This document shows positions 1 to 64,000 of a stretch of DNA of 64,000 bases, in pieces (position 1 is the first letter of the stretch; the number at the start of each line of letters is the position of its first letter). This stretch comes from Candidatus Magasanikiibacteriota bacterium (lineage in GTDB: Bacteria > Patescibacteriota > Patescibacteriia > Magasanikbacterales > GWA2-37-8): the NCBI GenBank assembly GCA_036744835.1, contig DAIOHD010000001.1, positions 335,860 to 399,859 of the forward strand, written 5' to 3'. Under the pieces are notes generated by a model. It was not told where the DNA came from and did not search any database. It was given only the letters and a program-made list of their open reading frames with translations. The translations under genes and the position numbers were made by a program.

Positions 1-833
1 TCTATGCCATAAAGTCCTTTCCATCCAGATTGGCCTAACCGCTTTCCAACTTCACCAGCGATTTTTATATATTGGTTAAATTGTTCTTTAGTAAGTATTT
101 TATGAGGCATTGCCCAATCATTGCCGACGGTTACAAAAGGATTGTCGGTAAAAGGTGGCAGTCCGGTAATCTGGAAATTTATATTTCCAAGCATTATTTT
201 GCTGTCCCAAACGCAATTGTTATTGGTGAAAAAAGGGCCTTCAATAAAATCACTGATGCGAATTTCGCGATTGGGAAAGTCTTTTTTTATTTGATCCAGT
301 TGTTTTGCAGAAGTTATGAGAAATGTTCCTGCTCCGGTGTGTGCACGGTTGTATTGCAAAATAAATTTTTTCCCTTGCCATTTTAGATTTTTACCTAAAA
401 TTATTTTTGCGTTAGGCAAATATTTTTTTAGCGGACCTAAAAACTTGACCTGACTGATTTTTTCTTCCACTTGTGCGGCTAACGAAGCTTGTGGGTTTAG
501 TAATTTCCAATTATTTTTTCGGCAGATGTTTTCTATCAGGTTAGTATTTTTAAAAACAACAATGAAATCTTTTCTGGTAATAATTTTTTTTATTTCAGGT
601 AAAGCAAGTAATTCATGGGTATCGAGTATTTTTTTACTTTTTATAGTTTTGATGTTTGAATATATCTTATTATATTTCTGGGAAAGCGGAGATTGATTGG
701 TAATAATAAAAAAATCTGGTATATTGCAAGACAAACCCGCAGTTGCTCGTTCTAAATCACGACAAACATAAAAAATACGACCAGTTTTTATCGCTTTTTT
801 TATCGCTTTTTTATACTCAGTTGCCTTATCCAT
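1..833 (-). CDS. Partial CDS (start at 833, runs off the window edge): putative ATP-grasp-like protein. Not in the ORF track because it has no stop within the window.
   Basis: My own translation of the minus strand from ATG at 833 gives a continuous ORF with no stops, beginning MDKATEYKKAIKKAIKTGRIFYVCRD...GAGTFLITSAKQLDQIKK...KGLYGID. This resembles ATP-grasp cores. The + ORF 72..386 overlaps it and is likely spurious. Confidence 0.4.
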   Translation of the reverse strand, partial: MDKATEYKKAIKKAIKTGRIFYVCRDLERATAGLSCNIPDFFIITNQSPLSQKYNKIYSNIKTIKSKKILDTHELLALPEIKKIITRKDFIVVFKNTNLIENICRKNNWKLLNPQASLAAQVEEKISQVKFLGPLKKYLPNAKIILGKNLKWQGKKFILQYNRAHTGAGTFLITSAKQLDQIKKDFPNREIRISDFIEGPFFTNNNCVWDSKIMLGNINFQITGLPPFTDNPFVTVGNDWAMPHKILTKEQFNQYIKIAGEVGKRLGQSGWKGLYGI

Positions 834-885
834 ATTTTTCTTTTATAATGAATATATTACGCTAAATTTCAAAAAAATTCAAGCT

Positions 886-1827
886 ATGAACGAATTATAT
901 AAAAAACTTAAATTTTTTGGCTCTGTTAAGCAAAATATTTCTTTAGCTCGGTTTTCCACTTTCAAAATAGGTGGACCGGCTGAATTTTTGGTAGAAATAA
1001 AGGAAAAAGATAGTTTGGTCGGGTTATTGGATTTTTTAAATCAAGAGAATTTGGACTTTTTGATACTTGGCGGTGGTTCAAATATTTTATTTCCAGATGA
1101 AGGTTTGAAAAAAGTTGTAATTAAAGTATTGACTTCACAGGTGAATATTCAGGATAATTTGATAGAATTAGAATCCGGAGTACCTCTTTCTTTGGCCGTT
1201 AGTTTAGCTATTAAAAATGGTTTAGGGGGCTTAGAATGGGCGGTAGGTATTCCAGGTACTGTTGGCGGGGCTACCAGGGGAAATGCTGGGGCTATGGGGG
1301 AAAATATGGGTGATTGTATACAAAAAGTATTCGTTTGGGAAAATGGTTTGATAAAGGAGTACTCCAAAGAAGATTGTAATTTTGAATATCGAAGCAGCAT
1401 TTTTAAGAAAAATAAAAATCTCGTAATATTGAAAATTGTGTTGTTGTTAAAATCAAGAGATAAAAAGGAAATTTTGAAAAAAATGAATAATAATTTAATA
1501 AATCGAGGTAAATTTCCTAATCTTCCTTCAGCCGGTAGTTTTTTTAAAAATATTAAATTAAGTAAATGGCCGGGAGACGTGGATATTCTACCTGAAATTT
1601 TTCGTGAACGAGGTACTGTTCCAGCTGGGTGGCTTATTGAAAATTGTGGTTTAAAAGGTTTTAAAATAGGCGGAGCAGGTATTTCTTTTGAGCATGGAAA
1701 CTTTCTGGTTAATTTCGACAAAGCGCGGCAAAATGAGGTTATTCAATTAGTTGAAGAAATTCAAAAAAAGGTGTATGATAAATATGGAGTGGACTTGGAA
1801 CCAGAGGTTCAAATCGTGGTTCCTTGA
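886..1827 (+). CDS. murB: UDP-N-acetylenolpyruvoylglucosamine reductase MurB
   Basis: FSTFKIGGPAEFLVEIKEKDSLVGLLDFLNQENLDFLILGGGSNILF is the classic MurB FAD-binding N-terminus. Full length 313 aa. Confidence 0.9.
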   Translation: MNELYKKLKFFGSVKQNISLARFSTFKIGGPAEFLVEIKEKDSLVGLLDFLNQENLDFLILGGGSNILFPDEGLKKVVIKVLTSQVNIQDNLIELESGVPLSLAVSLAIKNGLGGLEWAVGIPGTVGGATRGNAGAMGENMGDCIQKVFVWENGLIKEYSKEDCNFEYRSSIFKKNKNLVILKIVLLLKSRDKKEILKKMNNNLINRGKFPNLPSAGSFFKNIKLSKWPGDVDILPEIFRERGTVPAGWLIENCGLKGFKIGGAGISFEHGNFLVNFDKARQNEVIQLVEEIQKKVYDKYGVDLEPEVQIVVP

Positions 1828-1851
1828 ATAATTAAATAATTTTTAAAACAT

Positions 1852-2208
1852 ATGCAAGTCATCATCTCCGGTAAAAGTATTGAACTAACAGAGGCTATCA
1901 AAGATTATGCGGAAAAAAAGATATCCTCGCTTGAAAAGTTTTATGATAATATTTTGCGTGCTGAAGTAGTTGTGGGTTTGGAAACCAGACATCATCTCAA
2001 AGGTAAAAATTTTGTTTGTGAATGTAAATTGGTAGTTCCAGGAAATGATTTATTTGCTACCAAAGAAGAAGCGAATCTTTATAAAGCTATTGATAAGGTG
2101 CGTGATTATTTAGAAGCTGAATTAAAAAAACACAAAGTAAAACAGAGAGAAAAAGAAAAAAAAATAAAACGTGCCGTTCGAAAAACAAAAGAATATAAAG
2201 TTGAATAA
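1852..2208 (+). CDS. hpf: Ribosome hibernation promoting factor / RaiA (YfiA) family
   Basis: 118 aa; MQVIISGKSIELTEAIKDYAEKKISSLEKFYDNILRAEVVV matches the sigma-54-modulation/HPF family signature start. Confidence 0.85.
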   Translation: MQVIISGKSIELTEAIKDYAEKKISSLEKFYDNILRAEVVVGLETRHHLKGKNFVCECKLVVPGNDLFATKEEANLYKAIDKVRDYLEAELKKHKVKQREKEKKIKRAVRKTKEYKVE

Positions 2209-2216
2209 AGTCGGTT

Positions 2217-4445
2217 ATGTTTAGTTGGCAGAAAATAATTTATAAAAAGATAGTGCCCGGTTTATATTCGATAGCCGGGCCTTTTGTTATTGCTTATTGT
2301 TGGAATTGGTATCATTTGACCTCTGTGAATCGTCAAACAGAACTTTGTTGGTTAACTTTGCTTTATGCCGGTTTAATTTTCTTTGTTTTTTTTCTTTTCA
2401 AAGGATTGTTTAGATTTTTAATTTCAAAGTTTAAATGGCATAGTTTTTGGTTAGATGAATTTATTATTTATTTGGATGAACTTTTTTTCTTGAGCTCTTT
2501 GATTTTTTTTGTTTTATTTTCTCAGTCTGAATTTTTAGGCCTAACTTACGTTCTATCTTTATTTTTTTTGATTTTTCTTCGTCTGGATAATATTTTAGGA
2601 AAACACAAAGAAGATTTACTTTGGCAAAAAGTAAATAGAAAAGTTTTTCTTTTGGCCGGTTTTATTTTTTTGATTACTGGGATTTTTCAGTTTATTGCTT
2701 ATACTTATTATATATTTGATAGTAATGCAAAATATCACAGTATTGTGTTGTTTCGTACTTTTTCTTTGACAGTTTTTTGGCTTGGGGGCTTCTCTCTTTG
2801 TAGTCTATTTTATTTTTATTTTAAAAAAATTCGCCAATTGTTTCTTTTTATTTGGTTAATCATGTTTGGGATGGCTTTGTTTTTGGATATGATAAATACG
2901 GGGATAGTCGGAAATTCCGGGCTTTATTTGAGCCCGGTAATATTAAATCACTTGAGTTTTACAGGGTTAAAAATATTTTTCTTCCCAGTAGCAACTGTTG
3001 TGGTTGTTTATTTTTTTCTGCTGGTCTTATCTTTTTTGATTTTTCAAAGTGTGTTAAAGGCCCATAAAGAAACCACCAGAAGACATTGGTTATTTTATAA
3101 TTTTGCTTTATTGTCTATATCTATCGCGGCTATATTTTCCGTAAGCTCTTTTTGGAACACACCACAAGCTACAACTTTTAAAAATTTTACGGCAAATAAA
3201 TTGGTAAAAAATATTATTATTTCTCCGGAGATTTGGCAAAAATTGGAAAAATTCGGTTTAATTTATAATTTGGAATCTTTTTCCGTAATGCGTAAAGTTC
3301 AGCCAAAAGAAAAAAAATTAAATTTAAAAATTGAAAAACCCAATATCATTTTGATTTATTTGGAATCTTTTTCCGCGCGCTTAACCGGAGTATACAATGA
3401 GGAATATATTGAAGTTACTCCAAATTTAAATGATTTTGCCGGTCATAAAAATACCACTGTATTTTCCAAAGTCTATAATGCTTCTACTCCTACAATTACC
3501 GGCTTGATTTCCTCATTATGTTCTTTTTTACCTCCGACGGGCCATCAAGAAATCGAACAGGACAAGTTGCTCAAAAGACAGTATTTGACTTGTTTACCGG
3601 TTATTTTGAAAGAAAACGGATATGAAAGTGCGACTTTTGTAACTGCGGTAGCCAAAGAGTTTGCCAATAAAAATACTATTTTGGAAAGTATGGGTATCGA
3701 GAGTGTTTATGGTGTTGATGAACTTAAAAAAGAAATCAAAGAAGACCCTAAGTCTTGGGGATATTCCGACCATCAACTTTTTCCATTTATTTTTGATTTA
3801 GCAAAAAATAAAAAAAATCCTTTTTTCTTGGGTTATGCGACGGTTGATACACATCCTCCTTTTGATTTACCTCAAGATTTAGTTAAATTCAAAGAAGGAG
3901 AAAATGTTGTTTTAAATTCTATTCACACCACTGATAGTGCCTTTGGTCTTTTTTGGAAAGAATTTCAAAAGAGCTCTTTGGCGCAAAATACAATTTTAGT
4001 AGTTATGGCCGATCACGCAATTTTTCCTACTGCGTTAAATAAAAAATATTTTCCAAATTTTGGAGGCCAGACAACTTTTTATGATGAATTGTTTATGGCG
4101 GTGTATATTCCGGAAAATCAATTACCAAAAAGAAATGAAATTTACGGTAGTGGTATTGATTTAGCACCGACTGTTTTACATTTATTAAATTTTTCATCAC
4201 CAAATTCTTTTGAAGGTTATTCTTTGTTAGGGGCTCGTAAAAAATATCCTAACCTTATTGGGATGCATGAATTTGGTCTTTATTTAAACCAAGAAACATT
4301 GGATAAAAAGCGACAAGAAGAATTTGTTATGCCAAATGATGTTGATTGTGAAGAAAAAATATCCGGTGATCTTTTAACAATGTGTGAACTTAAACAATAT
4401 TATGATTGGAAAAGACAGATGATGTTACAAGGTCGTTTGTGGTAA
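2217..4445 (+). CDS. Polytopic membrane protein with C-terminal sulfatase / LTA-synthase (LtaS)-like alkaline-phosphatase-superfamily domain
   Basis: N-terminal ~300 aa is multi-TM. C-terminal has NIILIYLESFSARL...TPTITGL...DTHPPFD, typical of LtaS / phosphoglycerol-transferase sulfatase domains. Confidence 0.75.
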   Translation: MFSWQKIIYKKIVPGLYSIAGPFVIAYCWNWYHLTSVNRQTELCWLTLLYAGLIFFVFFLFKGLFRFLISKFKWHSFWLDEFIIYLDELFFLSSLIFFVLFSQSEFLGLTYVLSLFFLIFLRLDNILGKHKEDLLWQKVNRKVFLLAGFIFLITGIFQFIAYTYYIFDSNAKYHSIVLFRTFSLTVFWLGGFSLCSLFYFYFKKIRQLFLFIWLIMFGMALFLDMINTGIVGNSGLYLSPVILNHLSFTGLKIFFFPVATVVVVYFFLLVLSFLIFQSVLKAHKETTRRHWLFYNFALLSISIAAIFSVSSFWNTPQATTFKNFTANKLVKNIIISPEIWQKLEKFGLIYNLESFSVMRKVQPKEKKLNLKIEKPNIILIYLESFSARLTGVYNEEYIEVTPNLNDFAGHKNTTVFSKVYNASTPTITGLISSLCSFLPPTGHQEIEQDKLLKRQYLTCLPVILKENGYESATFVTAVAKEFANKNTILESMGIESVYGVDELKKEIKEDPKSWGYSDHQLFPFIFDLAKNKKNPFFLGYATVDTHPPFDLPQDLVKFKEGENVVLNSIHTTDSAFGLFWKEFQKSSLAQNTILVVMADHAIFPTALNKKYFPNFGGQTTFYDELFMAVYIPENQLPKRNEIYGSGIDLAPTVLHLLNFSSPNSFEGYSLLGARKKYPNLIGMHEFGLYLNQETLDKKRQEEFVMPNDVDCEEKISGDLLTMCELKQYYDWKRQMMLQGRLW

Positions 4446-4495
4446 AAAAGATTAAAAAATAATATAATAAAATTGTTAAAACTAATTACAAAAAT

Positions 4496-6748
4496 ATGAC
4501 CTATAAACTTATTGATAATGAAAAACTTAAAAATTTGATTGCTGATGAACCTGAGAGATTTTTACTACAAAAAAAATCCGATAGTGGCTACCTAAATTTA
4601 AAAGGACTGGCTTTGGAAGATGTTTCGGAGATTGATTTTGATCGTTTGGAAAAATTTGCCAAAATTATTAGAGCGATGATTTTTACAACTGTAGAGTTTT
4701 CTCAAAATGGTCATCCTGGGGGAAGCAGTTCTAAAGTAGAACAATGGTTGGCTTTAACGCTAACCGGTTTATTGGCTTTTGATCCATTATCTCCGAAAAA
4801 CCCTGGTCGTGATAGAATTGTTTGGAGTGCCGGGCATTGCACTCCTTTGCTTTACACCGGACAGGCACTTTTCTATGAAGCTTTGCGTCGTGAAGGCAGA
4901 CAGTTTTCACAAGCTGTTTTAAAAAATGTTTTTCCTGAAGATTTAGTTCGTTTTCGTCGAGTTGATGGACTGGGTGGACATGTAGAAAGTGCTCTACCTT
5001 ATAATGATTTTTCTGCCGGACCATCGGGTCATGGGTTTTGTGCAGCCGGTGGGATGGCGTTATCTCATAAAAGTAGCGGTTTACCGACCAATGTTTATGT
5101 GTTTATGGGGGACGCGGAAAGCGAAGAAGGGATGACTTACGAAGCTCGTAATGTTTTGTCATCTGTTGGAGCAGATAATTTAGTTGTAAGTTTGGATTTT
5201 AATAAATTTGGTTTGGACGGAAAAATAGATGAAGTTATTTCTTCCGACTACATTACTCATTGGCAAGGTTTAAATTGGAATGTTATTGAAGTTGACGGAC
5301 ATAATCTCAAAGAACTTTACTGTGCTTATCGTTTGGCCAAAGAAAAAGTTTTTGCCAATAGCTTACCAACTGTGGTTATCGCTCATACTATCAAAGGTAA
5401 GGATTATGGAGATTTGGAAAATAGTGAAAAATCTCATGGACAAATATTGTTGCATGAAAAATATTTGAAAGTTCAGAAAAAACTTGGTTTTGAAATTGCC
5501 GGAGATAAAAATAATCCGTTTAGGGATTTGGAAGATATCCTAAAAACATTAAATGATGAAGATGAAAAATATATCGTAAAAATGTTGGATAATGGAGTAA
5601 AAAATATTTTACCGGAAAAAGAAGCGGTAGATTTGATAAAAACTAAATTAAAAAAACGTCCATTAATTTCTGCCAATCATCTAAAAAAGCCTGAAAAAAT
5701 GCCAGTAGATTTGGTTTTTAAAGCTGGAGATGAAGTTTCTACTCGTCAGGCTCTAGGTGCTTGGCTTACATGGTTGATGAAAAACAGCGCGTTTGTTTAT
5801 GCTGGAGCCGGGGATTTGGGATCCTCAGTCATGACTACAGAAGCGGAAAAAGTTTACGGTTTGATAAACAAAGAAAATCCATTTGGTCGGGGGATAAAAT
5901 TTGGAATTGCGGAAAACAATATGGCAATGATGATGGCTGGGTTATCTGCCGATGTTTTACCAGGAGGATTTTGTCCAGTAGGAATTTTTGGGACTTTTGG
6001 TTTGTTTTTGAATATGGCTACCAATAGTATTCGTTTAGCCACCATCAACAATGCCGTTCATAAAGAAATACAAGGATTTTTTATCGCCGTATCGTCTCAT
6101 GACGGTCCAGATACTTCGCAAGATGGGCCGACACACCAGGGTTTGAATAATCTGAGTATTTTCAAAACCATGCCGGGAATAAAAGTTTATAAACCAAACA
6201 GTGCGCCTGAACTTATAGAAATGTTATTCCACGCTTTGGAAGTTGGTGAGCCGATAGTTTTGTCTATGGCAAGACCAAAGTTTTTGATAACTGATGAAAT
6301 TGCCAAAAATCATAAAGACGCTGTTTTGGGAGCTTATGTTTATGATGAAACTTCCGCCAATAAAAAGAAGAAAGCAGTTTTGGTAGTTTCTGGAATGCAA
6401 AATTTATTAAATACTACAAAGGTGAAGGGCTATCTAGAAAAAGATGGTTATGCGGTGAAAATAGTAACTGTAACTTCACCGGAACTATTTGGGGAGTTAT
6501 CACAAAACAATCCAGAAAAAGCTGATAAGATTTTATCTTCACAAGAAAAAGAAATAGTCATTACTATAAACAATGGGTACTCTGAATTTTTGAGTGATTT
6601 TTTGGAAGGTAAAAACCTAAAAGAAAGAATGGTTGGGATAGATGAATATTTGAAATCCGGTACATTGGAAGAAATTTATGATTATGCTGGATTATCATCG
6701 GAGAAACTTTATCAAAAAATAAAAAATATTTTGGAAAATGTTTTATAA
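4496..6748 (+). CDS. tkt: Transketolase family protein (long form)
   Basis: FSQNGHPGGSSS (TPP-binding GHPG motif), DRIVWSAGHCTPLLY, and C-terminal SHDGPDTSQDGPTHQG (the G-P-T-H-Q transketolase motif). Confidence 0.75.
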   Translation: MTYKLIDNEKLKNLIADEPERFLLQKKSDSGYLNLKGLALEDVSEIDFDRLEKFAKIIRAMIFTTVEFSQNGHPGGSSSKVEQWLALTLTGLLAFDPLSPKNPGRDRIVWSAGHCTPLLYTGQALFYEALRREGRQFSQAVLKNVFPEDLVRFRRVDGLGGHVESALPYNDFSAGPSGHGFCAAGGMALSHKSSGLPTNVYVFMGDAESEEGMTYEARNVLSSVGADNLVVSLDFNKFGLDGKIDEVISSDYITHWQGLNWNVIEVDGHNLKELYCAYRLAKEKVFANSLPTVVIAHTIKGKDYGDLENSEKSHGQILLHEKYLKVQKKLGFEIAGDKNNPFRDLEDILKTLNDEDEKYIVKMLDNGVKNILPEKEAVDLIKTKLKKRPLISANHLKKPEKMPVDLVFKAGDEVSTRQALGAWLTWLMKNSAFVYAGAGDLGSSVMTTEAEKVYGLINKENPFGRGIKFGIAENNMAMMMAGLSADVLPGGFCPVGIFGTFGLFLNMATNSIRLATINNAVHKEIQGFFIAVSSHDGPDTSQDGPTHQGLNNLSIFKTMPGIKVYKPNSAPELIEMLFHALEVGEPIVLSMARPKFLITDEIAKNHKDAVLGAYVYDETSANKKKKAVLVVSGMQNLLNTTKVKGYLEKDGYAVKIVTVTSPELFGELSQNNPEKADKILSSQEKEIVITINNGYSEFLSDFLEGKNLKERMVGIDEYLKSGTLEEIYDYAGLSSEKLYQKIKNILENVL

Positions 6749-6751
6749 ATT

Positions 6752-7798
6752 ATGCAATTAAAAGAAGTTTTAAAAAATGAACCAAAATATAAAATAGATC
6801 AAATTTGGCAAGGTAAATTTAACCCCGCTTTGAATTCGTTTATAGAAATTACCACTTTATCCAAAGATTTGCGAGAAAAAATAAAAGATTTTCCGTGGTT
6901 ATCTGTAAAACCGATTTTGTTACAAAAAAGCAAAGAAGGGGATACCACTAAAGCGTTGCTGGAACTATCCGACGGGCAAACCATAGAAACTGTATTGATG
7001 GGTAGGGTTAATAAACGAGAAACTCGCGAAGACGATTTTCGCAATACGATTTGTTTATCCACTCAAGTTGGTTGCGCGATGAATTGTGCTTTTTGCGCTA
7101 CCGGTAAAATGGGATTAAAAAGAAACCTGACAGCAGATGAACTGATAGATCAATATCGTTTTTGGCAAAAATATTTATTACAAAACGGTGGAGGAGAGGT
7201 GAATAATATCGTGCTCATGGGACAGGGTGAGCCGTTGCTCAACTATGAAAATATTAAAGAAGCGCTAAATTTGTTTATCAAATACGGTGAAATCGGACAA
7301 AGTAAAATCACCATGTCCACCTGTGGGATAGTTCCGGGGATGAAAAAGATGATTGAAGACAAAGATTTTCCGCCCGTACGTTTTGCGCTTTCGCTTCATA
7401 GTGCAATCCCAGAAATTCGCAAAAAATTAATGCCGAGTCACACGGATAATTTTTTTGAATTCTTGATTGACTGGTCCAAACAATATCATGCTAAATTTAC
7501 TTCGCGCACTCAGTTTATCGGTTTGGAATACGCTTTTCTTGCCGGTATAAACGATGATGACAAAAATTTCAAAGCTCTTATTAAGTTGGCAAGTAAACTC
7601 GGCCGAGTCAGAATTAATTTGATTCCGTATAATGATACGACAGGAATATTTGTTGGATCTGATATAGAGATATTAAAAAAATGGCAGAAGAAATTGATGG
7701 AAAGTGGATTTACTGTAACCATTCGCTTGTCACAAGGGCAGGATATTGCAGCAGCGTGCGGACAACTGAGTAATAAGTTGAAAGTAAAAAGTAATTGA
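6752..7798 (+). CDS. rlmN: 23S rRNA (adenine2503-C2)-methyltransferase RlmN (radical SAM)
   Basis: CLSTQVGCAMNCAFCATG radical-SAM CxxxCxxC in RlmN/Cfr context. Downstream motifs are conserved. Confidence 0.9.
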   Translation: MQLKEVLKNEPKYKIDQIWQGKFNPALNSFIEITTLSKDLREKIKDFPWLSVKPILLQKSKEGDTTKALLELSDGQTIETVLMGRVNKRETREDDFRNTICLSTQVGCAMNCAFCATGKMGLKRNLTADELIDQYRFWQKYLLQNGGGEVNNIVLMGQGEPLLNYENIKEALNLFIKYGEIGQSKITMSTCGIVPGMKKMIEDKDFPPVRFALSLHSAIPEIRKKLMPSHTDNFFEFLIDWSKQYHAKFTSRTQFIGLEYAFLAGINDDDKNFKALIKLASKLGRVRINLIPYNDTTGIFVGSDIEILKKWQKKLMESGFTVTIRLSQGQDIAAACGQLSNKLKVKSN

Positions 7799-7822
7799 AT
7801 ATTAAATGTTGAATATTGAAAA

Positions 7823-7850
7823 ATCGTCCGAAATGGCGATTTTTTAAATC
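7823..7850 (+). terminator. Rho-independent terminator after rlmN
   Basis: aaaatcg-tccgaaatgg-cgatttttt hairpin plus T-tract. Confidence 0.5.
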
Positions 7851-7886
7851 TTTCAATCTTTAAATCTTTGCAATTTTTGTAATTAA

Positions 7887-7915
7887 AAAATATCCGCTTT
7901 CGCGGATATTTTTTA
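7887..7915. terminator. Bidirectional intrinsic terminator between convergent rlmN and the sugar transferase gene
   Basis: atatccgc-tttc-gcggatat perfect hairpin, flanked by A-run on the left and T-run on the right. Confidence 0.6.
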
Positions 7916-9292
7916 TCTCCCCATCATCTTCATCACCACTGCCACAGTTTTGAGTATGATCATCAGATCAAGCATCGGTGAGCGATGTTTGATATAGTAT
8001 AAATCGTATTCCAATTTTTTGAGGTTTTCTTCAATGTTGCCGTAATAAGAATTTTGCAACTGTGCCCAGCCGGTAAGTCCGGGTTTGGTCAGATGACGTA
8101 AACGATAATACGGTAAAACACTGATTAATTCTTGTACAAATTCCGGGCGTTCTGGTCGAGGGCCGATGAGTGACATTTCATTTTTGAGTATGTTGATAAA
8201 TTGTGGTATTTCGTCAAGTCTGGTAGCGCGCATAATTTTCCCCAAAAAAGTGATACGACAATCTTTTTTTTGCGCAAATTGAGGACCCTCGGTTTCTGCG
8301 CTACCGTCGGAGTTCAGAACTTTCATTGTGCGATATTTATACATTTTGAAAGGTTTACCAAGTAGCCCGGTTCTGGTTTGGGTAAAAAATATAGGTCCAG
8401 ATGAGGTGATTTTGATGAGTAGTGAGATGAATGGAAAAGTAATGACGAAAAATAACCCCATCAAGACTCCAGCCGTATAATCCAAAATTATTTTTACCCG
8501 ATCATAAACTTTCTTTTCTTGTTCCGGGAGATTGTTCAAAAACCAATTTTCCGAAAAAACAAACGGCGGTAAACGACCAAACATTTTTTCATAAATTTCC
8601 ACTAACCCGACAATACTAACTCCGGTAAAAAATTCAGTATAAATTTCTTGAGCCAGTAGTTCGTTTTTTGTAATTTGTGGCGACAAAATTATTAAATTGC
8701 AATCTATTTTTTGTTCTTTTAATTGAGAAAAAGAAGGAAATAGGGGATACGACAGATATTTTTCTGGCAGGTGAACAGTTTCATTGTTTTCTACAAAACC
8801 GCATAAAATATAGCCTCTTTCCGGTTGATTTAAAAAAAGATCAGCTAATTCTAAAGATTCTTTGGTTATCCCGACAATTACCGTTTTGGTTTTAAAAATA
8901 TTTTTGGCCAAATATTTTAAATTTATAATACGCCAAATAGTTGATAAAAAAGCAAAAATAAAAGCATTCAGCAAAAGAATGGTTTTTGGGCTACCTAGTG
9001 AATTTTGAGCGAAATAAAAATAAGCGAATCCAAAAAACATCCAAAATAAAGAACTAATTAAAGTTTTTTGGATAATTTCACCAAAAGCATATTTTTTGCT
9101 TACATCATAAAGACCTGCGATATAGAAAAAAACCAAAATTAAAAAAAGCAAAGGTCTGTAATCGGTCAATAACTCTATAAATCTTTGGTTTGGATATTCT
9201 AAATAACGTAAAAACAAAGCAAAAAATAAGCTAAGATAAAGCAAAATTATATCTCCCAAGATTATTATCAATTGTTTAAAACGATAAAACAT
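7913..9292 (-). CDS. Undecaprenyl-phosphate sugar phosphotransferase (WbaP/WcaJ-type priming sugar transferase, bacterial sugar transferase family)
   Basis: C-terminal KPGLTGWAQ...MSLIGPRPERPEFV and DLYYIKHRS motifs of polyprenyl glycosylphosphotransferases; N-terminal TM segments. Confidence 0.85.
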   Translation of the reverse strand: MFYRFKQLIIILGDIILLYLSLFFALFLRYLEYPNQRFIELLTDYRPLLFLILVFFYIAGLYDVSKKYAFGEIIQKTLISSLFWMFFGFAYFYFAQNSLGSPKTILLLNAFIFAFLSTIWRIINLKYLAKNIFKTKTVIVGITKESLELADLFLNQPERGYILCGFVENNETVHLPEKYLSYPLFPSFSQLKEQKIDCNLIILSPQITKNELLAQEIYTEFFTGVSIVGLVEIYEKMFGRLPPFVFSENWFLNNLPEQEKKVYDRVKIILDYTAGVLMGLFFVITFPFISLLIKITSSGPIFFTQTRTGLLGKPFKMYKYRTMKVLNSDGSAETEGPQFAQKKDCRITFLGKIMRATRLDEIPQFINILKNEMSLIGPRPERPEFVQELISVLPYYRLRHLTKPGLTGWAQLQNSYYGNIEENLKKLEYDLYYIKHRSPMLDLMIILKTVAVVMKMMGR

Positions 9293-9343
9293 AAAAGAAT
9301 TGTTTTTTGTTTATTTTTTTGTTATACTAAAGATAGACATTTT

Positions 9344-11314
9344 ATGCTTAAAGTTTATCCCAATTTAACAAAAAAATCAATTGTGGCCTTTTTATTGGTC
9401 TGTTTTTTATTGAATTATGTAGATGTTGTCAGAGCATTAGAGCCAAACGATATTTTTTATGAAAAACAAGCAAAAATATTTAAGCAAATAAATGCTTTGG
9501 AAGCTTGGAATTTAACTACTGGAAATCGTAGAATAGTGGTAGCGGTAATTGATATCGGAGTAGATACTTGGCATCCTGATCTAGATAAAAATATTTGGGT
9601 AAATCAGAATGAAATAGAAGAAAACAATTTAGATGATGATGGCAATGGATATATAGATGATATTTCAGGGTGGAATTTTGTTGAAGAAAATAATGATCCG
9701 CGAGTAAGTGTTTTTGATAAAAATATGGACAAAGAAGCAATTTCTCATGGAACGATTGTGGCTGGTATTATCGGAGCAATAGGCAATAACAAAAAAGGTG
9801 CTGCGGGTTTAAATTTTGAAGTTAGTATAATGCCACTTAGAGCCATAGATAATAAAGGAACCGGAAGTTATAATAATATTGCCAGAGCTATAAATTATGC
9901 GGTAGAAAATGGCGCTCATATTATTAATCTGAGCTTTGTTGGACAAGAGGAAGATCCGGGTTTAAAAGAAGTACTTTTTAATGCTTACAAAAGAGGAGTT
10001 TTTATAGTGGCGGCTGCTGGGAATTTGGGTTATTTAACAAGTGAAAAAAGTCAAATTAATTACCCCGTTTGCTATGACAAGGAAGAACAAAATTGGATTA
10101 TGGGGGTTTCAGCGGTCGACAATAAAGACGGTTTTAGTTATTTTTCCAACTATGGCCCTTGTGTGGATATTTTAGCTCCCGGAGAAGGTATTTACGGTTT
10201 ACAGAGATATTCTCCTCAATATGGTTTTTATGAAGAATTTGGCGGGCCTTGGCAAGGAACCTCTTTTGCGACTGCTTTTGTTTCCGGGGCAGCAGCATTA
10301 ATCAAGAGCTTGCATCCGGAATGGACTCCGACGCAAATCAGTGATAATCTTGTTCAAACCGCCGATGATTTATTTTTTGATATAAATAATTCTGGGACAC
10401 ATTTGTATAAAAGATTAAACGTTGGCAAAGCTGTCGAAGTGGCTTACAAATCAAAAGTTAGTTTGGATAATTTAGATGGTTTTTATTTTTATCGTAATGG
10501 TAAAAATAATAACGCAGAAATTTTTTATCATTTTTTGGGAAGTGTTATTTCCAATTCAGTACTGAAGCTTCAGGGGCAAATAATGGCACTTTCTTCGCTT
10601 GATATCAATAATGACGGTAAAAGAGAATTCGTTGTAATTTTGAAAAATAAAGAAAAATATTCATTACAGGTTTATACGGATAGAGGAGTTTTGGCACGAG
10701 ATTTTAACCTGGTCAAACAAGGAAAGATCGATTATGAATTCAACGGAATAAAATTTGATGTTGATGCTAATAAACAGATAAATTTTGTACTAAGTCAATA
10801 TTATCCGAAACAAAAATTGACAAAATTTATTAAATATAATTGGCATGGAAAAAGTATGAATGAGTTTGGTGTTTTTGGTCAAGTCCCCGGTTGGGAAGTA
10901 AATAATTTCTTTGTTTATATAACTGCTTTTGAAAAAGGGGGGTTAAAAATCAAAGAGATAGACTGGGGAGGCAATATTATAGAGGAAATGAATTTTCCTA
11001 ATTTAAAGTCATTGGACTCTTTTCGTGTAGGTCATGTGGATAATTTAAAGAGTGACCAGGTGGTTTTTATAGCTCGTAATCAGAACAATATCTATCAATA
11101 TACGGTTGATTGGAATAGTCAAAGTTTTTATAAGGAATACGTAGACAAAAAAGCCGGTAAATGGTATCTTTTGCTGGGTAAATATCAAGATAGTTTATTG
11201 CATAATATATTTCGTTTTGATTTGGGTGGGGGAAACTATTTAATCAAAAATAATCAAGGAAAAAATTTAAAAAACTATACTTTGCCGAAAATTATCGGCA
11301 CGGTTGAAAAATAA
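9344..11314 (+). CDS. Secreted S8 (subtilisin-like) serine peptidase with long C-terminal extension
   Basis: Catalytic triad motifs VAVIDIGVDTWHPDL (Asp), SHGTIVAGIIGA (His) and GTSFATAFVSGAAAL (Ser). Signal-peptide-like MLKVYPNLTKKSIVAFLLVCFLL starts at ATG 9344. The tool's 9272 start overlaps the divergent gene. Confidence 0.85.
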   Translation: MLKVYPNLTKKSIVAFLLVCFLLNYVDVVRALEPNDIFYEKQAKIFKQINALEAWNLTTGNRRIVVAVIDIGVDTWHPDLDKNIWVNQNEIEENNLDDDGNGYIDDISGWNFVEENNDPRVSVFDKNMDKEAISHGTIVAGIIGAIGNNKKGAAGLNFEVSIMPLRAIDNKGTGSYNNIARAINYAVENGAHIINLSFVGQEEDPGLKEVLFNAYKRGVFIVAAAGNLGYLTSEKSQINYPVCYDKEEQNWIMGVSAVDNKDGFSYFSNYGPCVDILAPGEGIYGLQRYSPQYGFYEEFGGPWQGTSFATAFVSGAAALIKSLHPEWTPTQISDNLVQTADDLFFDINNSGTHLYKRLNVGKAVEVAYKSKVSLDNLDGFYFYRNGKNNNAEIFYHFLGSVISNSVLKLQGQIMALSSLDINNDGKREFVVILKNKEKYSLQVYTDRGVLARDFNLVKQGKIDYEFNGIKFDVDANKQINFVLSQYYPKQKLTKFIKYNWHGKSMNEFGVFGQVPGWEVNNFFVYITAFEKGGLKIKEIDWGGNIIEEMNFPNLKSLDSFRVGHVDNLKSDQVVFIARNQNNIYQYTVDWNSQSFYKEYVDKKAGKWYLLLGKYQDSLLHNIFRFDLGGGNYLIKNNQGKNLKNYTLPKIIGTVEK

Positions 11315-11327
11315 TATATTTTAAAAT

Positions 11328-12350
11328 ATGGAAAATGTAATTTTTGAAAAGAAAAATATTTTAGTGACTGGAGGGGCGGGTTTTATAGGATCTCATTTGT
11401 GTGAACGATTGCTCAAAGAGGGGAATGTAATTTGTTTGGATGATTTTAGTAATTCTGATCCGCAAAATATAAACCATCTCTTACAATATCCAGATTTTGA
11501 ATTTATCAATTACGATGTAAATAAACCGATAAATTTGGAAGATTTTGATGAATTGAATAAATTTAAAGTTAAATTTCAAGGGATTCAAGAAGTTTACCAT
11601 TTGGCTTGCCCAACCAGTCCAAAAGATTTTGAAGATTTTAAAATTAACTCTTTACAAGCTAATTCCGCTGCAGTTATAAATACTTTAGAGCTAGCTTTGA
11701 AATATCGCGCTAAATATGTTTTTGCGGGTAGTTCGGTGGTTTATGGAGACGCCACAGATAATAAAAATGTTTTTAAAGAAACAGATTTGGGAACAGTAAA
11801 TCAATTATCACCTCGTGCTTGTTATGATGAAGGAAAACGTTTTGCGGAAACCTGTGTCCAAACGTATCGCGATTTTCATGGCTTGGATGCTAAAATAGCC
11901 AGAATTTTTACCGCCTATGGTCCCAAAATGCGTCTTTTCCAAGGTTTACTTATTCCTGATTTTGTTATTAATGCTTTGGATAATAAAGATGTGGTGATTT
12001 ATGGAGATAAAACACTTTTAACTTCACTTTGTTATGTTTCCGATATTATCAGCGGGTTGTGTGATTTGATGTCAGCCGATCCAGGAGTAAATGTTATTAA
12101 TTTAGGAAGTGACGAAGTTTATTCTTTTACGGACATAGCGCAGATGATTATAAAAATGACCGGTTCCAAATCAAAAATAGTATATGACAATCCATTATTA
12201 TTTTTGACTCGAAAAGGTGCTCCAGATTTACAATATGTTAAAAAAACTTTAGGCTGGATGCCGTTGGTACGTCTTGAAGATGGTTTAGAAAAAACTATCG
12301 AATATGTAGCTGCCAATAAAGAAGCTTTGCTCTACAATAATAATAAATAA
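11328..12350 (+). CDS. NAD-dependent epimerase/dehydratase (UDP-glucuronate decarboxylase / UDP-xylose-synthase-like SDR)
   Basis: ILVTGGAGFIGSHLCERLL Rossmann motif; YxxxK-type extended SDR. Confidence 0.75.
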   Translation: MENVIFEKKNILVTGGAGFIGSHLCERLLKEGNVICLDDFSNSDPQNINHLLQYPDFEFINYDVNKPINLEDFDELNKFKVKFQGIQEVYHLACPTSPKDFEDFKINSLQANSAAVINTLELALKYRAKYVFAGSSVVYGDATDNKNVFKETDLGTVNQLSPRACYDEGKRFAETCVQTYRDFHGLDAKIARIFTAYGPKMRLFQGLLIPDFVINALDNKDVVIYGDKTLLTSLCYVSDIISGLCDLMSADPGVNVINLGSDEVYSFTDIAQMIIKMTGSKSKIVYDNPLLFLTRKGAPDLQYVKKTLGWMPLVRLEDGLEKTIEYVAANKEALLYNNNK

Positions 12351-12352
12351 TT

Positions 12353-13015
12353 ATGGTTTGGATCGTTATCCCGGCTTTTAATGAAGAAAAAAATATTACC
12401 GCAACCGTGCAGGGTCTTTTGGCACAAGGTTATGAAAACGTAGTGGTAGTAGATGACGGTTCTTTTGATAATACTTTTGAATCAGCTCAAAAAACCGGCG
12501 TGCATGTCTTGCAGCACGCGATTAATCGTGGGCAAGGAGCGGCGTTACAAACAGGCCACGATTATGTTTTGTTAAAAAATGCGGAAATAGTAGTTGATTT
12601 TGATGCAGATGGACAGTTTGATCCAAAAGATATTGCGTTTGCAATAGAAAAATTAAAAAAAGAAAAATTAGATGCGGTTTTGGGTTCTAGATTTTTAGAC
12701 AATCGTTCAAATTTACCTTTTACTAAAAAATATTTCATTTTACCTGTTGCCAAATTTGTTAATAGATTTTTTACTGGTATAAAATTAACGGATGTTCATA
12801 ACGGGTTTCGTATTTTTACTCGTCAAGCTTTGGAAAAAATTGAAATTACCCAAGATAAAATGGCCCATAATACTGAAATTGTGGCTCAAATCAAAAAAAA
12901 CAAACTTCGTTTTGTTGAAGTTCCGGTAAAAGTTTTTTATGCGGACTATGGGCAAAGTTGGTATGGAGGTATAGAAATAGTCAAGGATTTGTTTGTTAAT
13001 TTTTTTATAAAATAA
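12353..13015 (+). CDS. Glycosyltransferase family 2 (polyprenol-phosphate glycosyltransferase-like)
   Basis: MVWIVIPAFNEEKNI...VVVVDDGSFDNT...DADGQFDP, GT2 DxD architecture, 220 aa. Confidence 0.8.
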   Translation: MVWIVIPAFNEEKNITATVQGLLAQGYENVVVVDDGSFDNTFESAQKTGVHVLQHAINRGQGAALQTGHDYVLLKNAEIVVDFDADGQFDPKDIAFAIEKLKKEKLDAVLGSRFLDNRSNLPFTKKYFILPVAKFVNRFFTGIKLTDVHNGFRIFTRQALEKIEITQDKMAHNTEIVAQIKKNKLRFVEVPVKVFYADYGQSWYGGIEIVKDLFVNFFIK

Positions 13016-13019
13016 ATTT

Positions 13020-13355
13020 ATGATTTTTGCGCAAATAATTTTATTTTTTATCTTTATCTTTTTGTTTTTAAAAACCGCTTTAAGATGGAAGAAAAAAGAA
13101 TTGTCTCTGGGTGAAACTATCGGATGGTCTTTATTTTGGGTTTTCGGTCTTATTTTGACGATTAAACCAGACACTACATCATATTTTGCTAAAATTTTAG
13201 GGATTGGCAGAGGTGCTGATTTGGCTATTTATTCGGCATTGATGGTCTTGTTTTATTTGCATTTTGTTTTAACCGTTCGTTTAGAAAAAAACAGCCGAGA
13301 AATTACCCGTTTAACCAGAGAAAAAGCGTTAAAAGATAAAGAAAAAAGTTTATGA
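13020..13355 (+). CDS. Small 2-TM membrane protein (DUF2304-like, commonly paired with GT2)
   Basis: 111 aa, two hydrophobic helices. Immediately downstream of a GT2 and overlapping the next gene. Confidence 0.45.
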   Translation: MIFAQIILFFIFIFLFLKTALRWKKKELSLGETIGWSLFWVFGLILTIKPDTTSYFAKILGIGRGADLAIYSALMVLFYLHFVLTVRLEKNSREITRLTREKALKDKEKSL

Positions 13356-14470
13356 AGGTAGCGCACATAGTTTCTACTTTTTATCCGCATGTTGGCGGGA
13401 TGGGAGAAGTTTGTTTTTTGGAAACCGATAATTTGCGTGATCGAGGAGAATTGGATATCACCGTATTTACTCTACATTATCCAAAAACAGAATATCGTGA
13501 TGAACTTTTTCCTTTTACCGTCAAGCGTTTAAGGGCGGCTATCAAAATAGGCGATGCTGGATGGATGTGTTGTTTAAAAAATAAATTACAAGATTTTGAT
13601 ATTGTACATTTTCATTTTCCTTTTTATGGAGCGGAAAAATCAGTTATTGAAGCCAAAAAAGAGTATGGTTTTAAGCTGATAATTACTTATCATATGGACG
13701 CCCAAGTTAAGGGCTTTAAGAAAATTATTCAAAATGTTTTGGATTTTTTATATGGAAAAAAACTTTTTGAAATAGCGGATAAAATTATTTATATTGATGA
13801 AGAACGGTTTAAACATTTTAAATTTTTTAATGAAATTATAAAATTAAAATCTTTTTATTTACCCAATGCTGTAGAAACGGAAATTTTTAAACCACAAGAA
13901 AAAAATTATTCACAAGTTGGTTTGGATAAGTATAAGGGAAAAAAGATAATTTTGTTTGTTGGCAATCTTTTGCCGGTTAAAAATTTGGAAATACTCATAA
14001 AAGCTATGCCGGAAATACAAAAGGAATCTATTTTGTTGGTGATAGGTGGGGGTTATGCTGAAAAAAGATATAAAAAGATGGTAAAAGAAATGAATTTGAA
14101 TGATAGAGTTATTTTTTATGGTATAGAAAAAAATAAAGAAATTTTGGCACAAATTTACAATTTAGCTTCTGCGTTGGCTGTGCCTTCACATTATGAAACT
14201 TTTTCTCTTTCTGCATTGGAAGCTTTATCGTGTGGTATCCCGGTCATTGGAAACAATATTCCGGGAGTCCGCGGTAGAATAGCGCATGGCATTGACGGTA
14301 TCTTGTTGACAGAAAACACCAAAGAACAATGGGCTGATGCTATTAACAGTGTTTTACAATATAGTGAAGAACAAAGAAAAAATATCGCCAAAAGAGCTCG
14401 TCAAAAAGCTGTAGTAAATTATAGTGTGGAAACGCATATTAATAAATTGATCGGTTTTTATAAAGATTAA
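13352..14470 (+). CDS. Glycosyltransferase family 4
   Basis: MKVAHIVSTFYPHVGGMGE N-terminus; C-terminal LSALEALSCGIPVIGNNIPGVRG (GT4 E-x7-E region). Confidence 0.8.
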   Translation: MKVAHIVSTFYPHVGGMGEVCFLETDNLRDRGELDITVFTLHYPKTEYRDELFPFTVKRLRAAIKIGDAGWMCCLKNKLQDFDIVHFHFPFYGAEKSVIEAKKEYGFKLIITYHMDAQVKGFKKIIQNVLDFLYGKKLFEIADKIIYIDEERFKHFKFFNEIIKLKSFYLPNAVETEIFKPQEKNYSQVGLDKYKGKKIILFVGNLLPVKNLEILIKAMPEIQKESILLVIGGGYAEKRYKKMVKEMNLNDRVIFYGIEKNKEILAQIYNLASALAVPSHYETFSLSALEALSCGIPVIGNNIPGVRGRIAHGIDGILLTENTKEQWADAINSVLQYSEEQRKNIAKRARQKAVVNYSVETHINKLIGFYKD

Positions 14471-14474
14471 AAAT

Positions 14475-15296
14475 ATGCAATTTGATTATGAAAAAAATTT
14501 ATGGGGAAAAGAAGAAGCGACACTTTCTTTAGTTTCTCCGACTTATTTTCGTCTCAAAAAAGCTTTGCAGGTTTTGAAAAAAACTCCGATAGGAAAAAAT
14601 ATTTTGGATTTTGGTTGTGGGGCCGGTCGTTTTATTCGTGCTTTGCGTAATCGTCGTCCGGATCTACATGCTTATGGGTGTGATGTTAGTGTCTCAGCTA
14701 TTTCTTTGGCTCAACATAATGCCGATAATGTAAATTATGCTGTAAATAAAGTTGATGAGAGATTGCCTTATGAAAATGAATTTTTTTCCAATATTTTTAT
14801 TTTTGATGTATTGGAACATGTTTCTGATCCGCTTAGAACCTTGCTGGACCTAAACAGAATTTTAAAAAAAGAAGGAGTTCTATTTTTACAAGTTCCATGT
14901 GAAAAAGATTGGTTATCTCTGTGGTTTTGGTTTGATAAGTGGGGGTGGAAAAAAGATTTAACCAAAAAATTTGCCGGACATATTAGTTTTTTTTCACGCA
15001 AAGAATTAAAAAAGACGATTATGGAAGCCGGATTTAAAATAGAAAAAAAGTATTATTGCGATCATTTGCTCGGACAAAAAATAGGCATTTTAGCTTTTTA
15101 TCTCACCGCTTGGCAGGCTCGTAAGAAAAATTTATCTTTTTATAATAATGAAACTTGTATGAGTGAACTCAAAGAAAGTAGGGGAATGGGATGGTCTTTT
15201 TTAGGTAAGTTGATTAATTTTTTAATCAACTGTGAATCAGTATTGTTACAAAAAATACCATCAGCTAATGTTTTTTATATTTTGAAAAAATTATGA
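14475..15296 (+). CDS. Class I SAM-dependent methyltransferase
   Basis: ILDFGCGAGRF (motif I) and IFIFDVLEHVSDP. Confidence 0.75.
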   Translation: MQFDYEKNLWGKEEATLSLVSPTYFRLKKALQVLKKTPIGKNILDFGCGAGRFIRALRNRRPDLHAYGCDVSVSAISLAQHNADNVNYAVNKVDERLPYENEFFSNIFIFDVLEHVSDPLRTLLDLNRILKKEGVLFLQVPCEKDWLSLWFWFDKWGWKKDLTKKFAGHISFFSRKELKKTIMEAGFKIEKKYYCDHLLGQKIGILAFYLTAWQARKKNLSFYNNETCMSELKESRGMGWSFLGKLINFLINCESVLLQKIPSANVFYILKKL

Positions 15297-15934
15297 GGAT
15301 TTTACATATTGTTCCGGCGGCCTTTGAATATTTTGAAGTTATCAGAAAAGAAGCTTTTGATTTAGCTGATAGTTTGAATGCATTGGGTTTTGAAAGTGAA
15401 TTAATAACTTTGCAATACAGTCCTGTTAGTAGAAGATTTGAAAAAAAGGTAGCTGAAGAAACAAAAAAAAGAGTTAATTTTGAAAGAAATTATTCGGAAG
15501 ATGAGATTTTGGAAAAATTCAATCAACACGACATCATACATCTGCATATACCTTTTTTGGGGATGGGTAAAAAGATTTTAAAATTTAAAAAAAATAACCC
15601 ACAAAAGAAGTTTGTTATTACTTTGTATGAGAACTTGCCATATGTTGATTTTTTTACTATAATTATTTGGCTATACAATAGTTATTATGTAAAACGTTTG
15701 ATAAATTTGGCAGATTTTGTAGTGGCGGGAAGTGAACAGATTTTTCGTCGTAGTGGAGGTTTTTCTTACCTAAAAGATGAAAAAAAATTTGTTCCTCTAG
15801 ATAGCTTTGTTGAGTTTATATTAGAAAATAATTTTGATTTGACAAAAAAAATAAATAATTTAAAATTAAATAAATCAAATATCCATACGGCTGTCGCGTA
15901 TGGTGAACTTTACCGCTTACTTGGCGGAGAATAA
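15293..15934 (+). CDS. GT4 N-terminal-domain-like protein lacking the catalytic C-terminal half
   Basis: MRILHIVPAAF...HDIIHLHIPFLG parallels MKVAHIVSTFYP...FDIVHFHFPFYG of the GT4 at 13352. It is only 213 aa and has no E-x7-E region. Confidence 0.5.
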   Translation: MRILHIVPAAFEYFEVIRKEAFDLADSLNALGFESELITLQYSPVSRRFEKKVAEETKKRVNFERNYSEDEILEKFNQHDIIHLHIPFLGMGKKILKFKKNNPQKKFVITLYENLPYVDFFTIIIWLYNSYYVKRLINLADFVVAGSEQIFRRSGGFSYLKDEKKFVPLDSFVEFILENNFDLTKKINNLKLNKSNIHTAVAYGELYRLLGGE

Positions 15935-15949
15935 TCAATCTAATTTATT

Positions 15950-16780
15950 ATGGAAAACAGCAAAAATTTTTTTGAAATGCTTAGTCCTAAAACTGCAATT
16001 TTGACCGGTGTTTTAGCGGGTTTAGGAATTTTGGGTGTTTTGATAAGTCTGGTTTTTGGGGTTATGATTGTGCAGGGAAAAATCGTTTATGTTAAAAATC
16101 CTGTTAAAAAAACAACCGTTCAAACAGTTGTTACCGGAGAAGATCTAGCTCCTACGGTTGCCGCAAAAGCAGATAAACCCACAGTAGATCTTTTTGTAAT
16201 GTCTTATTGTCCTTATGGTTTGCAGATGCAAAAAGCAGTTTTACCGGTCATGGAATTATTTAAGGATAAAATTGATCTAAAGATGCGCTTTGTTTCTTAT
16301 ATAATGCATGATAAAATAGAAATAGATGAGAACAATTTGCAATATTGTTTACAAGAAGAGCAAAATGATAAGTTAGTTGCTTATTTAAAATGCTTTAGCG
16401 TTAGCGGAGATTCCAAAAGTTGCTTGAAAACAGCCAAGGTTAATGAAAGTAAATTAAATAGCTGTATTAGTGCTACGGATAAAAAATTTGGTACTACCGT
16501 TGCTTATAATGACAAGGCTAGTTGGTTGTCCGGTCGATATCCTTTGTATCCAGTTGATCAAGATTTAAATGATTTATATGGTGTTCAGGGTTCGCCCACA
16601 ATAGTTATCAATGGTTCTCAAACTCAAGTTTCTCGATCCCCAGAAGCTGTTAAGCTTGCTATTTGTGCTGCATTTAATAACCCGCCAAAAGAATGCGAAG
16701 AAACTTTAAGTACTCTTTCTGCTTCTCCTAGTTTTGGCGCCGGAACCGGAACTGACACAGCGGTTGAGTGTGGAACTTAA
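15950..16780 (+). CDS. Membrane-anchored thioredoxin-fold (DsbA-like) thiol-disulfide oxidoreductase
   Basis: N-terminal TM (ILTGVLAGLGILGVLISLVFGVMIV), then FVMSYCPYGLQMQ (CxxC active site) in a DsbA-like context. Confidence 0.6.
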   Translation: MENSKNFFEMLSPKTAILTGVLAGLGILGVLISLVFGVMIVQGKIVYVKNPVKKTTVQTVVTGEDLAPTVAAKADKPTVDLFVMSYCPYGLQMQKAVLPVMELFKDKIDLKMRFVSYIMHDKIEIDENNLQYCLQEEQNDKLVAYLKCFSVSGDSKSCLKTAKVNESKLNSCISATDKKFGTTVAYNDKASWLSGRYPLYPVDQDLNDLYGVQGSPTIVINGSQTQVSRSPEAVKLAICAAFNNPPKECEETLSTLSASPSFGAGTGTDTAVECGT

Positions 16781-16784
16781 TAGG

Positions 16785-16818
16785 ATACGAAATACGAAAC
16801 GATACGAAATTACGAAAT
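16785..16818. repeat. Short tandem repeat (A)TACGAAA x4
   Basis: gatacgaaatacgaaacgatacgaaattacgaaattt read directly. Confidence 0.7.
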
Positions 16819-16893
16819 TTAAAATTAATATTTAATAATTGAATATTAATTAAAAATTGTAAAATTAAAAATTAAAAATTTAATTTAAATTAT

Positions 16894-17208
16894 ATGGGAA
16901 ATTTCAAAAAAGGTTTATTTTTCGGTGGATTGCTTGGTGCCGGACTCATGTGGCTCAACGTTACCCCAAAAGGTAGAGAAATGCGCGCTAAGCTCATGGC
17001 TTATGCCGAACCGATGTATAATGAACTCAAAGAAAACATCAAGACATTAGAAGGCCCAACCAAAGAAATGTACGAAGCTTTGGTAGAGAGAGCTACTGAA
17101 GAATTGGCAGCCAAAAAAGAAATGGCTATGGAGATGAAAATGATGTTGATTAAAGAACTGAAGAAAAGATGGGGGAAATTGGAGAAAGAACTAAAGAAAA
17201 GCAAGTAA
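16894..17208 (+). CDS. YtxH-like small membrane-associated protein
   Basis: MGNFKKGLFFGGLLGAGLMWLNVTPKGREMRAKL matches the YtxH (DUF948) N-terminal glycine-zipper + PKSG(K/R)E motif. Coiled-coil tail. Confidence 0.6.
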   Translation: MGNFKKGLFFGGLLGAGLMWLNVTPKGREMRAKLMAYAEPMYNELKENIKTLEGPTKEMYEALVERATEELAAKKEMAMEMKMMLIKELKKRWGKLEKELKKSK

Positions 17209-17232
17209 GCTGGTAAGCTAGTAAGTAAAAAA

Positions 17233-17259
17233 CCGCCTTTTGGGCGGTTTTTTGATTTG
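17233..17259 (+). terminator. Intrinsic terminator
   Basis: aaaaaccgcc-tttt-gggcggttttttg. Confidence 0.75.
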
Positions 17260-17295
17260 TGGTTTGGCTAATGTTAGCTACAAAAATGGAACCTT

Positions 17296-17379
17296 GTCAC
17301 GCTGAGCGTGACTATAACCCCGGACTTATCTTCGCGGGCCACGCTAAGCGTGGCTTTACCGGCGCTCAGCGCCGGGGTT
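17296..17379. repeat. GC-rich nested-hairpin intergenic element (E1)
   Basis: gtcacgc-tga-gcgtgac, then an outer stem aaccccgg...ccggggtt enclosing ggccacgc-taa-gcgtggc and cggcgc-tca-gcgccg. Abuts the -35 box. Confidence 0.6.
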
Positions 17380-17406
17380 GACAAAAGTGCTAAAATGTGC
17401 TATAAT
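17378..17406 (+). promoter_or_regulatory. Sigma-70-type promoter (TTGACA-17-TGcTATAAT)
   Basis: ttgaca 17378-83, 17-nt spacer aaagtgctaaaatgtgc, tataat 17401-06 with extended-10 TG. Confidence 0.7.
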
Positions 17407-17444
17407 ATCCTGTTGGATACCTTTAACTTTATAAGGAGGAAGCC

Positions 17445-17624
17445 ATGGAAAGGTTGTCGGTTTATATTGCTATTGTCATTTTCAACATCGTTGTAGGAGG
17501 AGTACAGTATCTTTGTTTTGAGGCAGATGTAAAGCGTATCGTTGTTATAGCGCTAATAAGTCTTGTCTCTGGTATTGGAGCGACGGCTTTTTACTACAAA
17601 ACAACGACGGGCAAAGTGATGTAG
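17445..17624 (+). CDS. 59-aa two-TM hydrophobic peptide (unlisted small ORF) with perfect SD
   Basis: AGGAGG at 17434-39, 5 nt before ATG 17445. Translated codon by codon: MERLSVYIAIVIFNIVVGGVQYLCFEADVKRIVVIALISLVSGIGATAFYYKTTTGKVM*. Driven by the consensus promoter above. Confidence 0.55.
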   Translation: MERLSVYIAIVIFNIVVGGVQYLCFEADVKRIVVIALISLVSGIGATAFYYKTTTGKVM

Positions 17625-17876
17625 AAAAAGACAAGGTAAGGTTCACAGCAGTTTTGAACTACTGCTTAAACAAAAGGTTCTTTTTTTATCCAAAAACAAA
17701 AATTCGTTCTCTCAGACGAATATTTTAAAATTACAAATTCAAAATTTCAAATTCCAAATAAATTACAATAAGCAATTTCAAAATTCAAAACGTTTTATGA
17801 GTTTGGATCTGTAATTTGAGATTTATTTGGAGCTTATAATTTTGAGTTTGTGATTTATATTCTAAAATCTAAAATC

Positions 17877-19658
17877 TTAAATCTCACTTTTTTTAATATC
17901 CTCAATGGTTAGCTGTAGCTCTCTGTTTCCATTCCATTGATTCACGCTAATGCGGAACACCATATCTATTTTATCTCCGGGTTTTAGGACTTCTTTCCAA
18001 TTGAGCGGATGTTTGTTGATATCACCTAGTCCAAAGCCGATAGTTTTTTTAATAAGATGAGAATTGTGTTTGACCATCAGGCGAAGATGTTTGCCATCAT
18101 TGCCAACCGGCACGACGGATGAAACAGTTAAATTGCGTGCTAGATATTTTGGTTCTTCGTTGCCAACGCCAAAGGGTTCAAATTTTTGCAACAAATCATA
18201 AAGACTCCAATTTACTTCGTCCAAATCAACTTCCGCATCAATAGTGATTTGTGGAACGAGCTCTACATTTTTTAATTTAGCTTCCGCGTATTTAAAAAAT
18301 CTTTCCTTAAATTCAGCCAAAGCATTTTTATCTTTCAAAGTAAAACCGCAAGCTTGCGGGTGTCCGCCAAATTTTTCAAATAAATCAGCGTTATCTTTCA
18401 ACGCCTCTATCAGATTAAATTCGGGGATACTACGTCCGGAACCGACAATTTCTTCATCCGTGATACCCATTACTAAGGTCGGTTTATAAAATTGTTCACG
18501 CACTTTACCGGAAACTAATCCCAAAATACCAGTTGGCCAATTTTCTTTGGCGATGATTAACATATGTTTATCTTCTTGTTTTTCTTCTTTTACTTGTTTG
18601 AGAGCTTCGTTGACTATTTTTTCCGTGAGTTTTTGACGATCAATATTATTTTTGTTGAGTTGAGCGGCTAGAGTATCAGCATCTTCTTCATTCAAAGCGG
18701 ATAATAACGCAAATGCGCTATTGGCATGATCCATGCGTCCGGCGGCGTTGAGGCGGGGGACTATCTGATAAGAAATATTTTCCGAACTTAGTCCGGCTAC
18801 ATTTTTGAGTTTATCCTTATCATCCAAAAGTCCGGCGTATTTAAAAAGTTTTTTCAAACCGAAATTTTTTGTTTTGTTTAAGACGGTCAACCCATAGCGA
18901 GTGAGAGTGCGACTTTCGCCGATAAGCGGAACCATATCACCGATACTTGCAATGGCCACTAAATCTAACATCCATTTTTCATATGACTCGTGAGTTTGTC
19001 CGTCGGGTAAAAATTCATTGGTTTTTTTGTGCTCTTTGAGAAGTCCTTGTGCCAATTTAAAAGCCACAGCCGCACCACAAAGGCCTTTGTCAGGATAGGG
19101 TTCATTTGGCATCAGATGATGGATGATAGCATCAGCCGGAGGAATATTTTCTGGAACAACATGATGATCCGTGATTATTACTTGTATGTTATTTTTTTTG
19201 ACCAGTTCTATTTCTTTGAAATTACTAACTCCGCAATCACAAGTGATTATCAAATCTATTTTTTGTTCTTTGAAATATTCAACCGTATTTTCGTTTAGGC
19301 CATAACCGTCAATTTCACGATGGGGAATAAAAACAGTTATATTTTTACCACCAAGTTTTTTGAGAGTATTGATGAGAATTGTGGCTGCGCAAACTCCGTC
19401 AGCATCATAATCACCGTGCACAACAATATTTTTATTAGTGACGATATTTTTCAAAATTATTTTCACCGCTTTTTCCATTTGCGAAAATAAAAAAGGATCA
19501 TGGATATCCATTCCATAATCGGGATTAAGAAATTCATCTATTTTTTTTTGGTCGCGTAAATTTCTATTCCAAAGCAAATTATTGACGATGCTTGGAAGTT
19601 CGGGATGAGAAGAAATAAAATCTACTGGTGCCTGTGGTAAAACTATCCACTTTTTCAT
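17877..19658 (-). CDS. recJ: Single-stranded-DNA-specific exonuclease RecJ
   Basis: VHGDYDADGVCAATIL and ITDHHV (DHH motifs), DHHA1 domain. Start chosen at MKKWIVLPQAP (ATG 19658, preceded by GAGG) rather than the upstream in-frame start. Confidence 0.85.
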   Translation of the reverse strand: MKKWIVLPQAPVDFISSHPELPSIVNNLLWNRNLRDQKKIDEFLNPDYGMDIHDPFLFSQMEKAVKIILKNIVTNKNIVVHGDYDADGVCAATILINTLKKLGGKNITVFIPHREIDGYGLNENTVEYFKEQKIDLIITCDCGVSNFKEIELVKKNNIQVIITDHHVVPENIPPADAIIHHLMPNEPYPDKGLCGAAVAFKLAQGLLKEHKKTNEFLPDGQTHESYEKWMLDLVAIASIGDMVPLIGESRTLTRYGLTVLNKTKNFGLKKLFKYAGLLDDKDKLKNVAGLSSENISYQIVPRLNAAGRMDHANSAFALLSALNEEDADTLAAQLNKNNIDRQKLTEKIVNEALKQVKEEKQEDKHMLIIAKENWPTGILGLVSGKVREQFYKPTLVMGITDEEIVGSGRSIPEFNLIEALKDNADLFEKFGGHPQACGFTLKDKNALAEFKERFFKYAEAKLKNVELVPQITIDAEVDLDEVNWSLYDLLQKFEPFGVGNEEPKYLARNLTVSSVVPVGNDGKHLRLMVKHNSHLIKKTIGFGLGDINKHPLNWKEVLKPGDKIDMVFRISVNQWNGNRELQLTIEDIKKSEI

Positions 19659-19904
19659 AATTTTTAGCCTAACCTCTGTTTTTTTTAATAAAATATCGGT
19701 GCGATGGTAAAAAGTAGCATGGCCAAAATTCCCAAAATGGAAATCATTATCCAAATTGACTTGACGGTTTTGTGTTTCATATAAATTAAGTATAAAGTAT
19801 TTAGTATTAAGTATTTAGTATGTAAACGTTGTTTTAAATTTCGATTTGATAATTGAAATTTAATTAAAAATTGCAAAATTAAAAATTAAAAATTGCTGAA
19901 AAGA

Positions 19905-21713
19905 TTATCTTTTTAACACTTCCAGGTATGTTTCCGTCGGTATATCCACCTTACCGTGAGCGATCATACGTTTCTTACCTTTCTTTTGTTTCTGTAGAAG
20001 TTTCAATTTGCGAGTATAATCACCACCACTCATAGTTTCGATAACATCTTTACGTAAAGCGGACAATCTTTCCGAAGCGATAATTTTTCCTCCAACTGCA
20101 GCTTGTATTTTTACCTCAAAATGTTGTCTTGGTAGAGATTCTTTTAGAGATTCTACAATTTTCTTACCGACTTTGTAAGCATCTTCTTTCCATACAAGGG
20201 TGGATAAAGATTCCACCGGGTCTTCAGCTATCAAAATATCCAGTTTTAATATGTTTGTTTCTTCATAATCCGTAAATTCATAATTCATAGAAGCATAGCC
20301 CGAAGTTACAGTTTTGAGCTTATCATAAAAATCCGTAATAAGGGAAGCAAGGGGAATTTCATAATGAAGCATGGCTCTTTGATCTGAACCGGTACTCAAG
20401 TATTGAGTATTGATATATCTTCCTTTGCGTTCTGATATTAGCCCCATAACATTTCCTACATAATCTTTTGGAGTGATAATGTCCAATTTCATCCAAGGTT
20501 CAAAAACTGATTTTAAATGACTAGGATCGGGCATTTCTTGTGGACTGTGAATAGTCAATTCTGTTCCGTTATTTTTGGTAATTCTATAAGCCACACTTGG
20601 AACGGTAATGATGATTTCTATTTCGTATTCACGTTTCAATCTTTCTTGAAAAATATCTAAATGCAACATCCCCAAAAAACCACAACGAAAACCAAATCCC
20701 AGAGCCTGGGAGTGTTCCGGTTCAAAAAATAAAGCCGAATCGCTTAATTTTAATTTTTCTATAGCATCTCGTAGTGATTGATATTCGTCGCCTTCTTTTG
20801 GAAAAATTCCGGCAAAAACCATGGGCTTGACTTCTTTGTATCCTGGAAGTGGTAATAAACTTTTATTTTTCTCTATTGATTCACGTAAAGTAATGGTGTC
20901 TCCAACACGACAATCGCGAACTTCTTTTAAGCCGGTAACAATATAACCTATTTCACCATTGCCTATTTTTTCATTACTTACAAATTTAGGTATATAATAA
21001 CCGACGTCAAGTGTATCAGCCGGAGTTTGAGTACCCATTAAATAAATTTTATCACTTTTTTTTATTTCTCCGTCAACCATACGAACCGATGCTACAACGC
21101 CTTTGTATTCGTTGTAAGTAGAATCAAAAATCATTGCTCGAGGAGGTAAGTCAACGGTATTTTTTGGTGGTTTAATTTGTTGAATAATTTTTTGCAATAT
21201 TTCTTCAACGCCCACGCCGGTTTTTCCTGAAGCCAAAATAATATCGCTTTCTGCACAGCCTATTAAATGTATAATTTCCGCTTTGGTTTTTTCTACATTG
21301 GCTATTGGCATGTCTATCTTATTGATAACAGGAATAATGGTGAGATTTTGTTCTAATGCCAGATAAAGATTACCAATAGTTTGCGCTTGGACTCCTTGAG
21401 TAGCATCTACCAATAGTATGGCGCCCTCAACAGCGGCCAGAGAGCGAGAAACTTCATAAGTGAAATCCACGTGTCCGGGGGTATCTATGAGATTTAAAAT
21501 ATAATCTTGATTTTCAAAATGATATTTCATGCGAACTGGAGTGAGTTTAATAGTGATACCGCGTTCACGCTCCAAATCCATAGAATCAAGTAGTTGAGCC
21601 TTCATTTCTCTTTTTTGGACAGTATGGGTAAATTCCAAAAAACGATCAGCCAAGGTGCTTTTACCGTGATCGATATGGGCGATAATACAGAAATTCCGAA
21701 TATTTTTTTGCAT
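19905..21713 (-). CDS. lepA: Elongation factor 4 (LepA)
   Basis: MQKNIRNFCIIAHIDHGKSTLADRFLE...DTPGHVDF, and the LepA-specific C-terminal domain. Confidence 0.92.
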   Translation of the reverse strand: MQKNIRNFCIIAHIDHGKSTLADRFLEFTHTVQKREMKAQLLDSMDLERERGITIKLTPVRMKYHFENQDYILNLIDTPGHVDFTYEVSRSLAAVEGAILLVDATQGVQAQTIGNLYLALEQNLTIIPVINKIDMPIANVEKTKAEIIHLIGCAESDIILASGKTGVGVEEILQKIIQQIKPPKNTVDLPPRAMIFDSTYNEYKGVVASVRMVDGEIKKSDKIYLMGTQTPADTLDVGYYIPKFVSNEKIGNGEIGYIVTGLKEVRDCRVGDTITLRESIEKNKSLLPLPGYKEVKPMVFAGIFPKEGDEYQSLRDAIEKLKLSDSALFFEPEHSQALGFGFRCGFLGMLHLDIFQERLKREYEIEIIITVPSVAYRITKNNGTELTIHSPQEMPDPSHLKSVFEPWMKLDIITPKDYVGNVMGLISERKGRYINTQYLSTGSDQRAMLHYEIPLASLITDFYDKLKTVTSGYASMNYEFTDYEETNILKLDILIAEDPVESLSTLVWKEDAYKVGKKIVESLKESLPRQHFEVKIQAAVGGKIIASERLSALRKDVIETMSGGDYTRKLKLLQKQKKGKKRMIAHGKVDIPTETYLEVLKR

Positions 21714-21715
21714 AA

Positions 21716-23347
21716 CTATTCCTTTGGATTAATAATTTCTTCTCCTGGTAGATTGCGTATTTTAAGCCATTGTTTTTTCAAAGAGGCTGTTAGAGAAAAA
21801 ACTTCTGGTAGTTGAAAAATATAGCATAAAAAACCATAAGTTAGCAAGCAGAGAAAAGCACTAAGAATAAATTGGAGAAAAACTCCGTAAAATCTGGTTT
21901 GGTCAAAAATATTTTCAAATAAACCGGAAAAATGATTTAAAACCAAATAACTCAAAATCAGACCGGTTATTACTTTAAATAAAAAGATAAAAAGTTTTTT
22001 AAAATTACGATTTTTGAAGTTTAATTGTAATAAAAAGAAAAGTAAAATTACGTTTATAGTTGAGCCGATAACTGTGGCTAAAGCTAAACCGTAAACACCA
22101 AAAGGACGCATCAATAAAATAGCACTGGTTATAGTGATGATTTCGGCTGCCAAGGCGGTAAAAAAAGGAGTCTTGGTGTTGGAAAGTGAATAAAAAGTTC
22201 TGGCCAATAGAGGTATTAAACTTTGGGCTAAAAGACCAAAAGCAAAATAAGCCAAGGTTTTGGAAGTGACTAAAGTGTTTTGCCAACTAAAAGATCCGCT
22301 TCCCAAAATCAAGCGAACAATTTGTGTGTTTAATGCTATAAAAATTATTACTAAAGGAGAAACCAAAAAAATTATTTGTCTAAGCACGGCCATGTATTGT
22401 TGATAAAAACTTTCCAGGTCATTTTTGGCGGAAAGGTTAGAAAGAACTGGAAAAACAGCTAAAGCAAAAGGTATACCGATTAACCCAATAGGCACAGCCT
22501 GTAAATTACTGGCAAAAGTAAATGCTGACAAACTTCCTGAAGGTAGCCAAGAGGCTAAAATTGCGATAACTATTAGATCGAGTTGAACAATAGCTAAACC
22601 GGCAGTTCGGGGGATCATGAGTTTGCCAATAAGACGCATTTCTTTATCTTTGAGGTCAAATATTTTTTTGAAACGAAAACCAGCTTGATAAGCTCCATAA
22701 TACTGGATAATCATATGTAAAAAGGCGCCCAAAATCACACCCATCGCCAGAGCCAAATAACCAAAATATTTAGTTAAATATAGAGCTCCAAAAATAATTC
22801 CCAAATTATAAAAAAGAGGAGCAATAGAAAAAAGAAAAAAACGACGTAATGATTGTAATACTCCTCCAAAGACCATGGACAAGCCAAAAAGAAATGGAGA
22901 TATAAACATCAAACGCATCAAAGAAACAACCATTTCCTGGCCTTGAAAAGAAAAACCAGGAGCGATAAGCGGAGCTAAAAACGGTGCTAAAATTATTCCA
23001 AACAAGCCGAGAACTATCAACAAAACAGAAATGATATTTATGACGTTGTTGGTTAAATCCCAAGCTCTTTGTTCATTTTTTTCTTCTTGATAAAAAAGTT
23101 TGGTAAATATCGGGATAAAACCCGCGGAAAGGGCTCCAATAACCAAAAGATTATAAATTAGATCAGGTATCTTGAAAGCGGCATAATAAGCATCCAAAAT
23201 TTCACCAGCTCCAAATTGATGTGCTAAAACTCGATCACGCAGAAGACCTATAATACGTGAAAGTAAAGTAGCGCCGGAAATAACCAAAGCTGAACCGGCA
23301 ATGGTTTTAAATTCAGTATTTAAATTAAATATTTTTTTAGAAAACAT
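21716..23347 (-). CDS. murJ: Lipid II flippase MurJ (MviN)
   Basis: LLSRIIGLLRDRVLAHQFGAGEILDAYYAAFKIPDLIYNLL, 14 predicted TMs. ATG 23347 chosen; the tool's start at 23383 is a TTG. Confidence 0.85.
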   Translation of the reverse strand: MFSKKIFNLNTEFKTIAGSALVISGATLLSRIIGLLRDRVLAHQFGAGEILDAYYAAFKIPDLIYNLLVIGALSAGFIPIFTKLFYQEEKNEQRAWDLTNNVINIISVLLIVLGLFGIILAPFLAPLIAPGFSFQGQEMVVSLMRLMFISPFLFGLSMVFGGVLQSLRRFFLFSIAPLFYNLGIIFGALYLTKYFGYLALAMGVILGAFLHMIIQYYGAYQAGFRFKKIFDLKDKEMRLIGKLMIPRTAGLAIVQLDLIVIAILASWLPSGSLSAFTFASNLQAVPIGLIGIPFALAVFPVLSNLSAKNDLESFYQQYMAVLRQIIFLVSPLVIIFIALNTQIVRLILGSGSFSWQNTLVTSKTLAYFAFGLLAQSLIPLLARTFYSLSNTKTPFFTALAAEIITITSAILLMRPFGVYGLALATVIGSTINVILLFFLLQLNFKNRNFKKLFIFLFKVITGLILSYLVLNHFSGLFENIFDQTRFYGVFLQFILSAFLCLLTYGFLCYIFQLPEVFSLTASLKKQWLKIRNLPGEEIINPKE

Positions 23348-23369
23348 GATTAAGATTGTATTTTGAAAA

Positions 23370-24044
23370 TTATTTATTTTCAAGTGGCGGCATGTTTAAA
23401 ACTAAAAAAGCGTAAGTCACTTTATTTTTTTGGTTACTTTTATTTTCCGCGTAAATAGTTCCGGTATAACCGTCATTACGAACAAATTCTATTTTCTTAT
23501 AGTCATTGCCCTCGGCGTAAGAATTGATAATAAAATTTTTTCTTTCTAATTCTTTTTGATAGTAATTAAGAAAACTATTGAGATTATTTTCTATATCTTC
23601 CCATTCTATTTTAAAATTATCATTTTTATCTGAAACAGGAGTTGTTAGAGTCTGAAAAAGATTTTTGAAACTTATTTTTTCCTCGGTTTGTTCTTGGTTG
23701 TGTTCGGAATTTAACCAAAGAGGTAATAAAACTAATTTAGGAAAAATAGCCGCTATTTCCATCCGACGATTTTTGTATTCACCGGAAATAAAGGTCATCC
23801 TGACTATTTTTTCTTTATTATGAACAGGTATATCTTCCAATGGAAAATTTAGAGGGATAACGGTAACGGTTTTGGGGCCTGAACCAAGATAAAATTTTAA
23901 TCCGATAAGTAAACCGAAAATTATTAAAAAAATAAAACTACAGCCGAAAAAACAAGACCTCTTTAGGCCAGATGACTTTTTGTTGAGTTCATAAATCGGC
24001 GGATCGACTATTTTTACATCTTTTATGAGATCTTTTCTCTTCAT
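23370..24044 (-). CDS. Hypothetical membrane-anchored protein
   Basis: Single N-terminal TM (CFFGCSFIFLIIFGLLIGL), no recognisable domain. Co-oriented with murJ and lepA. Confidence 0.5.
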   Translation of the reverse strand: MKRKDLIKDVKIVDPPIYELNKKSSGLKRSCFFGCSFIFLIIFGLLIGLKFYLGSGPKTVTVIPLNFPLEDIPVHNKEKIVRMTFISGEYKNRRMEIAAIFPKLVLLPLWLNSEHNQEQTEEKISFKNLFQTLTTPVSDKNDNFKIEWEDIENNLNSFLNYYQKELERKNFIINSYAEGNDYKKIEFVRNDGYTGTIYAENKSNQKNKVTYAFLVLNMPPLENK

Positions 24045-24130
24045 AAAAAGTAGATAATTGTTATCAACATTTTATCAGGTTTTTTGCTTTTTGTATAGAG
24101 TAAAGTATGATACAATAAGTTCATAAAGCT

Positions 24131-24193
24131 CACCCCGTTAAATCCGGCAAAGCCGGAATTTCGCAAAAAGCGAAATTATTTAACAGGGGTAAA
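24131..24193. repeat. GC-rich nested-hairpin intergenic element (E2)
   Basis: CACCCCGTTAAAT [ccgg-caaag-ccgg] [aatttcgc-aaaaa-gcgaaatt] ATTTAACAGGGGTAAA. Same architecture and outer-stem sequence as E3 at 50557. Confidence 0.6.
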
Positions 24194-24275
24194 TAAAGTT
24201 CGTAAGGTCCGTAAAGTCCACAAAAATGGTTGATAATTGAAAATTATAAATTCATTAAAAATTAAAATTTGACTT

Positions 24276-25649
24276 ATGAAGATTTCTTTTCATGGAGCGG
24301 CGGGGGAGGTCACTGGTTCTTGCACCATGCTTGAAACTGGTGAACAAAAAATATTGATAGATTGCGGTTTATTTCAAGGTAGTGATTTTGCCGATGGTAA
24401 AAATTTTGAAGATTTTTCTTTTAATCCCAAAGAAATTAGCGCGGTAATTTTAACTCATACCCACCTTGATCATATTGGCAGATTACCAAAACTTATCAGA
24501 GATGGTTTTTCCGGTTTGGTTTATGCCACTCCTCCAACAGCTGATTTGGTAGAATTAGTTTTAGAAGATGCTTATGAAATTATGGAATATAATTACAGAA
24601 AGTTCGGTGCACCACTTTTGTATCGTTTGGAAGATGTCAGATCTGTGATGGCTAGGATAAAAACATTTAATTACGAAGATCCTTTTGAGCTGGGGCGAGG
24701 TCTTTTCAATCGTAATAAATTAAAAGTAACTTTTTATGAGGCGGGCCATATATTTGGTTCTGCTTTTATCGAAATAATTGCTGAAGGAAAGAAATTAATT
24801 TTTTCTGGAGATATTGGAAATATAGACGTGCCTATTTTGAAAGATACCACTGATTTACCGGAAGATGTAGATGTGTTGCTATGCGAGTCAACGTATGGTA
24901 ATCGTCTTCATCCTGCTGGTTTAGATCGTAAAGTAATCATTGAATTAAAAATAAAAGAAGCTTTAATGCGTGGCGGAACCTTATTAATTCCGGCTTTTTC
25001 CATTGAGCGTACTCAAGAGCTTTTATATACATTAAATGAATTGATAGATGTCCAGGGTAAATTTAAAAAAATACCGATATTTTTAGATAGTCCTTTGTCT
25101 ATCCGGGCTACTAGAGTTTTCCAACGCTATACCACATATTATGATGAAAAAGCTTTTGAATATTTGGCGGCTGACCAAAATATTTTTGAATTTCCCAGTT
25201 TGACGCTTTGTGAAACACGAGAAGATTCCAAAAAAATAAATGCGGTCCCAGGCAGTAAGATTATTATTGCCGGGGCGGGAATGATGAATGGTGGTCGTAT
25301 TTTACACCACGCTTTGCGTTATTTGACCGACGAGAGGAGTACGTTGCTTTTTACAGGTTTTCAAGCACCCGGAACGTTGGGTAGAAGGATATTGATGGGT
25401 GAATCACCGGTGCATGTTTTAGGAGAAAGGCTACCGGTAAAATGTCGTATTGATTCTATAGATATTTTATCAGCTCACGGTGATCAAAAAAAACTTATTA
25501 AGTGGCTTGGAAGTGCCAAAAATTGGCCGAAAAAAATATTTTTAAATCATGGAGAAACTGAAGTTATAAATGGCTTTGCTAAAAAAATAAATGAAGAATT
25601 TGGAATAGAGCCAGTTTTGGCCGCTCCGCATACGGAGTATGAGATATAA
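24276..25649 (+). CDS. Beta-CASP family MBL-fold ribonuclease (RNA-metabolising metallo-beta-lactamase)
   Basis: MKISFHGAAGEVTGSCTMLETGEQKILIDCGLFQG...ILTHTHLDHIGRLP (HxHxDH), beta-CASP and RMMBL C-terminal motifs (SAHGDQ). Confidence 0.8.
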   Translation: MKISFHGAAGEVTGSCTMLETGEQKILIDCGLFQGSDFADGKNFEDFSFNPKEISAVILTHTHLDHIGRLPKLIRDGFSGLVYATPPTADLVELVLEDAYEIMEYNYRKFGAPLLYRLEDVRSVMARIKTFNYEDPFELGRGLFNRNKLKVTFYEAGHIFGSAFIEIIAEGKKLIFSGDIGNIDVPILKDTTDLPEDVDVLLCESTYGNRLHPAGLDRKVIIELKIKEALMRGGTLLIPAFSIERTQELLYTLNELIDVQGKFKKIPIFLDSPLSIRATRVFQRYTTYYDEKAFEYLAADQNIFEFPSLTLCETREDSKKINAVPGSKIIIAGAGMMNGGRILHHALRYLTDERSTLLFTGFQAPGTLGRRILMGESPVHVLGERLPVKCRIDSIDILSAHGDQKKLIKWLGSAKNWPKKIFLNHGETEVINGFAKKINEEFGIEPVLAAPHTEYEI

Positions 25650-25723
25650 TTTGACTTCGGTTTAAGGTCTTCAGTCTTTAGTCTAATGTAGTCCGTAGTC
25701 TGTAGTCTGAAGTCCGATTGAGG

Positions 25724-25752
25724 TTGACAAAATAGGGAACTTTTGTTTAAAT
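25724..25752 (+). promoter_or_regulatory. Putative promoter of ankyrin gene
   Basis: ttgacaaaatag...17 nt...ttaaat; AGGAGA SD before ATG 25797. Confidence 0.45.
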
Positions 25753-25796
25753 TTAAGCAAAAGTTCTTTTTATTAATGTTTTAGAAGGAGATAATC

Positions 25797-26426
25797 ATGT
25801 CTTTATCAAAGTATTTCATTGATTCGTTTTTAAAAAATTTAAACCAAAGAAGTTCATTAGTGAAATTCATGATTCCTTGGATTAGGAACATGGTAATTTT
25901 ACAGCACGAGGAAAATGACGACGAAGTTAGTTTTTTTGCGGTTGTTGTAGCTGTTGGAAATTATGAATTGTTGTGTAAAGCTTACAACAAACTCCATGTG
26001 CATAAACGCAAAAATGTGCTGAACAAAGTTGATAAAACCGGTACCTCGGTGCTTGATAGGGCATATCTTTTGCCGGTTGAGGAAGCCGATCGAGAAAAAA
26101 TCATTCATTTTCTGAAAAGCCAGGGTGCGGAAATCTTGGGTTACAAAGCTTTGAATCATTTTATCGAAAGAGGAAGTCTTTCGGTAGTGGAAACACTCTG
26201 TAGACATTGCACGGACTTTTCCGCTCACAATAAGTCGGGTAAAACCATTTTGATGGTGGCAGCGGAAAGCGGCCATATGGATATCGTTCGTTATTTGGTA
26301 GAAAAAATAGCTGTTAACCCGGGAGAAAAGAATGATGAAGGGGAAACTGCTGCTGATTTTGCCAAAATCATGGGACACAAGGAAGTGTACGAATATCTGA
26401 AACATAAAATTTCAGATGCCCTTTAA
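25797..26426 (+). CDS. Ankyrin-repeat protein
   Basis: C-terminal half contains ANK repeats (DKTGTSVLDRA..., HNKSGKTILMVAAESGHMDIVRYLVEK..., NDEGETAADFAKIMGHKEVYEYL). GC visibly higher than neighbours; own promoter and terminator. Confidence 0.7.
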   Translation: MSLSKYFIDSFLKNLNQRSSLVKFMIPWIRNMVILQHEENDDEVSFFAVVVAVGNYELLCKAYNKLHVHKRKNVLNKVDKTGTSVLDRAYLLPVEEADREKIIHFLKSQGAEILGYKALNHFIERGSLSVVETLCRHCTDFSAHNKSGKTILMVAAESGHMDIVRYLVEKIAVNPGEKNDEGETAADFAKIMGHKEVYEYLKHKISDAL

Positions 26427-26578
26427 AGGGCTAAGGATCGCTACCAAGCGGTCCTTTTTTATTTTTTAATATTAAATATATTTAAGTGGGGAAATTAGTT
26501 ATCCACAAGCATCTATTTATATTAATTTTTTTATCTAAAATTAGCCAAAATAAAGGCTGATTTTTTATTTCTAATCAT

Positions 26579-26607
26579 TTGACGTTATTTTTAAAGTGGT
26601 GTAGAAT
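26579..26607 (+). promoter_or_regulatory. mraZ promoter (TTGACG-17-TAGAAT)
   Basis: Read directly. Confidence 0.6.
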
Positions 26608-26615
26608 GGATACAA

Positions 26616-26638
26616 GTGGGGAAAAGTGGAAAATTGGA
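26616..26638 (+). promoter_or_regulatory. Putative MraZ operator: three GTGG(G/A)-like boxes at 10-bp periodicity
   Basis: GTGGGgaaaaGTGGAaaatTGGA immediately downstream of the -10; more GTGGKG copies at 26596 and 26505. MraZ is known to bind direct GTGGG repeats with 10-bp spacing. Confidence 0.5.
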
Positions 26639-26672
26639 AAAACATGCTTGTCTTTTTCAATAACATTTTTTT

Positions 26673-27104
26673 ATGTTTATAGGTGAATATTCTCACAATT
26701 TAGATGATAAATTTCGCTTGGCCATTCCGGTCAAATTTCGACGCGAACTTGAGGAGGGGGCGGTTATAACCAAAGGTTTGGATAACTGTTTGTTTTTGTA
26801 TACCAAAAACGAATGGAACAAACTGGCAGAAAAATTGGCGACTTTGCCATTTTCCCAAGCCAATAGCCGCGCGTTCGCTCGACATATGTTGTCCGGAGCT
26901 ATGGAAGTTGAAGTAGACAAGCAAGGGCGCGTAGTGGTTCCCGAATATTTAAGGCAGTTTGCTGGATTAAAAAAGAATTTGATTGTTGCCGGGTTGTATA
27001 ACCGAGTGGAAATTTGGGATGCAGGGTCTTGGAATGTTTATAAAACAAAAACAGAAAAAGATAGTAATGAGATTGCAGAAAACATCAGCGATCTAGGAGT
27101 TTAA
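26673..27104 (+). CDS. mraZ: Transcriptional regulator MraZ
   Basis: MFIGEYSHNLDDKFRLAIPVKFRREL...; duplicated MraZ domain, 143 aa. Confidence 0.9.
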   Translation: MFIGEYSHNLDDKFRLAIPVKFRRELEEGAVITKGLDNCLFLYTKNEWNKLAEKLATLPFSQANSRAFARHMLSGAMEVEVDKQGRVVVPEYLRQFAGLKKNLIVAGLYNRVEIWDAGSWNVYKTKTEKDSNEIAENISDLGV

Positions 27105-27105
27105 T

Positions 27106-28029
27106 ATGAGACACATTCCCGTTCTTTTAAAAGAAGTGCTTGAAGGTTTAAATTTAAAAAAGGGCGCTAAAGTTATTGACTGTACTATGGGAGACGGTGG
27201 TCATAGTGAGGCAATTTTAGAATATATTGGTCCACGAGGAAAATTACTTGGGCTTGATGCTGATCCGGAATCATTACTTCGAGCTAAAAGATTTTTATAT
27301 CGCTTTGAAGATCAAGTTATTTTTATTAGAGAAAATTTTGCTTCTTTGAAGCAAGTAGTCACAGACAGCGGTTTTTTGGGTGTCAACGTAATTTTGTTTG
27401 ATTTAGGCTGGAGTACACCGCAATTTGCCGAACGTAGTCGAGGTTTCAGTTTTGATAAAGACGAACCTTTAAATATGCGTTACGACAATAAGTGTCAGGT
27501 TTTTGGCAAAGAAATGTGTTTGGATGCTTTGCATATAGTCAATAATTATAATCAAGAAGATTTATCTTGGATTTTAAAAAATTACGGCGAAGAAGAATTA
27601 AACAAAGAGATAACCGCGGCTATAATTGCAGAAAGAAAAAACGGACAGATAAAAACCAGTAAAGAATTATCAAATATAATTTTGAAAGTTTATCGACAAA
27701 AATTACATACGGAAAAAGAGATTCCTTGGATCGGGGGAATTCATCCGGCGACAAAAACGTTTCAAGCCTTACGGATTGCGGTAAACAATGAATTGGAAAT
27801 TTTAAAAAATGTTTTGCCGGAGGCATTTGAAATATTGGGTCAGGGTGGTAGATTGGCGGTGATCAGTTTTCATTCGCTTGAAGACAGAATAGTTAAACAA
27901 TTTTTTCAGAGTTTACCATTTGCTAAGGCAAAAATAATTACCAAAAGACCCATAGTGGCCGATGAAAAAGAAATCGAGAGCAATCCTCGCGCGCGAAGCG
28001 CCAAATTACGTATAGTTGAAAAAATATGA
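27106..28029 (+). CDS. rsmH: 16S rRNA (cytosine1402-N4)-methyltransferase RsmH (MraW)
   Basis: MRHIPVLLKEVLEGL...DCTMGDGGHSEAIL...FDLGWST. Confidence 0.9.
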   Translation: MRHIPVLLKEVLEGLNLKKGAKVIDCTMGDGGHSEAILEYIGPRGKLLGLDADPESLLRAKRFLYRFEDQVIFIRENFASLKQVVTDSGFLGVNVILFDLGWSTPQFAERSRGFSFDKDEPLNMRYDNKCQVFGKEMCLDALHIVNNYNQEDLSWILKNYGEEELNKEITAAIIAERKNGQIKTSKELSNIILKVYRQKLHTEKEIPWIGGIHPATKTFQALRIAVNNELEILKNVLPEAFEILGQGGRLAVISFHSLEDRIVKQFFQSLPFAKAKIITKRPIVADEKEIESNPRARSAKLRIVEKI

Positions 28030-28409
28030 TAGATTTATTTAAAAAAATTTATATCAAAATAAATAACTTTTTTGTAGAAGTTACAAATTCCGCTTTGTTT
28101 TTATTGAAAATGCCGGAATGGTTATTTGGGTCAAAATTTCGTTTTGCCTTGGTTTTTGCCAATATTTCACTTATTATCATGTTTGTTTTACAAGTAGCAA
28201 CTACCTCAAGTACTGGTTATGAATTAAAAAAATTAGAAAGAATTACCGAGGAATTAAGTAAAGAACAACAAAAAATAGAAGTAGAGATAACCATGGCTAA
28301 TTCACTTACAAATCTTAGTGCCAAAGTTGCTGATTCTTCAATGACTAGCGTTTCTCGCGTGCAGTATATCAAAACCGCCCCCTCTTTGGTTGCTGTTAGT
28401 ACAAAATAG
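28026..28409 (+). CDS. FtsL-like cell-division protein (single TM + coiled coil)
   Basis: Position after rsmH; TM (FALVFANISLIIMFVLQVA) followed by a coiled coil (ELKKLERITEELSKEQQKIEVEI). Confidence 0.5.
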   Translation: MIDLFKKIYIKINNFFVEVTNSALFLLKMPEWLFGSKFRFALVFANISLIIMFVLQVATTSSTGYELKKLERITEELSKEQQKIEVEITMANSLTNLSAKVADSSMTSVSRVQYIKTAPSLVAVSTK

Positions 28410-28525
28410 ATTTTTTAACTCAACGATAGATTCGCCGAATGAATTTTGGCGAATTTTTTAATTTATGGTAAAATAAAGATAGTCAAATATTCAATCTTTA
28501 AACCAATAGAGCCAATTTTATTTTT

Positions 28526-28876
28526 ATGTTTTTTGTAGCTTTACCAAGATTAATTTTAGAAACTTTTTTAGATTTTTTATATTTTCCTTTGTGGTGGTAT
28601 ACTTTGGGTGCTTTCAAAAGTATCAAGTGGTGTTTAAGTTTAGTGGCGGTAGGAAATGGTCATTTTGCTCCCGGTTTATGGTTGAACAATATTTTTGTTC
28701 CTATGTATGGACAGTATGATATTGAGGGCAGGGTGATAAGTTTTGTTATGCGCCTTTTTCAGATTGTTGTGCGTTTTATAGCTTTGTTTATCTGGGTGAT
28801 TGCTTGTCTGATTTTATTTTTAATTTGGCTATCTTTACCTGCTTTGGTTTTATACGGTTTTTTGTCATTAAAATAA
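28526..28876 (+). CDS. Small polytopic membrane protein
   Basis: 116 aa, 3 hydrophobic segments. Confidence 0.4.
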   Translation: MFFVALPRLILETFLDFLYFPLWWYTLGAFKSIKWCLSLVAVGNGHFAPGLWLNNIFVPMYGQYDIEGRVISFVMRLFQIVVRFIALFIWVIACLILFLIWLSLPALVLYGFLSLK

Positions 28877-28882
28877 TTTTTT

Positions 28883-31648
28883 ATGGAATTCAAAAAAATC
28901 AACCCATTACCTTTGTTGCTTTGCGATGAATGTAAAGAAATCGGTGAAAAACAAAATAATCACCGTTGTAGCAACTGTAAAGGTTTGACCGTTGTTTATC
29001 AACCGCGAGAAAAATTATTATATTGGAAATTTCCTTTGAGTTATTATCGTTTATCGCTTTTACAAACCAGGCTTTGGTGGAATAAAGGACGTAGACTATT
29101 TCTAATTTTACTTTTATTAAATTTTTGGCTTTGGGCCGGTTTTTCTGTTTATGCAGCCGGTCTTTTTTCTTATCTTTGGCAAGGACAGAACTACATCGAT
29201 CTCTTTTTGAAAGGTCTAACGTATTATCAAAAATTATTATTTTTACTCGGAGCTTTGACGTTACTTTATCTTTGGTCTCGGATTATTCGTGAAAAACAGC
29301 ACTTTCAAATCGTTGAAAAACATAGTTATGAAAGCGACGATAAAAATAGACAGCCACGAGAGTTATCATGGGAAGAAATAAAAAAAGTTTCACATCGCCA
29401 ACGTCTAAATATTTCTCAATCTTTTACTCAAGAAGCTGTTTTGTCTATTGTTAAAGCTTGCAAAGAAGCGCAAAAGCTCGGACACAATACGGTTTCGCCT
29501 TTGCACCTATTTTATATTTTATTATCTACCAATAGAATAGCCAATGTGTTTATTCGTCTTGGTTATCCGGTAGATTTTTTACAAAAGAAAATCAGAGAAA
29601 ACCTTTTATTTAAAAATCAAAATACCAGTTTCAATTTTCCTTTGCCGGGAAAAGATTTATTTCAAATATTCTTTTTGGCTTATGAAGAAGCATACGCTTT
29701 CCACCAAGATTATGTTAGTGTGGTAGAATTACTTTCGGCGACGATTTTTTTTACTCCGCAATTACAAGAATTTTTATTTGAACTTGGTTTGGAATCGCCC
29801 AAGATAAAAAATGTGATTATGTGGGCCAGAATCAGAGAGCAACTTTATCGTCAATATGTTAAATATGCCAAAACTCATGCATTGAAACCAAAATCCGGTT
29901 TAGATAGAGCGATGACCGCTGTGGCTACACCTTATTTGAATAATTTTAGCGAGGATATGACGATGATGGCGCGTTTTAACCATTACGACCCTTGTGTGGC
30001 ACGAGATAAAGAAATAGAAGAAATATTTAGAGTAGTTGAAGGTGGCGGTGGAAATATAGTATTGGTTGGGGAAAATGGAGTTGGAAAAATGAGTTTGCTT
30101 GAAGGTTTGGCACAAAAAATGGCGGGAGACGATGTGCCAAAACGTTTGCAAGATAAACGTTTGGTACGACTGAAAATATCTTCTCTTTTATCCGGTACTA
30201 CGCCTGCCGGAGCGGTGGAGAGGGTCAATAATATTTTTTACGAAGTTGCCAAAGCGGGAAATATTATTTTATGTATTCATAATATCCATGAATTGTTTGG
30301 AGTAAGCGCCGGAGGGACTAGTAGTTTGGATGTGGCCGGAGCTTTGGCGGAAAATTTATCCAAAAATAGGTTTTTAACCGTAGCAACTACGAGTTTACAA
30401 GAATATGCCCAGAGCTTCGCCGGTACAACATTAAATAGTGTATTTACCAAAGTAGATGTTCCGGAAATGACTGAAAACCAAGCGATTGCCGTAGTAGAAG
30501 CGAAAATTGGTTATATTGAACATAAACATTCTGTGTTTTTTTCTTATGATGCGATAGAAAAAGCGGTTAAACAAAGTCATAGATTTTTACATGATATTTG
30601 TTTGCCCGGTAGTGCTTTGGAGGTTGTAGTAGAAGCTGCAGCTTTTACCAGAAATCACAAAGGTGTAAATTCTTTAGTTACGGACGAAGAGGTAGCTAAA
30701 ATTATTTCTGATAAAACCGGAGTGCCAATAACTTCTATCACTGCTCAAGAAGGTAGTCGATTGTTAAAATTGGAAGGGGAGATGCACAAAAGAGTTATCG
30801 GTCAAGATGAGGCGGTCCAAGCAGTGGCTTCAGCTTTACGACGTGCGCGTGCGGAAATGCGTTCACAAAATCGTCCTATTTCCACTTTTTTATTTTTGGG
30901 TAGCACCGGGGTGGGGAAAACTGAATTGGCTAAAACTATCGCCGATATTTATTTTGGCGGAGAAAAGAAGATGGTGCGTTTGGATATGAGTGAATATCAA
31001 GATAGTGGCAGTATAACTCGTTTGATAGGCATGCCTGGACAAAAAGGTACCGGATTATTGACTGAAAATATTCGTCGACAACCTTTTTCGCTTTTATTAC
31101 TTGATGAAATAGAAAAAGCGGATAAGGATATTTTAAATTTATTTTTACAAGTGATGGATGATGGTCGTCTAACTGATAGTATTGGGCAAACAGTGGATTT
31201 TACCAATACAATTATTATTGCCACCAGCAATGCGGGTACTTCTTATATCAACGAAAGTCGTAAAGCCGGGTTATCTATGCCGGCAATCAAAGAAAGATTA
31301 TTGCACGGGGAACTCAAACAATATTTTCGTCCTGAATTTTTGAATCGTTTTGACGGGATCGTTTTATTTGAAGATTTAAATAAAGAAGCTTTAAAGAAAA
31401 TTGCCGCTTTGATGTTGAAAAAAACAGCTTTGGAATTACAAAATAAAGGGATTGAATTTGAATATGATGAAGAAGGTTTAGAATTTTTGACTCAAGTTGG
31501 TTTTGATCCAGAGTTTGGTGCCAGACCGATGCGTCGGGCGGTACAAGAAAATGTGGAAAATAAACTCGCTGAATTATTTTTAAGCGGTTATCTCAAGCGA
31601 GGAACCAAAGTAATTTTTAGCGCTAAGGGGGAATTGTTGATAGTTTAA
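28883..31648 (+). CDS. ClpC/ClpB-like AAA+ chaperone with N-terminal Zn-ribbon and two TM helices; NBD1 Walker motifs degenerate
   Basis: CDECKEIGEKQNNHRCSNCKG (CxxC-x11-CxxC); TM segments LFLILLLLNFWLWAGFSVYAAGLF and LLFLLGALTLLYLW; two Clp_N repeats. NBD1 has GENGVGKMS (no T/S after GK) and ILCIHNIHELF (HN replaces the Walker-B DE). NBD2 is intact: FLFLGSTGVGKTELAKT and LLLLDEIEKA. Confidence 0.8.
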   Translation: MEFKKINPLPLLLCDECKEIGEKQNNHRCSNCKGLTVVYQPREKLLYWKFPLSYYRLSLLQTRLWWNKGRRLFLILLLLNFWLWAGFSVYAAGLFSYLWQGQNYIDLFLKGLTYYQKLLFLLGALTLLYLWSRIIREKQHFQIVEKHSYESDDKNRQPRELSWEEIKKVSHRQRLNISQSFTQEAVLSIVKACKEAQKLGHNTVSPLHLFYILLSTNRIANVFIRLGYPVDFLQKKIRENLLFKNQNTSFNFPLPGKDLFQIFFLAYEEAYAFHQDYVSVVELLSATIFFTPQLQEFLFELGLESPKIKNVIMWARIREQLYRQYVKYAKTHALKPKSGLDRAMTAVATPYLNNFSEDMTMMARFNHYDPCVARDKEIEEIFRVVEGGGGNIVLVGENGVGKMSLLEGLAQKMAGDDVPKRLQDKRLVRLKISSLLSGTTPAGAVERVNNIFYEVAKAGNIILCIHNIHELFGVSAGGTSSLDVAGALAENLSKNRFLTVATTSLQEYAQSFAGTTLNSVFTKVDVPEMTENQAIAVVEAKIGYIEHKHSVFFSYDAIEKAVKQSHRFLHDICLPGSALEVVVEAAAFTRNHKGVNSLVTDEEVAKIISDKTGVPITSITAQEGSRLLKLEGEMHKRVIGQDEAVQAVASALRRARAEMRSQNRPISTFLFLGSTGVGKTELAKTIADIYFGGEKKMVRLDMSEYQDSGSITRLIGMPGQKGTGLLTENIRRQPFSLLLLDEIEKADKDILNLFLQVMDDGRLTDSIGQTVDFTNTIIIATSNAGTSYINESRKAGLSMPAIKERLLHGELKQYFRPEFLNRFDGIVLFEDLNKEALKKIAALMLKKTALELQNKGIEFEYDEEGLEFLTQVGFDPEFGARPMRRAVQENVENKLAELFLSGYLKRGTKVIFSAKGELLIV

Positions 31649-31656
31649 TATAAAAT

Positions 31657-32010
31657 ATGTTACTTTTATTAAAATCTCATTTTAAAGACATTTTTGTTTT
31701 TATCGGTTTAACCATTAGTCTGGTTTTTTTTGCTTTGTCTTCTTGGTATATTTTTGGCGAAGTCAATTGGGAAGCGGAAAGATTTTTTTTACATTACAAT
31801 ATTATTTTTGGTGTTGATCGTTTGGGAGAAGTCAGAGATTTATGGCATTTCTTTTTTGGGGCGCTGGGAGTTTTATTATTTAATTATTTTTTATCTTTGT
31901 TTTTGTTTACCAAAGATAAAATTATTTCTCGCATCATAGTTATTTTTGGCGGTATCTGGCAAATATTTATGTTTATTGCTTTGTATTTGATAATTTCTCT
32001 TAACAGTTGA
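31657..32010 (+). CDS. Small membrane protein
   Basis: 117 aa, 3 TMs. Confidence 0.4.
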   Translation: MLLLLKSHFKDIFVFIGLTISLVFFALSSWYIFGEVNWEAERFFLHYNIIFGVDRLGEVRDLWHFFFGALGVLLFNYFLSLFLFTKDKIISRIIVIFGGIWQIFMFIALYLIISLNS

Positions 32011-32011
32011 T

Positions 32012-33118
32012 ATGATTGGTAGAGAATATAAAGTAAAAAAAATCGATTGGAATTACTTTATCTATGTGGCTATATTGGTTTGTTTTGGTTTGGCCATGTT
32101 GGCTTCAGCCAGTGCACCGCTTGGTTATGTAAAATTTAATGATTCTTATTTTTATCTCAAAAGACAGTTGCTGTTCGGAATTTTGCCGGGTATACTGCTT
32201 TTTTTGTTGGCCTTAAAAGTAAATTCTGAACTATTTAGACGTTTAGCTTGGGTTCTTTATTTTGCTTGTATTGTTTTATTGCTTTTATCTTTTGTTCCCG
32301 GACTATCTTTGGTAGTTAATCATGCCAAGAGTTGGGTACAAATTTTTGGTTTTAGTTTTCAACCCGCGGAGTTTATGAAATTGGGTTTGATTTTTTTACT
32401 GGCTTCCATGCTTTCCGATCCTCGGCGTGATTTGCGAGATTGGCAATACGGTTTATTGCCGGTACTGGTTTTTATTGCGATTCCGCTTGGTTTGGTTTTG
32501 TTACAACCGGATTTGGGTACAATGTTTATTTTGGGAATTATCGCTTTTTTTATTTTATTTTCTGCTAAAATTCCTTGGAGTTATCTTCTGGTTCTAGGTC
32601 TTTTGGGAATAGTAGTTTTTAGTGCCATGGTGATAGTCAAGCCTTATCGCATGGATAGGTTGAATATGTTTATGCATCCGGAACTTGATCCGCAAGGTGT
32701 TGGTTACCATGTTAACCAAGCGTTTTTAGCTGTAGGATCAGGAGGTTTTTGGGGTTTGGGCTATGGACACTCTAGACAAAAATATCAATATTTACCAGAA
32801 GTGAACGCTGATTCTGTTTATGCGGTTATTGCCGAAGAAATGGGATTTGTGGTAGCCGGAGGTTTGATTTTTTTAATTTTAGTAATAGCAATGCGGGGTT
32901 TGAAAATAGCCAGAGAGCAAAGCGATGATTTCAATCGTTATGTGGTGGTGGGAGTAACAGCTTGGTTTTTTTGTCAGTCAGTAATAAATATCGGGGCAAT
33001 GGTTGGTATAATGCCTTTGACGGGTGTACCTCTCCCTTTTGTTTCACACGGTGGTTCGGCGATGTTAGCGGCTCTTGTCGGTGTGGGTGTGGTTTTAAAT
33101 ATTAGTAGAAACGATTAA
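32012..33118 (+). CDS. ftsW: SEDS-family peptidoglycan glycosyltransferase (FtsW/RodA)
   Basis: 10-TM profile, FTEF-like loop and PLPFVSHGGSAMLAA C-terminal SEDS motif. Confidence 0.8.
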   Translation: MIGREYKVKKIDWNYFIYVAILVCFGLAMLASASAPLGYVKFNDSYFYLKRQLLFGILPGILLFLLALKVNSELFRRLAWVLYFACIVLLLLSFVPGLSLVVNHAKSWVQIFGFSFQPAEFMKLGLIFLLASMLSDPRRDLRDWQYGLLPVLVFIAIPLGLVLLQPDLGTMFILGIIAFFILFSAKIPWSYLLVLGLLGIVVFSAMVIVKPYRMDRLNMFMHPELDPQGVGYHVNQAFLAVGSGGFWGLGYGHSRQKYQYLPEVNADSVYAVIAEEMGFVVAGGLIFLILVIAMRGLKIAREQSDDFNRYVVVGVTAWFFCQSVINIGAMVGIMPLTGVPLPFVSHGGSAMLAALVGVGVVLNISRND

Positions 33119-33246
33119 TTTCAATGTTGTACATGGTGTGTGAAACATTGAAAATGTGTAAAATTTGACAAAAATCTTAAAATATTCAAATAATTAATAA
33201 ATCCGTCTTTTTTAGACGGTTATATTAAATAATTTAGATAAAATTT

Positions 33247-34302
33247 ATGAATCTACTTGTTTGTGGCGGAGCCGGTTTTATCGGGTCCAATTTTATCCGC
33301 TATATGATAAATAAATATCCGGATTATAAAATCGTCAATTATGATAAATTGACCTATGCTGGTAATTTAGAAAATCTGAAAGACGTGGAAAATAATCCAA
33401 ATTATATCTTTGTCCAAGGCGATATCGTGGATTTGGAATATTTGGATAAAGTTGTTAAAGAACATAGTATAACTCACGTGATAAATTTTGCGGCGGAAAC
33501 GCATGTGGATAGATCTATTCACGGTGGTTGTAAAGATTTTGTTTTGACCAATACTTTGGGTGTGCAGATGATTTTGGATGCGGTACGCAACAATAATTTA
33601 AAAAAATTCGTCAATGTTTCTACAGATGAAGTATATGGTTCACTGGAACTAGATGAAGAAAGACTTTTTACGGAAGATACCCCGATAGAACCAAATATGC
33701 CTTATGCAGCGGCTAAAGCCGGCGGTGATTTGATGTGTCGCGCTTATTTTGCCACACATAAAGTTCCGGTGGTAGTTACTCATTGTTCCAACAATTATGG
33801 CTCTTATCAGTTTCCGGAAAAATTGATTCCTTTCTTTATATTTAAGCTTCTCAAAGGAGAAAAAGTTCCGGTTTATGGTGATGGTTTAAATGTTCGTGAT
33901 TGGATTCATGTAGTTGATCATGCAAGGGCTTTAGATTTGCTTTTACACAAAGGCATTCCTGGTGAAGTCTATAATATTGGAGTTGACAATGAAAGAAATA
34001 ATTTAGAAATTACCAAATTGATTTTAAAATTAATGAATTTAGGCGAGGATAGGATAGAATATATTACTGACAGGCCAGGGCACGATAGACGTTATGCTAT
34101 TGATGCAAGTAAAATATTATCTTTGGGTTGGAATCCGGAATATAACAGAGAAAAATTTGAACAAGGCCTGAAAGAAACTATAGATTGGTATTTGAGTAAT
34201 CAACCGTGGGTGGAAAATCTTTGGCAAAAAAAGAAAGGTGAGATGAATAAATTTCAAAATAGTTTAGAAAGATCTCAAGATAAAATGAAATCTTCAACTT
34301 AA
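33247..34302 (+). CDS. rfbB: dTDP-glucose 4,6-dehydratase
   Basis: MNLLVCGGAGFIGSNFIRYMINKYPDYKIVNYDKLTYAGNLENL, YAAAKAGGD (YxxxK). Confidence 0.9.
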   Translation: MNLLVCGGAGFIGSNFIRYMINKYPDYKIVNYDKLTYAGNLENLKDVENNPNYIFVQGDIVDLEYLDKVVKEHSITHVINFAAETHVDRSIHGGCKDFVLTNTLGVQMILDAVRNNNLKKFVNVSTDEVYGSLELDEERLFTEDTPIEPNMPYAAAKAGGDLMCRAYFATHKVPVVVTHCSNNYGSYQFPEKLIPFFIFKLLKGEKVPVYGDGLNVRDWIHVVDHARALDLLLHKGIPGEVYNIGVDNERNNLEITKLILKLMNLGEDRIEYITDRPGHDRRYAIDASKILSLGWNPEYNREKFEQGLKETIDWYLSNQPWVENLWQKKKGEMNKFQNSLERSQDKMKSST

Positions 34303-34311
34303 TTTATCTAT

Positions 34312-34725
34312 ATGCAAAAATTTCAACAATTTTCCATCAAAAAAATAGAAGTTCCGGGTAAATTTGTTATGAGTCCGGTGGAGCTCAAAGATTACATAGA
34401 CTTTGAAGTAAAAAGAATTTATTATATCACCAAGGTGGAAGCTCCGACCGGTGCTCATTGTCATAAAGTAGAAGAAGAATTGTTTATTTTACTTTCCGGT
34501 ACTTGCACGGCGGTGGTAGACAAAGGAAACGGTTTGGAAGAAATCTCGATGAGTGGACCGACCGATGCACTCTATGTTCCAGGTTATGTCTGGCACCATT
34601 TTAAGGATTTTTCTTCCGATGCTATATTGTTAGCTATTTCTTCAACCAATTACAATCCCGATAGAAGCGATTATATAGAAAATTACGAAGAATATTTAAA
34701 AATAAGAGATGAAAAATTGAAATAA
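34312..34725 (+). CDS. Cupin sugar 3,4-ketoisomerase (FdtA/WxcM-like)
   Basis: 137 aa; AHCHKVEEELFILLSGTCTAVVD...LYVPGYVWHHF pattern of TDP-4-oxo-6-deoxyglucose 3,4-isomerases. Confidence 0.6.
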   Translation: MQKFQQFSIKKIEVPGKFVMSPVELKDYIDFEVKRIYYITKVEAPTGAHCHKVEEELFILLSGTCTAVVDKGNGLEEISMSGPTDALYVPGYVWHHFKDFSSDAILLAISSTNYNPDRSDYIENYEEYLKIRDEKLK

Positions 34726-34726
34726 T

Positions 34727-35581
34727 ATGAAAGTTTTAATTTTGGGCTACAAAGGAATGCTTGGCCAAGCTTTGATCGATGAATTTAAAAACAACGGTTA
34801 TGAAACCGTGCTTTGGGATAAAGAAGACGTAGATGTCGGTGATTTTGAACTACTGAAAGATAAAATAAAAGAAGTAAAGCCTGATATTTTGATAAATGCT
34901 ACGGCCGTAAATGCCGTGGACAAGATAGAAGAAGACCCGGCTGTTTTTGAATTGGCCTGGAAAATTAATGGTGAAGCAATAGGAAGTTTAGCGGAAATTT
35001 GCAAAGAGCAAAATATTGTTTTTGTTCACTATTCGTCAGACTATGTTTTTTATGGTGATAAAAAAGAAGGTTATGATGAAAAAAGTGAAACCAATCCCGT
35101 GGATAAATATGGAGAAACAAAAGTCAGGGGAGAAAAACTGTTGCAAGAAAAAGGGGATAAATATTATTTAATCCGTTTATCTAAATTATTCGGTAAACCG
35201 GCGATTGCAGAAGGTGCCAAGAAAAGCTTTGTAGATACTATGATTTGGTTAGCAACCGAAGGTGGAAAAACACACCTTGATTTGGTGGATGAGGAAATCA
35301 GTTCTCCGACTTATGCGCCGGATTTGGCAAGATTTACCAGGGTGTTATTGGAAGAACAAAAAACTTTTGGAATTTATCATGGAACCAATAGCGGGGTTTG
35401 TAGTTGGTATGAATTGGGAAAAGAGACATTTGAATTGAAAAATATCAAAATAGACATTGCGCCGGTTAGCGGGGATAAATTCCAGAGACCCGCAAAAAGA
35501 CCGGTTTATTCGGAACTCAAAAATACGAAAATGCCACTACAGAGAAGTTGGCAAGAGGCGCTCAAAGAGTATTTGAAATAA
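34727..35581 (+). CDS. rfbD: dTDP-4-dehydrorhamnose reductase
   Basis: MKVLILGYKGMLGQAL..., YSSDYVF..YGETK. Confidence 0.8.
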   Translation: MKVLILGYKGMLGQALIDEFKNNGYETVLWDKEDVDVGDFELLKDKIKEVKPDILINATAVNAVDKIEEDPAVFELAWKINGEAIGSLAEICKEQNIVFVHYSSDYVFYGDKKEGYDEKSETNPVDKYGETKVRGEKLLQEKGDKYYLIRLSKLFGKPAIAEGAKKSFVDTMIWLATEGGKTHLDLVDEEISSPTYAPDLARFTRVLLEEQKTFGIYHGTNSGVCSWYELGKETFELKNIKIDIAPVSGDKFQRPAKRPVYSELKNTKMPLQRSWQEALKEYLK

Positions 35582-35593
35582 ATTAGCAAAAAA

Positions 35594-35617
35594 CAGCCCA
35601 AACAGGGCTGTTTTTTG
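35594..35617 (+). terminator. Intrinsic terminator after rfbD
   Basis: cagccc-aaaca-gggctg-tttttt. Confidence 0.8.
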
Positions 35618-35625
35618 TTTTAATC

Positions 35626-35654
35626 TTGACAAAATAGTCAAAATGTGCTAATCT
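35626..35654 (+). promoter_or_regulatory. Promoter TTGACA-17-TAATCT (near-copy of the 17378 and 52404 promoters)
   Basis: ttgacaaaatagtcaaaatgtgctaatct. Confidence 0.6.
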
Positions 35655-35706
35655 AAGTCCGTGTTCTTTGTTAGTTTCATAAACTTTTTTTGGAAGAGGT
35701 AAAAAC

Positions 35707-36165
35707 ATGACCAAGTACAAGCAGTGGGATCTGTTGACCGATGACGAGAAGTACAATCTGTGTAATCTCGGCCCCGACGGCAAGAAACAGTTCTACGAGG
35801 TCATCATGGGCCAGTACGGGCAGCCGCTCATCGTGGCCGAACCCGACAGGGCCTTCCCGTGTCCGGCGACGCTCGAGTATGTCAACGCCAAGGGCGAAAC
35901 GGCCGTTCCGACCGAGAAGATCGCCGGAATAATCTGTTCCGACGGTAAGCGTTTCTCGCTGACCAACGCCGCCAACAAAGGGATCAAGATCGAGACCAAG
36001 GAAAACGGTTCCATCCAGATCGACGACGAGATCTGGTGGATCAAGACCTTGTTCCAGAAAGACAAGAACCGCATCATCAACTACGATGCGTACCTTTCGC
36101 CGGACAAGCCGGAGAAGGTCAAAATCCTTGAACTGGCCGACCTCACGGCTCATCTCTGTTCCTAA
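35707..36165 (+). CDS. High-GC 152-aa hypothetical protein (compositional island inside the rhamnose locus)
   Basis: GGAAGAGG SD 7 nt upstream. The ORF is visibly ~50-55% GC against ~30% background; all six frames are open across it. Own promoter and strong terminator. No recognisable domain. Confidence 0.6.
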   Translation: MTKYKQWDLLTDDEKYNLCNLGPDGKKQFYEVIMGQYGQPLIVAEPDRAFPCPATLEYVNAKGETAVPTEKIAGIICSDGKRFSLTNAANKGIKIETKENGSIQIDDEIWWIKTLFQKDKNRIINYDAYLSPDKPEKVKILELADLTAHLCS

Positions 36166-36185
36166 ACCTAAAGTTCTGAATTTCC

Positions 36186-36214
36186 CGGCCCCGCTTTATT
36201 GCGGGGCTTTTTTA
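36186..36214 (+). terminator. Intrinsic terminator
   Basis: gccccgc-tttatt-gcggggc-tttttt. Confidence 0.8.
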
Positions 36215-36284
36215 ATCCGTGAATGAATTTACAAAAAACATTTTTGGTGATAAAATCAAAGTAATCTTTTTAATCAAAAATTTT

Positions 36285-37343
36285 ATGAAAATTCTAGATA
36301 ATTTAGCCAAAATCAAGCAATTGGATAGTAAAAGCATGCTTCACAGTATTGAATTGCTGGATCAGCAAATAAAAGAGGTAGAAAAAGCGGTTAAAACTAT
36401 CAAAATCCCGAAAAATTATAAAAAGTTTGAAAATGTGGTTGTATGCGGGATGGGTGGTTCGGCACTAGGCGCGCATCTGATAAAAAGTTTATATAAAAAC
36501 GATTTGAAAGTTTCACTTAATATTGTTAATGGCTATCATCTGCCTGGATTTGCGGATAAAAATACTTTGGTGATACTTAGTAGTTATTCTGGAAATACGG
36601 AAGAAGTTTTATCTTGTGCCAGCGAGGCTAAAAAGAAAAAATGCAAAATCGCTATAATTGCCTCGGGCGGTAAATTGGCGATTTTGAGTAAAAAAGAAAA
36701 ATATCCGTCTTTGATTTTTACGACAAATAATAATCCGTGCGGATCACCTCGAATGGGACTAGGTTATTCAATAGTTGGACAGATTTATTTATTTTCTAAA
36801 TTGGGTTTGTTGAAAGTTAAAACCGACGAATTGAAAAAAATTCCGGATTTAGCAGGGGAGTTAAATAATAAATTTGGTGTTAAAATAAAAAGTGTTTTGA
36901 AAGATATTGCCGAAAAAACAAAAGGCAAATCCGTGTGGTTTGTCGCAGCTGAGCATCTGGCAGGTTCCGCTCATATTGCCGCCAATCAGATGAATGAAAA
37001 TGCCAAACGTTTTGCCGGATATTTTCTCATCCCGGAACTCAATCATCATCTGATGGAAGGAATGATAAATCCCAAAAGCAATAAAGATAATTTATTGTTT
37101 GTATTTTTGGAATCGGATTTATATAGTGATAATTTCAAAAAACGTTTTGTCTTGACCAAAGAAATTTTGAAAATGAATAAAATAAATTTTGTTTCTATCA
37201 AAGCAAAAGAAAAATCCGCTTTGGATCAAACCATGGAAATATTAGTTATCAGTTCTTATTTGAGTTTTTATTCTGCGATGGTGGAGGGGATTGACCCAAC
37301 GGCTATTCCTTTCGTGGACTTTTTTAAGAAAAAATTGGCTTAA
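36285..37343 (+). CDS. Bifunctional phosphoglucose/phosphomannose isomerase (SIS domain)
   Basis: VVCGMGGSALGAHL...ILSSYSGNTEEVLSCASEAKKKKCKIAIIASGG tandem SIS motifs. Start moved to ATG 36285 (MKILDNLAKI). Confidence 0.7.
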   Translation: MKILDNLAKIKQLDSKSMLHSIELLDQQIKEVEKAVKTIKIPKNYKKFENVVVCGMGGSALGAHLIKSLYKNDLKVSLNIVNGYHLPGFADKNTLVILSSYSGNTEEVLSCASEAKKKKCKIAIIASGGKLAILSKKEKYPSLIFTTNNNPCGSPRMGLGYSIVGQIYLFSKLGLLKVKTDELKKIPDLAGELNNKFGVKIKSVLKDIAEKTKGKSVWFVAAEHLAGSAHIAANQMNENAKRFAGYFLIPELNHHLMEGMINPKSNKDNLLFVFLESDLYSDNFKKRFVLTKEILKMNKINFVSIKAKEKSALDQTMEILVISSYLSFYSAMVEGIDPTAIPFVDFFKKKLA

Positions 37344-37388
37344 TTATTATTAAAACTTACTTGCTTATTAGCTTACTTGCTTAATTAT

Positions 37389-38267
37389 ATGAAATTATCG
37401 GTCATTACTGTTACTTGGAAAAATGAGTCATCCATTGGAAAACAGATAGAAAGCGTACAAAAAGGCGCTATTGGTTTGGAATTAGAGCAGATTATTGTGG
37501 ATAATGGTTCAACGGACAGTACAATAGAAATTATCAAAAAGTATCCGCAAGTTAAACTGATTCAAAATAAAGAAAATTTAGGTTTTGGGGCGGCCAATAA
37601 TCAAGGTTATAAAATAGCCACCGGTGATTATATTTTATTTTTAAATCCTGATAATGAAGTAGAACCAAATTCTTTGTTGAAACTTTGTAAAATGATGGAA
37701 CAACGTTCAAAAATTGGTTTATTGAGTTGTAAATTGACTACTCAAGAAGGACTTTTTAATGAAGGTGCTAAACCCAGGCGCTATCCTGGTTTGGTGGATC
37801 AATTGGCTTTGTTACTTAAAATTCCACACCTGTTTCCAAAAATTTTAGATAAATATTTAATGAAAGATTTTAATCCGGAAATAGAACAGGAAGTGGAAAC
37901 AGTGCGCGGTGCTTTTATGTTGTTATGCAAAAGTACTTTGGATAAACTAGGCTGGGGTTTTGATCCGCGGTATTTTATTTGGTTTGAAGATGTAGATTTA
38001 TGTAAAGAGGTACAAAAATTGGGGTTAAAAGTATTTTATACCCCAGAAGTTTCTTGTGTTGATTTGGTTGGACAAAGTTTTAAACAACAAGATAATTTAT
38101 GGAAGCAAAAGATTTTTACCACTAGCATGGTACAATATTTTCAAAAGTGGGAGCCATGGTATATATGGATTTGGATTGTTATTTTCCGGCCAGTGGCTAT
38201 TTTTATGGTGTGGTTAAAAGAAAAAATGGGAAAAAATAATTCAGATAAAATTAGACCTAGTTTATAA
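37389..38267 (+). CDS. Glycosyltransferase family 2
   Basis: MKLSVITVTWKNE...VDNGSTDST...LFLNPDNEVE...WFEDVDLC. Confidence 0.8.
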   Translation: MKLSVITVTWKNESSIGKQIESVQKGAIGLELEQIIVDNGSTDSTIEIIKKYPQVKLIQNKENLGFGAANNQGYKIATGDYILFLNPDNEVEPNSLLKLCKMMEQRSKIGLLSCKLTTQEGLFNEGAKPRRYPGLVDQLALLLKIPHLFPKILDKYLMKDFNPEIEQEVETVRGAFMLLCKSTLDKLGWGFDPRYFIWFEDVDLCKEVQKLGLKVFYTPEVSCVDLVGQSFKQQDNLWKQKIFTTSMVQYFQKWEPWYIWIWIVIFRPVAIFMVWLKEKMGKNNSDKIRPSL

Positions 38268-38268
38268 T

Positions 38269-39312
38269 ATGTCAAAACTTTCTGTAAATTTAGTTGTCTG
38301 GAACGGGGCAAAATATTTGCCTTATCTTTTTGATTCGCTACGCAAACAAATTTATCAAGATTGGGAATTGCAAATTTTGGACAATAATTCCACCGACAAT
38401 ACTGTGGAAATTATTGAAAAAGAAATTATAAATTTTCCAGTACCGGTAAAGTTTTTTAAAGAAAAAGAAAATCATGGTTTTGCCAAGGGACACAATATAT
38501 TATTTAAAGAAAATGAGAGCGAATATTTTTTGCTTTTGAATCAAGACATGTATTTAGAAAATACAGTTTTAGAAAAAATGGTAGATTTTTTGGATAAAAA
38601 TTCTGCCGTGGCCGCAGTTTCTCCGCGTTTGATGCGTTGGGATTTTGCCAAAATAGGGGAGGGGTTAAATAATACCTTTTCTTTTTCAGTGGATGCCTTG
38701 GGTTTAAAAGTTTTTCGCAATCGTCGGGTGATAGAACAATATACTGGAGAAAATTGGGAAGAGATAAAAAGTAAGTTTGGAGTAAATAATATTCTGGAAG
38801 TTTTCGGCGTATCTGGAGCCTTTCCGATGTACCGTCGTGAGGCTATAAAAAATGTTTTGTTTTCCGATGGTCAGATGCTTGATGAAAGTTATCATTCATA
38901 TAAAGAAGATGTTGATTTAGCTTGGCGTTTACGATTATCAGGAAACTCTTCCTTTATAATGCTAAATACTGTCGCGTATCATGACAGAGCCGGAGCTGGT
39001 CCGAAAGAAAAAAGTGACTTGGCGGCAATGCAAAATAAGAAAAAGCACAGTCCCTGGGTGAAATATTACAGTTATCGCAATCATCTGATGACTTTGTATA
39101 AAAATGAAAATAGTAAAAATTTTTGGCTTGATTTTATTTTTATTGCATGGTATGAATTAAAAAAGCTGGTTTATTTTATTGTCTTTGACCCAAAGGTTTT
39201 GAAAGGATGGAAAGATATTTGGTTGATGAAAAAAGATTTAAAAAATAAAAGACAAGAAATTAAAAAAATAATAAAAATTTCTATGGGGGATTTAAGAAAA
39301 TGGTGGAAATAA
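38269..39312 (+). CDS. Glycosyltransferase family 2
   Basis: LSVNLVVWNGAKYL...LDNNSTDNT...LLLNQDMYLE. Confidence 0.75.
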   Translation: MSKLSVNLVVWNGAKYLPYLFDSLRKQIYQDWELQILDNNSTDNTVEIIEKEIINFPVPVKFFKEKENHGFAKGHNILFKENESEYFLLLNQDMYLENTVLEKMVDFLDKNSAVAAVSPRLMRWDFAKIGEGLNNTFSFSVDALGLKVFRNRRVIEQYTGENWEEIKSKFGVNNILEVFGVSGAFPMYRREAIKNVLFSDGQMLDESYHSYKEDVDLAWRLRLSGNSSFIMLNTVAYHDRAGAGPKEKSDLAAMQNKKKHSPWVKYYSYRNHLMTLYKNENSKNFWLDFIFIAWYELKKLVYFIVFDPKVLKGWKDIWLMKKDLKNKRQEIKKIIKISMGDLRKWWK

Positions 39313-39318
39313 TTTTGT

Positions 39319-40158
39319 ATGAAAGATATAACAATAGTATTTGTAAATTATTTAATGAAAGACGACATAGTAAATGCCGTCGATTCTTTGATTAAAGATA
39401 TAACCGACTGTCCATATTCCGTTCAAATCACGGTTACGGATAATTCGCAAAATAAAGACAATATCAAAGAAGCTTTGGCGGAGAAATTTCTCCAAGTAAA
39501 ATATATAGACTGTGGCGGGAATATCGGTTTTGGCGCTGGTAATCAAGTAGGTTTTATAGATACCCCGGCTCGCTATTATTTTGCTATCAATCGCGACACA
39601 ATAATTCCGGAAAATAGCAAAACAATCGAAAGATTGATAAAATTTATGGACGAACATCCAAAAATCGGTTGCATAGGTCCGAAATTATTAAATTTGGACG
39701 GATCTTTACAAGATACTTGTTATCGATTTGATTTGCGAGCTTTATTAATAAAACCGTTCAAACAAATAAATTTTGATAAAAAATACGCTTGGGTTAAAAA
39801 ATATGCCGATTATTTATTAATGAAAGATTTTGATCACAACGAAACCCGTCCTGTAGATTGGGTGCTTGGGGCGGCAATGATTGTACGAGCGGAAGTAGTC
39901 AAAGATATCGGTTGGTTTGATCCGCGTTATTTTATGTATTTGGAAGATTGTGATTGGTGTCGTAGGATGTGGGAAAAAGGATGGCCGGTTTATTATGTTC
40001 ATGATATTACTATTTTGCATAGACACGAAAGACAATCGGCAAAAGTACCAGGTATTTTTAGAGCTTTAATAAAAAATAAAACCGCCCGGATCCATTTGGC
40101 CAGTTGGTTTAAATATCTCTGGAAATGGCGTGGTAAATATAAATATTATGCTGAATAA
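39319..40158 (+). CDS. Glycosyltransferase family 2
   Basis: ITIVFVNYLM...AINRDTIIP...YLEDCDWCRR. Confidence 0.75.
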   Translation: MKDITIVFVNYLMKDDIVNAVDSLIKDITDCPYSVQITVTDNSQNKDNIKEALAEKFLQVKYIDCGGNIGFGAGNQVGFIDTPARYYFAINRDTIIPENSKTIERLIKFMDEHPKIGCIGPKLLNLDGSLQDTCYRFDLRALLIKPFKQINFDKKYAWVKKYADYLLMKDFDHNETRPVDWVLGAAMIVRAEVVKDIGWFDPRYFMYLEDCDWCRRMWEKGWPVYYVHDITILHRHERQSAKVPGIFRALIKNKTARIHLASWFKYLWKWRGKYKYYAE

Positions 40159-41248
40159 TTTTCCTAAAGTTGCTATTGTTTATCTATCTTTTCACAGTGA
40201 GCCATATATTGACGATGTGGTTTCGGCTTTGAAAAAAGTATCCTATCCCAAGGAAAAATTGGAATTGGTTATTGTTGATAACCCGCACCCCAAATATGGT
40301 AATTCCGTCAGGTTTTTAAACGAAACAGTTATGCCGTTATCTAATACGGATTTGCCTCATGTGACGATTTTGCCACAAACGGAAAATTTGGGATTTGCCG
40401 GTGGAAATAATGTCGGGATAAAATGGGCAATAGACAATGGTTTTGATTATGTTTATTTTCATAATAATGACGGTTTTGTGACTACCAATTTTTTGGAATC
40501 GTTGGTGGAGGCTATGGAAGGTGATAAAAAAATAGGTGCTGCCCAATCGCTTATCATGTTGCACCCAGAAACGGAGATGATAAATACTTCTGGCAATGTG
40601 TTTCAATATTTGGGGATAGGTTTTTGTAATGATTTTCGTAAAAAAATAAACGATTTCACTCTACCCAAGATAAAAGAAATAAATTATGCTAGCGGAGCGG
40701 CGATGTTGATGAGAGTGAATTTATTAAAACAATTTGGAGTTTGGGATAAAGATTTCTTTTTATATCACGAAGATGTCGAATATTCTTTTCGTTTGAAAAT
40801 TGCCGGTTTTAAAATTGTAGTTGTTCCGGATTCGATTTTTTATCATAAATATTCTTTTTCTCGCAATAAAGAAAAATTTTATTACATTGAACGCAATCGT
40901 TACGGTGTGATGTTGATGTTTTTCAAGTGGCCGACACTTTTGTTGATGTTACCGATGGGAATTATACTAGATATCGGATTATTACTATTTTCTTTGAAAA
41001 ATGGCTGGATAAAAGAAAAATTAAACGCCTATAAGTATTGGCTATCTTTGAAAAATTGGCAGTTATGGCTTAAAAAAAGAAATTACATACAAAGTATTCG
41101 TCAAATTAAAGATAAAGAATTAATAAAAGATTTAGCGGGCAAAGTTGAATTTGAGGATAAAAGCGTCAATAATCCTGTTTTGAAATATTTAGGCAATCCT
41201 TTGATGAATATTTATTGGCAGGTAATAAAGAGACTAATTTTTTGGTAA
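40148..41248 (+). CDS. Glycosyltransferase family 2
   Basis: VAIVYLSFHSEPYI...VIVDNPHP...YFHNNDGFV...YHEDVEYSFR. Confidence 0.75.
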   Translation: MLNNFPKVAIVYLSFHSEPYIDDVVSALKKVSYPKEKLELVIVDNPHPKYGNSVRFLNETVMPLSNTDLPHVTILPQTENLGFAGGNNVGIKWAIDNGFDYVYFHNNDGFVTTNFLESLVEAMEGDKKIGAAQSLIMLHPETEMINTSGNVFQYLGIGFCNDFRKKINDFTLPKIKEINYASGAAMLMRVNLLKQFGVWDKDFFLYHEDVEYSFRLKIAGFKIVVVPDSIFYHKYSFSRNKEKFYYIERNRYGVMLMFFKWPTLLLMLPMGIILDIGLLLFSLKNGWIKEKLNAYKYWLSLKNWQLWLKKRNYIQSIRQIKDKELIKDLAGKVEFEDKSVNNPVLKYLGNPLMNIYWQVIKRLIFW

Positions 41249-41250
41249 TT

Positions 41251-42345
41251 ATGTCTATCAAAAAAATCAGAAAAGCTATTTTGACCGGCGGGGGAAAAGC
41301 GACTAGATTGCGTCCGGTAACTTCCACTATTAACAAACATCTTATCCCTTTGGCCAATAAGCCAATGATTTTTCATGCTATTGAGAAAGTAGTTGGAGCC
41401 GGGGTTGAAGAGATTTTTATCAATCTTAATCCTGGTGAAACCGAACTCCCAAAATATATTGGTGATGGCGGTCATTGGGGAATAAAAATTACTTATTTTG
41501 AACAAGAGGGTGGTCCGCAAGGTGTGGCCCATGTGGTCAAACAAGCACAAAAGTTTATTGGTAACGATCCTTTTATATTCTTTTTATCTGATAATGTAGT
41601 ACTTGGAGATATCAAGCCGATGGTAGCGGAATTTATAGAAAATAAATATGATTGTATGTTGGCGTTATCGGAAGTTCCTAACGCCAAATCTTTTGGCGTA
41701 CCAGTTTTTGATGAAAATAAAAAATTGATTGATGTTTGGGAAAAACCGGAAAATCCACCCAATAATTTTGCGGTTACCGGAATCTATATTTACGGTCCGG
41801 AAGTATTTTTTAAAGCTTTTGATAATATCGAAAGAAGTGCTCGTGGTGAATATGAAATCAGCAGTATTCACTCTCATTTTTTGAAAAATAATTATAAAGT
41901 CGGCTATAAAGAAATAACCGGTTGGTGGAAAGATACTGGTCAAGCCCACGATCTTATTTTGGCTAATAAATTATTACTTGATGAGTTGAAAACAGAAGAC
42001 TTTGTTATTCAAGGAAAAGTGGAAGAAGGAGCAAAATTTACGGATAGAGTTCATATTGGTGCTGGAACAGTTGTGAGAAGTGACGTAAAAATAAGTGGTC
42101 CGGTTACTATAGGTGAAAATTGTATTTTAGAAAACTGCGTGATAGGGCCTTATGCCACACTTGGTTCCGGGTGTGTGATAAAAAACGCAGAAATAAATAA
42201 TTCTATTATTTTAAAAAATTGTACTATTGATTGTCCGCTTAAATTTACCGAAAGTATTGTTGGAGAGAAAGCGGAAATAATAAAGAAAAGAACCGATGAG
42301 TGTCGTAGGGTGATTATTGGTGAACAGACGGTGATTGAGGTATAA
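41251..42345 (+). CDS. rfbA: Sugar-phosphate nucleotidyltransferase (RmlA-like, long form with C-terminal left-handed beta-helix)
   Basis: AILTGGGKATRLRPVTSTINKHLIPLANKPMIFHAIE (G-x-G-x-R-L motif); C-terminal hexapeptide repeats. Confidence 0.7.
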   Translation: MSIKKIRKAILTGGGKATRLRPVTSTINKHLIPLANKPMIFHAIEKVVGAGVEEIFINLNPGETELPKYIGDGGHWGIKITYFEQEGGPQGVAHVVKQAQKFIGNDPFIFFLSDNVVLGDIKPMVAEFIENKYDCMLALSEVPNAKSFGVPVFDENKKLIDVWEKPENPPNNFAVTGIYIYGPEVFFKAFDNIERSARGEYEISSIHSHFLKNNYKVGYKEITGWWKDTGQAHDLILANKLLLDELKTEDFVIQGKVEEGAKFTDRVHIGAGTVVRSDVKISGPVTIGENCILENCVIGPYATLGSGCVIKNAEINNSIILKNCTIDCPLKFTESIVGEKAEIIKKRTDECRRVIIGEQTVIEV

Positions 42346-42380
42346 AATAAATATTGGATATTAAATATTAAATATTAAAA

Positions 42381-42414
42381 ATTCTCTCCGCCCAGGGCGG
42401 AGAGAATTTTTTGT
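42381..42414. terminator. Intrinsic terminator (bidirectional-capable) between convergent rfbA-like and recR
   Basis: attctctccgcc-caggg-cggagagaat-tttttg. Confidence 0.8.
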
Positions 42415-42416
42415 AA

Positions 42417-42479
42417 TCTGTAGTTTGTAGATTGAAGTCTTTTTATTTTTCGTAGTTTGTAGTCCATAGTCCGAAATCC
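42417..42479. repeat. GTAGT(Y)(Y)-rich short repeats
   Basis: ctgtagtttgtagattgaagtct...cgtagtttgtagtccatagtccgaaatcc. Related to gtagtccgtagtctgtagtctgaagtcc at 25689-25716. Confidence 0.5.
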
Positions 42480-42481
42480 AA

Positions 42482-43078
42482 TCAAGTCCTGTTTTTCAAT
42501 GCGCTTATCAGTGTGATTTCATCCGCATATTGCAGATCCGATCCGAGCGGGAGCCCCCGCGCCAAGCGAGTGATTTTTAATTCCGGATTTATTTTAGCCA
42601 ATTCTTTTTTGAGATACATCATTGTAGTTTCGCCGGGTAAATCAGGAGAGAGAGCCAAAATAATTTCTTTTATTTCTTTGTTTGATACTCTTTTTTTCAA
42701 TTCTTCAATTTTGATTCTGGCGATTTCCGTTTCATCATCATCAGGGCTGATAGTTTCGCGTAAAACATGGTAGAGACCGTTGTATTCGTGGGTATTTTCG
42801 ATAGCCACCAAATCTTGCGGATCGGCCACCACACAAACAACTTCTTTGTTTCTTTTTGGATCGCTACAAATATGACAAGGGGAGTTGTCGTCAAAATTCC
42901 AACAAATTTCACAGCTTTTGGTATTTTGTAATAATTTGTCCAAAGCATCGCGCAATTCATTAACTTCTTTTTTACCGGATTTTAACCAATAAAAAACAAA
43001 ACGCTCGGCCGTACGTTGTCCGACCGAGGGTAATTTTTTGAGCGCTTCAATAAGTTTATTTATTGAAGAAGAGTACAT
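42482..43078 (-). CDS. recR: Recombination protein RecR
   Basis: MYSSSINKLIEALKKLPSVGQRTAERFVFYWLKSG, C4 zinc finger, Toprim. Confidence 0.9.
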   Translation of the reverse strand: MYSSSINKLIEALKKLPSVGQRTAERFVFYWLKSGKKEVNELRDALDKLLQNTKSCEICWNFDDNSPCHICSDPKRNKEVVCVVADPQDLVAIENTHEYNGLYHVLRETISPDDDETEIARIKIEELKKRVSNKEIKEIILALSPDLPGETTMMYLKKELAKINPELKITRLARGLPLGSDLQYADEITLISALKNRT

Positions 43079-43082
43079 AAAA

Positions 43083-43397
43083 TTATTGGTTACCACCGCC
43101 TAAGCCTGGTAAAGAGAAACCACTTTCTTGCATTTTACTAGCCATGATTTTTTGAACTTTTTTGAGTACATCGGCATGAACGTCTTTTATGGCACTTTCT
43201 AATTTTTCTTTTTTATCCAAGGAAAGCATTTCCGGGGCGATTTTGACTTCGGTAATTTGCATATTACCGTTCATGGTGATATTGACAGTATTTCCAAAAT
43301 TACTGGCAGTGCAAGATTCATTCCCGAGTATTTCTTGTAATTTTTTTCCTTGATCGCGGATATCTTTGAATTGTTTAAGTTTGGTAAACATGGACAT
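43083..43397 (-). CDS. ybaB: Nucleoid-associated protein YbaB/EbfC
   Basis: 104 aa, MSMFTKLKQFKDIRDQGKKLQEIL...ITEVKIAPEML. Confidence 0.9.
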   Translation of the reverse strand: MSMFTKLKQFKDIRDQGKKLQEILGNESCTASNFGNTVNITMNGNMQITEVKIAPEMLSLDKKEKLESAIKDVHADVLKKVQKIMASKMQESGFSLPGLGGGNQ

Positions 43398-43439
43398 ATA
43401 AAAAATTTTTAATTTTTAAATTTTCAATTATAAAATTGG

Positions 43440-44918
43440 TTAAAATTGTGGTGTTGGTGGTTCGGCGGAAATAGGCTTGTTTGTAAAATCACTTTTTGGT
43501 CTCAAACCGGCGGACGGTCTATTTTCGGTTTTATTTTCACTAACTACGCGAGTTTCCAAATTGCGGAAAGAAGTACAATTTTCGTTAAACAACAATTTTA
43601 CCATACCGGTCGGACCGTTTCTATGTTTGGCAATATGGATTTCTGCAATATAACGTTCGTCAGGAGATATTTCATCCAAGCGATAATTTCTATCAGCTGC
43701 TTTACGATAGATAAACATAACGATATCGGCATCTTGTTCGATGGATCCGGATTCACGTAAGTGGGAAAGTTTTGGCAAAGCCGGCTTACTTTGTTCCACC
43801 ACACGTGAAAGTTGAGAGAGAGCGACAACCGGGATGTTTAGCTCACGAGCGATACTTTTCAGACCGCGAGTTATTTCGGAAATTTCTTGTACTCTACTTT
43901 CAGAACTTCCGCGAGATTCCATCAATTGTAAATAATCGATAACAATCATTCCTAGATTGTGTTCGGCTTGTAAACGACGAGCTTTAGTGCGTAATTGTAA
44001 AATATTATTATTAGGAGAATCATCAATAAAAATTGGAGCTTCCGATAAAGTGCCGATAGCATGACCGATACGAGGAAAATCATCATCTTCGGGCTTGTCG
44101 GAAAGTTTACCGCTACGTAAACGCCACAAATCAATATTGGCTTCGGCGCAAAGCATACGATCAACTAACTGTTCTTTACTCATTTCCAATGAAAACATTC
44201 CAACCGGAACTTTTAATTTTCCGCCAATGTGTCGGACAATATCCATAGCAAAAGAAGTTTTACCAACAGACGGACGAGCGGCGATGATTATCAAATCTGA
44301 TTTTTGTAAACCGGCTAAAATATTGTCTAAATCTCGAAAACCGGTGGCATAACCGCGAAGTTGCCCTTTATTTTTGTGTAATTCATCAATACGATCAAAA
44401 GCGGTATCAAGCACGCCACGAATATGAGTAAAATTTTGTTTAAAATAATTTCCAGCCACACCAAACAAACTGCGCTGGGCTTCATCAAGTACTTGTTCCA
44501 AATCATCGCGTTCTTCATAACCCAGTTTGGCAATATCGGCGGAAGAATGGATCAAACGACGTCGGATAGCTTTACGATGAACTATCTGTCCGTAATGAGC
44601 CACATTGGAAGCTGTTGGCACCATATTACTTAGCGTGGCTAAATAAGGTTTACCGCCAATATCTTCAAGTTGATTTTTTTCTCGCAAACGATTATCTATT
44701 GTCAATAGATCTATAGATTCATTTTTGGTATAAAGTTCTTGCATGGCTTCATAAATTCTACCATGAGAATTTTTATAAAAATCTTCCGGAGCCACAATAT
44801 CGGCAATTTTCATCATGGCGTCTTTGTCTATAAGCAAAGCGCCAAGTAACGACATCTCCGCCTCCAAACTATGGGGCGGTATTTTTTCTACAGTTTCGAA
44901 ATTACCAGGGTTATTCAT
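43440..44918 (-). CDS. dnaB: Replicative DNA helicase DnaB
   Basis: PPHSLEAEMSLLGALLIDKDA N-terminus; RecA-like C-terminal with Walker A AARPSVGKTSFAMD. Confidence 0.9.
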   Translation of the reverse strand: MNNPGNFETVEKIPPHSLEAEMSLLGALLIDKDAMMKIADIVAPEDFYKNSHGRIYEAMQELYTKNESIDLLTIDNRLREKNQLEDIGGKPYLATLSNMVPTASNVAHYGQIVHRKAIRRRLIHSSADIAKLGYEERDDLEQVLDEAQRSLFGVAGNYFKQNFTHIRGVLDTAFDRIDELHKNKGQLRGYATGFRDLDNILAGLQKSDLIIIAARPSVGKTSFAMDIVRHIGGKLKVPVGMFSLEMSKEQLVDRMLCAEANIDLWRLRSGKLSDKPEDDDFPRIGHAIGTLSEAPIFIDDSPNNNILQLRTKARRLQAEHNLGMIVIDYLQLMESRGSSESRVQEISEITRGLKSIARELNIPVVALSQLSRVVEQSKPALPKLSHLRESGSIEQDADIVMFIYRKAADRNYRLDEISPDERYIAEIHIAKHRNGPTGMVKLLFNENCTSFRNLETRVVSENKTENRPSAGLRPKSDFTNKPISAEPPTPQF

Positions 44919-45007
44919 ATGCTTTTTAAGTTATCCTATCTTATCTAAAAAGTAAATAATCTGCAACCCCTAGAAGCGGATAAACTGTTGATGAGCTGTG
45001 ATTAAAA

Positions 45008-45030
45008 AAACCGCCCCCAAAGGAGCGGTT
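45008..45030 (-). terminator. Intrinsic terminator of the CDP-alcohol phosphatidyltransferase gene
   Basis: Minus strand reads aaccgctcc-ttt-gggggcgg-ttttttt. Confidence 0.6.
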
Positions 45031-45625
45031 ATGAACGAGCGTTAAGTTTGGCGATAAGAGATCGGTATGCAAACGGTCCGCTTACTATTATAAAAAAAGA
45101 ACCAAGCAAAGAAAAGCCACTTTCCGGGTTTGGATAAGCTAAGATAAAAGCTCCTAAACCGCACATTTCTAATAAAAACTTGATTTTACCCGATGTCCCG
45201 GCTTTTATTAAGCACTTACTATCGTTGTTAGCGGAAAATTTTAGATAATCTTGCCAACGAACAATAGCGAGCCAAATTTCCACTGGTACAATCAGGGTTA
45301 AACTACTGAAAGCGGCTACTGGATAAAATATTCCCGTGTTTGTGTAATCCATTAGGAAAACCAAAGGAACAATCAAGCAAACAAAGAAAATCTTGTCCAT
45401 TAGCGCATCAATGGCAGCTCCAAATTCAGTTAAAATTTTTCTACTTCTTGCTAACAGTCCGTCAACAGAGTCTAAATAGGCAGCAAAGACAAATAGAACA
45501 AAGGCGGAGACTTGAAAATCAAGCAGTAGTAAAATCAGTACCGGTACGAACATAAAAGCCCGAAACACGGAAATTCCGTTTGGTGTGATCCAAAGCGGAA
45601 AGATTTTTCCAACGATTTTTTCCAT
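45029..45625 (-). CDS. CDP-alcohol phosphatidyltransferase family protein
   Basis: ITPNGISVFRAF...DSVDGLLARSRKILTEFGAAIDALMDK (D-x2-D-G-x2-AR...G...D-x3-D motif). Start placed at MEKIVGK (45625). The tool's ORF extends to 45787 with a 54-aa N-terminal extension of uncertain reality. Confidence 0.65.
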   Translation of the reverse strand: MEKIVGKIFPLWITPNGISVFRAFMFVPVLILLLLDFQVSAFVLFVFAAYLDSVDGLLARSRKILTEFGAAIDALMDKIFFVCLIVPLVFLMDYTNTGIFYPVAAFSSLTLIVPVEIWLAIVRWQDYLKFSANNDSKCLIKAGTSGKIKFLLEMCGLGAFILAYPNPESGFSLLGSFFIIVSGPFAYRSLIAKLNARS

Positions 45626-45868
45626 TACGGAATTATATCGTTGATAGAAGATCTTGAAAATTTTTTCAAAGAACTCGAAGATGGTAAATACTACCACCAG
45701 AAAAAAATCCCATAACCTTTTGTACAGCAGATACGGATCATACTCCACCAATGGTGGAAGTATCGCAAGGCAGTTGGTTTGATACATTTTCTTCCTCCAT
45801 TAGTTTATTTCCATAAAGACACTACAATACTTTGCTTTTTTTGTCAACTTTGTTATAATTCAAATAAT

Positions 45869-47986
45869 ATGTTAAAAGTAGTAAAAAATTTGCTTGTTAT
45901 AGCTATTTTTGCTCTGTTTTCAGGGCTTATTATTACATATCAGCCAGGCTGGTTCTTCGGGCTGATTTTTTTGTTATTCTTTCTTTTTTACTATTCCAAT
46001 TTAGCTTATTTACTTTTGGTGCGCTTGTTTAATTTTCCTAAAAATTCTTTTTTACGCAGATTTTTTGGAATACTGATTGTTTTTTGGTTATTTGTCACTT
46101 CCGTCGGTTTTTTGATATTATCGGGTTTTTCAACTTTTTATTTAGGGGTGTTAGTTTTACCTTTTACCATTGTTTTGCTGAATATGTTTTTGGGCTTATC
46201 TGTTTTGAAACAAAAAAAAGAAGAAAGTTTATTGGAAGCGGAAGAAGTTCGAGAAATTGTTTTGCCCAGCTCTACTTCTTTTTTGGCGGCAGTTTTGATT
46301 TTGATGGCCGGTGCTTTTTATATTTTATTTCAGCATGAAACCGGCGCGGAAATTTGGACACCTTGGGCGATTTTACCCGATTATTATCCGTATCTGTATT
46401 TATTGATTTATTTGGTTTTGGGGTTACTTATTTTTACCAACAACCATGCTAAAACCTTATTGGCTTTGTTTTTTGTTTTTTCTCTGTTATGTCATTTTAA
46501 TCTGGCATTTACTCATGAATTGATTTATGGCGCGGATTATTGGCGACATTTAGGGACGCAAAATCAGATTTTACAAAATGGGGGAGTGACTATACGAAAT
46601 TTTATGGAAAATCCCGGTTGGATAGAAAAAATGAATTTTGGCTTATATTCTTACAGTGGATTTTGGGGTTTAAATGTAATTTTAAATTTATTTACCGGAA
46701 TTGATTTATTAAATCTAGGTAAATTTGTTGGACCTATTATTTGGTCTTTATTTGTACCGGTTTTATTTTATGCCCTGGGCAGGATATTAAATTTATCCAA
46801 ACGCCTGGCTTTATTTTTAGTTTGGTTGTCTTTTGTTCCGAGTGCGTTATTAATTAGCGGATCATTTAGCTTGCCGTCAAGCTTACATTTTATTTTTTGG
46901 TTGTTCAGTTTAATATTGCTTTTAAAAGCGGATTTTTCAGAAAATAAAAATCAATTATGGGCGTTATTAATTGTCGGATTGTTGCTTTCATCGGGGTATT
47001 TGCTTTATGCTGTTATTTTCTTTTTAGCGCTTGGTTTGAAATTATTAAATATATATTTGATAAAAAACAACTTGCTAAATAACGTCGCTTGGTTTTTTAT
47101 TTCTATTTTTGCTGTTTTGTTTTTACCGGTTTTGGAGATTGTTTCAGGTTATTCGCAAATGTCTTTCAAAAGTGATTTATTTTCCGCGATTAAGCAATTT
47201 GTCGGTAATTTGACCGGTGTTTATTTTGCTTTTGGTCCGCGACCGCATACCATTTCCACCGGAAATATTTTGTTTTATCAAACGCCGCAATCTTCTTTTG
47301 TGGAAAATATTTTTACCATCTGGCCTTATTGGTTGATTTTGACAGCGGTTTTATTTTGCACTTTGGCGATTTATGGCATGATAAAATTTTTCTTGCGAAA
47401 TGAAAATCAAAAATGGCTGGGGGTATTTTTCTTTTCTTTATTTGGCGGGTATTTTATTTCTCGTTATTTGTTAAACGGAGAAAATATTTTGACGCGCAGA
47501 CTGGATGTTGTTTTGGCTACCGGTTTGATAGTTTTCTTTTGTTTGGCAATTTTATATTTTCAAAAATATTTATTAAAAAGAAAATTTATTTTGATTGGTA
47601 TTATTTGTTTGTCGTTTTTTGGCGCAACAATTTATACACTTGGCCCGGTCAGTCGCGCCGTAAGTTCTCAAGAATATTTAGATTATCAAGATATTTATCA
47701 TCAGGTTAAAGAAGAAAAAAATTTTTGCATTATCGCTGATCCGTATAATCTCACGGTGTTAGAAGGCATTTCCGCCAAAAAGATAGTAGGTGGTGGTTTC
47801 CCAATAAAGGGTGATTTTTCACAAACAGAACTTCAGGCCGTGTTGAAAGATTGGGAAGATGGAAAAGACAAAGATCAGATTATAAAACAAGCCAAAAACA
47901 TTACCGGTGCAAATACCTGTTTTGTATTGGAAAAGAATGTAGGAGATTCCGGGATAGAGAGTAAAGTAAAGATGTTAAAATATTAA
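45869..47986 (+). CDS. Large polytopic membrane protein (GT-C-like fold suspected), function unknown
   Basis: >12 hydrophobic segments followed by a soluble C-terminal ~150 aa. Start moved to ATG 45869 after an extended-10 promoter (tgtTATAAT 45851-59). Confidence 0.45.
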   Translation: MLKVVKNLLVIAIFALFSGLIITYQPGWFFGLIFLLFFLFYYSNLAYLLLVRLFNFPKNSFLRRFFGILIVFWLFVTSVGFLILSGFSTFYLGVLVLPFTIVLLNMFLGLSVLKQKKEESLLEAEEVREIVLPSSTSFLAAVLILMAGAFYILFQHETGAEIWTPWAILPDYYPYLYLLIYLVLGLLIFTNNHAKTLLALFFVFSLLCHFNLAFTHELIYGADYWRHLGTQNQILQNGGVTIRNFMENPGWIEKMNFGLYSYSGFWGLNVILNLFTGIDLLNLGKFVGPIIWSLFVPVLFYALGRILNLSKRLALFLVWLSFVPSALLISGSFSLPSSLHFIFWLFSLILLLKADFSENKNQLWALLIVGLLLSSGYLLYAVIFFLALGLKLLNIYLIKNNLLNNVAWFFISIFAVLFLPVLEIVSGYSQMSFKSDLFSAIKQFVGNLTGVYFAFGPRPHTISTGNILFYQTPQSSFVENIFTIWPYWLILTAVLFCTLAIYGMIKFFLRNENQKWLGVFFFSLFGGYFISRYLLNGENILTRRLDVVLATGLIVFFCLAILYFQKYLLKRKFILIGIICLSFFGATIYTLGPVSRAVSSQEYLDYQDIYHQVKEEKNFCIIADPYNLTVLEGISAKKIVGGGFPIKGDFSQTELQAVLKDWEDGKDKDQIIKQAKNITGANTCFVLEKNVGDSGIESKVKMLKY

Positions 47987-48040
47987 AATTAATTTTGAAA
48001 AATAAAAAAACCGATCCGCGAAACGGGTCGGCTTTGGTTT

Positions 48041-48256
48041 TTAACTTTCTTGTACGGCTCCGGCGCCAGAGAGACGGTATCTGTCACTTTTGCAATCGGG
48101 GTTTTCTTTATCGTGTTTACGGTAACCACGAAAGAGCGCTATCTGCATGTTGTCAGCTCTGAAATCGAATGTTGAGCTACAAACCTTACAGACAAAGGTG
48201 TAGACATAAGCGCCTTCCTTGAGTTGTTCTGGAGTGGGTTTTTCAGCATAACTCAT
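48041..48256 (-). CDS. Small (71 aa) hypothetical protein with strong SD
   Basis: CCGGAGGAAACC-ATG on minus strand. Elevated GC. Sits between a bidirectional hairpin (48008-48040) and a divergent promoter region. Confidence 0.45.
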   Translation of the reverse strand: MSYAEKPTPEQLKEGAYVYTFVCKVCSSTFDFRADNMQIALFRGYRKHDKENPDCKSDRYRLSGAGAVQES

Positions 48257-48337
48257 GGTTTCCTCCGGTAAAGAAGTTTAAGAACTATTTTAAAATTAGC
48301 ATTAAATATTTTGGTTGTCAATGAGATAAACAAGTAT

Positions 48338-48365
48338 TGAATTTTTCAAATAAATGTGCTATCTT
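48338..48365 (+). promoter_or_regulatory. Promoter TTGAAT-16-TGcTATCTT
   Basis: ttgaatttttcaaataaatgtgctatctt; shares the AAATGTGCTA spacer/extended-10 with three other promoters. Confidence 0.5.
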
Positions 48366-48416
48366 TCTTTTGATTAGTTCCTTGAAAATAAACAACCTTT
48401 CTATTTGGAGGATATC

Positions 48417-49784
48417 ATGAAAGTAAATTTAGTAGGAGTTTCTTCTGTTGCTCCGTTGGGTATGACAGAGTTCGCTGGTAAAACTTGTTATCAAAACGAA
48501 ATGCCAGAGTTCATCAGTGATGAAGAAGAGGCGAAAAAATTTGTTAAAGAAAAACTGTTTTTGCCTTCTCATCACACAACATCAGAACACACCAATTTCA
48601 CATTCTTTTTGGAAGGTATTCCCGTGAGTGATGTGACACTGGGTCTTCATTTGGCTCATCCGTTTTATAATTCGGATCAGCGTTCAGGGAGGTATTGTTC
48701 CAAAATGTTCACTTCTCCTGATTTTGGAGCTATTCGCGCTCACATTATTTCTTTGTGGCCAGAACTTACCCCATTTCAGACTGAAAATGTCATCGGATTT
48801 ATCAAAACCGGGACAGAAATTTATTCAATTTATATGGAGAAAGCAGTTGAGGTTACTGCAAAGCTTCTTCGCAAAGAGAGACCTCATTTGAGTGAAAAAG
48901 GTGTTGCAGAAAGAGCGCCCAAAATTGCTCAGGAACAGCTCCGAATGTTCATTTCCACGATTTTTCCAACTGGCCTGGTTCATACTATTGACATCATCAC
49001 TTTGGTTTCTATGTGGGAATCGGCTTGGTCGCCTGGTATGAGAAAAATGACCGATATGATGAGAGATCATGTGTTGGAAAGATTTCCCCAAACATCCTTC
49101 ATGTTTGATGAAGATCGTCGTTGCAAAGACGATTGGGCTTGTGCTTTGGTAGAAATACCTCCAGATAATATGATTGCTTTTTCTCCCAAAGTTACTAATG
49201 TGAGATTAGACATCTCTCATTTGGCGAAATTGCCCGATGAAAAAATAATGCATCCGGTTGATAAGCTCCATTTTACTCCGGAGTTTATGGATAACAACAC
49301 CAATGATGTTTTGTCGCGAGTTCAGATTTCCTTGGCTACCATGGGTCAGGATCAGCGTCACAGAACCGTCAAAAGGAGTGAGCCCGCTTTTACCGGGGAA
49401 TTTTATCTTCCACCGATTTGTCAGATACTGGGACTTCATGAGATAGCCAGGAATTTTTTTAAGACATGGCTGGAAATGAGGGATTCTATTCCGGCAAGTC
49501 TGCTTGCTGCTATCGCTCCGTATGGTGCAGTAGTTACATACGAGAAAAAAGCAAATTTGAATGCTTTTTTTCATGAGATTGCCAAGCGTTTTTGTTGGCA
49601 GGCGCAGGAGGAGATTTATAACCTCAACATTTTACTAAAAAGAATTATTGAACTTCAATATCAGGATTCTGATATTCTCAGCAAGATGATCCCGCCTTGT
49701 TTTCACAGTGGCAAGTGCGCTGAAGGCGGTCGCTATTGCGGTCGCAACATGGAAAATCGCGAAAGCGATTTCCGAAAGGTTTGA
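48417..49784 (+). CDS. Divergent ThyX (flavin-dependent thymidylate synthase) family protein, elongated, with RHR motif replaced
   Basis: HTTSEHTNFTFFLEGIPVSDVTLGLHLAHPFYNSDQRSGRYCSKM aligns by eye to Thermotoga ThyX [42 protein letters not shown]. The catalytic RHR is AHP here, the protein is 455 aa (ThyX ~220-260), and a second RHR-containing stretch QDQRHRTVKRS is in the C-terminal half. GGAGGA SD. Confidence 0.55.
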   Translation: MKVNLVGVSSVAPLGMTEFAGKTCYQNEMPEFISDEEEAKKFVKEKLFLPSHHTTSEHTNFTFFLEGIPVSDVTLGLHLAHPFYNSDQRSGRYCSKMFTSPDFGAIRAHIISLWPELTPFQTENVIGFIKTGTEIYSIYMEKAVEVTAKLLRKERPHLSEKGVAERAPKIAQEQLRMFISTIFPTGLVHTIDIITLVSMWESAWSPGMRKMTDMMRDHVLERFPQTSFMFDEDRRCKDDWACALVEIPPDNMIAFSPKVTNVRLDISHLAKLPDEKIMHPVDKLHFTPEFMDNNTNDVLSRVQISLATMGQDQRHRTVKRSEPAFTGEFYLPPICQILGLHEIARNFFKTWLEMRDSIPASLLAAIAPYGAVVTYEKKANLNAFFHEIAKRFCWQAQEEIYNLNILLKRIIELQYQDSDILSKMIPPCFHSGKCAEGGRYCGRNMENRESDFRKV

Positions 49785-49798
49785 TATTAAAATTATAA

Positions 49799-49824
49799 GC
49801 GGAGCTCACCCTCCGCTTTTTTTA
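49799..49824 (+). terminator. Intrinsic terminator
   Basis: gcggag-ctcaccct-ctccgc-ttttttt. Confidence 0.75.
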
Positions 49825-49919
49825 ATTTTTTCAATTTCATATCCTTGACTTTCTCTTCAAAATATGTTATGTTCTAACTAGTTTTTTACAATTTATAAAC
49901 GATTTTTTGGAGGTGGGTT

Positions 49920-50501
49920 ATGTTGTCAAAAAAAATTGAAAGGGCAATCTGTCTAGCTGCTAGATTGCACAAAAACCAGCTTCGCAAAGATGGGGAAACA
50001 CCTTATGTTTCTCATTGTTTTGCGGTCGCTTGCGTTTTGAGTCAATACACCAATGAGCAGGAAATAATCATTGCCGGATTACTCCATGATGTATTGGAAG
50101 ATGTTCCTGGATATCTTTATGAAGATATCATACGCGATTTTGGTGAGCGTGTTGCAATCATTGTTCAGGGGGTTAGTGAAGATAAAAACCCTAACGAAGA
50201 AACGGATAAAAAGGCGACATGGGGTGAAAGAAAAGCCAAACAGTTGTCTTCCTTGCGCAATGCTAGTGTCGATGTCCTTCTTGTTTGTTGTGCAGATAAA
50301 ATTCACAACCTCAGATCAACAACCAATGAGTTCGAAGAGACTGGGAAAAAAATTTGGGAAAAGTTCAATGCACCGATCGAGAGACAGCTCTGGTACTATC
50401 AAGAAATTCTTTCTATTATGAAAAACAGGATATCTCTAAATCCGATAGTTCGAGAGCTGGAAATGGCACTGCAGTACTTTACCTGTATTGTTCGTGCCTA
50501 A
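49920..50501 (+). CDS. Rel/SpoT-type HD-domain hydrolase (small alarmone hydrolase-like)
   Basis: GETPYVSHCFAVACVLSQYTNEQEIIIAGLLHDVLEDV matches the (p)ppGpp hydrolase HD domain (GEPYITHPLAVA...LLHDVIED). 193 aa, no synthetase domain. Confidence 0.75.
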   Translation: MLSKKIERAICLAARLHKNQLRKDGETPYVSHCFAVACVLSQYTNEQEIIIAGLLHDVLEDVPGYLYEDIIRDFGERVAIIVQGVSEDKNPNEETDKKATWGERKAKQLSSLRNASVDVLLVCCADKIHNLRSTTNEFEETGKKIWEKFNAPIERQLWYYQEILSIMKNRISLNPIVRELEMALQYFTCIVRA

Positions 50502-50527
50502 AACTCCAGAATCGTTTATTTTTTACT

Positions 50528-50552
50528 ACCGCCCATATCCGGGCGGTTTTCT
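50528..50552 (+). terminator. Intrinsic terminator
   Basis: ccgccc-atatcc-gggcgg-tttt. Confidence 0.6.
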
Positions 50553-50556
50553 TATT

Positions 50557-50670
50557 CACCCCGTGAAATAATTTTTGTTTTAACAAAAATTGGCGCAAAG
50601 CGCCATTTCACAGGGGTAAACCCCGTGAAATTTCGTAATTTCGCTTTAATTTCGTACGTTCGTACGTAAC
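50557..50670. repeat. GC-rich nested-hairpin intergenic element (E3) with an extra 3' copy of the outer-stem 5' arm
   Basis: CACCCCGTGAAAT [aatttttgtt-ttaac-aaaaatt] [ggcg-caaag-cgcc] ATTTCACAGGGGTAAA CCCCGTGAAAT ttcgtaatttcg...cgtacgttcgtacgtaac. Confidence 0.6.
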
Positions 50671-50676
50671 TAATCT

Positions 50677-50705
50677 TTGCAATCTTTTTAAATTTGTGTT
50701 ATAAT
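50677..50705 (+). promoter_or_regulatory. Promoter TTGCAA-17-TGtTATAAT for the metK leader
   Basis: Read directly. Confidence 0.6.
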
Positions 50706-50736
50706 ATTTTCAGACAATTTAATAATTAGTTTTATC

Positions 50737-50845
50737 CAGAGTGCAGTTTGTTTTTTCGCCTTGGCGAAGAATCTAGGGATCTAGCCCGAACACTGCCGAC
50801 AACCGTTGAAAGATGACTCTTTCAAAAAGGTGCCAATTCTAGCCT
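50737..50845 (+). promoter_or_regulatory. Candidate SAM-binding riboswitch aptamer (S-box-like, non-canonical order) in the metK leader
   Basis: Contains AGGGAUC...GCCCGAA...GCCGACAACC, GUUGAAAGAUGAC and GGUGCCAAUUC. These strongly resemble SAM-I/SAM-IV core segments (GGCAACC, GGUGCYAAUUCC), and the element is upstream of metK. The segment order differs from the T. tengcongensis SAM-I I remember, so the class is uncertain. Confidence 0.5.
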
Positions 50846-50870
50846 TAAACTCCGCTTAGCGGGGCGTAGG

Positions 50871-50940
50871 GGAAAGATATCAAGTCGATTTTTTATTTCT
50901 TAAATAAAAAAATATCTTTCCTCAAAAGGGAAAGTTTTTT
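50871..50940 (+). terminator. Riboswitch expression platform: antiterminator (ggaaagatat...atatctttcc) competing with an intrinsic terminator (ctttcc-tcaaaa-ggaaag-tttttt)
   Basis: 10-bp antiterminator stem 50871-80/50912-21. The terminator stem 50916-21/50929-34 reuses ctttcc and is followed by T6 at 50935-40. Confidence 0.6.
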
Positions 50941-50946
50941 ATTGAC

Positions 50947-51037
50947 TGTCATTGCGAGGAATGTAATGACGAAGCAATCCCACAAAGTTCAGAAAGCAGT
51001 GAGATTGCCACGTCGTCTGCGACTCCTCGCAATGACA
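50947..51037. repeat. 91-bp stem-loop: perfect 14-bp inverted repeat tgtcattgcgagga / tcctcgcaatgaca around a 63-nt partly self-complementary spacer
   Basis: Read directly; lies between the leader terminator and the metK ATG. Confidence 0.7.
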
Positions 51038-51082
51038 CCTTACTAATCTTTAAATCTTTAAATTTTTAAATCTTTAAATCTT

Positions 51083-52201
51083 ATGTTCAAAACTTGTGAA
51101 TCAGTTTGTGCCGGACATCCGGACAAAATTTGTGATCAAATTAGCGATGCAATACTTGACGCATGTTTGCGTGAAGACAGTGAAGCCAGAGTAGCCATAG
51201 AATGTCTCATCAAAGACAAACATCTTATCTTGGCCGGTGAGATAACTAGCTCTGCTAATCCCGATTTTATTGCTATTGCCAAAAACACTTTAGAAAAAAT
51301 CGGTTATACAAAAGAGGAAGTAGAAAAATTTCAAATTCAAAATCTTATCGGCAAACAATCTTCCCATATCGCGCAAGGAGTAGATACGGGCGGAGCCGGC
51401 GATCAAGGGATGATGTATGGTTATGCTACGGATGAAACTCCGGAGATGATGCCTCTGCCTAGTTTACTCTCGCATCGTTTATGTCAAAAACTCAACGCCT
51501 TGATGATAGAAGACGCTACTTGTCCGCTCAAACCAGACGGTAAAGCGCAAGTAACTATACTATATGAAAATGATAAACCACTCATGGCCGATACGGTCAT
51601 AGTTTCTGTTCAGCACACACCGGAAATCACTTCTCCTGATTTGGAAAAATATGTTTGGGAAAAAGTCATCCAACCTATTTGTGCTCCTTGGCTCAAAATA
51701 GGTCCTATCATCAATCCGCATTTCAAAGATAAACAAAATACAGAATTTACCAAAATCTTCATCAACCCAACCGGACGTTTTGAAATCGGCGGACCTGAAG
51801 GTGATTGCGGTTTGACCGGTCGTAAAATCGCTGTAGATACTTATGGTGGAATTGGTCGTATCGGCGGGGGAGCATTCTCAGGCAAAGATCCGAGCAAAGT
51901 AGACCGTAGCGCCGCTTATATGGCCCGTTATCTGGCAAAAAAGCTAGTTTCTCTAGGTTTTGCTGGCGAGGTAGAAGTTCGTCTAGCTTATGCTATCGGG
52001 GTAGCGCAACCGGTTGATGTCAGTGTAGATATTATCCGTGGTGACAAAACTCGCCAAAGCGAAGCGGTAAAATATTTACGAGAAAACTTTGATCTCACTC
52101 CATCAGGAATCATAGAATTTTTGCAATTGAAACAACCAATTTATTCCGCAACTTCCGCTTACGGACATTTTGGGAGAAACGGATTTAGTTGGGAAAAATA
52201 A
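51083..52201 (+). CDS. metK: S-adenosylmethionine synthetase
   Basis: CESVCAGHPDKICDQISDAILDACL...GGGAFSGKDPSKVDRSAAY canonical MetK motifs. Confidence 0.92.
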   Translation: MFKTCESVCAGHPDKICDQISDAILDACLREDSEARVAIECLIKDKHLILAGEITSSANPDFIAIAKNTLEKIGYTKEEVEKFQIQNLIGKQSSHIAQGVDTGGAGDQGMMYGYATDETPEMMPLPSLLSHRLCQKLNALMIEDATCPLKPDGKAQVTILYENDKPLMADTVIVSVQHTPEITSPDLEKYVWEKVIQPICAPWLKIGPIINPHFKDKQNTEFTKIFINPTGRFEIGGPEGDCGLTGRKIAVDTYGGIGRIGGGAFSGKDPSKVDRSAAYMARYLAKKLVSLGFAGEVEVRLAYAIGVAQPVDVSVDIIRGDKTRQSEAVKYLRENFDLTPSGIIEFLQLKQPIYSATSAYGHFGRNGFSWEK

Positions 52202-52338
52202 CACACCCAGGTGTGTGAGTTGAAAGTAAAAATTTAAAAAATTGAAGAAATTTAAAAAATTCAAAAGATTAGATAAAATACAAGAATACAATTTCCTACT
52301 AAAGGTGGACGAAGGCGGGTTGAAAGAGATTAAATAAT

Positions 52339-52368
52339 TAAAAACTGTCCCAAAAGGGCAGTTTTTAA
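52339..52368. terminator. Bidirectional intrinsic terminator
   Basis: aaaaactgtccc-aaaa-gggcagttttt. Confidence 0.7.
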
Positions 52369-52403
52369 TATATCATTTAGCTAATATTAGCCAAATCTAC
52401 CTC

Positions 52404-52432
52404 TTGACAAAATCGTTAAAATGTGCTACAAT
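52404..52432 (+). promoter_or_regulatory. Promoter TTGACA-17-TGcTACAAT
   Basis: ttgacaaaatcgttaaaatgtgctacaat. Confidence 0.65.
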
Positions 52433-52477
52433 ACTCTGTTTAGTAGTTCTTTATATACAAACAAAAAGGAGGATGCC

Positions 52478-52606
52478 ATGTTTATTTTCTTTGGAATTAT
52501 TGCTTTTTTACTGGTAATAGCATTGGGATATTATTTTCTTAAAATAGTATTCACAATAATGTTCATCTGTTTTTTGGTGGACATGATAATGGATATTTTA
52601 TTTTAG
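52478..52606 (+). CDS. 42-aa two-TM hydrophobic peptide with perfect SD
   Basis: AAGGAGG 5 nt upstream of ATG 52478; MFIFFGIIAFLLVIALGYYFLKIVFTIMFICFLVDMIMDILF*; followed by a terminator. Confidence 0.5.
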   Translation: MFIFFGIIAFLLVIALGYYFLKIVFTIMFICFLVDMIMDILF

Positions 52607-52621
52607 TAAAACCTTTTTATA

Positions 52622-52648
52622 AGCGGAGCTTCGGCTCCGTTTTTTTGT
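52622..52648 (+). terminator. Intrinsic terminator
   Basis: gcggagc-ttcg-gctccgt-tttttttg. Confidence 0.8.
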
Positions 52649-52705
52649 TGAATTTTTTACAGAAAAAGGGTAAAATAAAGACGATAAATAAATAATTATT
52701 GTTTT

Positions 52706-53629
52706 ATGCCAGAAATTAGTTTACAAGATGCGGGATTTTGCCCCCACGGAAATTATCCCAATCAATGCGATGCTTGTCGTTTTGAATATTTGCATGAAGT
52801 CAAAGAACAAGCACAAAACAATTGCGAAAAAACTATAGAAGAATTTGGTTTAAAAAACAGCCCAACTTTTGCACAGGCGTATGAAAAAATGAAAAATATG
52901 AACCATGGACCTTATCATCAGGAAGGTGGTCCAGATGTTCACGTGTCTTTGGTGTTATGGGAGATGGATAAACTGATAGGGCAAGAAGAAAAAAATTTGA
53001 CTGATGAAGAAAAAAAGATATTACGTCTGAGCGCCTTACTGCATGATATTGGTAAACCAGAGAGCTCGTTTGTTGACCTGCCGACCAAAAAACACATGGA
53101 ATTATTTGAGAGTTCCAAAACAATGTTAAGTCCCGGAGCTTTGGACAAAGCGCAAAAAATAAGAACTGAAATATTAGACAGTATGATGCCGGGAAAAAGA
53201 TCAAAGCCCAAAGAAATGGATTTGGTTCGCACACCTGAGTTTCAAAACAAGGTAGAAGAGATGTTGCAAAATGAAGATGCAGAAGTAAAACGTGCGTTTG
53301 TGCCTAGATTTTTTGATCATGAAACTTTTAGCGCCAATTTATTGGATAAAATCACACAGGAAATAGATTTGAAATTAACACCTGGCCAGATAGAAACTTT
53401 GAAAAAAATTATCGGCAACCACATGGCTTTGTATGCCGATACAACTGGGTTGGAAAAATTTATTGCCAAAGCACTTACCAAAGATGGTCAGTTTGATGAA
53501 AATACTTGGAAAATGCTCAAGATGCAAGTTCGTTCCGATTCCCGTGGGACGTACTCTTATGGCGAACCCAATCGCGATGCAGGGGTAGATAAATTGATAG
53601 AGGGGATTGAAAAAACAAAGATAAAATAA
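52706..53629 (+). CDS. HD-domain phosphohydrolase family protein
   Basis: HGPYHQEGGPDVHVSLVL...LSALLHDIGKP (H...HD metal-binding motif); N-terminal Cys pair (CPHGNYPNQCDAC). Confidence 0.6.
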   Translation: MPEISLQDAGFCPHGNYPNQCDACRFEYLHEVKEQAQNNCEKTIEEFGLKNSPTFAQAYEKMKNMNHGPYHQEGGPDVHVSLVLWEMDKLIGQEEKNLTDEEKKILRLSALLHDIGKPESSFVDLPTKKHMELFESSKTMLSPGALDKAQKIRTEILDSMMPGKRSKPKEMDLVRTPEFQNKVEEMLQNEDAEVKRAFVPRFFDHETFSANLLDKITQEIDLKLTPGQIETLKKIIGNHMALYADTTGLEKFIAKALTKDGQFDENTWKMLKMQVRSDSRGTYSYGEPNRDAGVDKLIEGIEKTKIK

Positions 53630-53650
53630 ATTAATTTAAATAATAATATT

Positions 53651-54136
53651 ATGAAGAATAAAAAACTAATCACAATCACGATTTTGGCCGTCTTGGTTTT
53701 TCTGGGAGCTGGTTGTAAATATGGAAATGAAACCAAACCCGACATCGATCAATCTCCGGGAAATATTGTCGGCGCAGACAGAGACGCACATGGTTGTATC
53801 GGTTCAGCCGGATATTCTTGGTGTGAAGAAAAACAAAAATGTTTGCGTCCTTGGGAAGAAAAATGTGAGGGCGATGCCGGAAATACAGTTTGTGGAATAG
53901 AAAATTGCCATGGATTGGATATTCAATGCGGACCCAATCCAGCGGAAATGTGCACAGAAATTTATCAAATTGGAGATAAGTGTAGAAAATACGCAAAATG
54001 TGGCGTTCAAAACGGTACTTGTCAGCAAATACAAAATGCGCAATTTACGCAATGCAAAGAATGTGTTCAAAATTGTGAAAACAAAAACAATGATGATGTT
54101 ATGAAAATGTTTGAATGCGAGGGAAATTGTAATTAA
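53651..54136 (+). CDS. Cysteine-rich secreted lipoprotein
   Basis: Signal peptide plus lipobox (VLVFLGAGC); >20 Cys in the mature 140 aa; no recognisable domain. Confidence 0.6.
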   Translation: MKNKKLITITILAVLVFLGAGCKYGNETKPDIDQSPGNIVGADRDAHGCIGSAGYSWCEEKQKCLRPWEEKCEGDAGNTVCGIENCHGLDIQCGPNPAEMCTEIYQIGDKCRKYAKCGVQNGTCQQIQNAQFTQCKECVQNCENKNNDDVMKMFECEGNCN

Positions 54137-54254
54137 CATAAAATAAATATTGAATATCCCCTCCTTTTCAAGGAGGGGGGGAGGGGTGGTTAATATCCAA
54201 TATTCTATCTAATCTTTAAATCTTTCAATCTTGTAATCTTGCAATCAAAAAATT

Positions 54255-54503
54255 ATGTCTTTTTTCGTCTATATTGTAAAGTGTTCTGACAAAACTCTTT
54301 ACACCGGCATCACCACTGACTTGAAACGTCGTATTGATGAACATAATTCTTCGGATTTGGGCGCCAAATACACCCGCGCCCGCCGTCCGGTCAAACTCGT
54401 CTGGTCAAAAAAGTTCAAAACCAGATCTTCCGCCGCACGGATGGAGTATAAAATCAAACAGTTGAGTAGAGAGGAAAAAATCGTTTTGATAAAATCTAAA
54501 TAA
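54255..54503 (+). CDS. GIY-YIG nuclease-family protein (UPF0213/YhbQ-like)
   Basis: FFVYIVKCSDKTLYTGITTDLKRRIDEHN...RRP.KLVW GIY-YIG core; 82 aa. Confidence 0.8.
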   Translation: MSFFVYIVKCSDKTLYTGITTDLKRRIDEHNSSDLGAKYTRARRPVKLVWSKKFKTRSSAARMEYKIKQLSREEKIVLIKSK

Positions 54504-54505
54504 CT

Positions 54506-54596
54506 AAACACTTCGCCCTCTAGTTGAAGTGTTTTTATTTGCTTTGTTTTAGCAAAAATTATAGTTCTTGAAGTTTTGGGTGAAAGGGAGTAAAAT
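54506..54596 (+). promoter_or_regulatory. Repeated module copy A: terminator hairpin (aaacacttc...gaagtgttt) + palindromic ttgctttgttttagcaaaa + promoter TTGAAG-17-TAAAAT
   Basis: ~85% identical to copy B at 57272-57362; promoter part also matches 56384-56412. Confidence 0.65.
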
Positions 54597-54626
54597 ATAG
54601 AACATTATAAACAAAAAATAGTTAAC

Positions 54627-55316
54627 ATGTATATTTTTCTCGATGAAAGCGGACAATTTCATAAAAATCATAAAGACGATTATTTTGTGATTGGTTCTTT
54701 TACGATAGGTGACACAAAAAGAACGGCTAAACGTTTTAGATCTTGGTGTCGTACCAGATTTCCTAAAAAAATGTGTAAACAAGCGGAAATTAAATATTCT
54801 GATTCCGGTATATCCGATGAGCTTCGATTGAGAACCTTAAAATTCATTAGTTCTTTGGATGTAAGAGTGCGTTATAGTTTTATGAAAAAAGAAAATATTC
54901 CTGATGAATATAAAACTAAAGATACTTTAGAAAGTGGATTGCTCTATACTGCTATAGTCGGTGAGACCCTTGAATTATATTTACCAACTGATGATAATTT
55001 ATTACATGTTTTTTGTGATCAGCGTAGACTGAAAGGTGTTAGTAAAAAAGAATTTACGGAAAAAATTATACCTCATCTTTTGCCAAATTTATCAAAAGGC
55101 GGACAAATTAAAATTGAAATGGTTGATTCTAAAGAATACCCAAACATTCAAATCGCCGATTGGATTGTAGGTGGAATTGCCTCTTATTTAAATAAAAAAA
55201 ATTTGGGCGATGAAGTATTTACTATATTGAAAAATAATATTATTAGTGAAGGTAAAGAAATGTTTAAAGATTATTGGGATAATAAATATAACAAAAAACC
55301 CAATCTTATAGATTAG
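54627..55316 (+). CDS. DUF3800-family protein
   Basis: MYIFLDESGQF... N-terminal signature of DUF3800, 229 aa. Confidence 0.65.
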   Translation: MYIFLDESGQFHKNHKDDYFVIGSFTIGDTKRTAKRFRSWCRTRFPKKMCKQAEIKYSDSGISDELRLRTLKFISSLDVRVRYSFMKKENIPDEYKTKDTLESGLLYTAIVGETLELYLPTDDNLLHVFCDQRRLKGVSKKEFTEKIIPHLLPNLSKGGQIKIEMVDSKEYPNIQIADWIVGGIASYLNKKNLGDEVFTILKNNIISEGKEMFKDYWDNKYNKKPNLID

Positions 55317-55327
55317 GCATTTTGTTG

Positions 55328-55403
55328 AAGCAGCGTCTCCCAACGCGGAATTCCACAGCTGAAGCCTCAGGTTCCCTGAGGGAGCACCGTGGCGCACTGA
55401 AAG
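55328..55403. other. GC-rich structured segment between convergent genes
   Basis: gcgtctcccaacgcggaattccacagctgaagcctcaggttccctgagggagcaccgtggcgcac, containing cctcag-gttcc-ctgagg hairpin. Not a complete tRNA. Confidence 0.4.
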
Positions 55404-55523
55404 CTATTATTGCATACTTCAATATTAATATACCACAAAATCAGTCTTTAGTCAATATTTATCCACAACACAAATTCCGCCAAATAAGCGGAATTTTTTG
55501 TATGTTTACGATTTTGTTTTTAT

Positions 55524-56174
55524 TTAGAAGTTATTGGTGTATTCCAATAGTAAACCCATCATAACTTTTTTTACTGCTGGATGAGAATTGTACATTATTT
55601 CTTTTTTTATCTCTTTATTACGAAAAAAAGATATGATTTCTTTTTCAATCTCCAATTTATGCCAAGAAGGCATTTTGCTGAGTGTTTCTGATAAGTCTTC
55701 AGTTATAGATAATATAGCAGGGATATTTTCACTACTTCCCAAAGCAGAAAAAAGATCATAACCACCGCGTAAAGTTTTTGGCGCAAAATGGCTAGGCACG
55801 AAAGTTCCATATTTATTAAAACCCAACAAATATCCTTTTTCTTTATTTCCAAAACAAAGAGAGGCTTCGATATTTCCATCTTGAAAAAAATGACCGATGA
55901 AAGATTCTTTGGAAAGTGGTTCTCGGTCACGTCTTTGCATCGCTTCAGAATACCATGTATAAACTTCGTCAGCAGAAACATCGTCCAATATTTTATCTGT
56001 ATTAATTAATTCAAAATCATGACCGTTAAATCTCTCTTTAATAAGTAAATCTTCAGTCACTTCCAGTGTTTTATCCATCTCCTCTATTTTTTTATTATAT
56101 TCTTCCACGCCCATTTCTATTTCTTCTTTAATTTGTTTTGGGTCGGGTTTATTCCAATTATTTTCATTGTACAT
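55524..56174 (-). CDS. Hypothetical cytoplasmic protein
   Basis: 216 aa, no motif recognised; acidic N-terminus. Confidence 0.45.
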   Translation of the reverse strand: MYNENNWNKPDPKQIKEEIEMGVEEYNKKIEEMDKTLEVTEDLLIKERFNGHDFELINTDKILDDVSADEVYTWYSEAMQRRDREPLSKESFIGHFFQDGNIEASLCFGNKEKGYLLGFNKYGTFVPSHFAPKTLRGGYDLFSALGSSENIPAILSITEDLSETLSKMPSWHKLEIEKEIISFFRNKEIKKEIMYNSHPAVKKVMMGLLLEYTNNF

Positions 56175-56273
56175 ATATTTTTTTTAATTTTACTTTTTTC
56201 TAGAATATTATAAATACGAACAAAAGTCAATTTAAGTTAGATTATTGTAAAAGCTAAAATAAGCCGGTTTTGT

Positions 56274-56320
56274 CACCCCCGCGAATCCGCCTTCGCCAGT
56301 TGGCGAATGGCGGGAGGGGA
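56274..56320. repeat. GC-rich nested-hairpin element (E4)
   Basis: CACCCCCGCGAAT ccgcc [ttcgcc-agtt-ggcgaa] t ggcgg GAGGGGA. Confidence 0.55.
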
Positions 56321-56383
56321 TCCAGTGTCTAATTTCTGAAATTTTTTCAATTTCTGCAATCTTTATAATTTTTATTTTGGTTG

Positions 56384-56412
56384 TTGAATTTTTTAGGGAA
56401 AAGTAGTAAAAT
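56384..56412 (+). promoter_or_regulatory. Repeated promoter copy C (TTGAAT-17-TAAAAT)
   Basis: ttgaattttttagggaaaagtagtaaaat. Confidence 0.6.
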
Positions 56413-56418
56413 TTCATC

Positions 56419-57252
56419 ATGAAAAAACTTTATATTTCCATCATATTTCTACTATTTCTATCCGGTTGTACTTCTGAGATTGCGCAAAATAGTAAAGTAG
56501 AAATCAAAACCGAAAATCAAACCGTCACTGCGGTTGTTTCTTCTACCACAAATATAAAAATAAACGATGATTTTGATGATATAAAAACAGAAATTTTTGT
56601 TACTACCAATACCCCTACAAATTCAGAAAAAACTTTTTTGGTGACACGAGTTATTGACGGCGACACTATCGAGATAGAAGGCGGGCAAAAAGTGCGCTAT
56701 ATCGGTATAGACACTCCGGAAACTGTAGATCCGCGCAAACCCGTGCAATGTTTTGGCAAAGAAGCTTCCGCCAAAAACAAAGAATTGGTGGAAGGCAAAA
56801 AAGTGCGTTTGGAAAAAGATATCACAGACACTGATAAATACGGGCGCTTGTTGCGATACGTTTACATCGGCGATATTTTTGTAAATCTGGAATTGGTCAA
56901 ACAAGGTTACGCCTCCTCATATTCTTATCCGCCGGATATCAAATTTCAAAATGTATTTTTGCAAGCCCAGCAAGAAGCGCAAGCCAAGGATCTAGGTTTT
57001 TGGTCAGCTTGTGAAGAAAATAATATCCCCGAAATATCTACCCCTGCCATAAATACTACAACAAACAACAACAGCCCGACGGATTGTAAAATAAAAGGAA
57101 ATATCAGTTCAAAAGAAGAAAAAATTTACCATCTTATAGGGTGTGATAGTTACGATCTTACAAAAATAGATGAGGCTAGGGGAGAGAGATGGTTTTGCAC
57201 GGAAGAGGAAGCGGTGATGGCGGGGTGGAGAAAAGCATTAAATTGTCCGTAA
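56419..57252 (+). CDS. Secreted lipoprotein thermonuclease (SNase-like) with C-terminal CxxxC/YHxxGC domain
   Basis: Lipobox FLLFLSGCTS; VTRVIDGDTIEIEGGQKVRYIGIDTPE...GRLLRYVY SNase core; C-terminal KIYHLIGCDSYDLTK...FCTEEEAVMAGWRKA. Confidence 0.85.
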   Translation: MKKLYISIIFLLFLSGCTSEIAQNSKVEIKTENQTVTAVVSSTTNIKINDDFDDIKTEIFVTTNTPTNSEKTFLVTRVIDGDTIEIEGGQKVRYIGIDTPETVDPRKPVQCFGKEASAKNKELVEGKKVRLEKDITDTDKYGRLLRYVYIGDIFVNLELVKQGYASSYSYPPDIKFQNVFLQAQQEAQAKDLGFWSACEENNIPEISTPAINTTTNNNSPTDCKIKGNISSKEEKIYHLIGCDSYDLTKIDEARGERWFCTEEEAVMAGWRKALNCP

Positions 57253-57271
57253 AAATAATATTCTGTATTTT

Positions 57272-57362
57272 AAACACTTCACCCTAGGTTGAAGTGTTTT
57301 ATTTTTGCTTTATTTTAGCAAAAATTTGGTTTATTGAATTTTTTAGGGAAAAGGAGTAAAAT
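57272..57362 (+). promoter_or_regulatory. Repeated module copy B: terminator hairpin + palindrome + promoter TTGAAT-17-TAAAAT
   Basis: aaacacttc-accctaggtt-gaagtgttttatttttgctttattttagcaaaaatt...ttgaattttttagggaaaaggagtaaaat. Confidence 0.65.
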
Positions 57363-57397
57363 AAAGGCATTAAAAACAATATAAACTTTTCTATAAT

Positions 57398-59113
57398 ATG
57401 GAAAATATTTTTGAAAAATTAGTGGCTTTGCTCAAAAAAGATGAGCGGTTAAAATCTCAAGAAAATACCTTGTTAAAAAACAAAGCTCAAGAATTGGCTC
57501 GAGGCAATGATTTGGAATTAATCAAACTTTTGTTATCTGATAAGACTATTAAGCAAAACTTTTTTTATAAAGTAGATGAAGCTTTGATTTTTGATAAAGA
57601 AAAGTTTATTCGTTTTATTTCCAATAAACAATTTTTGCCGGATTCTTACACTGCTTTCAAAAATAAAATTGGTTTGACTGTTGGTGATGAGTATTTGAGC
57701 GAAAATAAAGATGTTGTTTTGGTTTGGCCGTATAAAGATTGTATTTTGGAAGGTGGAATGACCAAAGAAGATCAAAAAAGAGATGAGATATTTTACAATG
57801 AAACACTTGCACCGGATCAAATAACAAAATTATTAGATCCAAAGGTTTTTACTAATTTCAAAAGATTTGATGCAAAAGGCGAACACAAACTTGAGGGTTT
57901 TAAACGGGATGAAAAAGGGAATATAAAAGATAATTTAATTATTAAAGGCAACAATTTACTTGCCCTTGCTTCGCTTAAAAAAGAATTTGCCGGAAAAGTA
58001 AAATTGATTTACATTGATCCGCCATATAATACAGGTTCAAATAGTTTTGGATATAATGACAGTTTTAATCATTCAGCATGGATGGTTTTTATGAGAAATA
58101 GATTAGAAATTGCAAAAGATTTATTAAATGATGACGGAAGTATTTATATACAATTGGATTACAATGAAGCTCATTATGGCAAAATTTTGATGGATGAAAT
58201 TTTTGGCCGAAATAATTTTCAGCGTGAGATTATTTGGAAATTAGGCGGTTTAGCTGGTTATAAAAGCTTAGCAAATAATTTTATTCGAGGACATGAGACT
58301 ATACTTTTTTATACAAAATCATCAAATTTTAATTTTAATAAAATTTATTTGCCTTATAATGAAGGACAGCTAAAAAGATTTTCCAGCGTTGATGAAGAAG
58401 GCAGAAAATATAAAATTATCACAAAAGATAAAAAATTATATTTAGACACAGCCAAAGGTGTTCCTATTTCAGATTTATGGGATGATATCGCCAGTTTTCA
58501 AACCGTTGTTAATTCGCCAGAAATTATGGATTTTGATGGACAAAAACCTGAAAAATTATTACAACGTATCATTGAATCTTCTAGTAATAAAGGAGATTTG
58601 GTTTTAGATTATCATGCAGGTACGGGTACAACATTGGCTGTAGCTCATAAATTAAATCGTCAATATATCGGGGTTGAACAAATGGAATACATTCACGATT
58701 TACCAGAATCTCGTTTGAAGCGAGTGGTTACAGGAGAACAAGGGGGAATTTCAAAAGTAGTTAATTGGAAAGGTGGAGGAGAGTTTGTTTATTTGGAACT
58801 TGCGGAATTAAATCAAAAATGGGTAAAAGAAGTTAGAGAAGCAAAAACTGAAAAAGAATTATCTAAAATTTGGGAAGAAATGAAAGAAACTGCCTTTTTG
58901 AATCATAAAATAAGTCCAGAAAGTATTGATGCAAACATAAAAGAATTTGCGGATTTGAGTTTAGAAAACAAGAAGAAATTTTTGATTGAATGTTTGGATA
59001 AAAATCAGCTTTATGTAAATTTGAGTGAGATAGGGGATAAGGAGAATAAAATAAGTGAAGGAGATAAAAGGTTAAATAATGAATTTTATCAAAAAAGATA
59101 TGAAATTAAATAA
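57398..59113 (+). CDS. Type III restriction-modification Mod subunit (beta-class N6-adenine DNA methyltransferase)
   Basis: KLIYIDPPYNTGSNSFGYNDSF (motif IV DPPY) precedes DYHAGTGTTLAVAHKLNRQYIGVEQ (motif I), i.e. beta-class order. GKILMDEIFGRNNFQREIIW is typical of type III Mod. Confidence 0.85.
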   Translation: MENIFEKLVALLKKDERLKSQENTLLKNKAQELARGNDLELIKLLLSDKTIKQNFFYKVDEALIFDKEKFIRFISNKQFLPDSYTAFKNKIGLTVGDEYLSENKDVVLVWPYKDCILEGGMTKEDQKRDEIFYNETLAPDQITKLLDPKVFTNFKRFDAKGEHKLEGFKRDEKGNIKDNLIIKGNNLLALASLKKEFAGKVKLIYIDPPYNTGSNSFGYNDSFNHSAWMVFMRNRLEIAKDLLNDDGSIYIQLDYNEAHYGKILMDEIFGRNNFQREIIWKLGGLAGYKSLANNFIRGHETILFYTKSSNFNFNKIYLPYNEGQLKRFSSVDEEGRKYKIITKDKKLYLDTAKGVPISDLWDDIASFQTVVNSPEIMDFDGQKPEKLLQRIIESSSNKGDLVLDYHAGTGTTLAVAHKLNRQYIGVEQMEYIHDLPESRLKRVVTGEQGGISKVVNWKGGGEFVYLELAELNQKWVKEVREAKTEKELSKIWEEMKETAFLNHKISPESIDANIKEFADLSLENKKKFLIECLDKNQLYVNLSEIGDKENKISEGDKRLNNEFYQKRYEIK

Positions 59114-60860
59114 AGTCGGAATAAAGAATTTTCGTTCTATAGTAAATATTAATCTAGTTATCGAAGGAGATATAACTACTTTGGTTGGGGCAAACGAACA
59201 CGGAAAATCTAATATTTTAGCGGCCATATCATTTCTTAATCCAACATATGTTTTTGATATTAAAAAAGACAAAAGAATTGATGGTAATGCAATAAAATAT
59301 TGTCCATCAATAAAATTTTCTCTTACCCTTAGTTTAGCCGAACGTAAACAAATTCAAGAATTAATTCAAAGCAAATATCCGCCCGTTATAATTAAAAATG
59401 AAGATGGAGTTTCTTCCGAGGGCAAACCAGAAAAAGAAATAAAATTAAAAGACATACCAGAAAACATAGATTATGAGCGTTTTGTTGGTGAAGAAGATGA
59501 TAAATCTTATTATAGAATAAATACCAATGATGAAGATGTTTTAACAGAAGTTTATAAATTTATTTCTCAAGAATTTGGTACAAAAATAATTTATTTTGAT
59601 GAGTTTAATGACAGGTTAGAATCTATAATTTCAAAAGTCGATATTGAAGACACGGAACGAAATCCCATAATACAGGGTCTTTTAAAAGTTTGTGATTTAG
59701 AAGGTAAGGAAAAGCAAATTTTTACTGATGATATAGGCATGAGACAGCTTTTAGATAAAGCACCAGAAAAAATTACTAAAGCTGTTAAAGAAGCTTGGTA
59801 TCAAGGGTTGCAAGATGATATAAATATAAAAATAATTCGGGATTCAAAAGGTGAAAATTTACTTATTGATATTGAAGATAAAAATACCTATATCGATTTT
59901 AAAGCAAGAAGTCGTGGTTTTAAATGGTTTTTTTCTTTTTTTCTTAAATATCGTGCTTATCACGACGGAGAATTAAAAAATTCAATTTTTCTTATAGATG
60001 AGCCGGGATTGTTTTTACATCCAAAAGGCCAAAAAGATTTACTTCAATATTTAGAAAAATTAGGTAAATCAAACCAAATAATTTATTCTACACATTCGCC
60101 GTTCATGATTAACCGACTTAAAGAAAAAAGAGTCCGGGTTGTTGAAAAAAAACAAAAAGAAGGCACGACCATTAATACAAAAGGATTCACCGCAAATTGG
60201 CGACACATGCGAACTTCTTTAGGGATGGTACTTTCAGATAGTTTTTATTTTGCAGATAAAACATTAATAGTAGAAGGTCCGGAAGATAAAATTTATATAT
60301 TAGCTTTGTTACAATATTTTATAAAAAAAGAAAATTTAGATGTTGATGTAAACATGCTGTCTATTATGGATTCTGGGGGAGCAGCAAATTTACCTGCGAT
60401 GGCCAGAATCGTAAAGGATGAGGAACGGCCATTAATTGTTTTAATTGATAGCGACAGTATTTCAGTACTAAATAAATTAAAAAAATATATTAACGATAAA
60501 GAATGTAAAGAAATAAAGGAATTTAATTCTAATGCTGCAACAATCCAAGATTTACTTCCCAAAAAATATTATGAAAAAGCTGTTAATAATTATATCCAAC
60601 GTCTTAAAAATGACGGTCTTATAGTTTTATCAGAGGGGTGTAAAGAAGATTATAAAATTAAAGAAAAATTTAAAATAGATAAAGAAGTTGAAGATTTTGT
60701 GAAGACAAATTTTAACGAAGAAAGTATTTCTAAGGTAGGCATAGCCAGAGAGTTCGAAGAATTGTTAAATACAAAAGCATTTAATAGTACTGAAAATGAT
60801 TTTGAGAATTCTAAAAAATTAATAGAATGGGTAATCAAAACTTTAGAATTAAAAGTCTAA
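59079..60860 (+). CDS. OLD-family nuclease (N-terminal ABC/AAA ATPase + C-terminal TOPRIM)
   Basis: KVGIKNFRSI...TTLVGANEHGKSNILAAISFL (Walker A/P-loop of OLD/AAA_15-21), FLIDEPGLFLHP (Walker B/D-loop region), and C-terminal TLIVEGPEDKIYILALL (TOPRIM VEG-x2-D). Overlaps the Mod stop by 35 nt; alternative start ATG 59100. Confidence 0.8.
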   Translation: MNFIKKDMKLNKVGIKNFRSIVNINLVIEGDITTLVGANEHGKSNILAAISFLNPTYVFDIKKDKRIDGNAIKYCPSIKFSLTLSLAERKQIQELIQSKYPPVIIKNEDGVSSEGKPEKEIKLKDIPENIDYERFVGEEDDKSYYRINTNDEDVLTEVYKFISQEFGTKIIYFDEFNDRLESIISKVDIEDTERNPIIQGLLKVCDLEGKEKQIFTDDIGMRQLLDKAPEKITKAVKEAWYQGLQDDINIKIIRDSKGENLLIDIEDKNTYIDFKARSRGFKWFFSFFLKYRAYHDGELKNSIFLIDEPGLFLHPKGQKDLLQYLEKLGKSNQIIYSTHSPFMINRLKEKRVRVVEKKQKEGTTINTKGFTANWRHMRTSLGMVLSDSFYFADKTLIVEGPEDKIYILALLQYFIKKENLDVDVNMLSIMDSGGAANLPAMARIVKDEERPLIVLIDSDSISVLNKLKKYINDKECKEIKEFNSNAATIQDLLPKKYYEKAVNNYIQRLKNDGLIVLSEGCKEDYKIKEKFKIDKEVEDFVKTNFNEESISKVGIAREFEELLNTKAFNSTENDFENSKKLIEWVIKTLELKV

Positions 60861-63547
60861 TTATGCTCTATACAGAATTTGATATATACAAAAATTTCGC
60901 CGGACTGGAAGTTTTTAAAAATAAAGTTATTGAAAAAGCTGAAATTTTAAGAAGTCTCAACCCAAATTTTTTAGCACGCGAATACCAAAAAGAAGCTTTG
61001 GGGCGGTTTTATTATTATTGTGAAGAATATCATAATAAACAAAAACCGATTCATCTTTTGTTTAATATGGCCACTGGTTCCGGAAAAACCATGATCATGG
61101 CGGCCAACATTTTGTATTTATATCAAAAAGGTTATCGTAATTTTATATTTTTTACTCGCCTCGGTAATATTATCCAAAAAACAAAAGATAATTTTTTAAA
61201 TTCAGAATCAAAAAAGTATTTATTTGCGAATAAAATTATTTTGGATAGTAAGGAAATAAAAGTCAAAGAAGTGGAAAATTTTGAGGGTGTAAATAATGAC
61301 GATATAAATATTTGTTTTGCGACTATCGGAAAATTGCATCGCCGTTTTAATAGTTCGGTTGAAAATTCAGTAACTTTTGAAGACTTTGAAGATAAAAAAG
61401 TTGTGTTGATTGCTGATGAAGCGCATAATTTTTCCGCGGAAACAAGAAAGACAAAATACACAAAAGAAGAATTAGAAGATAGAAATAGTTGGGAAAAAAC
61501 TGTAATGGGAATATTGAATGCCAACAAAGAAAAAGAAAATGTTTTATTGGAATTTACAGCTACTGCTAGATTAGAACAAGAATATCCGGAAATGTTGGAA
61601 AAATATAAAGACAAAGCTATTTTCCGTTATGATCTTAAAGAATATCGTCTCGATGGTTTTTCCAAAGATGTTCGAACTATTTCTATTGATGCTCCAGTTT
61701 TACAAAGAGCTTTGACTGCTGTGATTATTTCACAATATCGTCGTAAAATAGCAGAAAAAAATAAAATAGCACTCAAGCCGGTTGTTTTATTCAAAGCCAA
61801 TAGAGTAACTCCGCCAAAAGATGAAAAAGAAACAAAAGGAGAAAATCCTCAAGTTGTTGTTTCTGGGGAATTTAAAGAAAAATTTCATAAATTAATTTCG
61901 GAATTGAAAGTTAGTGATTTAAAAGAATTAAAAAAGTTGGATGATAAAATATTGCAACAAGCTTTTGGTTTTTTTGATGAACAAAAAATCAATTTATCTG
62001 ATTTGGTTGATGAAATTAAAAATGATTTTGCGACTGAAAAATGTTTGACTGTGGATGATGATAAAGATATAGAGAAAAAACAAATATTATTAAATTCTTT
62101 GGAAGATAACAATAATGAAATTCGCGCAATTTTTGCCACGGAAAAATTGAATGAGGGTTGGGATGTCCTCAATTTGTTTGATATTGTTCGTCTTTATGAT
62201 AGCCGTGATGCGCGCGAGAACAGACCGGGTAAAACAACAGTAGCCGAAGCCCAATTAATTGGTAGAGGGGCGAGGTATTATCCTTTTGTCGTAAATGGTT
62301 TGAATGATTTGTATCGTCGTAAATTTGATACAGATGCGCAAAATGAACTGCGAATATTGGAACAGCTTTTTTATTATAGTGCTAATAATCCTCGTTATAT
62401 TCAAGAATTGACTAATGTTTTGGTAAAAGAGGGAATTATAGCTTCAAACAAAATAGAGCGAGAGATAAAAATAAAAGATGAGTTTAAAGAAAAAGATCTT
62501 TGGAAAAAAGGCATGATATTTTTAAATAGCCGAAAAGAAAATATTGGTGAACATATAAATAGTTTGGCGGATGCACAAATTCATTTTGATTTTAACGCAG
62601 AGTGGAATATCTACAAATTATCCAGTGGCGATGTTTCAGAAAAGGATATTTTTACAGGCGAACAAACAAAATCAAAACAGGTTACAAAAGAAATAAGAGA
62701 ATTTAAATTGATTGATTTTGGGCAAAATGTGATAAGAAGTGCTATGGATAGAATCCCGGCTTTTAGTTTTGATCGACTTTCTAGAATTTTTGGTAATTTA
62801 CAATCTGTAAAAGAATTTGTAAATAAAAAAGATTATTTGGGAGATATAAGAGTAAAAATAGAAGGTACACCAGAACAATTGGATAATTTGAGTCAAGACC
62901 AAAAATTAAAAGTTTCCATTTTTGTGCTTGGTAGAATTTTACAAGAAATGGATAAACACAAAAGTGAATTTATTGGTGAAAAATTATTTAAAGCCCATAA
63001 ACTTTCTGATGTTTTTGTTGATAAAAAATTACAACTTGACAATGATAGTAATCGCGCACAAGAAATGCGAGATTTAATTTTGAAAGACAAAAAATGGTTT
63101 GCACAAAATGAAATTTGGGGAACAAGCGAAGAAGAATCATTTATTAAATTTTTTGATGTAGTTGCTAATGAATTAGAGAAGAAATATAGTGAAATTGGTT
63201 TGCTCCGCAATGAACAACATTTTAAAATTTATAGTTTTGACGAAGGATTAGCGTTTTCTCCGGATTTTGTATTATTTTTAAAAGAAAAGAAAACTAAGCA
63301 AGAAGTTGTTTATCAAGTATTTATTGAACCAAAAGGTGATCAATTTTTAGACAAAGATAATACTTTTGAACAGTCACAAGAAGGCTGGAAGCAAAAGTTT
63401 TTGTTAGATATTGAGAAGAATTACAAAGTTGATTTGAAAATGGAAAATAAAGATTTTAGATTAATTGGTTTACCTTTTTATAATGAGGGGAATAAAAATC
63501 CGAAGTTGAAAGAAAAGTTTGAAGAGGGGTTTAAAGAGAAAATATGA
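60827..63547 (+). CDS. Type III restriction enzyme Res subunit (SF2 DEAH helicase + C-terminal PD-(D/E)xK nuclease)
   Basis: MATGSGKTMIMAANILYL (motif I), VVLIADEAHNF (DEAH), AEAQLIGRGARY (motif VI), and C-terminal VYQVFIEPKGDQF (E-x-K). Overlaps the OLD gene by 34 nt; alternative start ATG 60863, 2 nt after the OLD stop. Confidence 0.8.
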   Translation: MGNQNFRIKSLIMLYTEFDIYKNFAGLEVFKNKVIEKAEILRSLNPNFLAREYQKEALGRFYYYCEEYHNKQKPIHLLFNMATGSGKTMIMAANILYLYQKGYRNFIFFTRLGNIIQKTKDNFLNSESKKYLFANKIILDSKEIKVKEVENFEGVNNDDINICFATIGKLHRRFNSSVENSVTFEDFEDKKVVLIADEAHNFSAETRKTKYTKEELEDRNSWEKTVMGILNANKEKENVLLEFTATARLEQEYPEMLEKYKDKAIFRYDLKEYRLDGFSKDVRTISIDAPVLQRALTAVIISQYRRKIAEKNKIALKPVVLFKANRVTPPKDEKETKGENPQVVVSGEFKEKFHKLISELKVSDLKELKKLDDKILQQAFGFFDEQKINLSDLVDEIKNDFATEKCLTVDDDKDIEKKQILLNSLEDNNNEIRAIFATEKLNEGWDVLNLFDIVRLYDSRDARENRPGKTTVAEAQLIGRGARYYPFVVNGLNDLYRRKFDTDAQNELRILEQLFYYSANNPRYIQELTNVLVKEGIIASNKIEREIKIKDEFKEKDLWKKGMIFLNSRKENIGEHINSLADAQIHFDFNAEWNIYKLSSGDVSEKDIFTGEQTKSKQVTKEIREFKLIDFGQNVIRSAMDRIPAFSFDRLSRIFGNLQSVKEFVNKKDYLGDIRVKIEGTPEQLDNLSQDQKLKVSIFVLGRILQEMDKHKSEFIGEKLFKAHKLSDVFVDKKLQLDNDSNRAQEMRDLILKDKKWFAQNEIWGTSEEESFIKFFDVVANELEKKYSEIGLLRNEQHFKIYSFDEGLAFSPDFVLFLKEKKTKQEVVYQVFIEPKGDQFLDKDNTFEQSQEGWKQKFLLDIEKNYKVDLKMENKDFRLIGLPFYNEGNKNPKLKEKFEEGFKEKI

Positions 63548-64000
63548 TAGATAATAATGAGTTAAAAAAAGAATTTGAAGATCAATTAGAGTTGTTAGAT
63601 GCTTTAACTAGGGTTTATGATAAAAATGAGTTTGTAGTTTCTAAATCAATCGCTACTACTATTCGTGTTTTATTACACAATACAAAAAATTCCCATTCAT
63701 TAATAGAGCAAATTGGTTTTATTAATGAAAAATTTTTTGATTCATCTTCATCCTTTTCTTTAAAAGAAAAGGATATTCAAAGATTTGGTAGTTTTTGTGG
63801 TTTGGTGGGAATTTCTACAGGAATAAATAATACTAATAATATTTATATTCCTTATCTTGACAGTGTGCCAGAAAAAAGTTTTGGTTATACAAATTTCGAC
63901 GAATATTGGGAAAGGATAATTTTTATAGATAAATACAATAATAAATTTTCTAGAAAAGATATTATTTTAAATGTTGCTAATAAAGGTGGTGGGGCACATG
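63544..64000 (+). CDS. Partial CDS of unknown function, translationally coupled to Res (ATGA overlap)
   Basis: ATG 63544 overlaps the Res TGA; open to the window end (>152 aa: MIDNNELKKEFEDQLELLDALTRVYDKNEFVV...NKGGGAH). Confidence 0.5.
   Translation, partial: MIDNNELKKEFEDQLELLDALTRVYDKNEFVVSKSIATTIRVLLHNTKNSHSLIEQIGFINEKFFDSSSSFSLKEKDIQRFGSFCGLVGISTGINNTNNIYIPYLDSVPEKSFGYTNFDEYWERIIFIDKYNNKFSRKDIILNVANKGGGAH

Follow-up and report, generated by a model that had tools for sequence, protein, structure and literature searches.

Many microbes make thymidylate only by means of flavin-dependent thymidylate synthase, or ThyX (EC 2.1.1.148), which humans lack and which is for that reason a drug target. 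The canonical enzyme, exemplified by T. maritima TM0449, M. tuberculosis Rv2754c, H. pylori HP1533, and PBCV-1 A674R, is a homotetramer in which four identical subunits of about 220 residues form four active sites. Chlamydial ThyX proteins are roughly double that length (about 529 residues), and the Chlamydia trachomatis enzyme was reportedly the subject of Griffin et al. 2005 (J Biol Chem 280:5456). According to one paper, chlamydial ThyX was too divergent for inclusion in the first ThyX phylogeny; if it is of the tandem type described below, chlamydial enzymes would be the sole biochemically characterised relatives of that type. A domain-duplicated ThyX, uncharacterised, was noted by Valas & Bourne (2009) in Chloroflexi 'and a few other species'; most Chloroflexi reportedly have no other thymidylate synthase (PMC3224940). 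In literature searches on tandem, fused, or duplicated ThyX, on the architecture of chlamydial ThyX, and on ThyX in CPR bacteria, this was the sole relevant remark.

In canonical ThyX, each active site is built from three subunits (PMC3498832, PMC11940539, PMC6514825), and published structures show that the S88/R90/Y91-type and RHR-type residue sets of one site come from different subunits (PMC6514825, PMC3498832). In the M. tuberculosis enzyme, subunit A provides R95 and R199, and subunit C provides R87, S105, R107, and Y108 (PMC6514825); in PBCV-1 ThyX, monomer A contributes Q75 and R182, and monomer B contributes S88/Q89 (PMC3498832). H53 belongs to a third monomer and stacks on the flavin, and R78 faces flavin N1 (PMC11940539). 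R174 activates dUMP, and methylene transfer needs S88, R90, and Y91 (PMC8316439).

The gene studied here lies in a 64-kb window, the whole stretch of DNA that was analysed, from a Candidatus Magasanikiibacteriota bacterium; all features given below are on the + strand. Its coding sequence (48417..49784), taken from the ORF list, runs from an ATG at 48417 to a stop codon at 49782-49784 as read from the sequence and encodes 455 residues plus the stop. The ORF is real, and public data contain a protein identical to its product (P0001, on a 906-kb contig). Whereas canonical ThyX consists of four subunits of about 220 residues, this 455-residue chain is two fused, strongly diverged ThyX domains, as in the Chloroflexi-type duplicated ThyX. 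The N-terminal domain (aa 1-235; 48417..49121) and C-terminal domain (aa 258-415; 49188..49661) flank an inter-domain linker (aa 236-257; 49122..49187) that is variable and gapped in the family alignment and has little secondary structure in the predicted model.

Profile and structural comparisons identified both domains. First, the Pfam model PF02511 (Thy1/ThyX) matched the whole protein in two stretches with an E-value of 1.9e-18 and 67.4 bits (cutoff 24.8). When the halves were searched separately, this model covered residues 15-224 of the N half (E 1.8e-13) and matched the C half with an E-value of 5.8e-4 and 20.1 bits, slightly below the 24.8-bit cutoff. Comparison of the N half with T. 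maritima TM0449 by hhalign gave 88% probability, and HMM alignment of this half to ThyX supplied the residue correspondences used below. Second, AlphaFold predicted the full-length monomer with a pLDDT of 91.8 and a pTM of 0.90 and the C half by itself with a pLDDT of 85.1. Foldseek searches of the PDB with the whole protein returned nothing but ThyX structures, and the top 50 matches to the C half alone were all ThyX (E about 5e-7). Third, a C-half profile retrieved only ThyX chains from the PDB (best 6j61, E 2.6e-4), and an HMM profile of the family matched PDB ThyX chains with E-values of about 1e-3 and very low sequence similarity. An initial annotation made by eye had assigned the protein to the ThyX family and suggested a fused pseudo-dimer, and both proposals are borne out by these profiles and predicted structures.

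The sequences of both domains have changed extensively. A phmmer search of PDB sequences with the window protein found no match, ThyX being reached by profiles only, and the score against the NCBIfam thyX equivalog model TIGR02170 was 38.1 bits, which does not reach its cutoff of 87.9. This low score and the empty phmmer search place the family far from characterised ThyX enzymes. Similarity between the N-half and C-half profiles was undetectable by hhalign, and the duplication is therefore visible solely through the ThyX family or fold.

The residues that contact dUMP and flavin in canonical ThyX are all present when both halves are summed, and they are split between them. Among 102 diverse family representatives at 50% identity, RHR was present in the C half of 101 and in the N half of none, and an S-x-R-aromatic motif was present in the N half of all 102 and in the C half of only one. 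H52, S90, R92, R176, R314, R316, and R391 were invariant in this set. The N half keeps H52, S90, R92, R176, and Y/F93, equivalent to H53, S88, R90, R147, and Y91 of the T. maritima enzyme; the equivalent of Y91, a residue described as critical, is phenylalanine in 36 of the representatives. The C half keeps, within Q-x-Q-RHR, Q311, R314, H315, and R316, and also R391, which correspond to Q75, R78, H79, R80, and R174, and lacks equivalents of S88/R90 and R147. The full motif RHRxxSxxxxSxR, by contrast with canonical ThyX, is not found inside one domain and is complete solely across both: R314-H-R316 is present in the C domain, from which S-x-R is absent, and SxR(Y/F) occurs only in the N domain. 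Likewise, the equivalent of the dUMP-activating arginine R174 (R391) is found in the C half only, and the equivalent of the flavin-stacking histidine H53 (H52) in the N half only. This division contradicts the idea, raised in the initial annotation, that just one half carries catalytic residues.

Within the N domain, H52 (48570..48572) was assigned by alignment and is kept in 102/102 representatives. The degenerate ThyX motif of this half, GLHLAHPFYNSDQRSGRY (48642..48695), has G76-L77-H78 in place of RHR and retains S90-G91-R92-Y93, with S90 and R92 present in 102/102. The initial annotation was right that the first RHR had been lost, but HMM alignments place G76-L77-H78, rather than the proposed A80-H81-P82, opposite R78-H79-R80 of the T. 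maritima enzyme. We rejected the possibility that a proper RHR might appear upon realignment, as residues 59-88 contain no arginine or lysine. R176 (48942..48944), which aligns with R147 through the match of EQLR to EVAR, is kept in 102/102. In the C domain, the retained RHR lies in QDQRHR (Q311, R314-H315-R316; 49347..49364), where R314 and R316 are present in 102/102. A second RHR some 230 residues downstream had been spotted by eye in QDQRHRTVKRS; it lies about 236 residues on, and its presence in the C half of 101/102 representatives shows that it is not a chance occurrence. R391 stands in R391-F-C393 (49587..49595), with R391 kept in 102/102 and C393 in 101/102, and the alignment to 6j61 around it pairs 'akRlClnAQeEi' with 'LKLRLAPEAQWEI'.

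How might residues so divided form active sites? We propose, with a probability of roughly 0.7, that the gene product is a working flavin-dependent thymidylate synthase of a tandem ThyX type, in which complementary residue loss is compensated in an (N-C)2 pseudo-tetramer. An ancient internal duplication would have been followed by complementary loss of residues in the two domains. The C domain would have retained the share of one canonical subunit (Q311, R314, H315, R316, and R391), and the N domain would have retained the share of neighbouring subunits (S90, R92, Y93, and H52, along with R176, for which the subunit origin of the R147 counterpart is presumed). Since published structures assign these residue sets to different subunits of a single site, the likeliest arrangement by analogy is that two fused chains associate in imitation of the ThyX tetramer, leaving two of its sites complete and two dead. 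Two of the three subunit roles in a site are N-domain roles, and two fused chains would therefore have to pair to make the pseudo-tetramer. Of the four active sites in this assembly, two are predicted to be complete composites and two to be dead, as compared with four live sites in canonical ThyX. Like the sites of the canonical enzyme, each complete site would use FAD, dUMP, and methylene-tetrahydrofolate, and from the retained residues we infer FAD and dUMP chemistry for the tandem protein.

A functional ThyX might instead work as a single polypeptide, an intramolecular pseudo-dimer with one active site and no pairing into a pseudo-tetramer. The halves pack confidently on each other in the predicted monomer (pTM 0.90), and fusion could substitute for one interface of the tetramer. 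However, canonical sites require three subunits, and the N half, present once per chain, is alone in keeping the S88/R90/Y91 and H53 roles. We regard this arrangement as unlikely.

The window protein also differs from canonical ThyX in that its C terminus is extended by a tail and four of its cysteines are invariant in the family. The first of these cysteines, C393, lies two residues past the R174 equivalent, R391. The others form the tail motif C428-x5-C434-x-E-G-x-R-Y-C441 (49698..49739), which is located beyond the canonical ThyX domain and is a putative metal site; each of its cysteines is present in 102/102 representatives. This conservation suggests that C393, C428, C434, and C441 form a metal site, and in the proposed assembly the four cysteines would hold a metal ion or cluster beside the live site. 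Structural zinc appears more likely here than a redox cluster. It is possible, though doubtful, that the site binds a [4Fe-4S] or similar redox cluster beside the live site and that the flavin receives its electrons from ferredoxin or flavodoxin and not from NAD(P)H. We looked for a redox-partner gene conserved beside members of the longer sister clade described below and found none, and searchable literature held no relevant report of an Fe-S- or ferredoxin-linked ThyX. The invariant four-cysteine site is undescribed in that literature.

The relatives of the window protein number in the thousands and occur in Patescibacteria, some Alphaproteobacteria, Chloroflexi, and DPANN archaea. The window clade, of about 450-475 residues, is found in Patescibacteria and some Alphaproteobacteria. 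Its profile matches, in two stretches and with E-values of 1e-28 to 1e-35, proteins of 490-560 residues, and this homology extends to both domains. A profile of these longer proteins retrieves sequences from Chloroflexi (Ardenticatena), Kryptonia, Armatimonadetes, and Fidelibacterota. The longer, Chloroflexi-type sister clade has the same complementary residue pattern and four or five invariant cysteines, as in the window family, and C428, C434, and C441 are among the positions kept. Several features distinguish the clades: their C halves share only about 20-24% identity; the tail spacing is C-x5-C-x6-C in the window clade and C-x11-C-x6-C in the longer clade; and an equivalent of M. tuberculosis R87 is present in the N half of the longer clade (ISR) but not in the window clade. 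Half-length matches of about 235-250 residues, whose starts fall in a conserved internal Met region, are most likely contig-edge fragments; an origin as split genes is unlikely.

Double-length ThyX-like proteins are also encoded by phages, including the 491-residue 'thymidylate synthase' of Microcystis phage Ma-LMM01 and a 461-residue protein (UniProt A0A6B7EUB9). Structural alignment of their predicted models with that of the window protein spans the whole of the latter (453-493 columns; TM 0.56-0.60; E 2e-9 to 5e-9), although they share just 10-14% identity with the window protein. Based upon this full-length structural alignment, the two-domain architecture also exists in viruses. A tblastn search of 50,697 phage genomes with the window protein found no match.

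The gene encodes a variant form of a known enzyme and has an ordinary chromosomal setting. A strong Shine-Dalgarno sequence, GGAGGA (48407..48412), can be read directly 5 nt ahead of the ATG. A terminator-like hairpin followed by a T-run (49797..49818) begins 13 nt past the stop codon, and a second terminator-like hairpin lies on the other side of the gene at 48011-48031. From these flanking signals the gene looks monocistronic. The initial annotation had described a stand-alone gene with a strong ribosome-binding site, which agrees with these features, and had placed it in an accessory region, which does not agree with its neighbours: DnaB, YbaB, RecR, MetK, MurJ, FtsW, RsmH, and similar housekeeping genes of a small bacterial chromosome. 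It had also remarked on elevated GC content. The value is indeed higher than that of the window (0.413 vs 0.342), but MetK and other nearby conserved genes are similar, and we rejected horizontal acquisition of an accessory gene because of this moderately high, shared GC content and the housekeeping neighbours.

Genes found near relatives bear on function. In a survey of 80 related genome loci, thymidylate kinase was encoded in 31 (adjacent and on the same strand in 28), dCMP deaminase in 31, and SHMT in 10, and a dUTPase gene adjoins that of an archaeal member. Canonical ThyX has pathway neighbours like these. The presence of thymidylate kinase, dCMP deaminase, and SHMT supports true dTMP synthesis by the family, as judged from gene content.

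Alternatively, the protein could be a ThyX paralogue that has switched substrate or reaction, for example to methylation or hydroxymethylation of a different pyrimidine nucleotide (UMP or dCMP, for instance), with the real thymidylate synthase encoded elsewhere in the genome, a repurposing that the initial annotation had also raised. ThyX-fold enzymes that act on UMP do exist, as in PolB of polyoxin biosynthesis. The family is far diverged from canonical ThyX, has the extra four-cysteine feature, and varies at the Y91 equivalent. Moreover, no dTMP-pathway genes cluster with the gene in this window: neither tmk, dcd, nor glyA adjoins it, and tblastn searches of the 64 kb with Tmk, dCMP deaminase, and SHMT queries found no matches. 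Against this reading, every dUMP-binding or dUMP-activating residue of canonical ThyX is invariant somewhere in the protein, and relatives repeatedly adjoin genes for thymidylate kinase, dCMP deaminase, SHMT, and dUTPase. In addition, tblastn searches of the window with E. coli ThyA and TM0449, using approximate query sequences, found no thyA or canonical thyX in these 64 kb of a genome of roughly 0.9 Mb, and the duplicated form is reportedly the one thymidylate synthase that most Chloroflexi possess (PMC3224940). A changed substrate is thus distinctly unlikely. Finally, a catalytically dead ThyX-like protein that serves outside catalysis, for instance in nucleotide sensing or in regulation, might be imagined, as neither domain alone has a complete ThyX motif and the score falls under the thyX equivalog cutoff, but it is very improbable indeed, for the losses are exactly complementary and the retained residues are invariant in more than 100 diverse clusters, as expected of a conserved composite active site, and relatives have pathway-gene neighbourhoods.

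A tandem ThyX with its residues sorted between two fused domains and half of its sites dead would be a natural test that favours the composite-site model, and it would indicate how many active sites the enzyme really needs. If the four cysteines bind a redox cluster, the view of the reductive half-reaction would change, and an iron-sulfur flavoenzyme thymidylate synthase would exist in CPR bacteria, DPANN archaea, Chloroflexi, and others. The tandem form is probably the thymidylate synthase of Patescibacteria/CPR, DPANN archaea, and Chloroflexi, groups that are large and poorly understood; because it escapes standard equivalog models, metabolic reconstructions of these reduced genomes are affected.

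ORF 48417-49784 (+), with GGAGGA five bases before its ATG, encodes a 455-residue protein that consists of two tandem ThyX domains, an N half (residues 1–235) and a C half (residues 258–415); an identical protein (P0001) is already on record, from a 906-kb contig. Multiple results support this two-domain architecture, which the initial annotation had suggested. First, PF02511 matched the whole protein in two stretches (E 1.9e-18) and matched each half searched separately (N half, E 1.8e-13; C half, E 5.8e-4). Second, an AlphaFold2 model of the full-length protein (46-sequence alignment; pLDDT 91.8, pTM 0.90) retrieved only ThyX structures from the PDB in a Foldseek search (M. tuberculosis, T. 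maritima, and H. pylori), and the best 50 Foldseek matches of a separate C-half model (pLDDT 85.1) were all ThyX (E ~5e-7, TM ~0.55). Third, a PDB search with a profile of 23 aligned C halves yielded ThyX chains alone; 6j61 scored best (E 2.6e-4), and its alignment took in the RHR region as well as the region of T. maritima R174. Profile-profile comparison of the N half with the C half detected no similarity, and thus the duplication is old. The protein has the ThyX fold and matches the Pfam family, scores 38.1 against a cutoff of 87.9 for the NCBIfam thyX equivalog, and does not carry the complete ThyX motif within one domain.

HMM alignment with solved ThyX chains, that of T. maritima among them, indicates that the catalytic residues have been divided between the halves and not lost. 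In the N half, H52 corresponded to T. maritima H53, S90-G91-R92-Y93 to S88-G89-R90-Y91, and R176 to R147, and G76-L77-H78 lay opposite R78-H79-R80. In the C half, Q311 corresponded to Q75, R314-H315-R316 to R78-H79-R80, and R391 to R174, and equivalents of S88/R90 and R147 were absent. Among 102 full-length representatives at 50% identity, covering both the shorter clade that includes the window protein (~450–475 residues) and a longer sister clade (490–560 residues), H52, H78, S90, R92, R176, R314, R316, H386, and R391 were invariant; RHR occurred in 0/102 N halves but 101/102 C halves, whereas S-x-R-aromatic occurred in all 102 N halves and a single C half. The second RHR previously noted in the C-terminal half is R314-H315-R316, and the proposal that one half alone keeps the catalytic residues is contradicted by invariant residues in both. 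Replacement of the N-half RHR by 'AHP' was correct as to the loss but slightly off in register, G76-L77-H78 being aligned instead. Residues 59–88 contain no Arg or Lys, which rules out recovering an N-half RHR by realignment. T. maritima Y91 has been described as critical and as a possible general acid; its equivalent, Y93 (48693-48695), is Phe in 36 of the 102 representatives, and Phe at this position in about one third of the family fits awkwardly with the proposed role.

In published structures, each ThyX active site is formed by three subunits (PMC3498832, PMC11940539, PMC6514825). In the M. tuberculosis enzyme, subunit A gives R95 and R199 (T. maritima R78 and R174) and subunit C gives R87, S105, R107, and Y108, the latter three corresponding to S88, R90, and Y91 (PMC6514825); PBCV-1 ThyX has the same residue split between monomers A and B (PMC3498832), and H53 comes from a third monomer, with R78 facing flavin N1/C2=O (PMC11940539). 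R174 activates dUMP, and methylene transfer needs S88, R90, and Y91 (PMC8316439). Based upon these subunit origins and our residue mapping, the C domain retains exactly the 'subunit A' residues and the N domain those of the other two subunits. If C domains occupied positions A and D and N domains positions B and C of a D2 tetramer, the two sites with the 'A role' on a C domain would be complete and the two with this role on an N domain would be dead. A complete site would need two N domains, so two polypeptides would have to pair; the resulting (N-C)2 pseudo-tetramer would have two composite active sites and bind about one FAD per chain. Given the residue pattern seen in the alignments, we infer that this assembly and its chemistry are most likely.

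Four invariant cysteines, presumably close to the live site, suggest a putative Zn or Fe-S site. C428, C434, and C441, in the tail motif PPC-x5-C-x-EG-x-RYCG, were each kept in 102/102 representatives, and C393, two residues past the R174 equivalent, in 101/102; the longer clade retains the same four, with tail spacing C-x11-C-x6-C, whereas canonical ThyX lacks this cysteine-bearing tail. The nearly invariant C24 is probably outside the set, as it matches 'ACYQ' of M. tuberculosis ThyX. Two longer-clade members had no conserved redox-partner gene as a neighbor, and the literature searched yielded no account of a ThyX that contains metal.

At least 4847 homologs were identified (8000 candidates scored). 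The best 120 were all 430–491 residues long (coverage 93–100%) and, where named, were annotated as FAD-dependent thymidylate synthase from Moranbacteria, Parcubacteria, Portnoybacteria, Paceibacteria, and other Patescibacteria. Relatives were encoded in 140 stretches of species-representative genomes, the hosts being Patescibacteria together with a group of Alphaproteobacteria/Rickettsiales/'Enterousia' MAGs. When 1.84 billion cluster representatives were scanned in full with HMMER, 1031 matched at E ≤ 1e-3, of which 134 reached E ≤ 1e-30, and the weaker tail included two-domain proteins of 490–560 residues; a profile of the latter retrieved proteins of Chloroflexi (Ardenticatena maritima), Kryptonia, Armatimonadetes, Fidelibacterota, and Woesearchaeota. 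In BFVD, phage proteins A0A6B7EUB9 (461 residues) and Microcystis phage Ma-LMM01 thymidylate synthase (491 residues) were structural matches to the two-domain model as a whole (TM 0.56–0.60 over ~450–490 columns; 0.56 across the full length for Ma-LMM01) at just 10–14% identity, and double-domain ThyX thus occurs in viruses as well.

Pathway genes neighboring the relatives are evidence for dTMP as the predicted product. Over 80 related genome loci, thymidylate kinase (PF02223) was near the thyX relative in 31, of which 28 had it directly adjacent and co-oriented; dCMP deaminase (PF00383) was nearby in 31, a small P-loop kinase-like gene in 20, and serine hydroxymethyltransferase (PF00464) in 10. 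P0254, a distant 522-residue tandem ThyX (L082, 4001-5569 (+)), is head-to-head with a dUTPase/dCTP-deaminase-family (DCD) gene (3454-3894 (-)) in an archaeal-looking context (an ABCE1-like protein with Fer4 plus two ABC domains, and a translin gene). Most Chloroflexi reportedly have no thymidylate synthase other than the domain-duplicated ThyX (PMC3224940). Within the 64-kb window, no thymidylate kinase, dCMP deaminase, or SHMT gene was found near thyX, and neither thyA nor a canonical thyX was present.

Terminator-like hairpins flank the gene on its 5' (48011-48031) and 3' (49797-49818) sides, and it therefore looks monocistronic. Its GC content is 0.413, compared with 0.342 for the window, and conserved genes nearby, such as a metK-like ORF, are similar. 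The surroundings are not the accessory region initially proposed, nor a phage region, but ordinary housekeeping genes (DnaB, YbaB, RecR, HD_4 hydrolase, MurB, transketolase, RecJ, LepA, MurJ, MraZ, RsmH, ClpB-like ATPase, and FtsW) on a small, AT-rich, bacterial type of chromosome. A 735-residue protein without a Pfam match (45779-47986 (+)) looks polytopic, with long hydrophobic stretches throughout, and its gene terminates at the 48011-48031 hairpin. Transcribed divergently from thyX, a 71-residue ORF (48041-48256 (-)), also without a Pfam match, is annotated as a gene on the public contig; L002, the most closely related locus, and one further locus retain it. Directly downstream of thyX, a stand-alone 193-residue HD_4 protein (49920-50501 (+); PF13328, RelA/SpoT-type hydrolase domain) may be a small alarmone hydrolase. 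The ~580 bp of non-coding DNA (50502-51082) preceding the metK-like ORF (51083-52201) had no Rfam match at the gathering threshold and thus contains no recognizable SAM riboswitch. Elsewhere, a DUF3800-V RNA (RF02964; 55326-55421 (-); 73 bits, gathering score 37.4) sits directly 3' of a DUF3800 gene (PF12686; 54627-55316 (+)) in antisense orientation, a known pairing that this CPR-like genome shares. Immediately 5' of the mraZ-rsmH cell-division cluster, this apparently Patescibacteria-type genome encodes an ankyrin-repeat protein (PF12796, E 3.9e-25; 25797-26426 (+)).

Chlamydial ThyX proteins are ~529 residues long, and one was reportedly characterized by Griffin et al. in 2005. A published paper describes chlamydial ThyX as unusually divergent; if it has the same architecture, novelty would be lower. 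The domain-duplicated subgroup was noticed in 2009 (PMC3224940), and no characterization of it was found in the searched literature. Within that literature and to our knowledge, there is no description of the complementary motif split, of the putative Cys4 site, or of a design in which two of four sites are predicted to be live. The window protein belongs to the domain-duplicated subgroup of the ThyX superfamily and is predicted to work like ThyX.

Follow-up and report, generated by a model that had tools for sequence, protein, structure and literature searches.

Within the 64-kb window, by which we mean the whole stretch of 64,000 nucleotides analyzed in the present study, metK, a gene of methionine/S-adenosylmethionine (SAM) metabolism, adjoins on the 3' side a leader that contains an aptamer and an expression platform (Table 1). 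An ACAAUU initial transcribed sequence lies after the promoter, the -10 box and an ACAAUUU motif are kept in related leaders, and the promoter scan detected no second promoter 3' of the terminator. We also considered whether the 5' ACAAUU might form a long-range helix with the sequence following P1 but set this aside because the complementarity, being A/U-rich, was unconvincing.

Table 1. Features of the metK leader and their positions in the window.
Feature	Position	Strand	Details and basis
Sigma-70-like promoter	50677-50705	+	TTGCAA-17 nt-TATAAT with TG extension; 10/12 match, consensus scan only
SAM-I aptamer, order P1-P2-P3-P4	50729-50883	+	RF00162 full-length match, clade model R1, segment parse, core-pair conservation
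P1	50732-36/50876-80	+	Segment parse
J1/2	50737-42	+	Segment parse
P2a	50743-46/50793-96	+	Segment parse
Lineage-specific insert in 5' (non-bulged) P2 strand	50747-50775	+	Stem 50752-59/50764-71, loop CUUG
P2b	50776-78/50785-87	+	Segment parse
P2b loop, 5' half of SAM-I pseudoknot	50781-50784	+	CUAG; pairs with CUAG 50839-50842 in J3/4
P3	50798-50804/50829-34	+	Segment parse
Distal P3 hairpin	50805-50828	+	Includes GUUGAAAGAUGAC (50805-50817); folds UUGAAAG/CUUUCAA
J3/4	50835-42	+	Segment parse
Extended P4	50843-50872	+	CCUU/AGGG base, internal loop, 6-bp distal stem CUCCGC/GCGGGG
J4/1	50873-75	+	Segment parse
Antiterminator	50871-50921	+	GGAAAGAUAU (50871-80, J4/1 and 3' P1 strand) with AUAUCUUUCC (50912-21); 10-bp perfect
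Intrinsic terminator	50916-50940	+	CUUUCC(U)-loop-(G)GGAAAG, then U6; terminator scan
Inverted doublet of dispersed ~34-nt repeat unit	50947-51037	.	Units + 50948-50979 (GTCATTGCGAGGAATGTAATGACGAAGCAATC) and - 51003-51036, 23-nt spacer
A/U-rich tandem 8-mers	51045-51084	+	AATCTTTA, ~5 copies; metK translation initiation region without Shine-Dalgarno (SD) sequence
metK, S-adenosylmethionine synthetase	51083-52201	+	372 aa; Pfam S-AdoMet_synt N, M and C domains, E 1e-30 to 1e-58

Thirteen metK leaders were compared, namely group A, consisting of the window and five distinct relatives (L161, L164, L167, L168 and L169, the MetK proteins of which are 73-91% identical to that of the window), and group B with seven leaders. 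The useful relatives came from a protein database and exact look-ups; metK scans of GTDB genomes and JGI metagenomes provided one clade member only (L081); no other match exceeded 54% identity, and none of these helped with the leader.

Regarding the identity of the aptamer, a Rfam search for SAM families, which had been proposed as a check in the first-pass annotation, gave a divided answer. No SAM family matched the window at the gathering threshold (44.4 bits for RF00162), and an E-value-mode search surfaced a sub-threshold RF00162 match of 21.2 bits (E 0.036), which spans the whole model (positions 1-108) across 50729-50883 with the segments in normal order. Orthologous leaders in the same MetK clade reach 58-66 bits, above the cut-off, whereas the group A leaders reach 21-40 bits, all below it, the window being the weakest at 21 bits and the others lying at 25-40 bits. 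R1, a covariance model built from six cut-off-passing relatives only, recovered precisely 50729-50883 in the window (29.1 bits; E 5.7e-6 for a 188-kb search space) and each of the remaining group A leaders with E-values of 1e-12 to 3e-9. The shared MetK clade and the R1 match establish homology to bona fide SAM-I members and, therefore, the formal lack of a significant Rfam hit at the gathering threshold, which the first-pass annotation had set as part of its ground for refutation, is misleading; the earlier recognition of a SAM-riboswitch-type aptamer before metK is borne out by this homology and by the RF00162 alignment. Since they score under the Rfam cut-off, the group A leaders are missed by standard annotation. 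L042, another Patescibacteria leader, is also under the cut-off and, because it and all group A members are, riboswitch censuses in candidate-phyla genomes are likely to under-count. A scan of IMG/VR for the K-turn-less core pattern gave 0 matches and, thus, no further variant members.

According to the alignment and the parse of the 13 leaders, a four-way junction joins the helices P1-P4, which follow one another as P1-5', P2, P3, P4, P1-3'. The first-pass annotation had recorded GCCGACAACC at 50795-50804 and GGUGCCAAUUC at 50829-50839, both of which are present, and had taken GUUGAAAGAUGAC as a further core segment standing in a non-canonical order, which led to the suggestion of a permuted or SAM-I/IV-type variant. 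An aptamer with the J4/1-P1 core (GUUGAAAGAUGAC) ahead of the GGUGCCAAUUC core would be a new SAM aptamer topology, and this reading has in its favor the failure of any SAM family to reach the Rfam gathering score and the identity of GUUGAAAGAUGA (50805-50816) to the 12-mer that ends the 3' side of the Thermoanaerobacter tengcongensis reference SAM-I aptamer (sequence printed in PMC5393176). The look-alike lies within the self-complementary distal P3 hairpin, the stem sequence of which is wholly different among relatives, and it is not kept in L161, L164, L168, and L169; its likeness to the reference 3' end is a coincidence. UAUC (50733-36) is paired with the canonical 3' strand, GAAAGAUAU at 50872-50880, in which GAUAU (50876-50880) is the true 3' strand of P1 and, together with J4/1, reads AAAGAUAU (50873-50880). 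RF00162 and R1 both align at full length in the normal order, SAM-I outscores SAM-IV and SAM-I/IV in the clan competition, and the pseudoknot and P4 are of the SAM-I type. A permuted aptamer is thus refuted by the alignment and may be dismissed with near certainty. AAAGAUAU had previously been assigned to the antiterminator alone.

Of the conserved core of SAM-I (UAUC-AGAG in P1/J1-2, GCAACC and GGUGCC in P3, AA in J3/4, AGAU in J4/1-P1), the window carries the segments UAUCCAGAG, GACAACC, GGUGCCAA, and AAAGAUA. The core blocks UAUC-AGAG, CAACC, GGUGCC-AA, and GAUA, which hold the positions that contact SAM in the 2GIS structure, are invariant across the 13 leaders, and 22 core pairs are 97.2% paired in this set versus 25-45% with the partners slid. 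P2a, P2b, the pseudoknot, and P3 have one compensatory pair apiece, and the covariation score was reached by 0 of 500 shuffles; independent compensatory events are few because the changes mostly separate group A from group B. In the pseudoknot between the P2b loop and J3/4, which reads CCAG/CUGG in group B and CUAG/CUAG in group A, the covarying position is C-G in seven sequences and U-A in six, and is 100% paired. The window resembles the SAM-I or S-box riboswitches (RF00162; T. tengcongensis metF, Bacillus subtilis metK/yitJ) in the P1-P4 order, the core sequences of J1/2, P3, and J3/4, this pseudoknot, the position before metK, and the use of the 3' P1 strand in a predicted terminator/antiterminator OFF switch.

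The group A leaders differ from these riboswitches mainly in P2 and P4. The 29-nt insert of the window makes a three-way junction of the K-turn site and lies in the non-bulged strand, and the opposite P2 strand (50788-92) reads GAACA rather than GAUGA. An insert hairpin of 6-9 bp is present in all six group A leaders and folds in every distinct version despite rewritten stems (UUCGCC/GGCGAA, CCCGC/GCGGG, UUCCGC/GGUGGAA, and UUUCGA/UCGGAA), a comparison that comprises only four distinct sequences. P2 is some 22-25 nt longer, the segment measuring 51-56 nt in group A versus 28-32 nt in 35 other metK SAM-I cores. While P2 in group B follows the pattern NGA-GGG...CCC-NAUGA, that of the window is ...CUA-GGG...CCC-GAACA, and the GAUGA strand of the K-turn, which is kept in group B, has been lost in group A, where it is RAAMA. 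The elements of a SAM-I K-turn (GA in the 5' strand, and a 3-nt bulge with GA in the 3' strand) are accordingly not found in the window. Every group A leader has the extension of P4, an added internal loop and a stem of 5-6 bp, and compensatory changes accompany it; the hairpin of group B at this place is just 3 bp long (CCC-GNRA-GGG). Kissing between the loop of the insert hairpin and that of P4 was rejected as a candidate contact, the loops CUUG and UUA not being complementary.

SAM-IV (RF00634) and SAM-I/IV (RF01725) are members of the clan of SAM-I and have a binding core like that of SAM-I, and P2 of SAM-IV is likewise without a K-turn; their pseudoknot and peripheral architecture are different and involve the 3' tail. 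In contrast to both, the pseudoknot of the window is still that of SAM-I, and a P4 hairpin stands where SAM-I has one. SAM-I/IV also has no K-turn in P2 (sequence in PMC5393176).

The K-turn is described as conserved in SAM-I (PMC2258182) and is important for folding and, because it is absent from the window aptamer, SAM binding by this aptamer cannot be assumed. Natural substitutes for K-turns in related RNAs are the pk-turn of RNase P and the substitute in the Thermotoga maritima lysine riboswitch, and a SAM-I riboswitch engineered to contain the pk-turn still binds SAM (PMC4316175, PMC3672288). A k-junction has been described in the TPP riboswitch (Wang, Daldrop, Huang & Lilley 2014; PMC4005666), and by the definition given there, group A has its topology, with the hairpin in the non-bulged strand. 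Unlike k-junctions, which keep a G-A/A-G (or A-A) core, group A has RAAMA opposite yUA; there is no GA at 1b/2b (CA or AA) and none beside the NC helix on the other strand, which is a U-rich linker. PMC4005666, PMC4316175, and PMC3672288 mention no example of a natural K-turn replacement in SAM-I; replacement has so far been known from RNase P, from the lysine riboswitch and, by engineering only, from SAM-I. We lean slightly towards the view that a Patescibacteria sub-lineage swapped the K-turn of SAM-I for a three-way junction, enlarged P4, and still binds SAM and forms the pseudoknot, and thus represents a functional sub-class under the Rfam threshold. The three-way junction may have taken over the bending role of the K-turn. 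Such a natural swap in a riboswitch, with the long-range pseudoknot kept, bears on the exchange of architectural modules between RNAs in evolution.

The same divergence may also be read as decay, that is, as a non-functional SAM-I relic that does not bind SAM in a leader that is constitutive or an attenuator regulated otherwise. The reduced genomes of Patescibacteria often lose regulation, and the window has the lowest Rfam score in its clade, no K-turn signature, and a short P1 with just four Watson-Crick pairs followed by a U-U mismatch. In P3, there is an A-C mismatch at the second pair, which is also found in L167 and in the high-scoring L176. We consider a relic improbable because decay would not have preserved what is seen here: a variant architecture kept over six leaders with MetK proteins only 73-91% identical to that of the window, compensatory changes that maintain P2a, the pseudoknot, the insert hairpin, and P4, the invariant core blocks, and an intact terminator/antiterminator logic.

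That logic is found in the expression platform, for which the earlier assignments held. The 10-bp antiterminator (50871-80/50912-21) is perfect; a small A/U hairpin (50889-98/50902-11) is nested within it, it is the minimum-free-energy fold of the window leader without ligand, and an equivalent alternative pairing was found in most relatives. The proposed terminator (50916-21/50929-34 and T6) is likewise present, a terminator with a U-run occurs at the same place in 13 of 13 leaders, and the region contains four terminator-like sites versus 0.5 expected. In the switch that these elements suggest, SAM bound to the four-way-junction aptamer would lock P1 and J4/1 and make GGAAAGAUAU unavailable, so that CUUUCC (50916-21) would pair with GGAAAG (50929-34) and RNA polymerase would terminate at U6; without SAM, GGAAAGAUAU would pair with AUAUCUUUCC, and transcription would continue past the antiterminator into metK. 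We are fairly confident that 50729-50940 is a SAM-I (S-box) riboswitch that turns metK transcription off at high SAM, that group A is a derived form of it, and that the 91-nt hairpin downstream lies outside the switch. Control of metK by SAM-I through termination is textbook, and the mechanism is known with a modest new structural variant; the main value of the present analysis is corrective: it finds no permutation of the leader and traces the large hairpin to the insertion of a repeat.

Downstream of the terminator, the first-pass annotation had noted a 14-bp perfect inverted repeat (50947-60/51024-37) enclosing 63 nt. This repeat was confirmed, and it extends to a near-continuous hairpin of 91 nt (-45.1 kcal/mol, z = -7.0). 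Its assignment as a structured element belonging to the leader did not hold, since the hairpin is a dispersed-repeat doublet that is absent from most orthologous leaders. The repeat family, with the consensus GTCATTGCGAGGAGCGnAGCGACGAAGCAATCTC, has 150 copies in 104 unrelated IMG/VR contigs of 32-71% GC; similar doublets of 86-97 nt occur in five other contigs (L188, L196, L207, L224, and L249), and the unit forms a tandem array in L179. Among the leaders, the doublet is identical at the same site in L167 and absent from the other 11, including L164, L169, and all seven of group B. Between the window and L167, the doublet is 100% identical and the flanks are 44-69% identical, the full identity going no further than the inverted repeat on either side. 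Only one doublet is present within the 64-kb window, and the search for further copies of the 14-nt arms that had been recommended found none beyond chance in the window, the inner arms likewise.

The unit resembles the REP, REPIN, and BIME elements (Bertels & Rainey 2011, PMC3116915; Di Nocera et al. 2013, PMC3733652) in being a short structured unit of ~34 nt that is found singly, in tandem arrays, and as inverted doublets that fold to long hairpins, and in its intergenic, terminator-proximal location with identity ending sharply at the element ends. It differs from REPINs in three respects. REPINs are usually lineage-specific, whereas this unit is conserved over contigs across the range of GC contents given above; there is only one doublet in 64 kb here; and the 5' tag is YGTC rather than GTAG: among the copies listed, 68 have CGTC and 68 have TGTC, the latter being the tag of the window copy. 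The repeats of Di Nocera et al. 2013 (PMC3733652) do not include the unit, and a literature search by its sequence returned unrelated primers only, with no published name for the unit. A Pfam scan of its six-frame peptides found nothing, and a BLAST search of the hairpin against annotated phages gave two short unannotated matches only.

The REPIN-like doublet has landed in the read-through part of the metK 5' untranslated region (5' UTR), where its effect on the full-length mRNA would at most be to supply it with a stable hairpin. An alternative is that the hairpin is a dedicated second regulatory or stabilizing element of the metK leader, such as an RNase barrier, a protein-binding site, or a modulator of translation, and its very high stability, its place in the read-through 5' UTR, and its complete conservation between the window and L167 next to diverged flanks are consistent with such a role. 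L161 and L168 have a different structured insert at the position of the doublet and, thus, some structure might be favored there. This alternative nevertheless seems rather unlikely when set against the 150 copies of the unit, doublets and tandem arrays included, in unrelated contigs, the lack of the hairpin in L164, L169, and group B, and the end of identity at the inverted-repeat ends, as expected of an inserted element; no U-tract follows the 91-nt hairpin and, therefore, it is not a terminator. Under the insertion that we prefer, the base-for-base retention of the doublet at the same site in two lineages could still mean that it is of some use there.

Between the doublet and metK, the AATCTTTA tandem has a counterpart in L161, L167, and L168, which carry a similar AAATCTCTTAAAT-type tract. 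It was correctly remarked earlier that metK (start 51083) has no obvious SD sequence, which is the norm in this genome and nothing special because an SD-like motif precedes only 8 of the 44 large open reading frames (ORFs) of the window. Spurious ORFs and N-terminal extensions frequently arise from the dispersed 34-nt repeat, as in the 430-aa MetK call in L167.

Regarding the class of the metK leader, a scan of the whole window at the Rfam gathering thresholds returned no SAM family. With an E-value threshold, the SAM-I model RF00162 aligned full-length (model 1-108) to 50729-50883 (21.2 bits, E 0.036), with an excess of length in P2 (47 nt vs 19 in the model) and P4 (18 nt vs 5). This alignment reads the aptamer in the normal SAM-I order, which overturns the non-canonical segment order proposed in the first-pass annotation. 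Two of the core-like segments that had been listed are present; the third, GUUGAAAGAUGAC (50805-17), forms the distal hairpin of P3 (UUGAAAG/CUUUCAA). The reference aptamer of T. tengcongensis has the 3' end …CGUUGAAAGAUGAGCCA (PMC5393176), and the first 12 nt of GUUGAAAGAUGAC are identical to this end, which accounts for the apparent swap. Since the distal P3 sequence is wholly different in the related metK loci L161, L164, L168, and L169, the resemblance is coincidental, and a permuted order was rejected as a misreading, the apparent 3' core being a non-conserved hairpin. In the window aptamer, the outer P1 pair is U-U and the second P3 pair is A-C; L167 and the high-scoring L176 have the same A-C.

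Features of the metK leader and its surroundings in the window
Feature	Position	Strand	Sequence or remark
Promoter-like site	50677-50705		TTGCAA-17-TATAAT, good match
P1 5' strand	50732-36		UUAUC
J1/2	50737-42		CAGAGU
P2	50743-96		
P3 5' strand	50798-804		GACAACC
P3 3' strand	50829-34		GGUGCC
J3/4	50835-42		AAUUCUAG
P4	50843-72		
J4/1 and P1 3' strand	50873-80		AAA-GAUAU
Repeat unit 1 (~34 nt)	50948-79	+	
Repeat unit 2 (~34 nt)	51003-36	-	slightly different from unit 1
metK	51083-52201		Pfam S-AdoMet_synt N, M, and C domains
DUF3800 gene (ORF)	54627-55316	+	
DUF3800-V RNA (Rfam RF02964)	55326-55421	-	73 bits, E 1e-14

The comparison set comprised 13 distinct leaders from fetched metK loci of the window MetK clade, which is distinct (57-91% identity vs a background of ~55%); the nearest relatives of the window MetK are metagenomic proteins, part of which are labelled Patescibacteria. 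The compact aptamers of group B (L081, L171, and L173-L177; MetK 64-71% identical to that of the window) scored 58-66 bits against RF00162, well over the cut-off of 44.4, and group A (the window, L161, L168, L167, L164, and L169; MetK 73-91% identical) reached just 21-40 bits. A covariance model built from six group B aptamers and nothing else placed the window aptamer exactly at 50729-50883 with 29.1 bits and an E-value of ~6e-6 in 188 kb, which is rough due to the short calibration, and matched the remaining group A leaders with E-values of 1e-12 to 3e-9. The window element is, thus, orthologous to genuine SAM-I leaders but diverged, though it lies under the Rfam threshold. A Candidatus Woesebacteria metK leader (L042, 2799-2909) also holds a SAM-I aptamer under the cut-off (32 bits), with its GAUGA K-turn strand intact and a terminator present, and is a further Patescibacteria case that would go unnoticed in standard annotation; evidently, this radiation commonly has divergent leaders of the SAM-I class.

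In the 13-sequence alignment, 22 core pairs (P1, P2a, P2b, P3, and the pseudoknot) were 97.2% paired, part of the "unpaired" P1 cells being MAFFT offsets (window and L176), vs 25-45% in a control in which the 3' partners were shifted by 1-3 columns. Four elements each had one pair with a two-sided change, namely, P2a (G-C in 7 leaders, A-U in 6), P2b (G-C in 11, A-U in 2), the pseudoknot (C-G in 7, U-A in 6), and P3 (G-C in 8, A-U in 5). The covariation score was reached by none of 500 shuffles; several of the compensatory changes divide group A from group B and, thus, represent few independent events.

The P2 of group B shows the SAM-I K-turn signature GCGG-NGA-GGG…CCC-NAUGA-C-CCGC, which is replaced in group A by GCAG-(U-rich linker)-hairpin-(N)UA-GGG…CCC-RAAMA-YUGC. 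Four distinct versions of this hairpin (6-9 bp) exist, with the stem rewritten in each (UUCGCC/GGCGAA, CCCGC/GCGGG, UUCCGC/GGUGGAA, and UUUCGA/UCGGAA); the four P2 domains fold independently to the same three-way junction, with modest individual z-scores (-1.3 to -2.4). The P2 segment spans 51-56 nt in group A vs 28-32 nt in 35 further SAM-I cores located 5' of metK in diverse phyla, the P2 of which ends with a GA-containing K-turn strand. The SAM-I pseudoknot is normally made possible by the K-turn, and group A keeps it via a compensatory change from CCAG/CUGG to CUAG/CUAG. P4, which is CCC-GNRA-GGG in group B, is enlarged in group A, where it comprises a base of 4 bp, an internal loop, and a stem of 5-6 bp, also with compensatory changes. 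The group A P2 was considered as a k-junction and is not named as such because the G-A/A-G core is absent.

The K-turn is described as conserved in SAM-I (PMC2258182). Replacement of a K-turn by another kink is natural in RNase P and the lysine riboswitch, whereas the precedent for SAM-I is an engineered form with a pk-turn that still binds SAM (PMC4316175, PMC3672288); in the literature covered, which was limited, no natural SAM-I of the group A form came to light. By class and mechanism, the metK leader is a known riboswitch, and its gene context is classical; the interest left lies in a lineage-specific SAM-I variant in which the K-turn has been exchanged for a three-way junction and which, therefore, escapes standard annotation.

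Regarding the expression platform, the first description was confirmed for both the antiterminator (10 bp, 50871-80/50912-21) and the terminator-like hairpin (50916-34, with T6 after it). The antiterminator is the MFE fold in the window, a terminator hairpin and U-run lie directly 3' of the aptamer in all 13 leaders, and J4/1 with the 3' P1 strand (GGGAAAGAU) alternatively pairs with the terminator 5' arm in most of them. The window leader would follow the classical S-box OFF logic, with SAM binding being predicted. An RGGUCGAW motif is conserved between the P1 3' end and terminator in 10 of the 13 leaders (AGUCGAU at 50884-50890 in the window), where it frequently forms a small hairpin's loop within the antiterminator, and the predicted transcript 5' end carries a conserved ACAAUU motif.

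The lack of an SD at metK was correctly noted, but is not special: an SD-like motif precedes only 8 of 44 window ORFs of at least 150 aa, indicating that initiation in this organism is largely SD-independent. ORF start regions in the window (GC ~34%) are A/U-rich, and the A/U-rich 8-mer repeats 5' of the metK ATG are similar to the initiation regions of relatives. Between L161 (2520-3060) and L168 (1521-2060), near-identity extends from the -10 box across the leader to the first ~46 metK codons and returns in the last ~80, with the middle of MetK diverged (P0001 vs P0004, 81% overall) and the DNA 5' of the -10 box unrelated. This mosaic suggests that related populations have recombined at the metK locus. 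In L173 (1525-2745), the gene immediately 3' of metK also encodes an AdoMet synthetase, this one of the archaeal type (Pfam PF01941).

The 14-bp perfect arms (50947-60/51024-37) close a 91-nt stem-loop that is highly stable (-45.1 kcal/mol, z = -7), single-copy within the window, and composed of two inverted repeat units with a 23-nt spacer. A 30-nt unit pattern (22 specified bases) matched 104 stretches in IMG/VR, and 150 copies, on contigs of 32-71% GC, gave the consensus GTCATTGCGAGGAGCGnAGCGACGAAGCAATCTC. The 8-nt centre covaries (GCGAAGCG, ACGCAGTG, GTGAAACG, and ATGTAATG) with a 2-bp mini-stem preserved, and copies occur as singletons, tandem arrays (L179), and inverted doublets, including doublets of 86-97 nt like that of the window (L188, L196, L207, L224, and L249). 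Among the 13 leaders, only L167 shares the doublet, at the same position and with 100% identity over 50947-51037 vs 80% in the aptamer, 69% in the platform, and 44% in the post-doublet sequence. The doublet is missing, with nothing in its place, from L164, L169, and every group B leader; in L161 and L168, a different insert, GA/CT-rich and structured, occupies the position. The sharp stop of identity at the inverted-repeat ends, the patchy distribution, and membership of a dispersed family mark the stem-loop as an inserted repeat and no riboswitch component, rather than the extra structured leader element it had been taken for; its likeness to REPINs is one of architecture.

In the IMG/VR contig L179 (7490-8095), an intergenic region is full of direct 34-nt unit copies, degenerate ones included, at ~44-nt spacing, with both centre variants, GCAAAGCG and ATGTAATG, alternating. 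The database MetK of L167, P0002 (430 aa), has a ~58-aa N-terminal extension (2001-2174) that results from spuriously translating the leader across the doublet (…CHCEECNDEAIPQSSESSEIATSSATPRND…), and the real start aligns with the window ATG.

The inserts of L161 (~2770-2925) and L168 (~1771-1925) are ~150 nt with terminal inverted repeats (GACTCCCACCCTATCCCTCCTC…GGGAGGGAGTGGGAG…GAGGGAGAGTC), and a hot spot for insertions seems to lie just 3' of the riboswitch terminator. A ~50-nt segment, AATTTCGTAATTTCGCTTTAATTTCGTACGTTCGTACGTAACTAA, lies 5' of the metK promoter in the window (50620-50671), and downstream of the terminator, directly before the ATG, in L161 (~2925-2975) and L168 (~1925-1975); it resembles a small segment that has been relocated or is mobile. 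Two small hairpins lie within a composite palindrome at 50557-50616 (CACCCCGTGAAAT…ATTTCACAGGGG); the first 12 nt of the palindrome recur at 50620, and it is almost identical upstream of metK in L168, which lacks the AATTTCGTAATTTCGCTTTAATTTCGTACGTTCGTACGTAACTAA segment there. The DUF3800-V RNA lies directly 3' of, and antisense to, the DUF3800 gene, and such a pair likewise follows metK in L164 (RNA at 2579-2674, minus strand, 68 bits).

Follow-up and report, generated by a model that had tools for sequence, protein, structure and literature searches.

Repeated terminator–promoter-like modules in a variable accessory island of a Patescibacteria chromosome

We identified a family of short repeated modules in a 64-kb stretch of a Patescibacteria chromosome (hereafter the window). 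The modules precede unrelated genes, and gene content differs between related genomes at or beside the copies. We propose, with a probability of about 0.6, that each repeat is a composite cassette, made of terminator, AT-rich block and promoter, that keeps accessory genes insulated and offers portable homology for recombination. The hairpin of each module would end transcription of the upstream gene as an intrinsic terminator, and an AT-rich palindromic block followed by a sigma-70-type promoter (TTGAAK-17-TAAAAT) would restart transcription for the next gene. The family would be small and lineage-specific: in a set of related, Magasanikbacteria-like Patescibacteria, it is concentrated in one variable accessory/defence island whose neighbour is a conserved GIY-YIG gene. 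The 30–90 bp common to the copies would also serve as homology that moves with them. If two copies recombined, or one recombined with incoming copy-bearing DNA, gene units could be inserted, deleted or swapped, bringing working start and stop signals along.

Module anatomy and island context

The features of the island, in window coordinates, are as follows.

52621–52642, + strand: terminator without kinship to the modules (GCGGAGCTTCGGCTCCG plus a T-run; −13.9 kcal/mol, z −4.4), just 5′ of c1
52648–52676, + strand: promoter copy c1, TTGAAT-17-TAAAAT, 30 nt 5′ of an HD-domain gene (52706–53629)
54255–54503, + strand: GIY-YIG gene, 82 aa, left edge of the variable island, with a hairpin 3′ of its stop
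54506–54534, + strand: c2 hairpin, AAACACTTC...GAAGTGTTT then TTTTTATTT, predicted terminator of the GIY-YIG gene
54538–54556, no strand assigned: c2 palindrome, TTTGCT-N7-AGCAAA, AT-rich block 5′ of the −35
54568–54596, + strand: c2 predicted promoter, TTGAAG-17-TAAAAT, 30 nt 5′ of DUF3800
54627–55316, + strand: DUF3800 gene, its allele replaced in the close relative L006
55326–55421, − strand: DUF3800-V small RNA (Rfam RF02964; 73.2 bits, gathering score 37.4), convergent with DUF3800
55427–55455, − strand: predicted small-RNA promoter, TTGACT-17-TATATT with TG, right edge of the swapped DUF3800 and RNA unit
55524–56174, − strand: ORF of 216 aa, no family match
56374–56412, + strand: promoter copy c3, a partial module (56384–56412, TTGAAT-17-TAAAAT)
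56419–57252, + strand: staphylococcal-nuclease-type lipoprotein gene, missing in L006
57272–57299, + strand: c4 hairpin, 28 nt, then TATTTTT, predicted terminator of the nuclease gene
57304–57322, no strand assigned: c4 palindrome, TTTGCT-N7-AGCAAA
57334–57362, + strand: c4 predicted promoter, TTGAAT-17-TAAAAT, 35 nt 5′ of Mod
57398–63547, + strand: type III Mod, OLD-family ATPase/nuclease and Type III Res operon, ~29% G+C, presumed to be driven by c4

The two full modules, c2 (54506–54596) and c4 (57272–57362), lie 2766 nt apart. Both run in the order hairpin with T-tail, palindrome and TTGAAK-N17-TAAAAT, with hairpin and promoter fitting into 91 bp and TTTGCTTTRTTTTAGCAAAAATT in the interval between hairpin and −35. 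Re-inspection bore out this make-up and these coordinates, as given in an initial annotation of the window. The similarity of the two modules, which that annotation had put at ~85%, is real but measures 82.8% (77 of 93 columns in a global alignment); for 2000 randomly drawn pairs of 91-mers from the window, mean identity is 48.5% (sd 3.6). The hairpin pattern gave 0 matches across 100 shuffles.

We also identified further copies. The promoter-only copy already reported at 56384–56412 (c3) is genuine, differing from c4 at 1 of 29 bases, and its −10 ends 6 nt ahead of the nuclease start codon (ATG). Overlooked previously, c1 is a fourth promoter copy and keeps the same position in L006. A third hairpin, inverted and accompanied by half a palindrome, follows the window by ~1.5 kb in the source contig (L001, 11306–11331), where it closes an 8.2-kb restriction-modification block. 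Copies occur in relatives too. Exact matches to TTGAA-N18-TAAAAT number five in the window; the four + strand copies account for all but one of them and lie within 52.6–57.4 kb, packed into 4.8 kb of the 64 kb. The motif scan of the source genome covered ~67 kb (the window and ~3 kb of overlapping contig). The strict promoter pattern was also sought in three related assemblies, where it occurs on one contig each, in 1–2 copies, and only on island contigs. Across this ~67 kb and these three assemblies, the modules are few in number and lie mostly within the island. Promoter-pattern matches in Clostridia-type contigs and metagenome copies (L002, L004, L007, L008, L010, L011, L013 and L014) come without hairpin or palindrome and were set aside as chance.

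Several features point to transcription signals. First, c2 begins 3 nt past the GIY-YIG stop and c4 begins 20 nt past the stop of the nuclease gene. Second, the T-tailed hairpins are predicted to fold at −14 kcal/mol (c2, z −2.7) and −19.3 kcal/mol (c4, z −4.6), and c4 is classed as terminator-like. Finally, U-rich tails stand directly 3′ of the stems (TTTTTATTT in c2, TTTTATTTTT in c4). By their sequence, c2 and c4 thus look like Rho-independent terminators, with a stem-loop, a U-rich tail and a same-strand gene 3′ end; the third, inverted copy lacks such a fit on the gene strand. Fold and consensus likewise agree with the earlier description of the modules as terminator plus promoter; the terminator looks intrinsic and the promoter of sigma-70 type. 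We infer promoter and terminator activity from consensus and folding, and consensus promoters are barely enriched in this AT-rich window (70 found, against 56 ± 6 in shuffles).

Between c2 and c4 lie the DUF3800 gene (+), the DUF3800-V small RNA (−), the 216-aa ORF (−) and the nuclease gene (+). The modules therefore do bound a 2.7-kb segment, as first described, but the segment holds four transcription units on two strands, and the description of single-gene units, each gene insulated, is too simple. Downstream, the Mod-OLD-Res block has ~29% G+C compared with 33–40% nearby, a composition that suggests it was acquired. A gene for a winged-helix protein (HTH_24) lies at the island's far end. 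Flanking genes are cellular and include DnaB, RecR, MetK, MurJ and FtsW. The genes presumed to be driven by modules lack a Shine-Dalgarno sequence, which is not special, since most window genes lack one as well.

Gene differences at and beside the copies

The same module precedes different genes in different genomes. It stands before DUF3800 (c2) and Mod (c4) in the window, before a gene without identification in L003, before RhuM-Fic in L005 and before RadC in L015/L016, and a diverged copy precedes HsdM in L017. Single genes are also enclosed by a pair of hairpins: in L006 a 146-aa P-loop gene (P-loop ATPase), in L023 Bro-N and in L005 RhuM-Fic. In L006 and L017/L018, too, a hairpin stands immediately 3′ of the GIY-YIG stop. 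The initial annotation had reasoned that the repeats would be locally duplicated regulatory DNA if the genome held no further copies and relatives lacked them yet had the same genes; in the relatives examined, the repeats are present and the gene content differs.

The close relative L006 allows breakpoints to be placed. It is ~99% identical to the window over 51.1–54.4 kb. Divergence left of c2 begins within the GIY-YIG 3′ end, and L006 then carries an 805-nt gene insertion with a hairpin on either side, against one hairpin in the window. The c2 loop is unlike both L006 hairpins, so one clean crossover does not account for this difference. At its left junction, the insertion carries a sequence (GAAGTGTTTTTAG|TTCCCCTC...) that recurs 5′ of Bro-N in L023, and the sequence right of the junction also recurs 5′ of Bro-N in L005. 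Promoter, leader and first codons (54573–54632) match L006 at 100%. The coding sequence after them has nevertheless been replaced: the DUF3800 coding sequence and RNA are only ~55–65% identical, the replacement starting directly behind the c2 promoter and leader, and identity climbs back to ~98% at the RNA promoter and beyond. L006 is missing c3 and the nuclease gene, the left edge of this difference being a GC-rich REP-like element and not a module, and it diverges anew within the c4 palindrome. Several gene-level differences thus have edges in or beside modules. These differences agree with the earlier comparison of the modules to cassette boundaries and of the locus to recombination-prone defence islands, but the left edge of the nuclease-gene difference lies elsewhere.

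The modules could instead be passive paralogous regulatory DNA, a terminator/promoter pair duplicated locally a few times, with no causal part in gene turnover. The coincidence with indel edges would then arise only because all viable indels end between genes. Co-location of modules and breakpoints is indeed partly expected, because a gene-level indel is viable only if its ends fall between genes, and that is where terminators and promoters sit anyway. The low copy number and confinement to the island are consistent with passive duplication, as are the breakpoints away from modules; the recombination reading draws on a handful of events. The hairpin stems agree with it too: 0 of 13 pairs show compensatory changes, and hairpin conservation could therefore be mere recent common descent. 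(A candidate compensatory change in hairpin h1 of L016, CTCC/GAGG, was rejected because its two substitutions fall in neighbouring pairs.) A diverged relative of the module promoter lies outside the island at 28446–28474, and the −10 context GAGTAAAAT recurs in otherwise unrelated promoters of L025, so part of the similarity may be lineage promoter style. Passive duplication accounts poorly, however, for Bro-N, RhuM-Fic, the P-loop ATPase, RadC, DUF3800 and Mod sharing the same 30–90 bp signals in different genomes. Since these genes are unrelated, the module, or the genes around it, must have moved. An inserted gene with two flanking copies, against one copy in the sister genome, is moreover a classic signature of repeat-mediated insertion or deletion. 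We therefore regard a purely passive origin as possible but rather unlikely, and infer that the modules probably take part in the recombination.

Shared regulation or site-specific recombination as possible alternatives

The palindrome and the unusually conserved promoter spacer might alternatively bind a single regulator under which the island's defence and accessory genes are jointly controlled, in which case sequence conservation would reflect regulator binding and not recombination. This fits the 19-bp palindrome centred ~20–25 bp 5′ of the −35 in c2, c4, L003 and L016, the 3′ half of the spacer (GAAAGNGAG) kept across copies, and the winged-helix gene. The palindrome is missing, however, from two of the four window promoters; it is asymmetric in L005 (TTTTCT), L006 and L016 (AGTAAA in both); and the gap from palindrome to promoter in L005 reaches ~87 nt. 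Spacer similarity also falls with divergence (L017), as common descent predicts. A shared operator is thus improbable as the explanation of the repeats. It is compatible with the modules serving as recombining cassettes, not exclusive of it.

The 28–30-nt hairpin could also be a dedicated site-specific recombination site, either attC-like or dif-like (11-6-11), or the end of a miniature transposable element. Six of the 13 hairpin copies are exactly 28 nt long and can be read as 11-6-11 with the centre CCTAGG, direct copies surround single inserted genes, the inverted copy closes the restriction-modification block, and a conserved GIY-YIG nuclease gene lies beside the founding copy. Yet no integrase, Xer-type recombinase or transposase was found among the ORFs of the 64-kb window and 3 kb beyond. 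The loop, or centre, is 6, 7 or 8 nt long depending on the copy. These variable loops, and a stem without covariation, make integron- or dif-type sites unlikely. The T-tails fit a terminator, and reading the aligned copies with their flanks showed no target-site duplication or terminal inverted repeats. A dedicated site is accordingly very improbable. The 82-aa GIY-YIG nuclease, or an unlinked enzyme, might still nick or cut the hairpin as a minimal structure-specific recombination site, and single-gene defence cassettes would then be actively captured and excised; this is a highly speculative idea, which if true would amount to integrase-free, integron-like gene capture in ultra-small Patescibacteria.

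Relation to known systems

The closest parallel to the modules is found in the promoter-early stem-loops (PeSLs) of T4-like phages, of which they may be the chromosomal counterpart. PeSLs are ~100 bp long and combine a stem-loop terminator, an AT-rich block and a sigma-70-like promoter; they number ~50 per phage, with a stem of polyG/polyC and a stem-loop whose position varies (Arbiol et al., 2010, PMC2839356; Comeau et al., 2014, PMC4122927). They are repeated mainly in plastic regions, just 5′ of accessory genes or ORFans, and sister genomes differ by genes with two flanking copies versus one; homologous recombination between copies that carry start and stop signals has been proposed as the mechanism (PMC2839356; PMC4122927).

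The modules share with PeSLs the composite of promoter and stem-loop within ~100 bp and the AT-rich block. All four strong copies lie in the plastic 52.6–57.4 kb region before accessory genes (DUF3800, nuclease and Mod; RhuM-Fic and RadC in relatives), and between the window and L006 the 805-nt difference shows two copies versus one while the DUF3800 and RNA replacement starts just behind the c2 promoter and its leader, although not every edge is at a module. The modules differ from PeSLs in lying on a Patescibacteria chromosome, not a phage, in occurring 3–4 times per genome in one island, in having an AT-rich stem, and in always placing the stem-loop 5′ of the AT-rich block and promoter. Demonstrated promoter and terminator activity and mini-circles are part of what defines PeSLs, whereas the modules are known here from sequence. 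Neither the hairpin-plus-palindrome pattern nor the promoter pattern matched viral contigs, and blastn of 54200–57420 against 50,697 phage records gave no match; a phage or prophage origin was rejected on these grounds. Because the flanking genes are cellular and these searches showed no phage similarity, the modules would be PeSL-like in working but outside the phage family.

Patescibacteria have tiny genomes with few recognisable mobile elements, yet highly variable defence and accessory islands. Portable terminator–promoter cassettes, if confirmed, would offer a simple, enzyme-free way to add, drop and swap defence genes, and each incoming gene would bring its expression signals with it and be shielded from the genes around it. 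What has until now been reported for T4-like phages alone would then apply to a cellular chromosome as well. The modules are also sequence tags for locating variable islands in these uncultured lineages, and candidate promoter and terminator parts for organisms without genetic tools.

Integron cassettes resemble the module-bounded units in carrying unrelated accessory genes next to imperfect palindromic repeats. attC sites span about 57–141 nt with paired R″/L″ and L′/R′ boxes, and cassettes are mostly promoterless and in one orientation. The module hairpin is far below that size, a single stem without R/L box pairs; the island units have their own promoter-like sites, with genes and RNA on both strands between c2 and c4; and the ORFs of the window and of the L001 tail include no IntI integrase domain. 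The dif modules (pdif sites) of Acinetobacter plasmids are closer in form: these Xer-mediated, 28-bp 11-6-11 near-palindromes flank accessory-gene modules, sometimes inverted, and the hairpins described here are likewise 28-bp-type near-palindromes around accessory genes, one of them inverted. Their centre varies, however, in place of an invariant 6 bp, no Xer gene is nearby, and the copies are T-tailed and sit exactly at gene ends, like terminators. We know of no sequence similarity between the hairpin and dif sites. Integron or dif-type sites were therefore rejected, on the missing recombinase, the short single stem and the variable loop, and with them the idea of cassette boundaries in the integron sense.

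Correia/REP-type repeats of Neisseria are short and intergenic, with promoter or terminator activity, and the 'minimal mobile elements' of Neisseria are variable genes exchanged by homologous recombination in conserved flanks. The modules recall both, as short intergenic repeats with predicted regulatory roles that lie among variable genes. Correia/REP repeats are high-copy and dispersed genome-wide, with terminal inverted repeats and target duplications, whereas the module family is low-copy and local in the ~67 kb of source genome scanned, and the aligned copies and flanks, on reading, showed none of the terminal inverted repeats or target-site duplications that mark such repeats and MITEs, the latter also having many dispersed copies.

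The DUF3800 gene and its small RNA form a unit with a history of its own. The window-type DUF3800 allele occurs in unrelated contexts, and the unit is found without the module in L025, L027–L031 and L032. That the module travels with DUF3800 was rejected, since the unit moves between genomes without it, an observation that weighs against the proposed recombination role. The predicted promoter of the DUF3800-V small RNA is a second portable promoter module.

Repeated modules in an accessory island

The window is AT-rich (29-40% G+C) and includes cellular genes for MurB, MurJ, FtsW, MraZ/MraW, LepA, RecJ, RecR, DnaB, ThyX, MetK and many glycosyltransferases. The names given to close homologues indicate Candidatus Magasanikbacteria, a group of Patescibacteria. 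Accessory genes start at 52.6 kb and continue onward.

Features of the accessory stretch (minus strand where marked)
52648-52676, promoter copy c1
52706-53629, HD protein, followed by a small lipoprotein-like ORF
54255-54503, GIY-YIG protein, 82 aa
54506-54596, full module c2, read from the sequence as hairpin AAACACTTCgccctctagttGAAGTGTTT (54506-54534), then TTTTTATTT, palindrome TTTGCT-N7-AGCAAA (54538-54556) and promoter TTGAAG-17-TAAAAT (54568-54596)
54627-55316, DUF3800
55326-55421, minus, DUF3800-V small RNA (Rfam, 73 bits)
55455-55427, minus, its promoter, TTGACT-17-TATATT
55524-56174, minus, 216-aa ORF without assigned family
56384-56412, promoter copy c3
56419-57252, staphylococcal-nuclease-type lipoprotein
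57272-57362, full module c4: hairpin (57272-57299), palindrome (57304-57322), promoter (57334-57362)
57398-63547, type III Mod, OLD-family nuclease and type III Res

Global alignment of c2 and c4 gives 77 identical columns of 93 (82.8%), against a mean of 48.5% (sd 3.6) for random 91-mer pairs from the window, and the hairpin pattern occurred in none of 100 shuffles. These values bear out the initial annotation of two modules with three shared parts. The same annotation had made each gene an insulated transcription unit, which oversimplifies: DUF3800, the RNA, the 216-aa ORF and the nuclease gene make the 2.7-kb inter-module segment four transcription units on two strands, and not one gene.

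Self-search revealed further copies. A repeat finder and pattern search identified c1 as a fourth promoter copy, 30 nt 5' of the HD-domain gene and immediately past an unrelated terminator. Copy c3 differs from c4 by one base, its homology beginning at 56374. Exact TTGAA-N18-TAAAAT has five matches in the 64-kb window, four of which are c1-c4, all on the plus strand and spanning at most 4.8 kb. About 1.5 kb past the window end there is another hairpin, the third, in the opposite orientation to c2 and c4 and accompanied by half a palindrome. It occupies 11306-11331 of L001, an overlapping piece of the source contig numbered from window position 54211. The 8.2-kb restriction-modification/OLD block therefore sits between inverted partial modules, the other being in c4. 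The L001 hairpin separates two plus-strand genes (23S-rRNA-IVP family and HAD hydrolase); its T-run is on the minus strand only, so it offers neither neighbor an obvious terminator.

The module parts would function as terminator, promoter and upstream block, judging from their sequence. On the gene strand the hairpins form stable folds, with T-rich tails downstream. One-sided substitutions mostly yield G.U on the gene strand, and no compensatory double changes were found in stems among the copies compared, so that what supports the hairpin structure is its palindrome, without covariation. In a comparison of 14 distinct copies, the best-kept positions are the -35 TTGAA, RGTAAAAT (-10 and upstream purines) and the first transcribed bases, A-A/T-AG, and promoter-spacer similarity falls with divergence. 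The TTTGCT-N7-AGCAAA palindrome is absent from c1 and c3 and imperfect in several other copies; we take it to be an AT-rich upstream block, perhaps a UP element or operator, and not an essential site.

The c3 -10 hexamer ends just 6 nt 5' of the nuclease-gene ATG (56407-56421), predicting a leaderless mRNA, and the encoded protein has an N-terminal lipoprotein signal (…LSGC) and a C-terminal 'sunset' domain (NCBIfam NF051437). Type III Mod and Res flank the OLD-family ATPase/TOPRIM nuclease gene (59079-60860), and the reading frames overlap; Mod-OLD-Res is the window's G+C minimum (~29%). Beyond it, the source contig encodes a SEC-C-motif protein and a small HTH protein.

Gene differences among relatives

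We scanned the strict promoter pattern over 185,579 species genomes and matched three related assemblies, in one contig each (L003 and L006, two copies; L005, one). A metagenome scan with the promoter pattern added L012 (same as L005) and L015, and GIY-YIG and DUF3800 homologue look-ups supplied L016, L017/L018, L021-L023, L025, L027-L031 and L032. A full module or recognizable derivative heads different genes from genome to genome.

Module contexts in the window and in related contigs
Module upstream of DUF3800: window, L006
Module upstream of a gene without identification, itself past DUF3800+RNA: L003
Module upstream of RhuM-Fic: L005
Module upstream of RadC: L015/L016
Diverged module upstream of HsdM: L017, a more distant relative
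Promoter copy alone upstream of GIY-YIG: L021
Promoter copy alone upstream of a 23S-rRNA-IVP gene: L016
Single gene between two hairpin copies: P-loop gene, 146 aa (L006); Bro-N (L023); RhuM-Fic (L005)

In the window, L006 and L017/L018 the hairpin comes straight after the stop codon of GIY-YIG, a position that is probably its original home.

The closest relative, L006, is ~99% identical to window 51.1-54.4 kb. Where the window has one hairpin, L006 has two, separated by an additional 805 nt (a promoter-like stretch and the P-loop gene). The c2 promoter, leader and first codons (54573-54632) are 100% identical, the DUF3800 coding sequence and small RNA (54633-55409) only ~55-65%, and identity returns to ~98% from the RNA promoter through the 216-aa ORF. 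L006 lacks c3 and the nuclease gene (~56330-57235); it retains the gene's final ~35 nt, the c4 hairpin and half the palindrome, within which it diverges. Modules thus contain or adjoin several of the rearrangement edges, but not every one: the nuclease-gene difference has its left edge at a GC-rich REP-like element, and divergence left of c2 starts within the GIY-YIG 3' end. The c2 loop is also unlike that of either L006 hairpin. Edges off modules and differing loops therefore make the region a mosaic left by several events and not by one clean crossover.

GC-rich REP-like palindromes, such as gtcacccccgcgaatccgcc...ggcgggaggggatcc and ttcccctc...ttaggggagagtctc, are dispersed in the island (window 56262-56330, 50940-51035 and 54155-54190; L005 5360-5560), occur at the insert starts of L006 and L023, and match some rearrangement edges that are off modules.

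Comparison with known elements

Gene differences among relatives, partly edged by modules, support the recombination-prone defence-island setting originally suggested. We read the modules as putative repeated terminator-promoter cassettes in this accessory/defence island, and the comparative data support a proposed role for them as portable homology. The initial interpretation thus holds in part: the modules are not integron-like cassettes, and what lies between the two full copies is more than one gene.

The closest match is the promoter-early stem-loop (PeSL) of T4-like phages, which combines a stem-loop terminator, an AT-rich block and a sigma-70 promoter in ~100 bp and clusters in hyperplastic regions, 5' of ORFans (PMC2839356; PMC4122927). 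Sister phages can have genes between two PeSLs in one and a single PeSL in the other, for which recombination between copies was proposed (PMC2839356; PMC4122927). Modules and PeSLs have anatomy and this indel signature in common; however, modules reside on a bacterial chromosome and their copy number is far lower. Viral-contig pattern scans and blastn of 54200-57420 against 50,697 phage records found no phage similarity. We give a PeSL-like explanation a probability of roughly 0.6; by this analogy the module would work like a PeSL outside that phage family.

The main rival, that the modules are passive paralogous regulatory DNA, appears less likely. Outside the island, at 28446-28474, a diverged promoter relative (TTGGCGAATTTTTTAATTTATGGTAAAATaaaga) precedes a 116-aa ORF and then a ClpB-like gene, so some of what the copies share may be a lineage-typical promoter style. 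Integron attC and Xer/dif readings fail: the window and L001 tail yielded no site-specific recombinase, whether integrase, transposase or another type, the 28-30-nt hairpins have variable loops (6-8 nt), and units carry their own promoters.

The DUF3800 unit, small RNAs and other repeats

Homologues of the window DUF3800 allele (75-79% amino acid identity) occur in unrelated neighborhoods of other Magasanikbacteria. The conserved nucleotide block in L025 and L032 corresponds to window 54627-55467 (coding sequence, convergent RNA and RNA promoter); in L027 it stops sooner, at 55338. At these places the hairpin, the palindrome and the promoter module are all absent, which makes DUF3800+RNA a 0.84-kb unit in its own right that has landed under c2 in this island.

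DUF3800+RNA unit
Window 54627-55467
L006 1114-2037
L025 1062-1900
L032 2198-3038

Between the window and L006 the whole unit is replaced (protein and RNA both ~55-65%, flanks 98-100% identity). The terminator predicted for the RNA (55318-55298) lies partly within the DUF3800 ORF, at its 3' end, and DUF3800 mRNA probably runs antisense through the RNA gene to a plus-strand terminator (55472-55496). DUF3800-associated RNAs without known function were reported by Weinberg et al. (PMC5737381), and DUF3800, which is RNase-H2-like, is a partner in retron type VII (PMC7736814).

The minus-strand DUF3800-V RNA promoter (TTGACTAAAGACTGATTTTGTGGTATATT or close variants) also occurs behind NYN-domain genes (L015 1298-1430/L016 2662-2793; L016 1620-1760; L025 520-625). 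Short RNAs ending in terminators would be transcribed from it at these loci, one type being conserved between L016 and L025. No Rfam family matched (L015 searched at E<=0.01), and these transcripts are candidate new NYN-associated small RNAs.

In L025 the unit lies between 200-nt direct repeats (789-988 and 1966-2165, 96% identical). Both contain a terminator as well as a zinc-ribbon-like ORF of ~62 codons (CxxC...CPKC), and there is a repeated promoter pair too (980-1017 and 4078-4115). Intergenic modules in repeated copies are therefore seen here with another sequence family.

A SAM-I riboswitch-like element (50729-50883) lies ~200 nt 5' of metK (51083-52201); it has large insertions, and its score of just 21 bits is below the gathering score of 44. 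GC-rich REP-like palindromes and 8-nt tandem repeats separate it from the metK start codon. Short tandem repeats lie at 51035-51088, 54209-54254 and ~7850-7890. Those of 8 nt (TAAATCTT and variants) reach the metK and GIY-YIG start codons. Other intergenic regions have different short tandem motifs (GTAGTCTG..., AAATTAAAA...), and a 15.9-kb Logan contig breaks at one of the short tandem repeats.
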